Shown: piece after piece, positions 1 through 4,324 of the stretch | Numbering within the stretch: position 1 is the stretch's first letter | Layout of the letters: every line of letters begins with the position of its first letter | From: a virus | Lineage: Duplodnaviria > Heunggongvirae > Uroviricota > Caudoviricetes | Length of the DNA stretch: 4,324 nucleotides | Virus record (IMG/VR): IMGVR_UViG_2671180781_000004 | Coordinates: 1 to 4,324 of that record | Reading direction: 5' to 3' (one strand) | The notes under the pieces: generated by a model | The model's database searches: none | What the model was told of the DNA's origin: nothing | The model's input: the letters and a program-made list of their open reading frames with translations, nothing else | Program-made: the position numbers and the translations under genes

Positions 1-1
1 G

Positions 2-454
2 AATCTGTTCGGTCTGGTCACCGGAATGGCGGAGGACCTGCAGAGCCTGGTGGGGGCCACGGTGGTCCGCCGCCGGGTGTATGCCCGTTTTCTGGATGCG
101 GTGAATTTTGTGGCGGGCAATCCGGAAGCGGACCCGGAGCAGGAGCTGAGCGACCGCTGGGTGGTGGAGCAGATGTCAGAGCTGACGGCCATGACAGCCT
201 TGTTTGTGCTGGCAACACCGACGGAGACGGACGGAGCGCTGTTTCCTGGTCGCATCATGCTGGCGAACACCTGTATGTGGGATTACCGGGGAGATGAATG
301 CGGGTATAACGGTCCTGCGGTGGCGGATGAGTTCGACACCCCCACCACGGATATCCGTAAGGACAGATGCAGCAAGTGCATGCGCGGGTGTGAGATGCGC
401 GGCATGGTGGCTAATTTTGGCGGTTTCCTTTCCATTAATAAACTTTCGCAGTAA
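2..454 (+). CDS. L: Tail tip assembly protein L (gpL-like), 5'-truncated by the window edge; C-terminal cysteine-rich domain present
   Basis: Open frame runs from the window edge (frame of nt 2) to TAA at 452-454. The translation (...MAEDLQSLVGATVVRRRVYARFLDAVNFVAGNP...NTCMWDYRGDECGYNG...DRCSKCMRGCEMRG...) is recognisable as the C-terminal part of lambda gpL, including its cysteine cluster. It lies immediately upstream of K, as in lambda. Confidence 0.9.
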   Translation, partial: NLFGLVTGMAEDLQSLVGATVVRRRVYARFLDAVNFVAGNPEADPEQELSDRWVVEQMSELTAMTALFVLATPTETDGALFPGRIMLANTCMWDYRGDECGYNGPAVADEFDTPTTDIRKDRCSKCMRGCEMRGMVANFGGFLSINKLSQ

Positions 455-464
455 ATCCCGGTTT

Positions 465-1208
465 ATGACACAGACTGAATCAGCGATTCTGGCACATGCC
501 CGGCGGTGTGCGCCTGCGGAGTCGTGCGGCTTCGTGATAAGCACGCCGGAGGGGGAGCGGTATATCCCTTGTGTGAATATTTCCGCAGAGCCGGAGGCGT
601 ATTTTCGTATCGCACCGGAAGACTGGCTGCGGGCAGAGATGCAGGGGGAGATTGTGGCACTGGTCCACAGTCATCCCGGTGGGCTGCCCTGGCTGAGCGA
701 GGCTGACCGGCGGCTGCAGATAAAAAGCGCACTGCCCTGGTGGCTGGTCTGCCGGGGTGACATTCACAAATTCCGCTGTGTGCCACATCTGACAGGACGG
801 CGCTTTGAGCACGGGGTGACGGACTGTTACACGCTGTTCCGGGATGCCTACCATCTGGCGGGAATTGATATGCCGGATTTTGAGCGTGAGGATGACTGGT
901 GGCGTAACGGTCAGAACCTTTACCTGGACAATATGGCGGTCACCGGCTTTTACCGGGTGCCCCTGTCCTCTGCACAGGCGGGCGATATCCTGCTGTGCTG
1001 CTTTGGCGCATCGGTGGCCAATCATGCCGCCATATACTGCGGCAACGGTGAGCTGCTTCACCATCTGCCTGAACAACTGAGTAAACGGGAGAGGTATTCC
1101 GAAAAATGGCAACGACGAACGCATTCAGCCTGGCGTCACCGCCACTGGCACGCATCTGCCTTCACGGGGATTTGCAACGATTTGGCCGCCGCCTCAGCCT
1201 GTATGTGA
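465..1208 (+). CDS. K: Tail tip assembly protein K (gpK-like), 247 aa, with an N-terminal JAB/MPN (JAMM) domain and a C-terminal NlpC/P60 domain
   Basis: ATG at 465, 10 nt after the L stop; TGA at 1206-1208. The protein starts MTQTESAILAHARRC..., as in lambda-type K proteins. JAMM motif H-S-H-x7-S-x2-D at residues 68-81 (nt 666-707). NlpC/P60-type Cys at residue 121 (TDCYT, nt 825-827) and His at 187 (NHAAIY, nt 1023-1025), followed by HH at 199-200. No obvious Shine-Dalgarno, so translation is probably coupled to L. The six-frame ORF starting at 204 is only the open frame extending back into L. Confidence 0.87.
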   Translation: MTQTESAILAHARRCAPAESCGFVISTPEGERYIPCVNISAEPEAYFRIAPEDWLRAEMQGEIVALVHSHPGGLPWLSEADRRLQIKSALPWWLVCRGDIHKFRCVPHLTGRRFEHGVTDCYTLFRDAYHLAGIDMPDFEREDDWWRNGQNLYLDNMAVTGFYRVPLSSAQAGDILLCCFGASVANHAAIYCGNGELLHHLPEQLSKRERYSEKWQRRTHSAWRHRHWHASAFTGICNDLAAASACM

Positions 1209-1786
1209 ACACGGCAGCGGAAGCCATTCGCGCCCTGTCGATGCAGATGCCGGGCTTTCGCCGTCAGATGAACGAAGGCTGGTACCAGATACGTATTCGC
1301 GGTGAGGACACGGCACCGGAGGCGGTGTACGCCCGTCTTCACGAACAGCTGGGTGAGGGGGCGGTCATCCATATTGTGCCGCGACTGGCCGGGGCCGGAA
1401 AGGGTGGACTGCAGATTGTGCTGGGGGCGGCAGCCATCGTGGGCTCTTTCTTCACTGCCGGGGCATCAATGGCGTTATGGGGTTCAGCCCTGGCAGCCGG
1501 TGGTTTTTCTGCCACCACGATGCTGTTTTCACTGGGGGCCAGCATGATACTGGGTGGTGTGGCTCAGATGCTTGCCCCGAAGGCTAAAGTACCGGAGTAC
1601 AAAAGCACGGATAACGGTAAACAGAACACGTACTTTTCCTCGCTGGATAACATGATTGCCCAGGGGAACCCGATGCCGGTGCCTTACGGTGAAATGCTGG
1701 TTGGCTCCCGGCGAATCTCTCAGGACATCAGTACCCGTGATGAAGGCGGTGGCGGGAAGGTCGTGGTTATCGGGCGGCAGAGGTAA
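1106..1786 (+). CDS. I: Tail tip assembly protein I (gpI-like), 226 aa; N-terminal ubiquitin-like (beta-grasp) region followed by a Gly/Ala-rich hydrophobic segment
   Basis: ATG at 1106, preceded by GGGAGAGG (1087-1094) as a ribosome-binding site; TAA at 1784-1786. The protein (MATTNAFSLASPPLARICLHGDLQRFGRRL...VIHIVPRLAGAGKGG...) is recognisable as lambda gpI. The start lies 103 nt inside the 3' end of K in a different frame, which is the same overlap geometry as lambda K/I. Confidence 0.9.
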   Translation: MATTNAFSLASPPLARICLHGDLQRFGRRLSLYVNTAAEAIRALSMQMPGFRRQMNEGWYQIRIRGEDTAPEAVYARLHEQLGEGAVIHIVPRLAGAGKGGLQIVLGAAAIVGSFFTAGASMALWGSALAAGGFSATTMLFSLGASMILGGVAQMLAPKAKVPEYKSTDNGKQNTYFSSLDNMIAQGNPMPVPYGEMLVGSRRISQDISTRDEGGGGKVVVIGRQR

Positions 1787-1826
1787 AAAGAATAAAAAAA
1801 TCCCGCAGTGTTGCGGAGCTGCGGGA
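1787..1826 (-). terminator. Putative rho-independent terminator for leftward (minus-strand) transcription, abutting the I stop codon
   Basis: Inverted repeat TCCCGCAG (1801-1808) / CTGCGGGA (1819-1826) with a 10-nt loop. On the minus strand the hairpin is followed by TTTTTTTATTCTTTT (complement of 1800-1787). On the + strand no T-tract follows it, so it is oriented for the minus strand only. Confidence 0.5.
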
Positions 1827-1956
1827 GAGTTACGAAGATTAACTATAGAGAATTATTCTTATGTCACGACAAAAAACATTAACGCAGAGAAATTATTAGT
1901 ACCACAGTCAGTTTGTGAAAATGTGAAGATATTCAGAATTTTTATTCAGTCATGAT
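1827..1956. other. AT-rich intergenic core between I and J with no credible protein-coding capacity; possible moron or small-RNA locus
   Basis: My hand count gives about 38 G+C in 130 nt (about 29%), against visibly GC-rich flanking tail genes. It is flanked by the two hairpin terminators. It contains short direct repeats: AGAGAATTATT / AGAGAAATTATT (1847-1857, 1886-1897), TGTGAA twice (1914-1919, 1922-1927) and TATTCAG twice (1930-1936, 1943-1949). Confidence 0.4.
1892..1919 (-). promoter_or_regulatory. Candidate sigma70 promoter on the minus strand: -35 TTCACA, 16-bp spacer, -10 AATAAT
   Basis: Read on the minus strand: TTCACA (complement of 1919-1914), a 16-nt spacer, then AATAAT (complement of 1897-1892). 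These match the consensus at 5/6 and 5/6. The predicted start would be near 1885, about 90-100 nt upstream of the minus-strand terminator. Found by eye in AT-rich DNA, so the false-positive risk is high. Confidence 0.3.
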
Positions 1957-1990
1957 ACAGGCATCCTCCGGGATGCCTGTTGTTTTTGTG
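1957..1990 (+). terminator. Putative rho-independent terminator on the + strand, ending 32 bp upstream of the J start codon
   Basis: Perfect 10-bp GC-rich stem ACAGGCATCC (1957-1966) / GGATGCCTGT (1971-1980) with tetraloop TCCG, followed directly by TTGTTTTTGTG (1980-1990). Confidence 0.65.
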
Positions 1991-2021
1991 CGTAACAGTT
2001 ATCACAGTAAAGGGTGAGACA

Positions 2022-4324
2022 ATGGGCAAAGGTGGCGGCAAGGCGCACACGCCGGTAGAGGCAAAGGACAATCTTAAGTCCACGCAGATGATGAGCGTGA
2101 TTGATGCCATTGGTGAAGGGCCGATTGAAGGTCCGGTGAAGGGGCTGCAGAGTATCCTGGTGAACAAAACCCCGCTGACGGACACGGACGGCAATCCTGT
2201 GATACATGGTGTGACAGCGGTCTGGCGCGCCGGGGAGCAGGAGCAGACACCACCTGAAGGCTTTGAGTCCTCCGGGGCGGAAACCGCACTGGGCGTGGAA
2301 GTGACGAAGGTAAAGCCGGTGACGCGCACCATTACGTCCGCGAACATTGACCGCCTGCGGGTCACCTTCGGGGTGCAGTCACTGTTGGAGACCACCTCAA
2401 AGGGCGACCGTAATCCCTCTTCTGTCCGACTGCTGATTCAGTTGCAGCGTAACGGTAACTGGGTGACGGAAAAGGATGTCACCATTAACGGCAAGACCAC
2501 CTCACAGTACCTGGCGTCGGTGATTCTGGAGAATCTGCCTGAGCGGCCCTTTAACATCCGGATGGTCCGGGAGACAGCGGACAACACCCCGGACCAGCTG
2601 CAGAATAAGACGCTCTGGTCGTCATACACCGAAATCATCGATGTGAAACAGTGCTACCCGAACACGGCGATTGTGGGGTTGCAGGTGGATGCGGAGCAGT
2701 TCGGCGGCCAGCAGATGACGGTGAACTACCATATCCGCGGTCGCATCATCCAGGTGCCGTCAAACTATGACCCGGAAAAACGCACGTACAGCGGCATCTG
2801 GGACGGCAGCCTGAAACCGGCATACAGCAACAACCCGGCCTGGTGCCTGTGGGACATGCTGACTCACCCGCGCTACGGCATGGGAAAACGTCTGGGGGCG
2901 GCAGACGTGGACAAATGGGCGCTGTATGCCATTGCGCAGTACTGCGACCAGACGGTCCCGGATGGTTTCGGGGGCACAGAGCCGCGGATGACCTTTAATG
3001 CGTACCTGTCACAACAGCGTAAGGCGTGGGACGTTCTCAGTGATTTCTGCTCGGCGATGCGCTGTATGCCGGTATGGAACGGCCAGACGCTGACGTTCGT
3101 TCAGGACCGCCCGTCGGATGTGGTGTGGCCGTACACCAACTGCGATGTGGTGGTGGATGATAACGGCGTGGGGTTTCGCTACAGCTTCAGCGCCCTGAAG
3201 GACCGCCACACGGCGGTGGAGGTGAATTACACCGACCCGCAGAACGGCTGGCAGACCTCCACGGAACTGGTGGAAGACCCGGAAGCCATACTGCGCTACG
3301 GGCGCAACCTGCTGAAGATGGATGCGTTCGGCTGCACCAGTCGCGGTCAGGCCCACCGTGCCGGGCTGTGGGTGATAAAGACCGGACTGCTGGAAACGCA
3401 GACGGTGGATTTCACGCTCGGGTCACAGGGGCTGCGTCACACACCCGGTGACATTATTGAAATCTGTGATAACGACTATGCCGGGACCCTGACCGGCGGA
3501 CGTATCCTGTCCATCGATGCCGCCAGCCGCACCCTGACACTGGACCGTGAGGTGACCCTGCCGGAGACAGGTGCCGCCACGGTGAACCTGATTAACGGCA
3601 GCGGTAAGCCGGTGAGCGTGGCCATCACTGCACACCCCGCGCCGGACCGGATACAGGTCAGCACCCTGCCTGATGGTGTGGAGACATACGGTGTATGGGG
3701 GCTCTCCCTGCCGTCACTGCGTCGTCGCCTGTTCCGCTGTGTCTCCATCCGGGAAAACACGGACGGCACCTTTGCCATCACGGCGGTGCAGCACGTACCG
3801 GAAAAAGAAGCCATCGTGGATAACGGGGCCAGCTTTGAGCCGCAGTCAGGCACCCTGAACAGCGTTATTCCACCGGCAGTGCAGCACCTGACGGTGGAGG
3901 TGAGCGCGGCTGACGGTCAGTATCTGGCACAGGCGAAATGGGACACGCCGCGGGTGGTGAAGGGTGTGCGCTTCAGTCTGCGCCTGACCAGTGGAAGCGG
4001 TGAAAACAGCCGCCTGGTGACCACCGCCATCACCGCAGACACGGCGCACCGTTTCAGTGGCCTGCCGCTCGGGGAATACACCCTGACAGTCAGGGCAATT
4101 AACAGTTATGGCCAGCAGGGCGAACCGGCCACCACCACCTTCCGGATTAACGCGCCAGCAAAACCCGCCACCATTGAACTGACGCCGGGGTATTTTCAGA
4201 TAACGGCGGTCCCGCGTCTTGCGGTGTATGACCCGACGGTACAGTTTGAGTTCTGGTTTTCGGAGACAAAAATCGCAGACACATCTCAGGTGGAAACCGC
4301 TGCCCGTTATCTGGGGACCGGCAG
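2022..4324 (+). CDS. J: Central tail fibre / host specificity protein J (gpJ-like), N-terminal ~767 codons; 3' end lies beyond the window
   Basis: ATG at 2022, preceded by AAGGGTGAG (2010-2018). The frame stays open to the window end. The translation ([54 protein letters not shown]...[45 protein letters not shown]...) is highly similar, by recall, to the lambda J N-terminal and central regions. Confidence 0.93.

Follow-up and report, generated by a model that had tools for sequence, protein, structure and literature searches.

Genes K and I in the DNA analysed here (the window, a stretch of 4,324 nucleotides) are ordinary, intact lambda-family tail-tip genes, as seen from Pfam matches, identity to lambda and gene order. 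Our analysis suggests, with a probability of roughly 0.6, that the ubiquitin-like (Ubl) domain of protein I is removed during tip assembly and that the JAB domain of peptidase K makes the cut, near G96-A97 of I. The pairing of a JAB peptidase with a Ubl protein in phage tails was described by Iyer, Burroughs and Aravind in 2006 (PMC1779556) and is, as the earlier note had stated, known biology and not a new system. The annotation value of the pair is small, these being standard lambda-family tail genes. What can be added is a narrower processing target, namely the invariant P-x3-G-[A/S] tail of the Ubl fold and away from Gly-Gly 100-101, as well as a peptidase that offers two invariant, separately mutable catalytic sites. 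The window holds an intact copy suited to testing the model of a JAB cut.

The K-I locus and its homologues

Based on open reading frames (ORFs) and Pfam, the window contains no genes other than L, K, I and J, in that order, and a small RNA gene between I and J. Its nucleotide identity to Stx-converting lambdoid phages is 95–97%, and the source context is a lambdoid, Stx-phage-like prophage. I overlaps K by 103 nt and lies in the -1 frame relative to K; the ATG at 1106 is the sole in-frame start 5' of an invariant glycine, G21. The features of the two genes are as follows.

465..1208, + strand: gene K, tail-tip assembly peptidase, 247 aa plus stop (ORF; Pfam Prok-JAB and NLPC_P60)
471..779, + strand: JAB/MPN+ (JAMM) metalloprotease domain of K, residues 3-105 (PF14464)
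519..521, + strand: upstream glutamate of the JAMM site, E19 (Glu in 152/153 homologues, gap in the other one)
666..707, + strand: JAMM zinc motif H68-S-H70-x7-S78-x2-D81, HSHPGGLPWLSEAD (translation)
795..1136, + strand: NlpC/P60 (C40) cysteine peptidase domain of K, residues 111-224 (PF00877)
825..827, + strand: NlpC/P60 catalytic Cys121, in GVTDCY (Cys in 153/153 aligned homologues; five more are gapped)
1023..1025, + strand: NlpC/P60 catalytic His187, in NHAAIY (His in 158/158)
1059..1064, + strand: H199-H200 (H200 in 158/158; H199 in 151/158, Gln in 7)
1087..1094, + strand: Shine-Dalgarno-like GGGAGAGG, within K and 11 nt 5' of the I start codon (direct reading)
1106..1786, + strand: gene I, tail-tip plug precursor, 226 aa plus stop (ORF; lambda gpI match)
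1145..1396, + strand: predicted N-terminal ubiquitin-like (MoaD/ThiS-type) beta-grasp domain of I, residues 14-97 (PF06805, AF2, Foldseek)
1379..1396, + strand: conserved beta-grasp tail P92-R-L-A-G96-A97, predicted processing site (conservation and hhalign)
1403..1408, + strand: Gly100-Gly101, within IVPRLAGAGKGG, in a short variable Gly/Lys linker (residues 98-101)
1409..1573, + strand: two hydrophobic Gly/Ala-rich helices, residues 102-156, corresponding to H1 and H2 of lambda gpI (AF2)
1574..1783, + strand: C-terminal plug/anchor domain, residues 157-226 (match to 9e7m)

The spacer between I and J was also seen to encode a homologue of the PasB sRNA, which we recognised via the literature. 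An Rfam scan of the window at E values up to 1 gave no match, so the spacer is not AgvB, AsxR, Esr41 or STnc100.

We surveyed 163 diverse loci gathered via two sub-alignments of I homologues; these were found with full-length I queries, and I homologues without a Ubl domain lie outside the reach of that search. JAB and NlpC/P60 in one ORF directly upstream of an ORF with Ubl and plug were found in 152 of the 155 loci with enough upstream DNA. The three loci without a normal upstream K include one with a broken K (L129) and two with rearranged contexts that adjoin a tip fibre gene (L053) or a portal gene (L075). We also looked among the representative matches for I homologues that lack the Ubl domain; the short or odd ones proved to be chimeric assemblies with lambda-vector-like fragments.

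The K and I ORFs usually overlap in homologous loci, with overlaps of 1–104 nt common and some longer. The -1 frame of I, an A5 run before its ATG and K-I fusion proteins in databases were hints toward a programmed -1 frameshift that would fuse K to I. We rejected this because an own in-frame I start upstream of G21 is present in 161/161 loci (exactly 7 codons upstream in 102/161), because the overlap has no constant length (1 to 104 nt and beyond), and because a fused K-I ORF occurs in none of the 163 loci.

Catalytic sites of K and the glycine tail of I

Both peptidase domains that the earlier note had read in K were recovered by Pfam models above their cut-offs, as was the lambda tail I family for I, all with matches well beyond chance. 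Prok-JAB (PF14464) matched K with an E value of 4.3e-16 (59.2 bits, the cut-off being 25; positions 3-113 of the 114 in the profile) and NLPC_P60 (PF00877) with 3.3e-13 (50 bits against 23; positions 1-105 of 105). When K is aligned to the solved JAB protein 2kks_A, PAESCG and HSHP...S..D stay in register, and its NlpC/P60 domain aligns to the solved hydrolase 9ubf_A. Weaker matches were a 'desampylase' family of NCBIfam on the JAB region, under the family cut-off, and the phage cell wall peptidase family TIGR02219 (25.6 bits against a cut-off of 81.9).

Residue conservation was read from an alignment of 153–158 K homologues (median identity 43–47%), with gapped sequences excluded per position. 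H68 and H70 are kept in 152/153 homologues (one gap) and S78 and D81 in 153/153. The JAMM zinc/catalytic motif of K is complete, with E19, H68, S69, H70, S78 and D81 all in invariant columns. In the NlpC/P60 domain, H187 falls on the HVGIY motif of 9ubf_A and H200 on the His of its YHA motif, and H200 is likely the third residue of a Cys-His-(His/polar) triad that K carries in the canonical NlpC/P60 order (C121, H187, H200). The JAMM signature and the Cys121 and His187 named in the earlier note thus fall on invariant catalytic columns, and its statement that all putative catalytic residues are intact holds in both the translation and the alignment. Such invariance of two complete catalytic sites over deep divergence argues that K functions as an enzyme.

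Protein I is a four-part precursor composed of a Ubl fold (residues 14-97), a four-residue Gly/Lys linker, a pair of hydrophobic helices (102-156) and a plug (157-226). Lambda_tail_I (PF06805), the family also known as tail hub internal protein, covers residues 15-97 (E 3.5e-16; 59.8 bits against a cut-off of 23.8), and full-length I matches the lambda gpI chains in 8iyk, 8iyl, 8k35 and 8xcg with an E value of 4.1e-96. We modelled I using AlphaFold with a 67-sequence alignment, a single-sequence run having reached a pLDDT of only 42, which was unusable. pLDDT is 94–98 across residues 11-90 and confidence falls just past residue 92. In a Foldseek search of the PDB this domain matched MoaD best (6jc0_A; E 4.9e-4, TM-score 0.74 normalised to the target) and next SAMP1, CysO, ThiS, Urm1 and ubiquitin, these top matches having target-normalised TM-scores of 0.66–0.76. 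Model and fold search agree with the N-terminal beta-grasp previously proposed for gpI, and we are confident in this predicted fold. A PDB profile search with the Ubl alignment returned gpI homologues alone, without MoaD or ThiS, and the link to MoaD/ThiS hence rests on hhalign and the fold search. The helices are predicted at residues 101-129 and 134-156, in the stretch noted earlier as Gly/Ala-rich and hydrophobic (102-156), and H1 and H2 of lambda gpI have been predicted to insert into membranes (PMC11101478). The plug domain matches the 90-residue gpI chains of 9e7m (E 8.2e-39).

The earlier note had placed the end of the ubiquitin fold at the Gly-Gly of residues 100-101 (nt 1403–1408). 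This dipeptide is present in the translation and is shared by window I and lambda I, but it is G96, and not the Gly-Gly, that the family conserves. The family motif is P92-x3-G96-[A/S]: P92 and G96 occur in 111/111 tail variants, with Ala (81), Ser (26), Gly (3) or Lys (1) at position 97. Gly-Gly at the offset of 100-101 was found in 35 of these 111 variants, while 40 have no linker Gly-Gly at all, and residue 100 is Gly in 30/75 representative proteins. When aligned by hhalign (with CysO and MoaD reference sequences checked against the PDB), G96 falls on G92 of CysO and G80 of MoaD, each the penultimate Gly, and G96-A97 falls on the terminal Gly-Gly. The non-conserved G100-G101 sits four residues downstream of this homologue of the terminal Gly-Gly. 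Judged from conservation and profile alignment, the ubiquitin-type C-terminal glycine of I is probably G96 and not the Gly-Gly at 100-101, and homology would place the cut site of I at or just after G96-A97.

Proposed removal of the ubiquitin-like domain during tip assembly

Evidence that this domain is lost comes from the F-type pyocin of Pseudomonas aeruginosa. A 2026 F-pyocin preprint reports that for PA0640, the I homologue, the N-terminal part is missing from mature particles and present in assembly-stalled tips. Tubes without tips result when PA0639, the homologue of K, is deleted, and the particles do not contain PA0639; the authors assign no cleavage mechanism or protease to the loss of the PA0640 N-terminal region. 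By analogy, the Ubl domain of window I would be present in the immature tip and lost before or during tip-tube joining. The JAB domain of K would cut I at or just after the invariant G96-A97, much as JAMM enzymes trim ubiquitin-like proteins after a terminal Gly-Gly. Prior to removal, the Ubl domain may cap the hydrophobic plug, either keeping it soluble or shielding it sterically. We infer that K is part of a functional processing system.

It is possible, though rather unlikely, that the Ubl domain is removed by the NlpC/P60 domain of K or by host proteases once docking of the tip to the tape measure and tube exposes it, with the JAB domain acting on another substrate. With K absent, the N-terminal region is lost from recombinant PA0640 in E. 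coli (2026 F-pyocin preprint), and host proteases are therefore able to remove it. The stalled F-pyocin mutants (deletions of PA0633, PA0636 or PA0637) keep the domain although the K homologue is presumably there, which indicates either that cleavage is gated or that another protease is responsible. The NlpC/P60 triad is also as invariant as the JAMM motif, and its papain-like fold is common to most eukaryotic deubiquitinases (Iyer et al., PMC1779556). Against such a cut, JAMM enzymes are the known trimmers of MoaD/ThiS-type Ubl tails, the JAB-Ubl association recurs beyond phages (PMC1779556), and an invariant G-[A/S] aligned to the Gly-Gly terminus resembles a specific recognition site and not nonspecific clipping.

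Less probable still is that K leaves I alone, its NlpC/P60 domain being directed at peptidoglycan and/or K converting the tape measure gpH to gpH*, with the Ubl domain as a chaperone or steric shield. This would be consistent with g14 of the gene transfer agent RcGTA, a 150-residue tail-module peptidase that degrades peptidoglycan and is needed for tails, and with the weak likeness of the K NlpC/P60 region to TIGR02219. In addition, the literature assigns no protease to the cleavage of gpH in its Gly-rich C-terminal region. K cannot act on the wall of the target cell, however, because gpK is missing from lambda virions and PA0639 from F-pyocin particles. With regard to gpH, K acts ahead of gpH joining in the classical lambda tail pathway, whereas gpH cleavage follows tail assembly. 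A different substrate of K would also leave the near-obligate adjacency of JAB and Ubl without explanation.

We find it quite improbable that the lambda-type Ubl stays uncleaved and disordered in the tail lumen, with K as a non-catalytic assembly chaperone. In published lambda structures, the C-terminal part of gpI forms a trimeric plug that holds the C-terminus of the tape measure, and the earliest gpI residue to be resolved is 101 (PMC11101478) or, in other lambda cryo-EM work, 134/135. These papers call the N-terminal region merely unresolved. Mass spectrometry of lambda virions gave one gpI peptide (9.87% coverage), which must be the tryptic peptide 202-223 near the C-terminus, and the absence of N-terminal peptides is therefore weak evidence for cleavage. 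A first resolved residue of 101 fits cuts at 96/97 and at 100/101 alike. The lambda gpI data accord with removal of the N-terminal domain, and a flexible domain that stays uncleaved would explain them equally well. This reading conflicts with the two catalytic sites of K, fully invariant over deep divergence and arguing for enzymatic function, and with the stage-dependent loss of N-terminal peptides from the F-pyocin homologue.

A true conjugation system, in which the released Ubl is activated and attached to target proteins, would suit a beta-grasp with a Gly-bearing tail adjoining a JAB enzyme but is scarcely credible, given that the window has no E1-type adenylating or E2-type gene (ORFs and Pfam), that extra ORFs in the homologous loci matched none of four profiles (JAB, NlpC/P60, Ubl and plug, a set without E1/E2), and that the position homologous to the terminal Gly is mostly Ala or Ser.

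The description of the pair as 'ubiquitin-system-like' is accordingly borne out for the protease and the Ubl half only, there being no E1- or E2-type gene in the window; the pair would work as the precursor-trimming half of ubiquitin-type systems and not as a conjugation system. Returning to a JAB cut near G96-A97, we consider it an even call whether the JAB domain of K is further a tip-checkpoint protease, which would cut after G96-[A/S]97 only once the tip engages the tape measure and tube. If true, removal of a ubiquitin-fold cap would license the joining of tip to tube, in lambda-like phages as well as in F-type tailocins.

Comparison with known systems

The closest system is lambda itself, whose gpK and gpI (TAPK and TAPI of Iyer, Burroughs and Aravind 2006) share with the window the L-K-I-J order and the 103-nt K/I overlap. 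Identity to lambda is 84% over 199 aa for K and 69% for I, and both phages have the same catalytic residues, the same P-R-[LV]-A-G-A tail and Gly-Gly at 100-101. Differences include the linker (Gly-Lys-Gly-Gly in window I vs. Lys-Ser-Gly-Gly in lambda), two additional residues between the helices and three at the C-terminus of window I, and an I-J spacer of 235 nt compared with 60 nt in lambda. Structures of close homologues show that the lumen of the tip houses three copies of the C-terminal part of gpI, which hold the tape-measure C-terminus and keep DNA from leaving before receptor binding, after which the helices are thought to insert into the outer membrane, and that gpK is required for tip assembly and absent from the virion. 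We note that the lambda reference annotation of K (199 aa) is truncated; K in the resequenced lambda PV340536.1 has 744 nt and 247 aa, equal to window K. Annotation errors, namely a lambda K of 199 aa and an I of 190/193 aa, have misled structural papers.

Two other tail systems share parts of this arrangement. The plug domain of phage T5 pb3 is trimeric and closes the tail-tip lumen at the position of gpI, but it forms an insertion domain within the hub protein itself; a plug gene of its own is lacking, as are a Ubl domain and a dedicated peptidase. RcGTA g14 (TIGR02219) resembles K as an NlpC/P60 peptidase in a siphovirus-type tail-tip module that is needed for tail formation. At 150 residues it is too short for an added JAB domain, and it is a peptidoglycan-degrading enzyme that may be located within the tail, whereas K is absent from the virion.

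Beyond tails, window I matches in fold and tail register the partners of two JAMM enzymes, CysO with Mec+ in M. tuberculosis and SAMP with the HvJAMM1 desampylase in archaea. In both systems, the beta-grasp ends in P-x-x-x-G-G and the JAMM enzyme hydrolyses the bond after the terminal glycine. CysO and SAMP are free small proteins that have an E1-type partner and serve as sulfur carriers or modifiers, whereas the Ubl of the window is the N-terminal domain of a structural precursor. The window lacks an E1, and the terminal position of its Ubl is mostly Ala or Ser across the family in contrast to Gly in CysO and SAMP.

The F-type pyocin is a tailocin and not a phage, and its proteins have low sequence identity to those of the window (E 1.4e-13). 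PA0640 (probably PDB 25vf) nevertheless has the same plug architecture, keeps the tail motif I-V-P-x3-G-S and is seen in the particle only as its C-terminal part, while PA0639 is, like gpK, an assembly factor missing from particles. It is the only system in which stage-specific proteomics has shown that the N-terminal domain is removed. With this removal, the 20-year-old prediction that a JAB domain trims a phage-tail Ubl has half of its experimental support in place.

The tail-tip module, its reading frames and the I-J spacer

The 4324-base window covers the tail-tip module of a phage or prophage of the lambdoid type, and it is matched over its full length by Stx1a- and Stx2a-converting phages and by Escherichia phage JLK-2012 (95-97% identity).

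Features of the window (nucleotide positions)
26-454: L, 3' part (Phage_tail_L, 3.3e-59)
465-1208: K, two-domain peptidase (JAB and NlpC/P60; 247 aa)
1106-1786: I, ubiquitin-like (Ubl) domain and tail-tip plug (226 aa)
1787-2021: AT-rich I-J spacer, 235 bp
~1870 to 1794, minus strand: predicted PasB-like sRNA, with a hairpin and U-run at its 3' end
From 2022: J, first 767 codons, with the usual gpJ domains

In the C-terminal portion of L (26-454), cysteines are clustered (CMWDYRGDEC...CSKCMRGC), a pattern compatible with the [4Fe-4S] site reported in lambda gpL.

The correct start of I is ATG 1106, since conservation, the Pfam match and the structure model all agree on it. Preceded by GGGAGAGG, this ATG is the sole start codon in frame ahead of the nearly invariant G21, L23 and G27, and without it the fold would lack its first two strands (model and homologue comparison). 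Public and automated annotations instead use a GTG that overlaps the K stop codon (window 1205; comparison loci L001, L164 and L165), giving proteins of 193 aa (JLK-2012, E2348/69) or 190 aa (resequenced lambda) in which the first two ubiquitin-fold strands are therefore lost. With regard to K, the lambda reference (J02459/NC_001416; locus L163) is one base short near 14262 when compared with the window (590-600) and with independently sequenced lambdas. As a result, the first 45 codons of K, JAMM glutamate included, fall in another frame and the annotated K is 199 aa long; K of the resequenced lambda PV340536.1 is 744 nt, the same as in the window. Probably the 1982 sequence is in error here; a strain-specific frameshift is the alternative. 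We note that the widely quoted 199-aa gpK has a JAB domain split between frames and is without the JAMM glutamate.

The spacer is longer than in lambda (235 vs. 60 bp) and has a lower G+C content (37%) than its flanking genes (~60%). Of 5426 complete E. coli genomes, 1662 carry it, unannotated in all of the matches listed, and a search for an Rfam family match to it found none. The spacer can be aligned to the PasB locus of EPEC E2348/69, located between the same two genes; PasB is a Hfq-dependent prophage sRNA of 83 nt on the opposite strand (NC_011601 1466343..1466261; PMC8550237). The published PasB northern probe AATCCCGCAGTGATCGCGGAGCT (PMC8550237) is identical to window 1799-1820 save for the hairpin loop. 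The spacer encodes a PasB homologue, antisense to the tail operon. A terminator-like hairpin was also observed on the plus strand at 1957-1990, ~40 nt upstream of J (ACAGGCATCC-tccg-GGATGCCTGT, then TGTTTTTGTG). Its stem is kept in E2348/69 and JLK-2012 by a paired change (T-A to C-G), and lambda has a different hairpin and T-run in the same place.

K carries two intact peptidase sites and is paired with I

The coordinates and residues that the earlier note gave for K and I were all correct on checking, and the HMM searches that it proposed recovered Prok-JAB (residues 3-105, 4.3e-16) and NLPC_P60 (residues 111-224, 3.3e-13) in K and Lambda_tail_I (residues 15-97, 3.5e-16) in I, each well over the curated Pfam cut-off. 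K has E19 together with HSHPGGLPWLSEAD (H68...D81, nt 666-707), and C121, H187 and H199-H200 are all present. To compare these residues, 160 loci were taken from viral contigs using two sub-family alignments of I homologues, and their ORFs were searched with iterated profiles for four domains (median identity to the window, 35-47%). The JAMM residues E19, H68, H70, S78 and D81 and the NlpC/P60 residues C121, H187 and H200 were invariant in every sequence aligned at the position in question, which bears out their placement at the catalytic positions; the H199 column was His in 151/158 and Gln in 7/158. Both catalytic sites of K are intact and strongly conserved.

K and I are near-obligate neighbours: a single ORF with JAB and NlpC/P60 domains lay immediately upstream of a Ubl-plus-plug ORF in 152 of the 155 loci whose upstream DNA was long enough to show it, usually with an overlap of 1-104 nt. 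In three viral contigs (L053 3776-4612, L075 3908-4576 and L129 2750-3067) no normal K preceded the I homologue, which adjoins tip-fibre and glycine-rich genes in L053 and a portal gene in L075; in L129, NlpC/P60 is present as a broken fragment. All three may be remnants of rearrangement or true exceptions. Databases also contain NlpC/P60-I fusion proteins (entries among P0007, P0017, P0062, P0077, P0090 and P0124-P0209), and many chimeras in the same set join the lambda gpI C-terminal sequence to unrelated genes. These fusions and chimeras appear to be products of frameshifted gene calls and chimeric assembly rather than real architectures, the gpI chimeras perhaps being derived from lambda vectors.

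The glycine tail of the ubiquitin-like domain

A model of I built from a 67-sequence alignment (the single-sequence model was useless) had pLDDT values of 94-98 over residues 11-90. Its best matches among solved structures were MoaD, SAMP1, CysO, ThiS, Urm1 and ubiquitin (target-normalised TM-scores 0.66-0.76), which supports, on a predicted model, the earlier claim of an N-terminal beta-grasp.

I reads ...IVPRLAGAGKGG, with G100-G101 at nt 1403-1408 directly followed by a Gly/Ala-rich hydrophobic stretch. The Gly-Gly named in the earlier note is present as stated but is not the conserved site, and was a near miss for G96. Among 75 representative proteins, P92 was invariant, G96 was 97% conserved, position 97 was mostly A, S or G, and G100 was Gly in only 40%. 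Likewise, P92 and G96 were invariant in 111 distinct tail variants (163 loci), with A (81), S (26), G (3) or K (1) at position 97; a GG at the window's offset occurred in 35/111, and the linker was without any GG in 40/111. In profile alignments, I-V-P-R-L-A-G96 aligned with I-L-P-A-V-A-G92 of CysO, and F-P-P-V-T-G80 of MoaD also ended on G96 (reference sequences identical to PDB chains 3dwg_C and 1fm0_D, respectively); A97 therefore takes the position of their terminal glycine. Based on this conservation and alignment, the ubiquitin-type tail of the I family reads as P-x3-G-[A/S], and its conserved glycine lines up with the C-terminal end of the sulfur-carrier Ubls. G100-G101 is part of a short, variable Gly/Lys linker ahead of the first hydrophobic helix.

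Proposed processing of I and comparison with known systems

[quoted passage not shown] Their prediction was that K, through its JAB domain, cuts at the last glycine of the Ubl domain and releases it (PMC1779556); at that time, I was believed to be absent from tails. Cryo-EM of lambda has since placed a trimer of the gpI C-terminal part as a plug in the tip lumen, gripping the tape-measure C-terminus, with gpI resolved from residue 134/135 (PMC10721106, PMC12617516) or 101 (PMC11101478) and its N-terminal domain seen in none of these structures. Two hydrophobic gpI helices have been proposed to enter the outer membrane. In lambda virions, gpK was not detected and proteomics returned one gpI peptide (9.87% coverage). 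The C-terminal tryptic peptide 202-223 is the only one of a length fitting this value, which fits, though only weakly, with the N-terminal domain having been lost. Direct evidence comes from the F-type pyocin: N-terminal peptides of PA0640 (the gpI homologue) are absent from mature particles and present in assembly-stalled tips, and PA0639 (the gpK homologue) is essential for tip formation and absent from particles (2026 preprint 10.64898/2026.02.24.707460). In homologues, it has been shown both that the C-terminal part acts as a plug and that the N-terminal domain is removed.

The favoured inference is that the K JAB domain cuts I; the cut would fall at G96-A97, and until docking the hydrophobic plug would be shielded by the Ubl domain. 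Two observations from the pyocin preprint weigh against a simple JAB cut: the N-terminal domain stays in stalled tips, where the K homologue should presumably also be present, and a recombinant homologue can lose this domain to host proteases (10.64898/2026.02.24.707460).

The K/I finding of the earlier note is correct and the biology already known; the window holds no new system. As a comparison for the NlpC/P60 domain of K, the related peptidase g14 of the RcGTA tail module degrades peptidoglycan, but the particle does not contain K.

Follow-up and report, generated by a model that had tools for sequence, protein, structure and literature searches.

The DNA analysed here (the window, 4,324 nucleotides, positions 1 to 4,324 of the IMG/VR virus record IMGVR_UViG_2671180781_000004) was the L, K, I and J part of a lambda-like tail module from an E. 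coli prophage. The stretch from position 1787 to about 1945, between the tail genes I and J, is predicted to be a self-contained small RNA (sRNA) gene that is encoded on the minus strand and has a promoter and a terminator of its own. We consider it very probable that its product is a trans-acting, Hfq-dependent sRNA of the PasB family that is expressed from the lysogen. Judged by its sequence, the window copy is a divergent allele of PasB.

The left side of the window contained a partial gene L (ending at 454; minor tail protein L in the RefSeq homologue) and gene K (465-1208; a C40 peptidase in the RefSeq homologue). They were followed on the plus strand by the tail assembly gene I (1106..1786 in the list of open reading frames, stop codon 1784-1786; 'tail assembly protein' in the RefSeq homologue) and by the 5' part of the tail tip or host specificity gene J (2022..4324, ATG at 2022), which was recognised from its translation and from RefSeq homologues annotated as gpJ. 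The I protein was 66% identical to the lambda-type I protein, and the closest full-window match in the complete E. coli genomes had 98.8% identity. The long form of I (ATG 1106, 226 aa) overlapped the end of K by 103 nt (window 1106-1208), as in lambda. RefSeq starts the I homologues at a downstream GTG (window 1205, 193 aa), and the start of this gene is thus annotated inconsistently.

A sequence-only reading of this DNA had described an expanded and AT-rich spacer between I and J, and its measurements were confirmed. Namely, I ended at 1786 and the ATG of J was at 2022, so that the spacer (1787-2021) was 235 bp long, versus 60 bp in lambda (15445-15504, between the end of I at 15444 and the start of J at 15505), in agreement with the value of about 60 bp given in that reading. 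The core at 1827-1956, for which about 29% GC had been counted, had a GC content of 0.292, and the whole spacer 0.374, versus 0.59 and 0.60 in the flanking coding DNA. The leftward hairpin with a U-tract at the left side and the rightward one at the right side were both recovered by the terminator scan and by folding. The scan reported three sites per 600 bp versus 0.6 expected, and the spacer had one site on the minus strand and one on the plus strand.

The same reading had assumed that transcripts initiated inside the spacer would be stopped at both of its boundaries. Rightward initiation inside the spacer found no support: the promoter scan found no plus-strand (rightward) promoter in the spacer, its sites being on the minus strand only, and a single leftward promoter had been overlooked. 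This promoter was of the sigma-70 type (1892..1919, minus strand; 10/12 matches in the promoter scan), with the -35 element TTCACA (1919-1914), a 16-nt spacer and the -10 element AATAAT (1897-1892). We placed the putative 5' end of the sRNA at G1885, 7 nt past the -10 element, which gave a predicted RNA of ~92 nt (1794..1885, minus strand), assigned to the PasB family by homology to the E2348/69 PasB locus and to the I-J spacer of Sakai Sp15. The gene ran against the tail operon, and the RNA ended at about 1794, 8 nt from the stop codon of I. The predicted RNA was longer (92-99 nt) than the 83-85 nt reported for the homologues, suggesting a different start site or a processed RNA.

The 3' end of the sRNA was formed by a predicted Rho-independent terminator (1794..1826, minus strand; terminator scan and fold) with an 8-bp stem (1826-1819 paired with 1808-1801) and a U7 tail encoded by the A-run at 1800-1794. 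A shorter alternative stem could be drawn at 1817-1802. Since the terminator stem was invariant in 19 of the 20 aligned variants, covariation was uninformative for it, and the variant alignment contained no conserved structure other than the terminator. Directly 5' of the terminator was a single-stranded UUAAUCUUC block (1834..1842, minus strand) that was conserved in the variant alignments and is a putative seed. Further upstream in the RNA, the allele-specific pyrimidine motif UUCUCU (1852-1847, minus strand; CUCCUU, UUCCUU or CUCCAU in other alleles) adjoined the ARN repeat tract AAGAAUAAU (1860-1852, minus strand). This tract is a candidate site for the distal face of Hfq, and at least three ARN triplets were present at this place in 39 of the 40 distinct variants. 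Trans-acting sRNAs that depend on Hfq typically have such an unstructured body with ARN repeats and a U-tailed terminator. Rfam gave no match in the window at E <= 1, and it had no PasB model.

The characterized relative of this element was PasB (pathogenicity-associated sRNA B) of EPEC O127:H6 E2348/69, an 83-nt RNA encoded on the minus strand of prophage PP6 at NC_011601.1 1466343-1466261 (PMC8550237, Table S6). It has been reported to sit between E2348C_1436 and E2348C_1437, and was detected with the Northern probe AATCCCGCAGTGATCGCGGAGCT (PMC8550237). We found that E2348C_1436 was I (1465575-1466255) and E2348C_1437 was J (1466496-1469969), which placed PasB in a 240-bp I-J spacer and antisense to the operon; in the drawing of Pearl Mizrahi et al. 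it overlapped with the 3' UTR of the gene upstream (PMC8550237). In that study PasB was mapped by RIL-seq, confirmed by Northern blot, had 37 RIL-seq interactions and was Hfq-dependent (PMC8550237). In its differential-expression tables, the base means in the EPEC lysogen were ~5 for I and ~15 for J, and 482 and 1082 for pasB. The log2 fold changes of pasB, in a comparison that we took to be the hfq deletion versus the wild type, were -6.8 and -2.4 and were significant in both tables (PMC8550237). Since pasB was abundant while I and J were near zero, the homologue was an autonomous Hfq-dependent sRNA expressed from a repressed prophage.

The window spacer could be aligned with the E2348/69 spacer from end to end with 90% column identity, and the promoter and both terminators were conserved. 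The PasB Northern probe corresponded to window 1799-1820 with two differences, namely one substitution and one 1-nt deletion. When the window RNA was compared with the 83-nt PasB, 57 of the 83 positions were identical (69%), the longest shared word was 17 nt, and the 3' terminator was nearly identical. Thus, the window element had the I-J slot, the strand opposite to the tail operon, the homology, and the terminator with an 8-bp stem and U7 that define the family here. It also shared the promoter zone, the ARN tract and the UUAAUCUUC block with EPEC PasB. On the other hand, PasB had the motif CUCCUU and the -10 element TATAAT, whereas the window copy, which would be expressed by analogy with PasB, had UUCUCU and AATAAT. 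A published genome survey used a BLAST word size of 28, and the PasB variants that it reported differed by a few nucleotides only. Since the longest word shared with the window copy was 17 nt, such a survey would probably miss it. Zhu, Shabalina and Storz placed the putative PasB seed just 5' of the terminator (bioRxiv 10.64898/2026.05.13.724894). The seed was only predicted there, and no PasB target is known to have been validated (Zhu et al. 2026, bioRxiv 10.64898/2026.05.13.724894).

Three sRNAs of EHEC O157:H7 Sakai appeared to belong to the same family. EcOnc22 has been reported in Sp15 (2902714-2902774, plus strand) as an RNA of ~85 nt on Northern blots that was destabilised in an hfq deletion (Tree et al. 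2014, PMC4104026, Table S2). EcOnc23 was in Sp14 and EcOnc24 in Sp11, and all three were Hfq-CRAC peaks (PMC4104026, Table S2). Their published coordinates refer to NC_002695.1. In NC_002695.2, each of them was located in a 240-bp I-J spacer, with the same relative position in all three and an orientation antisense to the tail operon, and the Sp15 spacer was homologous to the window spacer along its whole length. The offset between the genome versions was taken from AgvB1, which was ~140 bp higher in NC_002695.2 than in NC_002695.1. A second landmark was an sRNA of the EcOnc08/21/42 family at 2924155-2924336, which could contain the published EcOnc42 peak only if this peak was moved by between about +40 and +220. 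With +140, EcOnc22 was moved to ~2902854-2902914, inside a predicted PasB-like RNA at 2902836-2902926 (91 nt), and the shifted peak covered the ARN tract, the UUAAUCUUC block and the 5' arm of the terminator. Given this offset correction of about +140 bp, EcOnc22-24 were apparently the EHEC members of the PasB family. The Sakai copies were a different allele from that of the window, with the CUCCAU motif, a non-consensus -35 element and the 240-bp spacer.

The PasB entry in Table S6, in its accessible part, named no EHEC homologue (PMC8550237), and a 2021 review gave the EcOnc22 targets as unknown in the part available. The equation of EcOnc22-24 with PasB was not made in those parts of the PasB and EcOnc literature that were examined. 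The 2014 Sakai sRNA coordinates were ~140 bp lower than those of the current RefSeq, at least over 1.94-2.92 Mb, and Table S2 of Tree et al. will therefore lead to wrong features when it is used on the current Sakai genome. EcOnc51/PasA was tried as a further coordinate landmark and rejected as ambiguous because Sp12 had two tandem PasA-like terminators ~150 bp apart. In this Sp12 locus (NC_002695.2 2237451-2237684), which was flanked by the holin gene and ECs_2262, the two tandem PasA-like sRNA 3' ends had the same strand. In the Sakai-type allele, moreover, the -35 region was replaced by a 10-bp perfect palindrome, GGCAATTGCC, between a CRP-type site and the -10 element (minus strand, positions 3302-3311 of locus L160, NC_002695.2 ~2902804-2902813); this palindrome might be the site of a second regulator.

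The unit recurred in 149 phage records, mostly of Stx1a, Stx2a and Stx2c converting phages. The sequence-only reading had proposed to check whether the insert is variable or absent in relatives, and it was variable: the unit was present in ~149 of the ~259 phage records that had I at at least 60% identity, and lambda was without it. That reading had deduced horizontal acquisition from the AT-richness of the core. Composition over 130 bp is weak evidence for this, and the real evidence for acquisition was the presence/absence polymorphism in close relatives. Among complete E. coli genomes, megablast found the spacer in 1662 of 5426 (~31%), full-length in ~5%, and it was unannotated in all records among the matches listed. 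When one genome per species was scanned, the promoter word turned up nowhere but in E. albertii and in two tiny contigs from Asaia and Streptomyces assemblies. These contigs, of Asaia platycodi (546 bp) and of Streptomyces flavalbus (3408 bp), had exact matches to 24 nt of the promoter zone, and the latter contained a complete PasB-like unit; assembly contamination was the most likely explanation for both.

An earlier set of loci had been selected on a word from the promoter zone, which made conservation in this zone circular, and a set anchored on the terminator was used instead. It comprised 137 viral loci with 40 distinct RNAs of 92-104 nt. From 5' to 3', the features common to the 40 variants were GCGUUA, a U-run, the ARN tract, the pyrimidine motif, UUAAUCUUC and the terminator with U7. 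The pyrimidine motif was CUCCUU in most of the variants and UUCCUU or CUCCAU in others, and the window type, UUCUCU, was found in two of the 40 distinct RNAs. In most alleles the motif was anti-Shine-Dalgarno-like, and it was changed in the window type. The window allele was found in several independent contigs, and 20 genomes matched it at at least 99%; strain Z1323HEC0108, for instance, had a spacer match of 100%. Since its pyrimidine motif differed from that of EPEC PasB, it is plausible that the window allele has a target set different from that of EPEC PasB.

Several IMG/VR contigs had rearranged copies. Namely, the 3' half of the sRNA gene was joined to internal sequence of an L gene in one contig (L141), the promoter zone was replaced by unrelated DNA in another (L139), and the promoter zone together with the J side was joined to unrelated DNA on the left in a third (L033). 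Judging by these three junctions, the sRNA unit is evidently a frequent recombination joint.

The two terminators had been thought to delimit the insert, and for the right one this was incorrect. The plus-strand hairpin with its T-tract (1957..1990; hairpin 1957-1980, T-tract 1981-1990; TGTTTTTGTG) folded at -19.9 kcal/mol (z = -4.75), and none of 200 shuffles was as stable. Among hairpins of the window class, 98.6% of the cells were paired and one pair changed between U-A and C-G via U-G; the statistics of such pair changes were weak, with seven sequences and 55 of 500 shuffles reaching the observed value. The 60-bp spacer of lambda contained a hairpin as well (AAACCGCC-TGCG-GGCGGTTTTGTCATTT with flanking A- and T-runs; lambda 15461-15489, or L002 1262-1290), and it was followed by the J ribosome-binding site. 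Additionally, 58 of the 118 related loci diverged completely to the right of about window position 1946. In one of the related loci (L017) the spacer was 343 bp long and had the same leftward unit followed by an unrelated right flank with a plus-strand terminator, and further classes of right flank existed besides the window and L017 types. Since lambda and the unrelated flanks had hairpins of their own, the plus-strand terminator was a standing feature of this junction that did not depend on the sRNA unit. The terminator at 1957-1990 is, from this comparison, an ancestral element of the I-J junction and not the boundary of the insert. The insert proper would extend from 1787 to ~1945 (~160 bp), and the remaining 76 bp would be the equivalent of the lambda-type spacer. 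A terminator-like structure inside the late operon thus seems to be conserved at the I-J junction. The alternative right flank itself (L017 7921-8100), which about half of the loci with PasB had, contained a very stable bidirectional terminator with A- and T-runs at its sides, AAAACCCCGGTATC-TGCT-GATACCGGGGTTTCTCTTT (-27.1 kcal/mol, z = -8), and ~100 bp of unassigned DNA before J; it gave no significant Rfam match at a permissive threshold.

Directly upstream of the -35 element there was a CRP-type palindrome, TGTGA-AGATAT-TCAGA (1922..1937, symmetric with respect to strand, centre 1929.5), 24 nt upstream of the -10 element, which is a candidate activator site. With its flanks (1919-1940) it read AAATGTGAAGATATTCAGAATT, and TGTGAAGATATTCAGA matched the CRP consensus TGTGA-N6-TCACA at nine of the ten core bases. 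The window contained one CRP-type match versus 0.15 expected, and 30 of 200 shuffles also had one. In the set anchored on the terminator, for which this site had played no part in the selection, the palindrome block was at least 97% conserved save for two central positions, and it was more conserved than the -35 element or the RNA body. A further set of 57 distinct units was selected for carrying the palindrome and was informative only on its centre, its spacing and the -35 element. In these units the centre varied (AGATAT, AGAATT, AGAGTT, AGAAAT), the -35 element was TTCACA in 42 and unrelated in 15, and a -10-like hexamer (TATAAT, AATAAT or TATCAT) was exactly 24 nt from TGTGA in 53. In a Stx2a phage with an I protein only 74% identical, the site and its spacing were kept and the intervening DNA was unrelated. 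The breakpoints to the alternative right flanks began just beyond the palindrome, which made it the outermost conserved element of the unit.

A class II CRP site is canonically centred at -41.5. The palindrome centre was 32 bp from the upstream edge of the -10 element, which would be -44.5 with a start at the putative G1885, 3 bp off the canonical position. We tentatively suggest CRP control of the sRNA promoter, as a possibility that falls somewhat short of even chances. In the EPEC study, the 'non-activating' growth condition was reportedly LB at 27 C and the 'activating' condition glucose-containing DMEM at 37 C. PasB was higher in EPEC under the former than under the latter (PMC8550237), which would fit catabolite control and is far from specific. 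The two PasB papers mentioned neither a promoter nor CRP (PMC8550237; bioRxiv 10.64898/2026.05.13.724894). Alternatively, the palindrome may be a short conserved 'linker' left by modular recombination.

Phage morons, such as lom and bor of lambda, are autonomous units of promoter, gene and terminator that have been inserted among conserved genes. The proposal of an autonomous moron-like unit was borne out: the unit was absent from lambda, where the two flanking genes are adjacent, its composition was deviant, it had a promoter and a terminator of its own, and its EPEC homologue was expressed in the lysogen while the neighbouring late genes were off, as the window copy would be by analogy. However, its cargo was an sRNA and not a protein, and it pointed against the operon, so the term 'moron-like' applies to its architecture only. 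The prophage sRNAs AgvB and AsxR were similar in being prophage-borne and Hfq-bound and in having ARN motifs, a variable 5' part and a conserved 3' terminator (Tree et al. 2014). They differed in their location at the PR' moron site downstream of Q, in their length of 51-60 nt and in their unrelated sequence. The assignment of the window sRNA to the AgvB/AsxR family was rejected, given that there was no Rfam match, that the site of that family was PR' and not the tail module, and that the sequences were unrelated. We know of no sponge activity of PasB. EvrS/Esr023 was also rejected as a candidate, being 155 nt long and single-copy in CP-933N.

The homology, the position, the strand and the intact signals of the window copy were established here, and expression and Hfq dependence have been demonstrated for its homologues; we infer the expression, the 5' end, the seed and the targets of the window allele. 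In the mechanism that we propose, the sigma-70 promoter at 1919-1892 would drive an RNA of ~92 nt ending at the U7 terminator beside the I stop codon, and by homology the lysogen would produce this sRNA without need of the late operon, which is silent there. Hfq would bind and stabilise it via the U-tail and probably also via the ARN tract. The sRNA would then act in trans on mRNAs of the host and of the prophage, with which it would pair through the single-stranded stretch that separates the ARN tract from the terminator. In uninduced lysogens, the plus-strand terminator presumably keeps rightward transcription out of J unless it is antiterminated by Q.

The position of the gene also allowed another function, in which the sRNA would be primarily a cis-antisense regulator of the tail operon, acting through RNase III cleavage or modulation of J after induction, or would be titrated by the late mRNA. 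The position and orientation of the gene, which were kept in every I-J context examined, made the sRNA complementary over its full length to the late mRNA between I and J. However, in EPEC lysogens the tail genes were essentially silent while PasB was abundant and had 37 partners in trans, so that a cis function was not its main role there. The examined part of the RIL-seq table had no PasB chimera with E2348C_1436 or E2348C_1437, and lambda assembles its tails without the sRNA unit. The free divergence of the RNA body was not decisive, because a cis-antisense RNA also allows it. We regard a cis-acting role, whether primary or additional, as unlikely. At a similarly low level we place a broader model in which PasB-type units are interchangeable 'seed alleles' in one fixed slot of the lambdoid tail operon, all under the same CRP-type site and also coupled to the late operon through J trimming or through titration by late mRNA on induction. 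If this were true, prophages would plug different target specificities into the carbon-status signalling of the host.

It was also considered that the unit might be a decaying relic that is not expressed here, with the spacer providing only a terminator pair that insulates I from J. The -10 element AATAAT is one step from the consensus, the UUCUCU motif was as uncommon as noted above, and many such prophages are cryptic. Against this, the promoter, the palindrome, the ARN tract, the UUAAUCUUC block and the terminator were all intact, AATAAT was the -10 element in 22 of the 57 distinct units, including the Sakai type with an RNA detected by Northern blot, and the same allele recurred in independent contigs and genomes. 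Thus, a relic appears quite improbable to us. Still less credible, and in our opinion hardly worth retaining, was the idea that the spacer is a gene for a small protein or a cassette of protein-binding sites without an RNA product. Short ORFs could be drawn on both strands, but none was conserved on either: the longest closed ORFs in the RNA were 0-11 aa and differed between variants, and the plus-strand mini-ORFs lost their start codon or shifted frame in EPEC. The sequence-only reading had thus been right to report no protein-sized ORF and to prefer a regulatory RNA, the homologues being Hfq-dependent sRNAs. The binding-site cassette, which it had named as the other likely content, could point to the conserved palindrome; yet the homologues gave a discrete Hfq-bound RNA, and the palindrome was at a fixed distance from the -10 element, as a promoter element would be. 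The preferred reading is thus the trans-acting PasB-family sRNA.

The kind of element and its family were already known. New in this analysis were the assignment of the spacer, the divergent allele, the apparent identity of EcOnc22-24 with PasB, the boundary of the insert with the putatively ancestral terminator, and the CRP-type site. The finding leaves the general view of prophage sRNAs unchanged and will not surprise a specialist. However modest in this sense, it gives a name and a testable mechanism to an unannotated spacer that is present in many Stx-converting phages and in ~31% of complete E. coli genomes. Two literatures, on EcOnc22-24 of EHEC (2014) and on PasB of EPEC (2021, 2026), appear to cover one sRNA family. 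The CRP-type site, conserved at a fixed distance from the -10 element, provides a concrete hypothesis for the control of the sRNA. Moreover, the PasB family is broader than the published survey suggests, and its body alleles differ exactly where pairing with targets is expected, so that strains may differ in their sRNA regulation.

Follow-up and report, generated by a model that had tools for sequence, protein, structure and literature searches.

The window, by which we mean the whole 4,324-nt stretch of DNA analyzed, is a portion of an E. coli lambdoid prophage tail module, and the features recognized within it are collected in Table 1. The tail assembly gene I and the tip attachment gene J are separated by a spacer of 235 nt, and all of the elements of a candidate small RNA (sRNA) gene lie inside it. 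In O55:H7 RM12579, where this allele of the candidate lies at NC_017656 2654197–2654310, the I–J spacer region is 99.6% identical to window positions 1760–2040 and the RefSeq tail-gene annotation is concordant with ours, with nothing annotated within the I–J spacer. A preliminary description of this DNA had placed the unit between the late tail genes and antisense to them, and this is where it is found, with I at 1205–1786, J from 2022, and the unit on the minus strand.

Table 1. Features of the window; coordinates are counted from its first nucleotide.
Feature	Coordinates	Strand	Basis and remarks
Tail gene L, 3′ part			Pfam Phage_tail_L
Tail gene K			Pfam; JAB and NlpC/P60 domains
Tail assembly protein I	1205..1786	+	Pfam Lambda_tail_I; RefSeq RM12579 agrees; stop codon 1784–1786
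U tract, U7 A UU C UUU	1787..1800	-	Sequence reading; ends 1 nt from the gene I stop codon
Predicted unprocessed sRNA, G1885 through U7, 92 nt	1794..1885	-	Covariance-model match; 5′ GCGUUA conserved across alleles
Equivalent of the published 83-nt PasB, 77 nt here	1794..1870	-	Table S6 coordinates (PMC8550237) carried through the spacer alignment
Intrinsic terminator hairpin, CCCGCAG/CUGCGGG stem with U-A closing pair, 10-nt loop	1801..1826	-	Scan and folding
Single-stranded motif UUAAUCUUC	1834..1842	-	AUCUU invariant and flanks nearly so in 22 alleles; unpaired in consensus fold
-10 hexamer AATAAT	1892..1897	-	Promoter scan; aligned position conserved in 26/26 promoter-bearing alleles
-35 hexamer TTCACA	1914..1919	-	Promoter scan; same hexamer and 16-nt spacing in E2348/69 PasB
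Conserved A/T-rich block upstream of the -35	1920..1955	-	Among the most conserved spacer blocks in 47 unique loci
Intrinsic-terminator-like hairpin, 10-bp stem, U-rich tail	1957..1990	+	Scan; lies between the sRNA promoter and the J start
J, tip attachment/host specificity protein, 5′ part, running past the window end	2022..4324	+	Pfam FNIII-A_GpJ, Phage-tail_3, Ig_J; RefSeq agrees

The near-consensus sigma-70 promoter previously proposed at 1919–1892 on the minus strand is recovered by a promoter scan as TTCACA-16-AATAAT, matching 10 of 12 consensus positions, and on both strands of the 4.3-kb window the sole other promoter-like site is an overlapping 9/12 variant. These two promoter-like sites compare with 1.8 expected from shuffles, which is no enrichment, and the seven terminator-like sites with 3.8 expected, a mild excess. 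Because the counts are near the shuffle expectation, the pairing of a promoter with a terminator is only modestly unlikely by chance; the chance of some such pair with the same spacing in a window of this kind is about 0.04, a rough estimate drawn from the site rates. The real support for the putative sRNA unit is its homologues, and what decides the matter is conservation. Upstream of the -35 hexamer, the A/T-rich block could serve as an UP element or as a site for an activator. It includes a CRP-like TGTGA-N6-TCAGA at 1922–1937 on the minus strand with one mismatch to the consensus; at least one match of this kind occurs in 30 of 200 shuffles, and the site is centered at about -44.5, which is not the canonical class II position. 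Activation by CRP in class II fashion was rejected on account of this location and the insignificance of the site on its own in shuffles, and is kept merely as an idea.

At the distal end of the unit, the terminator scan reports a minus-strand terminator-like site at 1817–1802 followed by ATTTTTTTAT, and folding of the minus-strand RNA lengthens the GC-rich stem to eight pairs (UCCCGCAG/CUGCGGGA, 1826–1801) preceding the U7 run, in agreement with the hairpin (1826–1801) and U-tract (1800–1787) that had been claimed. Among 22 alleles of the RNA the terminator stem is invariant, and the loop varies in both length and sequence. In structure prediction and covariance analysis on homologous spacers, suggested earlier as a check, the consensus fold contains the terminator hairpin, and there is no covariation in it because the stem never varies, such that its conservation takes the form of invariance. 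The consensus fold of the alleles contains this hairpin alone and leaves the rest single-stranded, with neither secondary structure beyond the terminator nor covariation. A terminator hairpin on an otherwise single-stranded RNA is typical of Hfq sRNAs, and the module of terminator and U-tract in Hfq-dependent sRNAs generally is the binding site for the Hfq proximal face; the window allele retains its terminator and U7 module. The conserved single-stranded UUAAUCUUC is a candidate for a shared seed or an Hfq-contact element.

A start at G1885, 7 nt past the -10 hexamer, is predicted, so the transcript would be 86–92 nt long depending on the number of U residues retained, close to the original estimate of about 95 nt. 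The longest minus-strand frame inside the transcript is an AUG followed by five codons by sequence reading, and the ORF listing has no minus-strand ORF of at least 30 aa within 1787–1945, so the earlier remark that no ORF exceeds a few codons holds. Three coding readings of the region were set aside. On the minus strand there is this six-codon AUG frame alone, and it lacks conservation. A 99-aa plus-strand ORF (1656–1955) is a mechanical overlap of the 3′ end of I with the spacer, and a plus-strand frame of 19–21 codons over the 1957–1980 hairpin has no Shine-Dalgarno sequence and varies in a manner that keeps the pairing and not the amino acids.

We surveyed related loci using protein I as the handle, and 125 loci were fetched. 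A long I–J spacer is present in every one of the 85 loci whose I and J ends are complete and whose I is at least 91% identical, with lengths of 234–260 nt and other classes of 295, about 340, 425, and about 850 nt; spacers at the lambda-type I loci (60–77% identity) are 59–71 nt, usually 60, with the exception of one Citrobacter locus at 714 nt. The sRNA unit occurs at the same place in all 85 of the related I–J spacers, with its promoter lost in the 16 that carry sodC. With duplicates removed there are 49 spacers, and the full-length RNA is represented by 26 distinct alleles. Conserved across alleles are the A/T-rich block that precedes the -35 hexamer, along with the -10, the 5′ GCGUUA with its U-run, UUAAUCUUC, the terminator stem, and the U tract; the hypervariable middle of the RNA and the terminator loop are not. 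The -10 of each of the 26 promoter-bearing alleles is TATAAT, AATAAT, GATAAT, or TATCAT, and the -35 is a weak hexamer in the Sakai and L064-type alleles. Mean pairwise identity is 73% in the spacer, compared to 92% in the last 300 nt of I and 94% in the first 300 nt of J.

Covariance model R1, trained on 12 alleles of which none was of the window type, matches the window from 1885 to 1794 on the minus strand with 73.7 bits (E = 1e-12) over model positions 1–97 of 97. It has no other significant match in the window, and in those lambda-type and more distant loci that were searched it found no related RNA. The window thus shares with the family the I–J position and antisense strand, homology over the full length, an aligned sigma-70 promoter, and a terminator with a U tract of at least six. 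By a blastn search with the RNA region, 1,429 of the 5,426 complete E. coli genomes contain the family, at 3,618 places and with up to eight copies per genome; none of 30 sampled matches has an annotated feature at the RNA itself, and only 25 records have a copy that reaches 95% identity to the window allele. A cmscan of the whole window against Rfam 15 (E <= 10) gives no match in 1787–2021, with the STnc100 and Esr41 models among those that fail to match, and the I–J locus of Sakai Sp15 (L003) similarly gives nothing, while AgvB, AsxR, and STnc100 all match at Sakai control loci. There is no Rfam model for this family.

Two sets of known sRNAs belong to it. RIL-seq in EPEC O127:H6 E2348/69 revealed five sRNAs termed pathogenicity-associated (Pearl Mizrahi et al. 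2021, PMC8550237), among them PasB, an 83-nt RNA of prophage PP6 (NC_011601.1, 1466343 to 1466261, minus strand) located between E2348C_1436 and E2348C_1437 (PMC8550237 Table S6), which are the tail assembly protein I and tip attachment protein J genes in RefSeq. PasB was verified by northern blotting with the probe AATCCCGCAGTGATCGCGGAGCT (PMC8550237), and this probe departs from window positions 1799–1820 by one inserted base and one substitution. In EPEC RNA-seq the baseMean of pasB is 482 in activating and 1,082 in non-activating conditions, versus 5 and 15 for the flanking I and J genes, and its log2 fold change in delta-hfq is -6.8 and -2.4; this abundance relative to I and J, together with the fall in delta-hfq, identifies pasB as a transcript that depends on Hfq and is autonomous within a late operon that is silent. 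PasB takes part in 37 RIL-seq interactions, ranking 15th, and is almost always the second RNA in the chimeras (PMC8550237); its partners in activating conditions are bfpB, bfpI, ftsZ, galE, ler, perB, and rplX.

The window RNA has the same I–J position and antisense strand as PasB, and also has in common with it the TTCACA-16-(T/A)ATAAT promoter, the 5′ GCGUUA and U-run, (U/G)AUCUUC, the CCCGCAG/CUGCGGG terminator, and U7. However, the two are only 67% identical over the RNA, the -10 is TATAAT in E2348/69 and AATAAT in the window, and the middle of PasB reads GCCCGAGUAACAAAAACAACUCCUUCACA where the window has GUCGUGACAUAAGAAUAAUUCUCUAUAG. Carried into the window through the alignment, the published 3′ end of PasB falls at 1794 and its coverage-derived 5′ end at 1870, about 15 nt downstream of the promoter-predicted start, and the 5′ end is uncertain by about that amount. 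This gap may reflect processing after the U-run or an imprecise end of RNA-seq coverage, and with the 5′ leader cleaved off, the mature RNA could span 1794–1870.

PasB has been reported as the least diverse of the Pas sRNAs (Zhu, Shabalina & Storz 2026, bioRxiv 10.64898/2026.05.13.724894), in a search of bacterial genomes that used blastn at word size 28 and query coverage above 75% with the 83-nt E2348/69 query, with settings relaxed solely outside Escherichia and Shigella. By these criteria the window does not contain a PasB variant, as megablast at word size 28 finds no match in it; at word size 11 the PasB query aligns merely in its 33-nt terminator part. Applied to our fetched loci, the 83-nt query at word size 28 and coverage above 75% retrieves 16 and misses both the window and the Sakai alleles. 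The low reported diversity is therefore a consequence of the word-size-28 search and not a property of the locus. No part of the tail region varies more than the RNA middle.

The second set comprises EcOnc22 (Sp15, Stx1), EcOnc23 (Sp14), and EcOnc24 (Sp11), which are homologous Hfq-CRAC peaks in EHEC O157:H7 Sakai (Tree et al. 2014, PMC4104026, Table S2; see also Sy & Tree 2021, PMC7873438). EcOnc22 gives a northern band of about 85 nt that is destabilized in delta-hfq (Tree et al. 2014, PMC4104026); the literature listing gives no targets for it. As the raw EcOnc22 coordinates seem to fall near J, the offset from the older Sakai record to the newer one was calibrated on both sides. Rfam matches to AsxR and AgvB1 give a shift of +135 to +146 at 1.27 and 1.94 Mb, with which the published location of AsxR 282 bp 3′ of stx2AB (Tree et al. 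2014, PMC4104026) agrees, and StxS_S, a 74-nt RNA ending at tR′, 258 nt from PR′, was located in the new record with a shift of +121 to +130 at 2.926 Mb. A placement of the EcOnc22 peak on a J-proximal hairpin, as the raw coordinates would have it, is ruled out by the shift of +128 from NC_002695.1 to NC_002695.2; with this shift the Hfq peak occupies 2902842–2902902, inside the predicted Sp15 sRNA at about 2902838–2902927. In the current Sakai record EcOnc22, 23, and 24 are all in I–J spacers and antisense to the tail genes.

In the promoter, 5′ end, UUAAUCUUC, terminator, and U tract, the Sakai copies can be aligned with both the window and PasB. Their position, strand, AATAAT -10, UUAAUCUUC, terminator, and U7 are common to the window RNA, and EcOnc22, which binds Hfq and depends upon it, is of similar size (91 nt predicted, about 85 nt on the northern). 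As the northern-verified Sakai copies also have AATAAT, the -10 of the window is compatible with expression. The window RNA is 72% identical to EcOnc22; the Sakai copies as a group differ from it in their weak -35, TTCCGG, and carry AACUCCAUAAC in place of the window's AAUUCUCUAUA. Table S6 of PMC8550237 contains no EHEC homologue of PasB, and the equivalence of PasB and EcOnc22–24 is not stated in the literature examined.

We compared PasB to six of its RIL-seq partner fragments with a 12-mer complementarity scan, using random fragments of the same loci as background; this took over from unconstrained RNAduplex, whose full-length duplexes were meaningless. The most complementary stretch is PasB nt 31–48 (AACAACUCCUUCACAUUG), which is anti-Shine-Dalgarno-like, with z = -4.2 and none of 60 background sets reaching it. 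This is suggestive, the test being a small one with six targets and an ad hoc background. The window lacks CUCCUUCACA and AACUCCUUCACA, the PasB stretch that best complements the RIL-seq partners, and at the corresponding position has AAUAAUUCUCUAUAGUUA (AAUUCUCUAUAG), where most alleles have AACUCC. The 12-mer scan of the window allele against the EPEC target fragments gives no PasB-like complementarity signal, and UUAAUCUUC is the only part of the seed comparison that the window and PasB have in common, which speaks against the same seed and target specificity. With a central region unlike that of the studied alleles, the window allele probably has a different set of targets.

We consider it most likely that the feature in the window is an allele of the PasB/EcOnc22–24 family, and a moron-carried, lysogen-expressed, Hfq-dependent sRNA acting in trans by base-pairing. 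The sRNA gene would be a moron, an extra gene inserted among the phage late genes, equipped with a separate promoter and terminator and orientated opposite to the late operon, seated in the I–J spacer of one lineage of E. coli lambdoid prophages. With the late operon silent in a lysogen, the sigma-70 RNA polymerase of the host would start at about G1885 and stop at the CCCGCAG/CUGCGGG hairpin and U7, giving an RNA of about 90 nt, possibly trimmed to about 77 nt. Largely unstructured upstream of its terminator, this RNA would owe its stability to Hfq bound at the terminator and U tail, and would base-pair in trans with host and virulence mRNAs. By analogy to the E2348/69 and Sakai alleles, that of the window would give a discrete RNA of about 80–90 nt in lysogens and depend on Hfq. 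Its expression, Hfq binding, trans action, and seed are inferred; a PasB-like mode of action with different targets is expected. The suggestion made at the outset of a non-coding unit, plausibly a lysogen-expressed sRNA, gains support by analogy from PasB and EcOnc22–24, which were shown experimentally to be such RNAs and lie at the same position. The kind of element is thus already known and experimentally validated, and the window holds a diverged and unannotated allele of it.

Its organization resembles that of the lambdoid morons of Juhala et al. 2000, in the form in which PMC4104026 cites them: an autonomous unit of promoter, gene, and terminator between late genes that is transcribed in the lysogen. 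Prophage sodC is an example at the same I–J site, and lambda-type relatives have a spacer there of only 60 nt; the cargo in the window differs in being a non-coding RNA of about 90 nt and not a protein gene. Another multicopy prophage sRNA, HnrS (EcOnc10/11/12; Poudyal et al. 2026, PMC13502914), is 66 nt long and a repressor of hha. It is also Hfq-associated, and the lambdoid prophages of EHEC and EPEC that encode it do so in their late region, one copy to a prophage. Identity with HnrS was rejected on its EcOnc numbers, its locus (Sp9, Sp10, and Sp12, and about 5 kb from AgvB1 in Sp10), and its 66-nt size alone.

Several other roles for the RNA can be weighed against action in trans. A cis-antisense regulator of the tail operon, which we regard as unlikely, would pair with the I–J junction of the late polycistronic mRNA, leading to RNase III cleavage, to decoupled or damped J expression, or to the mopping up of leaky late transcripts in lysogens, and the plus-strand terminator at 1957–1990 would then define an I 3′UTR containing anti-sRNA sequence. 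The RNA is perfectly complementary to this junction, its antisense orientation is strictly conserved, its 3′ end is no more than 8 nt from the I stop codon, and, reading in the sense direction, a conserved plus-strand terminator-like hairpin follows closely upon the sRNA gene. However, there is no overlap with the J ribosome-binding site, the 5′ end of the RNA being about 137 nt upstream of the J start, and the late mRNA is nearly absent in lysogens (baseMean 5–15). The recorded PasB RIL-seq partners are trans mRNAs, with no chimeras to E2348C_1436 or E2348C_1437 among those listed; moreover, lambda-type phages cope with a 60-nt I–J spacer and no such RNA, and a purely cis-acting antisense RNA has no need of a hypervariable middle.

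It is very unlikely that the RNA is a sponge, with a variable region that mimics an mRNA target site and titrates a core-genome sRNA, in the manner of AgvB and AsxR (Rfam RF02702 and RF02703; 51–60 nt), which are sponges of GcvB and FnrS. Like those anti-sRNAs it is prophage-borne and multicopy with a Hfq-binding, lysogen-expressed family and a moron site, and the architecture, in which a variable functional region precedes a terminator module conserved at the 3′ end, is the same; one sRNA-related chimera, between the pasA-flanking intergenic region and pasB, is also listed in the RIL-seq data. Nonetheless, the listed PasB partners are almost all CDS or 5′UTR fragments. AgvB and AsxR are shorter and are located downstream of PR′, near the stx and lysis genes, and the window has no match to either Rfam model at E <= 10, with the Sakai controls matched; identity with them was rejected on the PR′ moron site and this absence of sequence or structure matches. 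That the unit is a non-functional by-product or remnant is highly doubtful. Here the terminator would insulate I from antisense transcription of spacer morons and the promoter would be incidental, or the allele would be dead, and such a reading could draw on the 16 of 85 loci in which sodC replaces the sRNA promoter and the RNA body and terminator remain downstream of sodC, on the poor conservation of the RNA middle, and on the absence of a published phenotype for any family member. Against it, the -10, the 5′ end, and UUAAUCUUC are conserved across 26 alleles amid spacer sequence at 58–73% identity, PasB is abundant, Hfq-dependent, and 15th by RIL-seq interactions, and every conserved element is intact in the window allele.

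PasB in EPEC and EcOnc22–24 in EHEC are alleles of a single locus-defined family, which is present in about one quarter of complete E. coli genomes, often in multiple copies, unannotated and absent from Rfam. The targets of the window allele possibly include virulence regulators, as for PasB (ler, perB, bfp). We speculate, tentatively and with the odds rather against it, that the I–J spacer RNA is a seed-swapping cassette in which a rapidly exchanged central seed is set in a conserved scaffold, consisting of the upstream A/T-rich CRP-like block, the -10, the 5′ GCGUUA and U-run, UUAAUCUUC, and the terminator, with the window allele representing an uncharacterized specificity class. If so, each prophage, of which a genome may have up to eight, would plug different host or virulence mRNAs into the same expression program, and the family, with PasB, EcOnc22–24, and at least four further allele groups, would be much larger and more diverse than the published survey suggests.

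Lastly, the plus-strand hairpin ahead of J has a folding z of -4.3. A plus-strand sRNA ending at this terminator (1957–1990) was considered and rejected, as there is no acceptable plus-strand promoter by eye or by scan. In 10 variants 98% of the cells in the stem are paired, with one compensatory exchange between U-A and C-G pairs, a pattern that has weak support in shuffles (59/500). This conserved plus-strand terminator and the antisense sRNA could together gate the expression of J.

The spacer between tail genes I and J (window 1787-2021) is far more diverged between prophages than the ends adjoining it, with a mean identity of 73% and a minimum of 58%, compared with 92% for I and 94% for J. 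Terminator loops and RNA bodies of the predicted minus-strand small RNA occur in differing combinations among the alleles, and this suggests recombination inside the gene, which is only about 90 nt long. The ORF listing includes a 99-aa, TTG-started plus-strand ORF (1656-1955) that runs out of frame over the end of I and through the spacer, although it is not credible as a gene because indels between alleles disrupt its frame.

Upstream of the sRNA -35 lies a segment (1920-1955) that is among the best-conserved stretches of the entire spacer, and within it is a CRP-like site centred at about -44.5; at least one such match is also present in 30 of 200 shuffles. PasB, the EPEC member of this sRNA family, is more abundant in LB than in glucose-rich DMEM. 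This would be consistent with activation by CRP, and an UP element is equally compatible. Between the sRNA promoter and the start of J, and thus within the late operon, is a strong plus-strand hairpin resembling an intrinsic terminator, which might halt non-antiterminated transcription ahead of J. It is kept across spacers of 234-260 nt: 98% of cells are paired, a single compensatory U-A/C-G pair is present, and shuffle support is weak (59/500).

Features of the I-J spacers (window coordinates unless a locus is given)
Feature	Coordinates	Strand or context	Details
Intrinsic-terminator-like hairpin	1957-1990	+	10-bp stem, UGUUUUUGUG tail, fold z = -4.3
CRP-like site TGTGA-N6-TCAGA	1922-1937	within 1920-1955 block	1 mismatch to CRP core consensus
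sodC-bearing I-J spacer	L059 2181-3032	sodC on sRNA strand	Pfam Sod_Cu

Several related loci have longer spacers. Those of about 850 nt carry sodC (Cu/Zn superoxide dismutase; E = 4e-32) with its own terminator, and are found in L059 and 15 other loci, including L051, L057, L060, L070, L072, L073, L075, L082, L087, L088, L090, L099, L100 and L113. The inserted segment takes the exact place of the sRNA promoter, as far as roughly +1, and the sRNA body and terminator are retained downstream, where they may yield an RNA by read-through from sodC or else be a dead copy. The 425-nt spacer of L122 contains a tandem second unit, in which the conserved upstream block is repeated ahead of a body and terminator of different sequence (CUCCCG...CGGGAGCGUUUUUU). 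In the 343-nt spacers (L077, L084, L086, L118, L119 and L134) the usual J-proximal part is replaced by an additional sRNA-strand hairpin with a U-rich tail (AAACCCCGGUAUC...GAUACCGGGGUUUUCUUUC). Both this hairpin and the second unit of L122 could be further small RNAs.

For the Sakai loci (L003-L009, in NC_002695.2), the coordinates of Tree et al. 2014 (PMC4104026) are those of an older Sakai record. Relative to NC_002695.2 the shift is about +135 to +146 in the 1.27-1.94 Mb range and about +128 near 2.93 Mb, and mapping the EcOnc features onto the current record requires correction for it.

Genome contig matches also include near-identical lambda-type I-J loci with a 60-nt spacer (L013-L026, L028, L037, L038, L040, L041 and L048), on low-coverage contigs of unrelated taxa including Neobacillus, Pseudomonas, Chromatium, Bradyrhizobium and Enterococcus. 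Their I genes are 67-78% (mostly 67%) identical to that of the window, and their presence looks like contamination of the assemblies with phage lambda DNA. L011 ('Streptomyces flavalbus') and L036 ('Parendozoicomonas') similarly contain E. coli-type prophage sequence including the sRNA.

Follow-up and report, generated by a model that had tools for sequence, protein, structure and literature searches.

The DNA analysed here, the window, is a stretch of 4,324 nucleotides from a virus of the class Caudoviricetes (positions 1 to 4,324 of IMG/VR virus record IMGVR_UViG_2671180781_000004). At 1957–1990, on the coding strand in the gap between the tail genes I and J, it carries a canonical intrinsic-terminator-like hairpin, and this assignment is confirmed. 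The explanation that we favour, with a probability of roughly 0.6, is that the hairpin belongs to the phage backbone as an intrinsic terminator at the I|J boundary, which would halt polymerase not modified by Q, would be read through in lytic growth and would have had cassettes inserted upstream of it. Elements of this kind are known, and so is the terminator of phage HK639 at the same junction.

Genes of the window and the I–J spacer

The window holds, in this order, the 3′ end of the tail gene L, the genes K and I, a spacer of 235 bp and the initial 2.3 kb of J. The tail assembly gene I occupies 1106–1786 on the + strand when the longest open reading frame is taken, with its stop codon TAA at 1784–1786. 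RefSeq homologues of I begin at the equivalent of ~1205, and the identical or near-identical loci of E. coli O55:H7 and E2348/69 carry the annotation 'tail assembly protein'. The 5′ part of the tail tip or host specificity gene J (2022–4324, + strand) starts with the ATG at 2022, which is preceded by AAGGGTGAG, and was assigned from the RefSeq annotation of near-identical loci. The spacer between the two genes (1787–2021) is AT-rich according to the GC profile, with a GC content of 0.29 at 1850–1949 against 0.55–0.63 in the flanks, and its counterpart in lambda measures 60 bp. The 4.3-kb window does not reach Q, pR′ or tR′. On the same strand of Sp15, the homologous prophage of Sakai, Q and tR′ are situated ~23 kb upstream.

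A 21-codon open reading frame on the + strand (1952–2017) spans the hairpin and stops 5 nt ahead of the J start. It is probably no gene, since it lacks a Shine–Dalgarno sequence and both its length (19, 14 and 21 codons) and its sequence vary among loci. The heptamer CAGACAT occurs once in most of the J leaders with a GTG start (ATTCAGACATCAGACAGG) and three times in phage 1717 and in one IMG/VR contig (L017 and L045), ~30–60 nt 5′ of the J start; it is a small variable tandem repeat placed between the terminator and the ribosome-binding site of J. The locus of E. coli O157:H7 NE92 (L004, 579–843) has lost K and I by deletion and has a truncated L, yet the sRNA spacer, the terminator and J are intact.

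Structure, energy and polarity of the hairpin

The stem-loop occupies 1957–1980 of the + strand and reads ACAGGCATCC-TCCG-GGATGCCTGT. It was delineated by a consensus scan, by folding and by stem variants with compensation, and it forms 10 perfect pairs around the 4-nt loop UCCG. The T-tract TGTTTTTGTG follows at 1981–1990, as read from the sequence and the scan, and a T-tract is retained in all the hairpin families. The original prediction had described a 10-bp GC stem with a tetraloop and a T-tract. The length, the loop and the tract stand, but only 6 of the 10 pairs are G–C and the remaining 4 are A–T.

Its call of a strong + strand terminator between I and J was borne out by the scan and by the folding energies. 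The 24-nt hairpin alone gives −18.8 kcal/mol (z = −5.46), with 0 of 200 shuffles equally stable, while the hairpin plus its flanks gives −19.9 kcal/mol (z = −4.35). It is the longest and strongest of seven terminator-like sites in the window, where shuffles predict 3.8. From the I stop codon (1784–1786) to the hairpin the distance is 171 nt. The element had also been placed immediately upstream of J; it does lie between I and J, but the end of its T-tract is 31 nt away from the J start codon (2022–2024).

Intrinsic terminators have a G+C-rich stem of ~5–14 bp with a loop of 3–8 nt, and here the values are 10 bp and 4 nt. On the transcribed strand, the U-rich tract follows the stem directly, and the hairpin shares its strand with I and J, in the path of the transcript and downstream of I. 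When the same stem is read on the − strand, it is followed by AUCAUGAC and no U-tract is found, so that the polarity of the hairpin is + only.

A search of the whole window against Rfam gave no match at E ≤ 1, which means that neither the hairpin nor the sRNA described below fits a curated Rfam family. The hairpin family is also unannotated in the RefSeq and GenBank records examined for related loci, which carry CDS features only. When genome contigs were scanned with the pattern CAGGCA-N10-TGCCTGT-NN-TTTT, unrelated bacteria were among the matches listed. This shows only that, among those matches, palindromes of this type are generic terminator shapes.

The same junction in other phages

The I–J gap of lambda is 60 bp long and has no insert. 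It contains AACCGCC-TGCG-GGCGGTT followed by TTGTCATTT (NC_001416, about 15464–15492), at the same position and with the same polarity as in the window. It differs from the hairpin of the window in its 7-bp stem, in its energy (−12.3 versus −18.8 kcal/mol) and in its position only 19 nt after the I stop, and it is without annotation in the lambda record. In phage HK639 (GenBank HM208537, 19137–19160) the sequence AGCACCC-AATT-GGGTGCT followed by TTTTTTA lies in a 55-bp gap between HK639_22 (tail assembly) and HK639_23 (host specificity). The depositors labelled it 'terminator', and it ends 17 nt ahead of the J-type start codon. The junction, the strand, the G+C-rich stem (7 bp), the 4-nt loop and the T-tract are as in the window, whereas the stem has no sequence similarity, no sRNA insert is present and the J protein is only ~35% identical. 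The HK97-like phage mEpX2 has GGCCACC-TTCG-GGTGGCT followed by TTTTTA in a 52-bp gap, likewise free of an insert. In lambda, HK639 and mEpX2, a + strand hairpin with a T-tract is found 17–75 nt ahead of J, in stems that are unrelated in sequence.

Because the same architecture exists in these insert-less phages, the hairpin is not specific to the insert, and the suggestion that it ends a locally initiated + strand transcript is not supported. Where no insert exists, such a hairpin could act only on transcripts that pass through I. The best reading of the sequences is that the terminator would be a feature of the backbone, lying outside the transcription unit of the sRNA cassette.

Not every related junction possesses the element. 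ES18-like and Mannheimia phages have I–J gaps of 9 and 2 bp with no hairpin. These phages, together with the sodC spacers and the 342-bp spacer class described below, show that the I–J terminator is dispensable. The HK639 record has six terminators within the structural late operon, one of them after the major tail gene. In lambda, further intergenic + strand terminator-like hairpins are located after E, J and lom (L469; 7163–7180, 18920–18935 and 19612–19633). With hairpins before and after it, lambda J is bracketed by terminators on both sides.

Survey of four J lineages

About 340 loci in all were surveyed, 80 being fetched for each of four J types. The hairpin test included sub-stems, so that a G–T extension cannot absorb the T-tract. 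A + strand terminator-like site within 100 nt of the J start was found in 19 of 24 distinct upstream sequences of the window type, 44 of 45 of the lambda type, all 43 of the HK639 type and 46 of 49 of the mEpX2 type, while control windows inside J gave 37 of 1764. To avoid circularity, the strongest Watson–Crick hairpin was chosen in a second pass without a tail criterion. Of the 159 distinct upstream sequences from the four J lineages, 143 contained such a tail-blind hairpin, whereas only 37 of 1770 controls inside J did. The mean number of T in the 8 bases that follow it was 5.0–6.9 compared with 0.68 for the control hairpins, and the A content upstream of the stems was low. T-richness after the stem and the scarcity of A before it mean that the surveyed hairpins have + polarity. 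Moreover, the one-sided T-tract is kept in four unrelated stem families, which is the chief argument that termination rather than mere RNA folding was selected.

Within the family of the window, one pair of the stem occurs as U:A, C:G and U:G, and G:U wobbles, which pair only in + strand RNA, account for 8 cells against 2 C/A cells. Covariation in this family is not significant, with one pair changing on both sides and 112 of 500 shuffles reaching an equal value, and hence the argument rests on the recurrence across lineages. The observations comprise the structure and polarity of the hairpin, its recurrence at the junction in forms unrelated in sequence, and the preserved T-tract.

The T-tract also bears on another explanation, in which the hairpin is an RNA stability or processing element. 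It would then be a barrier to 3′–5′ exonuclease that protects the I segment, or a folded leader of J, setting the ratios of the tail-tip proteins, with termination as a by-product. Hairpins that stabilise mRNA are often invoked at such intergenic places, and similar hairpins are those after E, J and lom in lambda and after the major tail gene in HK639. The late transcript is expected to read through the element, so any lytic role of the hairpin must be at the level of RNA. In addition, the PasB-type sRNA (see below) has perfect complementarity to late mRNA just upstream (1794–1885), which could create a cleavage site. Nevertheless, a stabiliser needs no U-tract, yet every family holds 5–7 T in the 8 bases after the stem. 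Protection of the I segment is also at odds with the fact that the I protein is not needed in quantity; large amounts of it are not required in lambda. We regard a stabilising role as unlikely.

The antisense sRNA unit of the spacer

The insert of the spacer contains a homologue of PasB, an Hfq-dependent sRNA of EPEC E2348/69, and probably also of EcOnc22–24 of EHEC Sakai. It was placed at 1794–1885 on the − strand by alignment, by the probe and by coordinates. Its 3′ end at 1794 corresponds to the published end of PasB, while the 5′ end is at ~1871 from the alignment or at ~1885 from the position of the promoter. A sigma-70-type promoter, TTCACA-16-AATAAT, is predicted at 1892–1919 (− strand) from the scan and from related loci, 11 of 12 of which have TTCACA-16-TATAAT. 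Scan and folding gave an intrinsic terminator for the sRNA at 1794–1817 (− strand), with the stem at 1817–1802 followed by ATTTTTTTAT. Promoter and terminator would together make up a small antisense transcription unit. The Northern probe for PasB, AATCCCGCAGTGATCGCGGAGCT, matches the window at 1799–1820 with one mismatch and one indel, and the mean column identity between the spacer of the window and that of E2348/69 is 90% in the alignment. Homology, I–J synteny, the antisense strand and a predicted promoter and terminator of its own thus point to a PasB/EcOnc22 locus. The antisense sRNA gene, complete with promoter, body and terminator (1794–1919, − strand), is left unannotated in the RefSeq records examined, and the original prediction spoke only of an insert.

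Table S6 of PMC8550237 lists PasB as an 83-nt Hfq-dependent RNA at NC_011601 1466343–1466261 on the − strand, between E2348C_1436 (I) and E2348C_1437 (J). Zhu, Shabalina and Storz describe PasB as embedded within a phage structural-gene operon (see also bioRxiv 10.64898/2026.05.13.724894). For EHEC Sakai, PMC4104026 and Table S2 of Tree 2014 report the Hfq-CRAC peaks EcOnc22/23/24, which are ~85 nt long and lose stability when Hfq is missing. EcOnc22 runs antisense to the Sp15 late operon and falls inside the I–J spacer of this prophage (NC_002695.2 2,902,691–2,902,930; L346) after a genome-version shift of ~128–135 bp, estimated from the tR′ landmark. The hairpin of this Sp15 spacer occupies 2,902,741–2,902,764 on the − strand of the same record. 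By way of this estimated shift we infer that EcOnc22/23/24 are probably the EHEC counterparts of PasB in the I–J spacers of Sp15, Sp14 and Sp11. For PasA and PasD1 the EPEC table names EHEC homologues, and for PasB it names none. Two other identities were rejected: AgvB/AsxR-type anti-sRNAs lie downstream of pR′, outside the tail region, and the late-region sRNA HnrS (EcOnc10–12) has different coordinates. A complement to the 3′ end of mazF was looked for in the spacer by eye and none was seen.

According to these sources, PasB and EcOnc22–24 are Hfq-dependent RNAs of 83–85 nt, antisense to the late operon and situated between I and J. They and the hairpin at 1957 are neighbours in one spacer, but they belong to opposite strands and separate transcription units. 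The + strand hairpin is not mentioned in the portions consulted of PMC8550237, bioRxiv 10.64898/2026.05.13.724894 and PMC4104026.

Comparison of the spacers revealed a further conserved element, the box AAATGTGAAGATATTCAGAATTTTTAT at 1919–1946, with a CRP-like palindrome at 1922–1937. The box is present in every sRNA module. The half-sites of its palindrome, TGTGA-N6-TCAGA, are kept, and the N6 differs among loci (AGATAT, AGAATT, AGAGTT, AGAAAT and ATAAAC). Each sRNA module ends in the box AAATGTGAAGAWWTTCAGAAWTTTTAT, ~10 nt ahead of the stem. On the right-hand side, the box marks the limit of the exchangeable sRNA modules. It lies just upstream of the sRNA promoter, with its centre at ~−44.5 from the predicted start, which is no canonical CRP spacing. 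PasB was reported to be higher in a non-activating than in an activating condition. We assume that this difference may involve glucose.

The original prediction had found no convincing + strand promoter in the insert; our promoter scan agrees and extends this to the whole window. Nor does the hairpin end the insert's own transcript, as the insert unit is read from the opposite strand and ends with a terminator of its own. There would remain a short + strand transcript, an sRNA or a tiny mRNA, that starts in the insert, divergent or antisense to the PasB-type gene, and has its 3′ end at the hairpin. The two terminators do face outward from the insert as in a divergent pair, the conserved CRP-like box stands between them and the 21-codon frame overlaps the hairpin. 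However, no promoter-like site was found on the same strand in the window, only about 10–35 nt separate the conserved box from the stem, and the 21-codon frame is variable and without a Shine–Dalgarno sequence. For the homologous spacer, the Hfq-CRAC peak list of Sakai contains the antisense-strand sRNA alone and no late-sense peak, and none of five spacer/UTR feature labels occurs in the available portion of the EPEC RIL-seq supplements. Together with the terminators of lambda, HK639 and mEpX2, which have no insert, these results make a local transcript highly improbable, and it is the weakest of the alternatives.

Exchange of cassettes at the junction

Classes of spacers were drawn from about 100 related I–J spacers. 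The hairpin family of the window follows PasB-type modules, a second − strand module (L015) and two tandem modules (L009). As it accompanies different − strand sRNA modules, the hairpin is independent of which sRNA is present. In the 342-bp class, PasB and the box are kept and another segment follows, with a different hairpin ~125 nt before J. The 851-bp class contains a − strand sodC moron and has no + strand hairpin in the spacer.

Several observations on the exchange itself were made. The I–J junction swaps − strand cassettes (L009 603–1025, L015 489–731, L013 606–948 and L022 350–1200), and the module of L015 is sRNA-like and unrelated to the PasB type. In L022, a Cu/Zn superoxide dismutase gene (sodC) has taken the place of the PasB promoter, and the 3′ portion of PasB is left downstream of sodC. 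ExPEC strains (CE10, ST131) possess an alternative 150-bp segment with a hairpin, AAACCCCGGTATC/GATACCGGGGTTT, and a − strand promoter-like site. The sRNA and sodC cassettes are swapped at this I–J hot spot always upstream of the terminator, where a terminator is present.

A 10-bp perfect inverted repeat at such a place might instead act at the level of DNA, where a protein could bind it or it could mark a hot spot or boundary at which cassettes insert. The several kinds of cassettes inserted here (two sRNA types, tandem sRNAs and sodC) and the module edges ~10 bp from the stem would suit this proposal. On the other hand, the stems of the lineages share no sequence but only an RNA-type architecture with a T-tract on one strand, and among the variants are G:U wobbles, with which the helix is kept in the + strand RNA only. 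The chance of a DNA-level element is accordingly slight.

Promoter–gene–terminator cassettes between late genes are known from the moron model (Juhala et al. 2000, as cited in PMC4104026). The window resembles that model in having a late-operon terminator, which the late antiterminator would override, beside a cassette with its own promoter and terminator. It differs in that its cassette lies antisense and is closed by a separate − strand terminator, while the + strand terminator would be older than the cassette and does not form its end.

Proposed mechanism

In the + strand RNA, the 10-bp stem would form directly ahead of the U-rich tract, and unmodified RNA polymerase would be released. During lytic growth, polymerase modified at pR′ by the late antiterminator Q would pass the terminator, and J would therefore still be made. 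It is established that Q-modified polymerase ignores terminators over >20 kb (summarised in PMC7547250), and for this reason terminators in late operons are tolerated. For polymerase in a lysogen or from a stray promoter, transcription would halt before J and the genes beyond. Such unmodified polymerase might have started astray within the tail genes or the AT-rich spacer, or, in a lysogen, might have leaked past tR′. The terminator would have been there first, and the PasB-type and other cassettes would have entered between it and the I stop codon. We infer that transcription ends at the hairpin in vivo, that Q overcomes this stop, and that the hairpin was selected to contain non-antiterminated transcription. 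The insulation of J from polymerase that is not antiterminated, put forward in the original prediction as its other option, is plausible on sequence grounds and would fit all the findings.

A leaky or regulated attenuator would lower J and the downstream genes even in lytic growth, or some influence, such as base pairing between the antisense sRNA and the nascent late RNA just upstream, would adjust its efficiency. In all the lineages the element is directly ahead of the ribosome-binding region of J (17–75 nt), and ~70 nt separate the stem from the end of the late-RNA stretch to which the sRNA is complementary. Nevertheless, the disregard of Q-modified polymerase for terminators, described above, speaks against attenuation; no upstream sequence able to pair with an arm of the stem was seen by eye, and lineages without any sRNA retain the terminator. 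We consider attenuation very unlikely.

It might also be proposed that the pre-J terminator is a selected checkpoint and no passive leftover, and that in prophages with PasB it might, together with the antisense sRNA that pairs with the late RNA just upstream, tune readthrough or processing at I|J. This proposition is speculative and its probability low. The rebuilding of the terminator from unrelated sequence in several E. coli lambdoid lineages would then suggest that the transcription of the host-range gene J and of the cargo beyond it has to depend strictly on antitermination.

Significance of the junction

The hairpin matters little alone, as terminators in late operons are familiar and the same junction has already been annotated in HK639. 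A full annotation of the I–J spacer of Stx and EPEC prophages is now possible; it comprises an antisense sRNA with its promoter and terminator, the conserved box and the terminator assigned to the backbone. Term-seq data exist for EHEC Sakai (GSE143631; PMC7547250). The recurrence of a pre-J terminator in unrelated forms suggests selection for the silence of J and the downstream cargo when antitermination is absent, which is testable with Term-seq.
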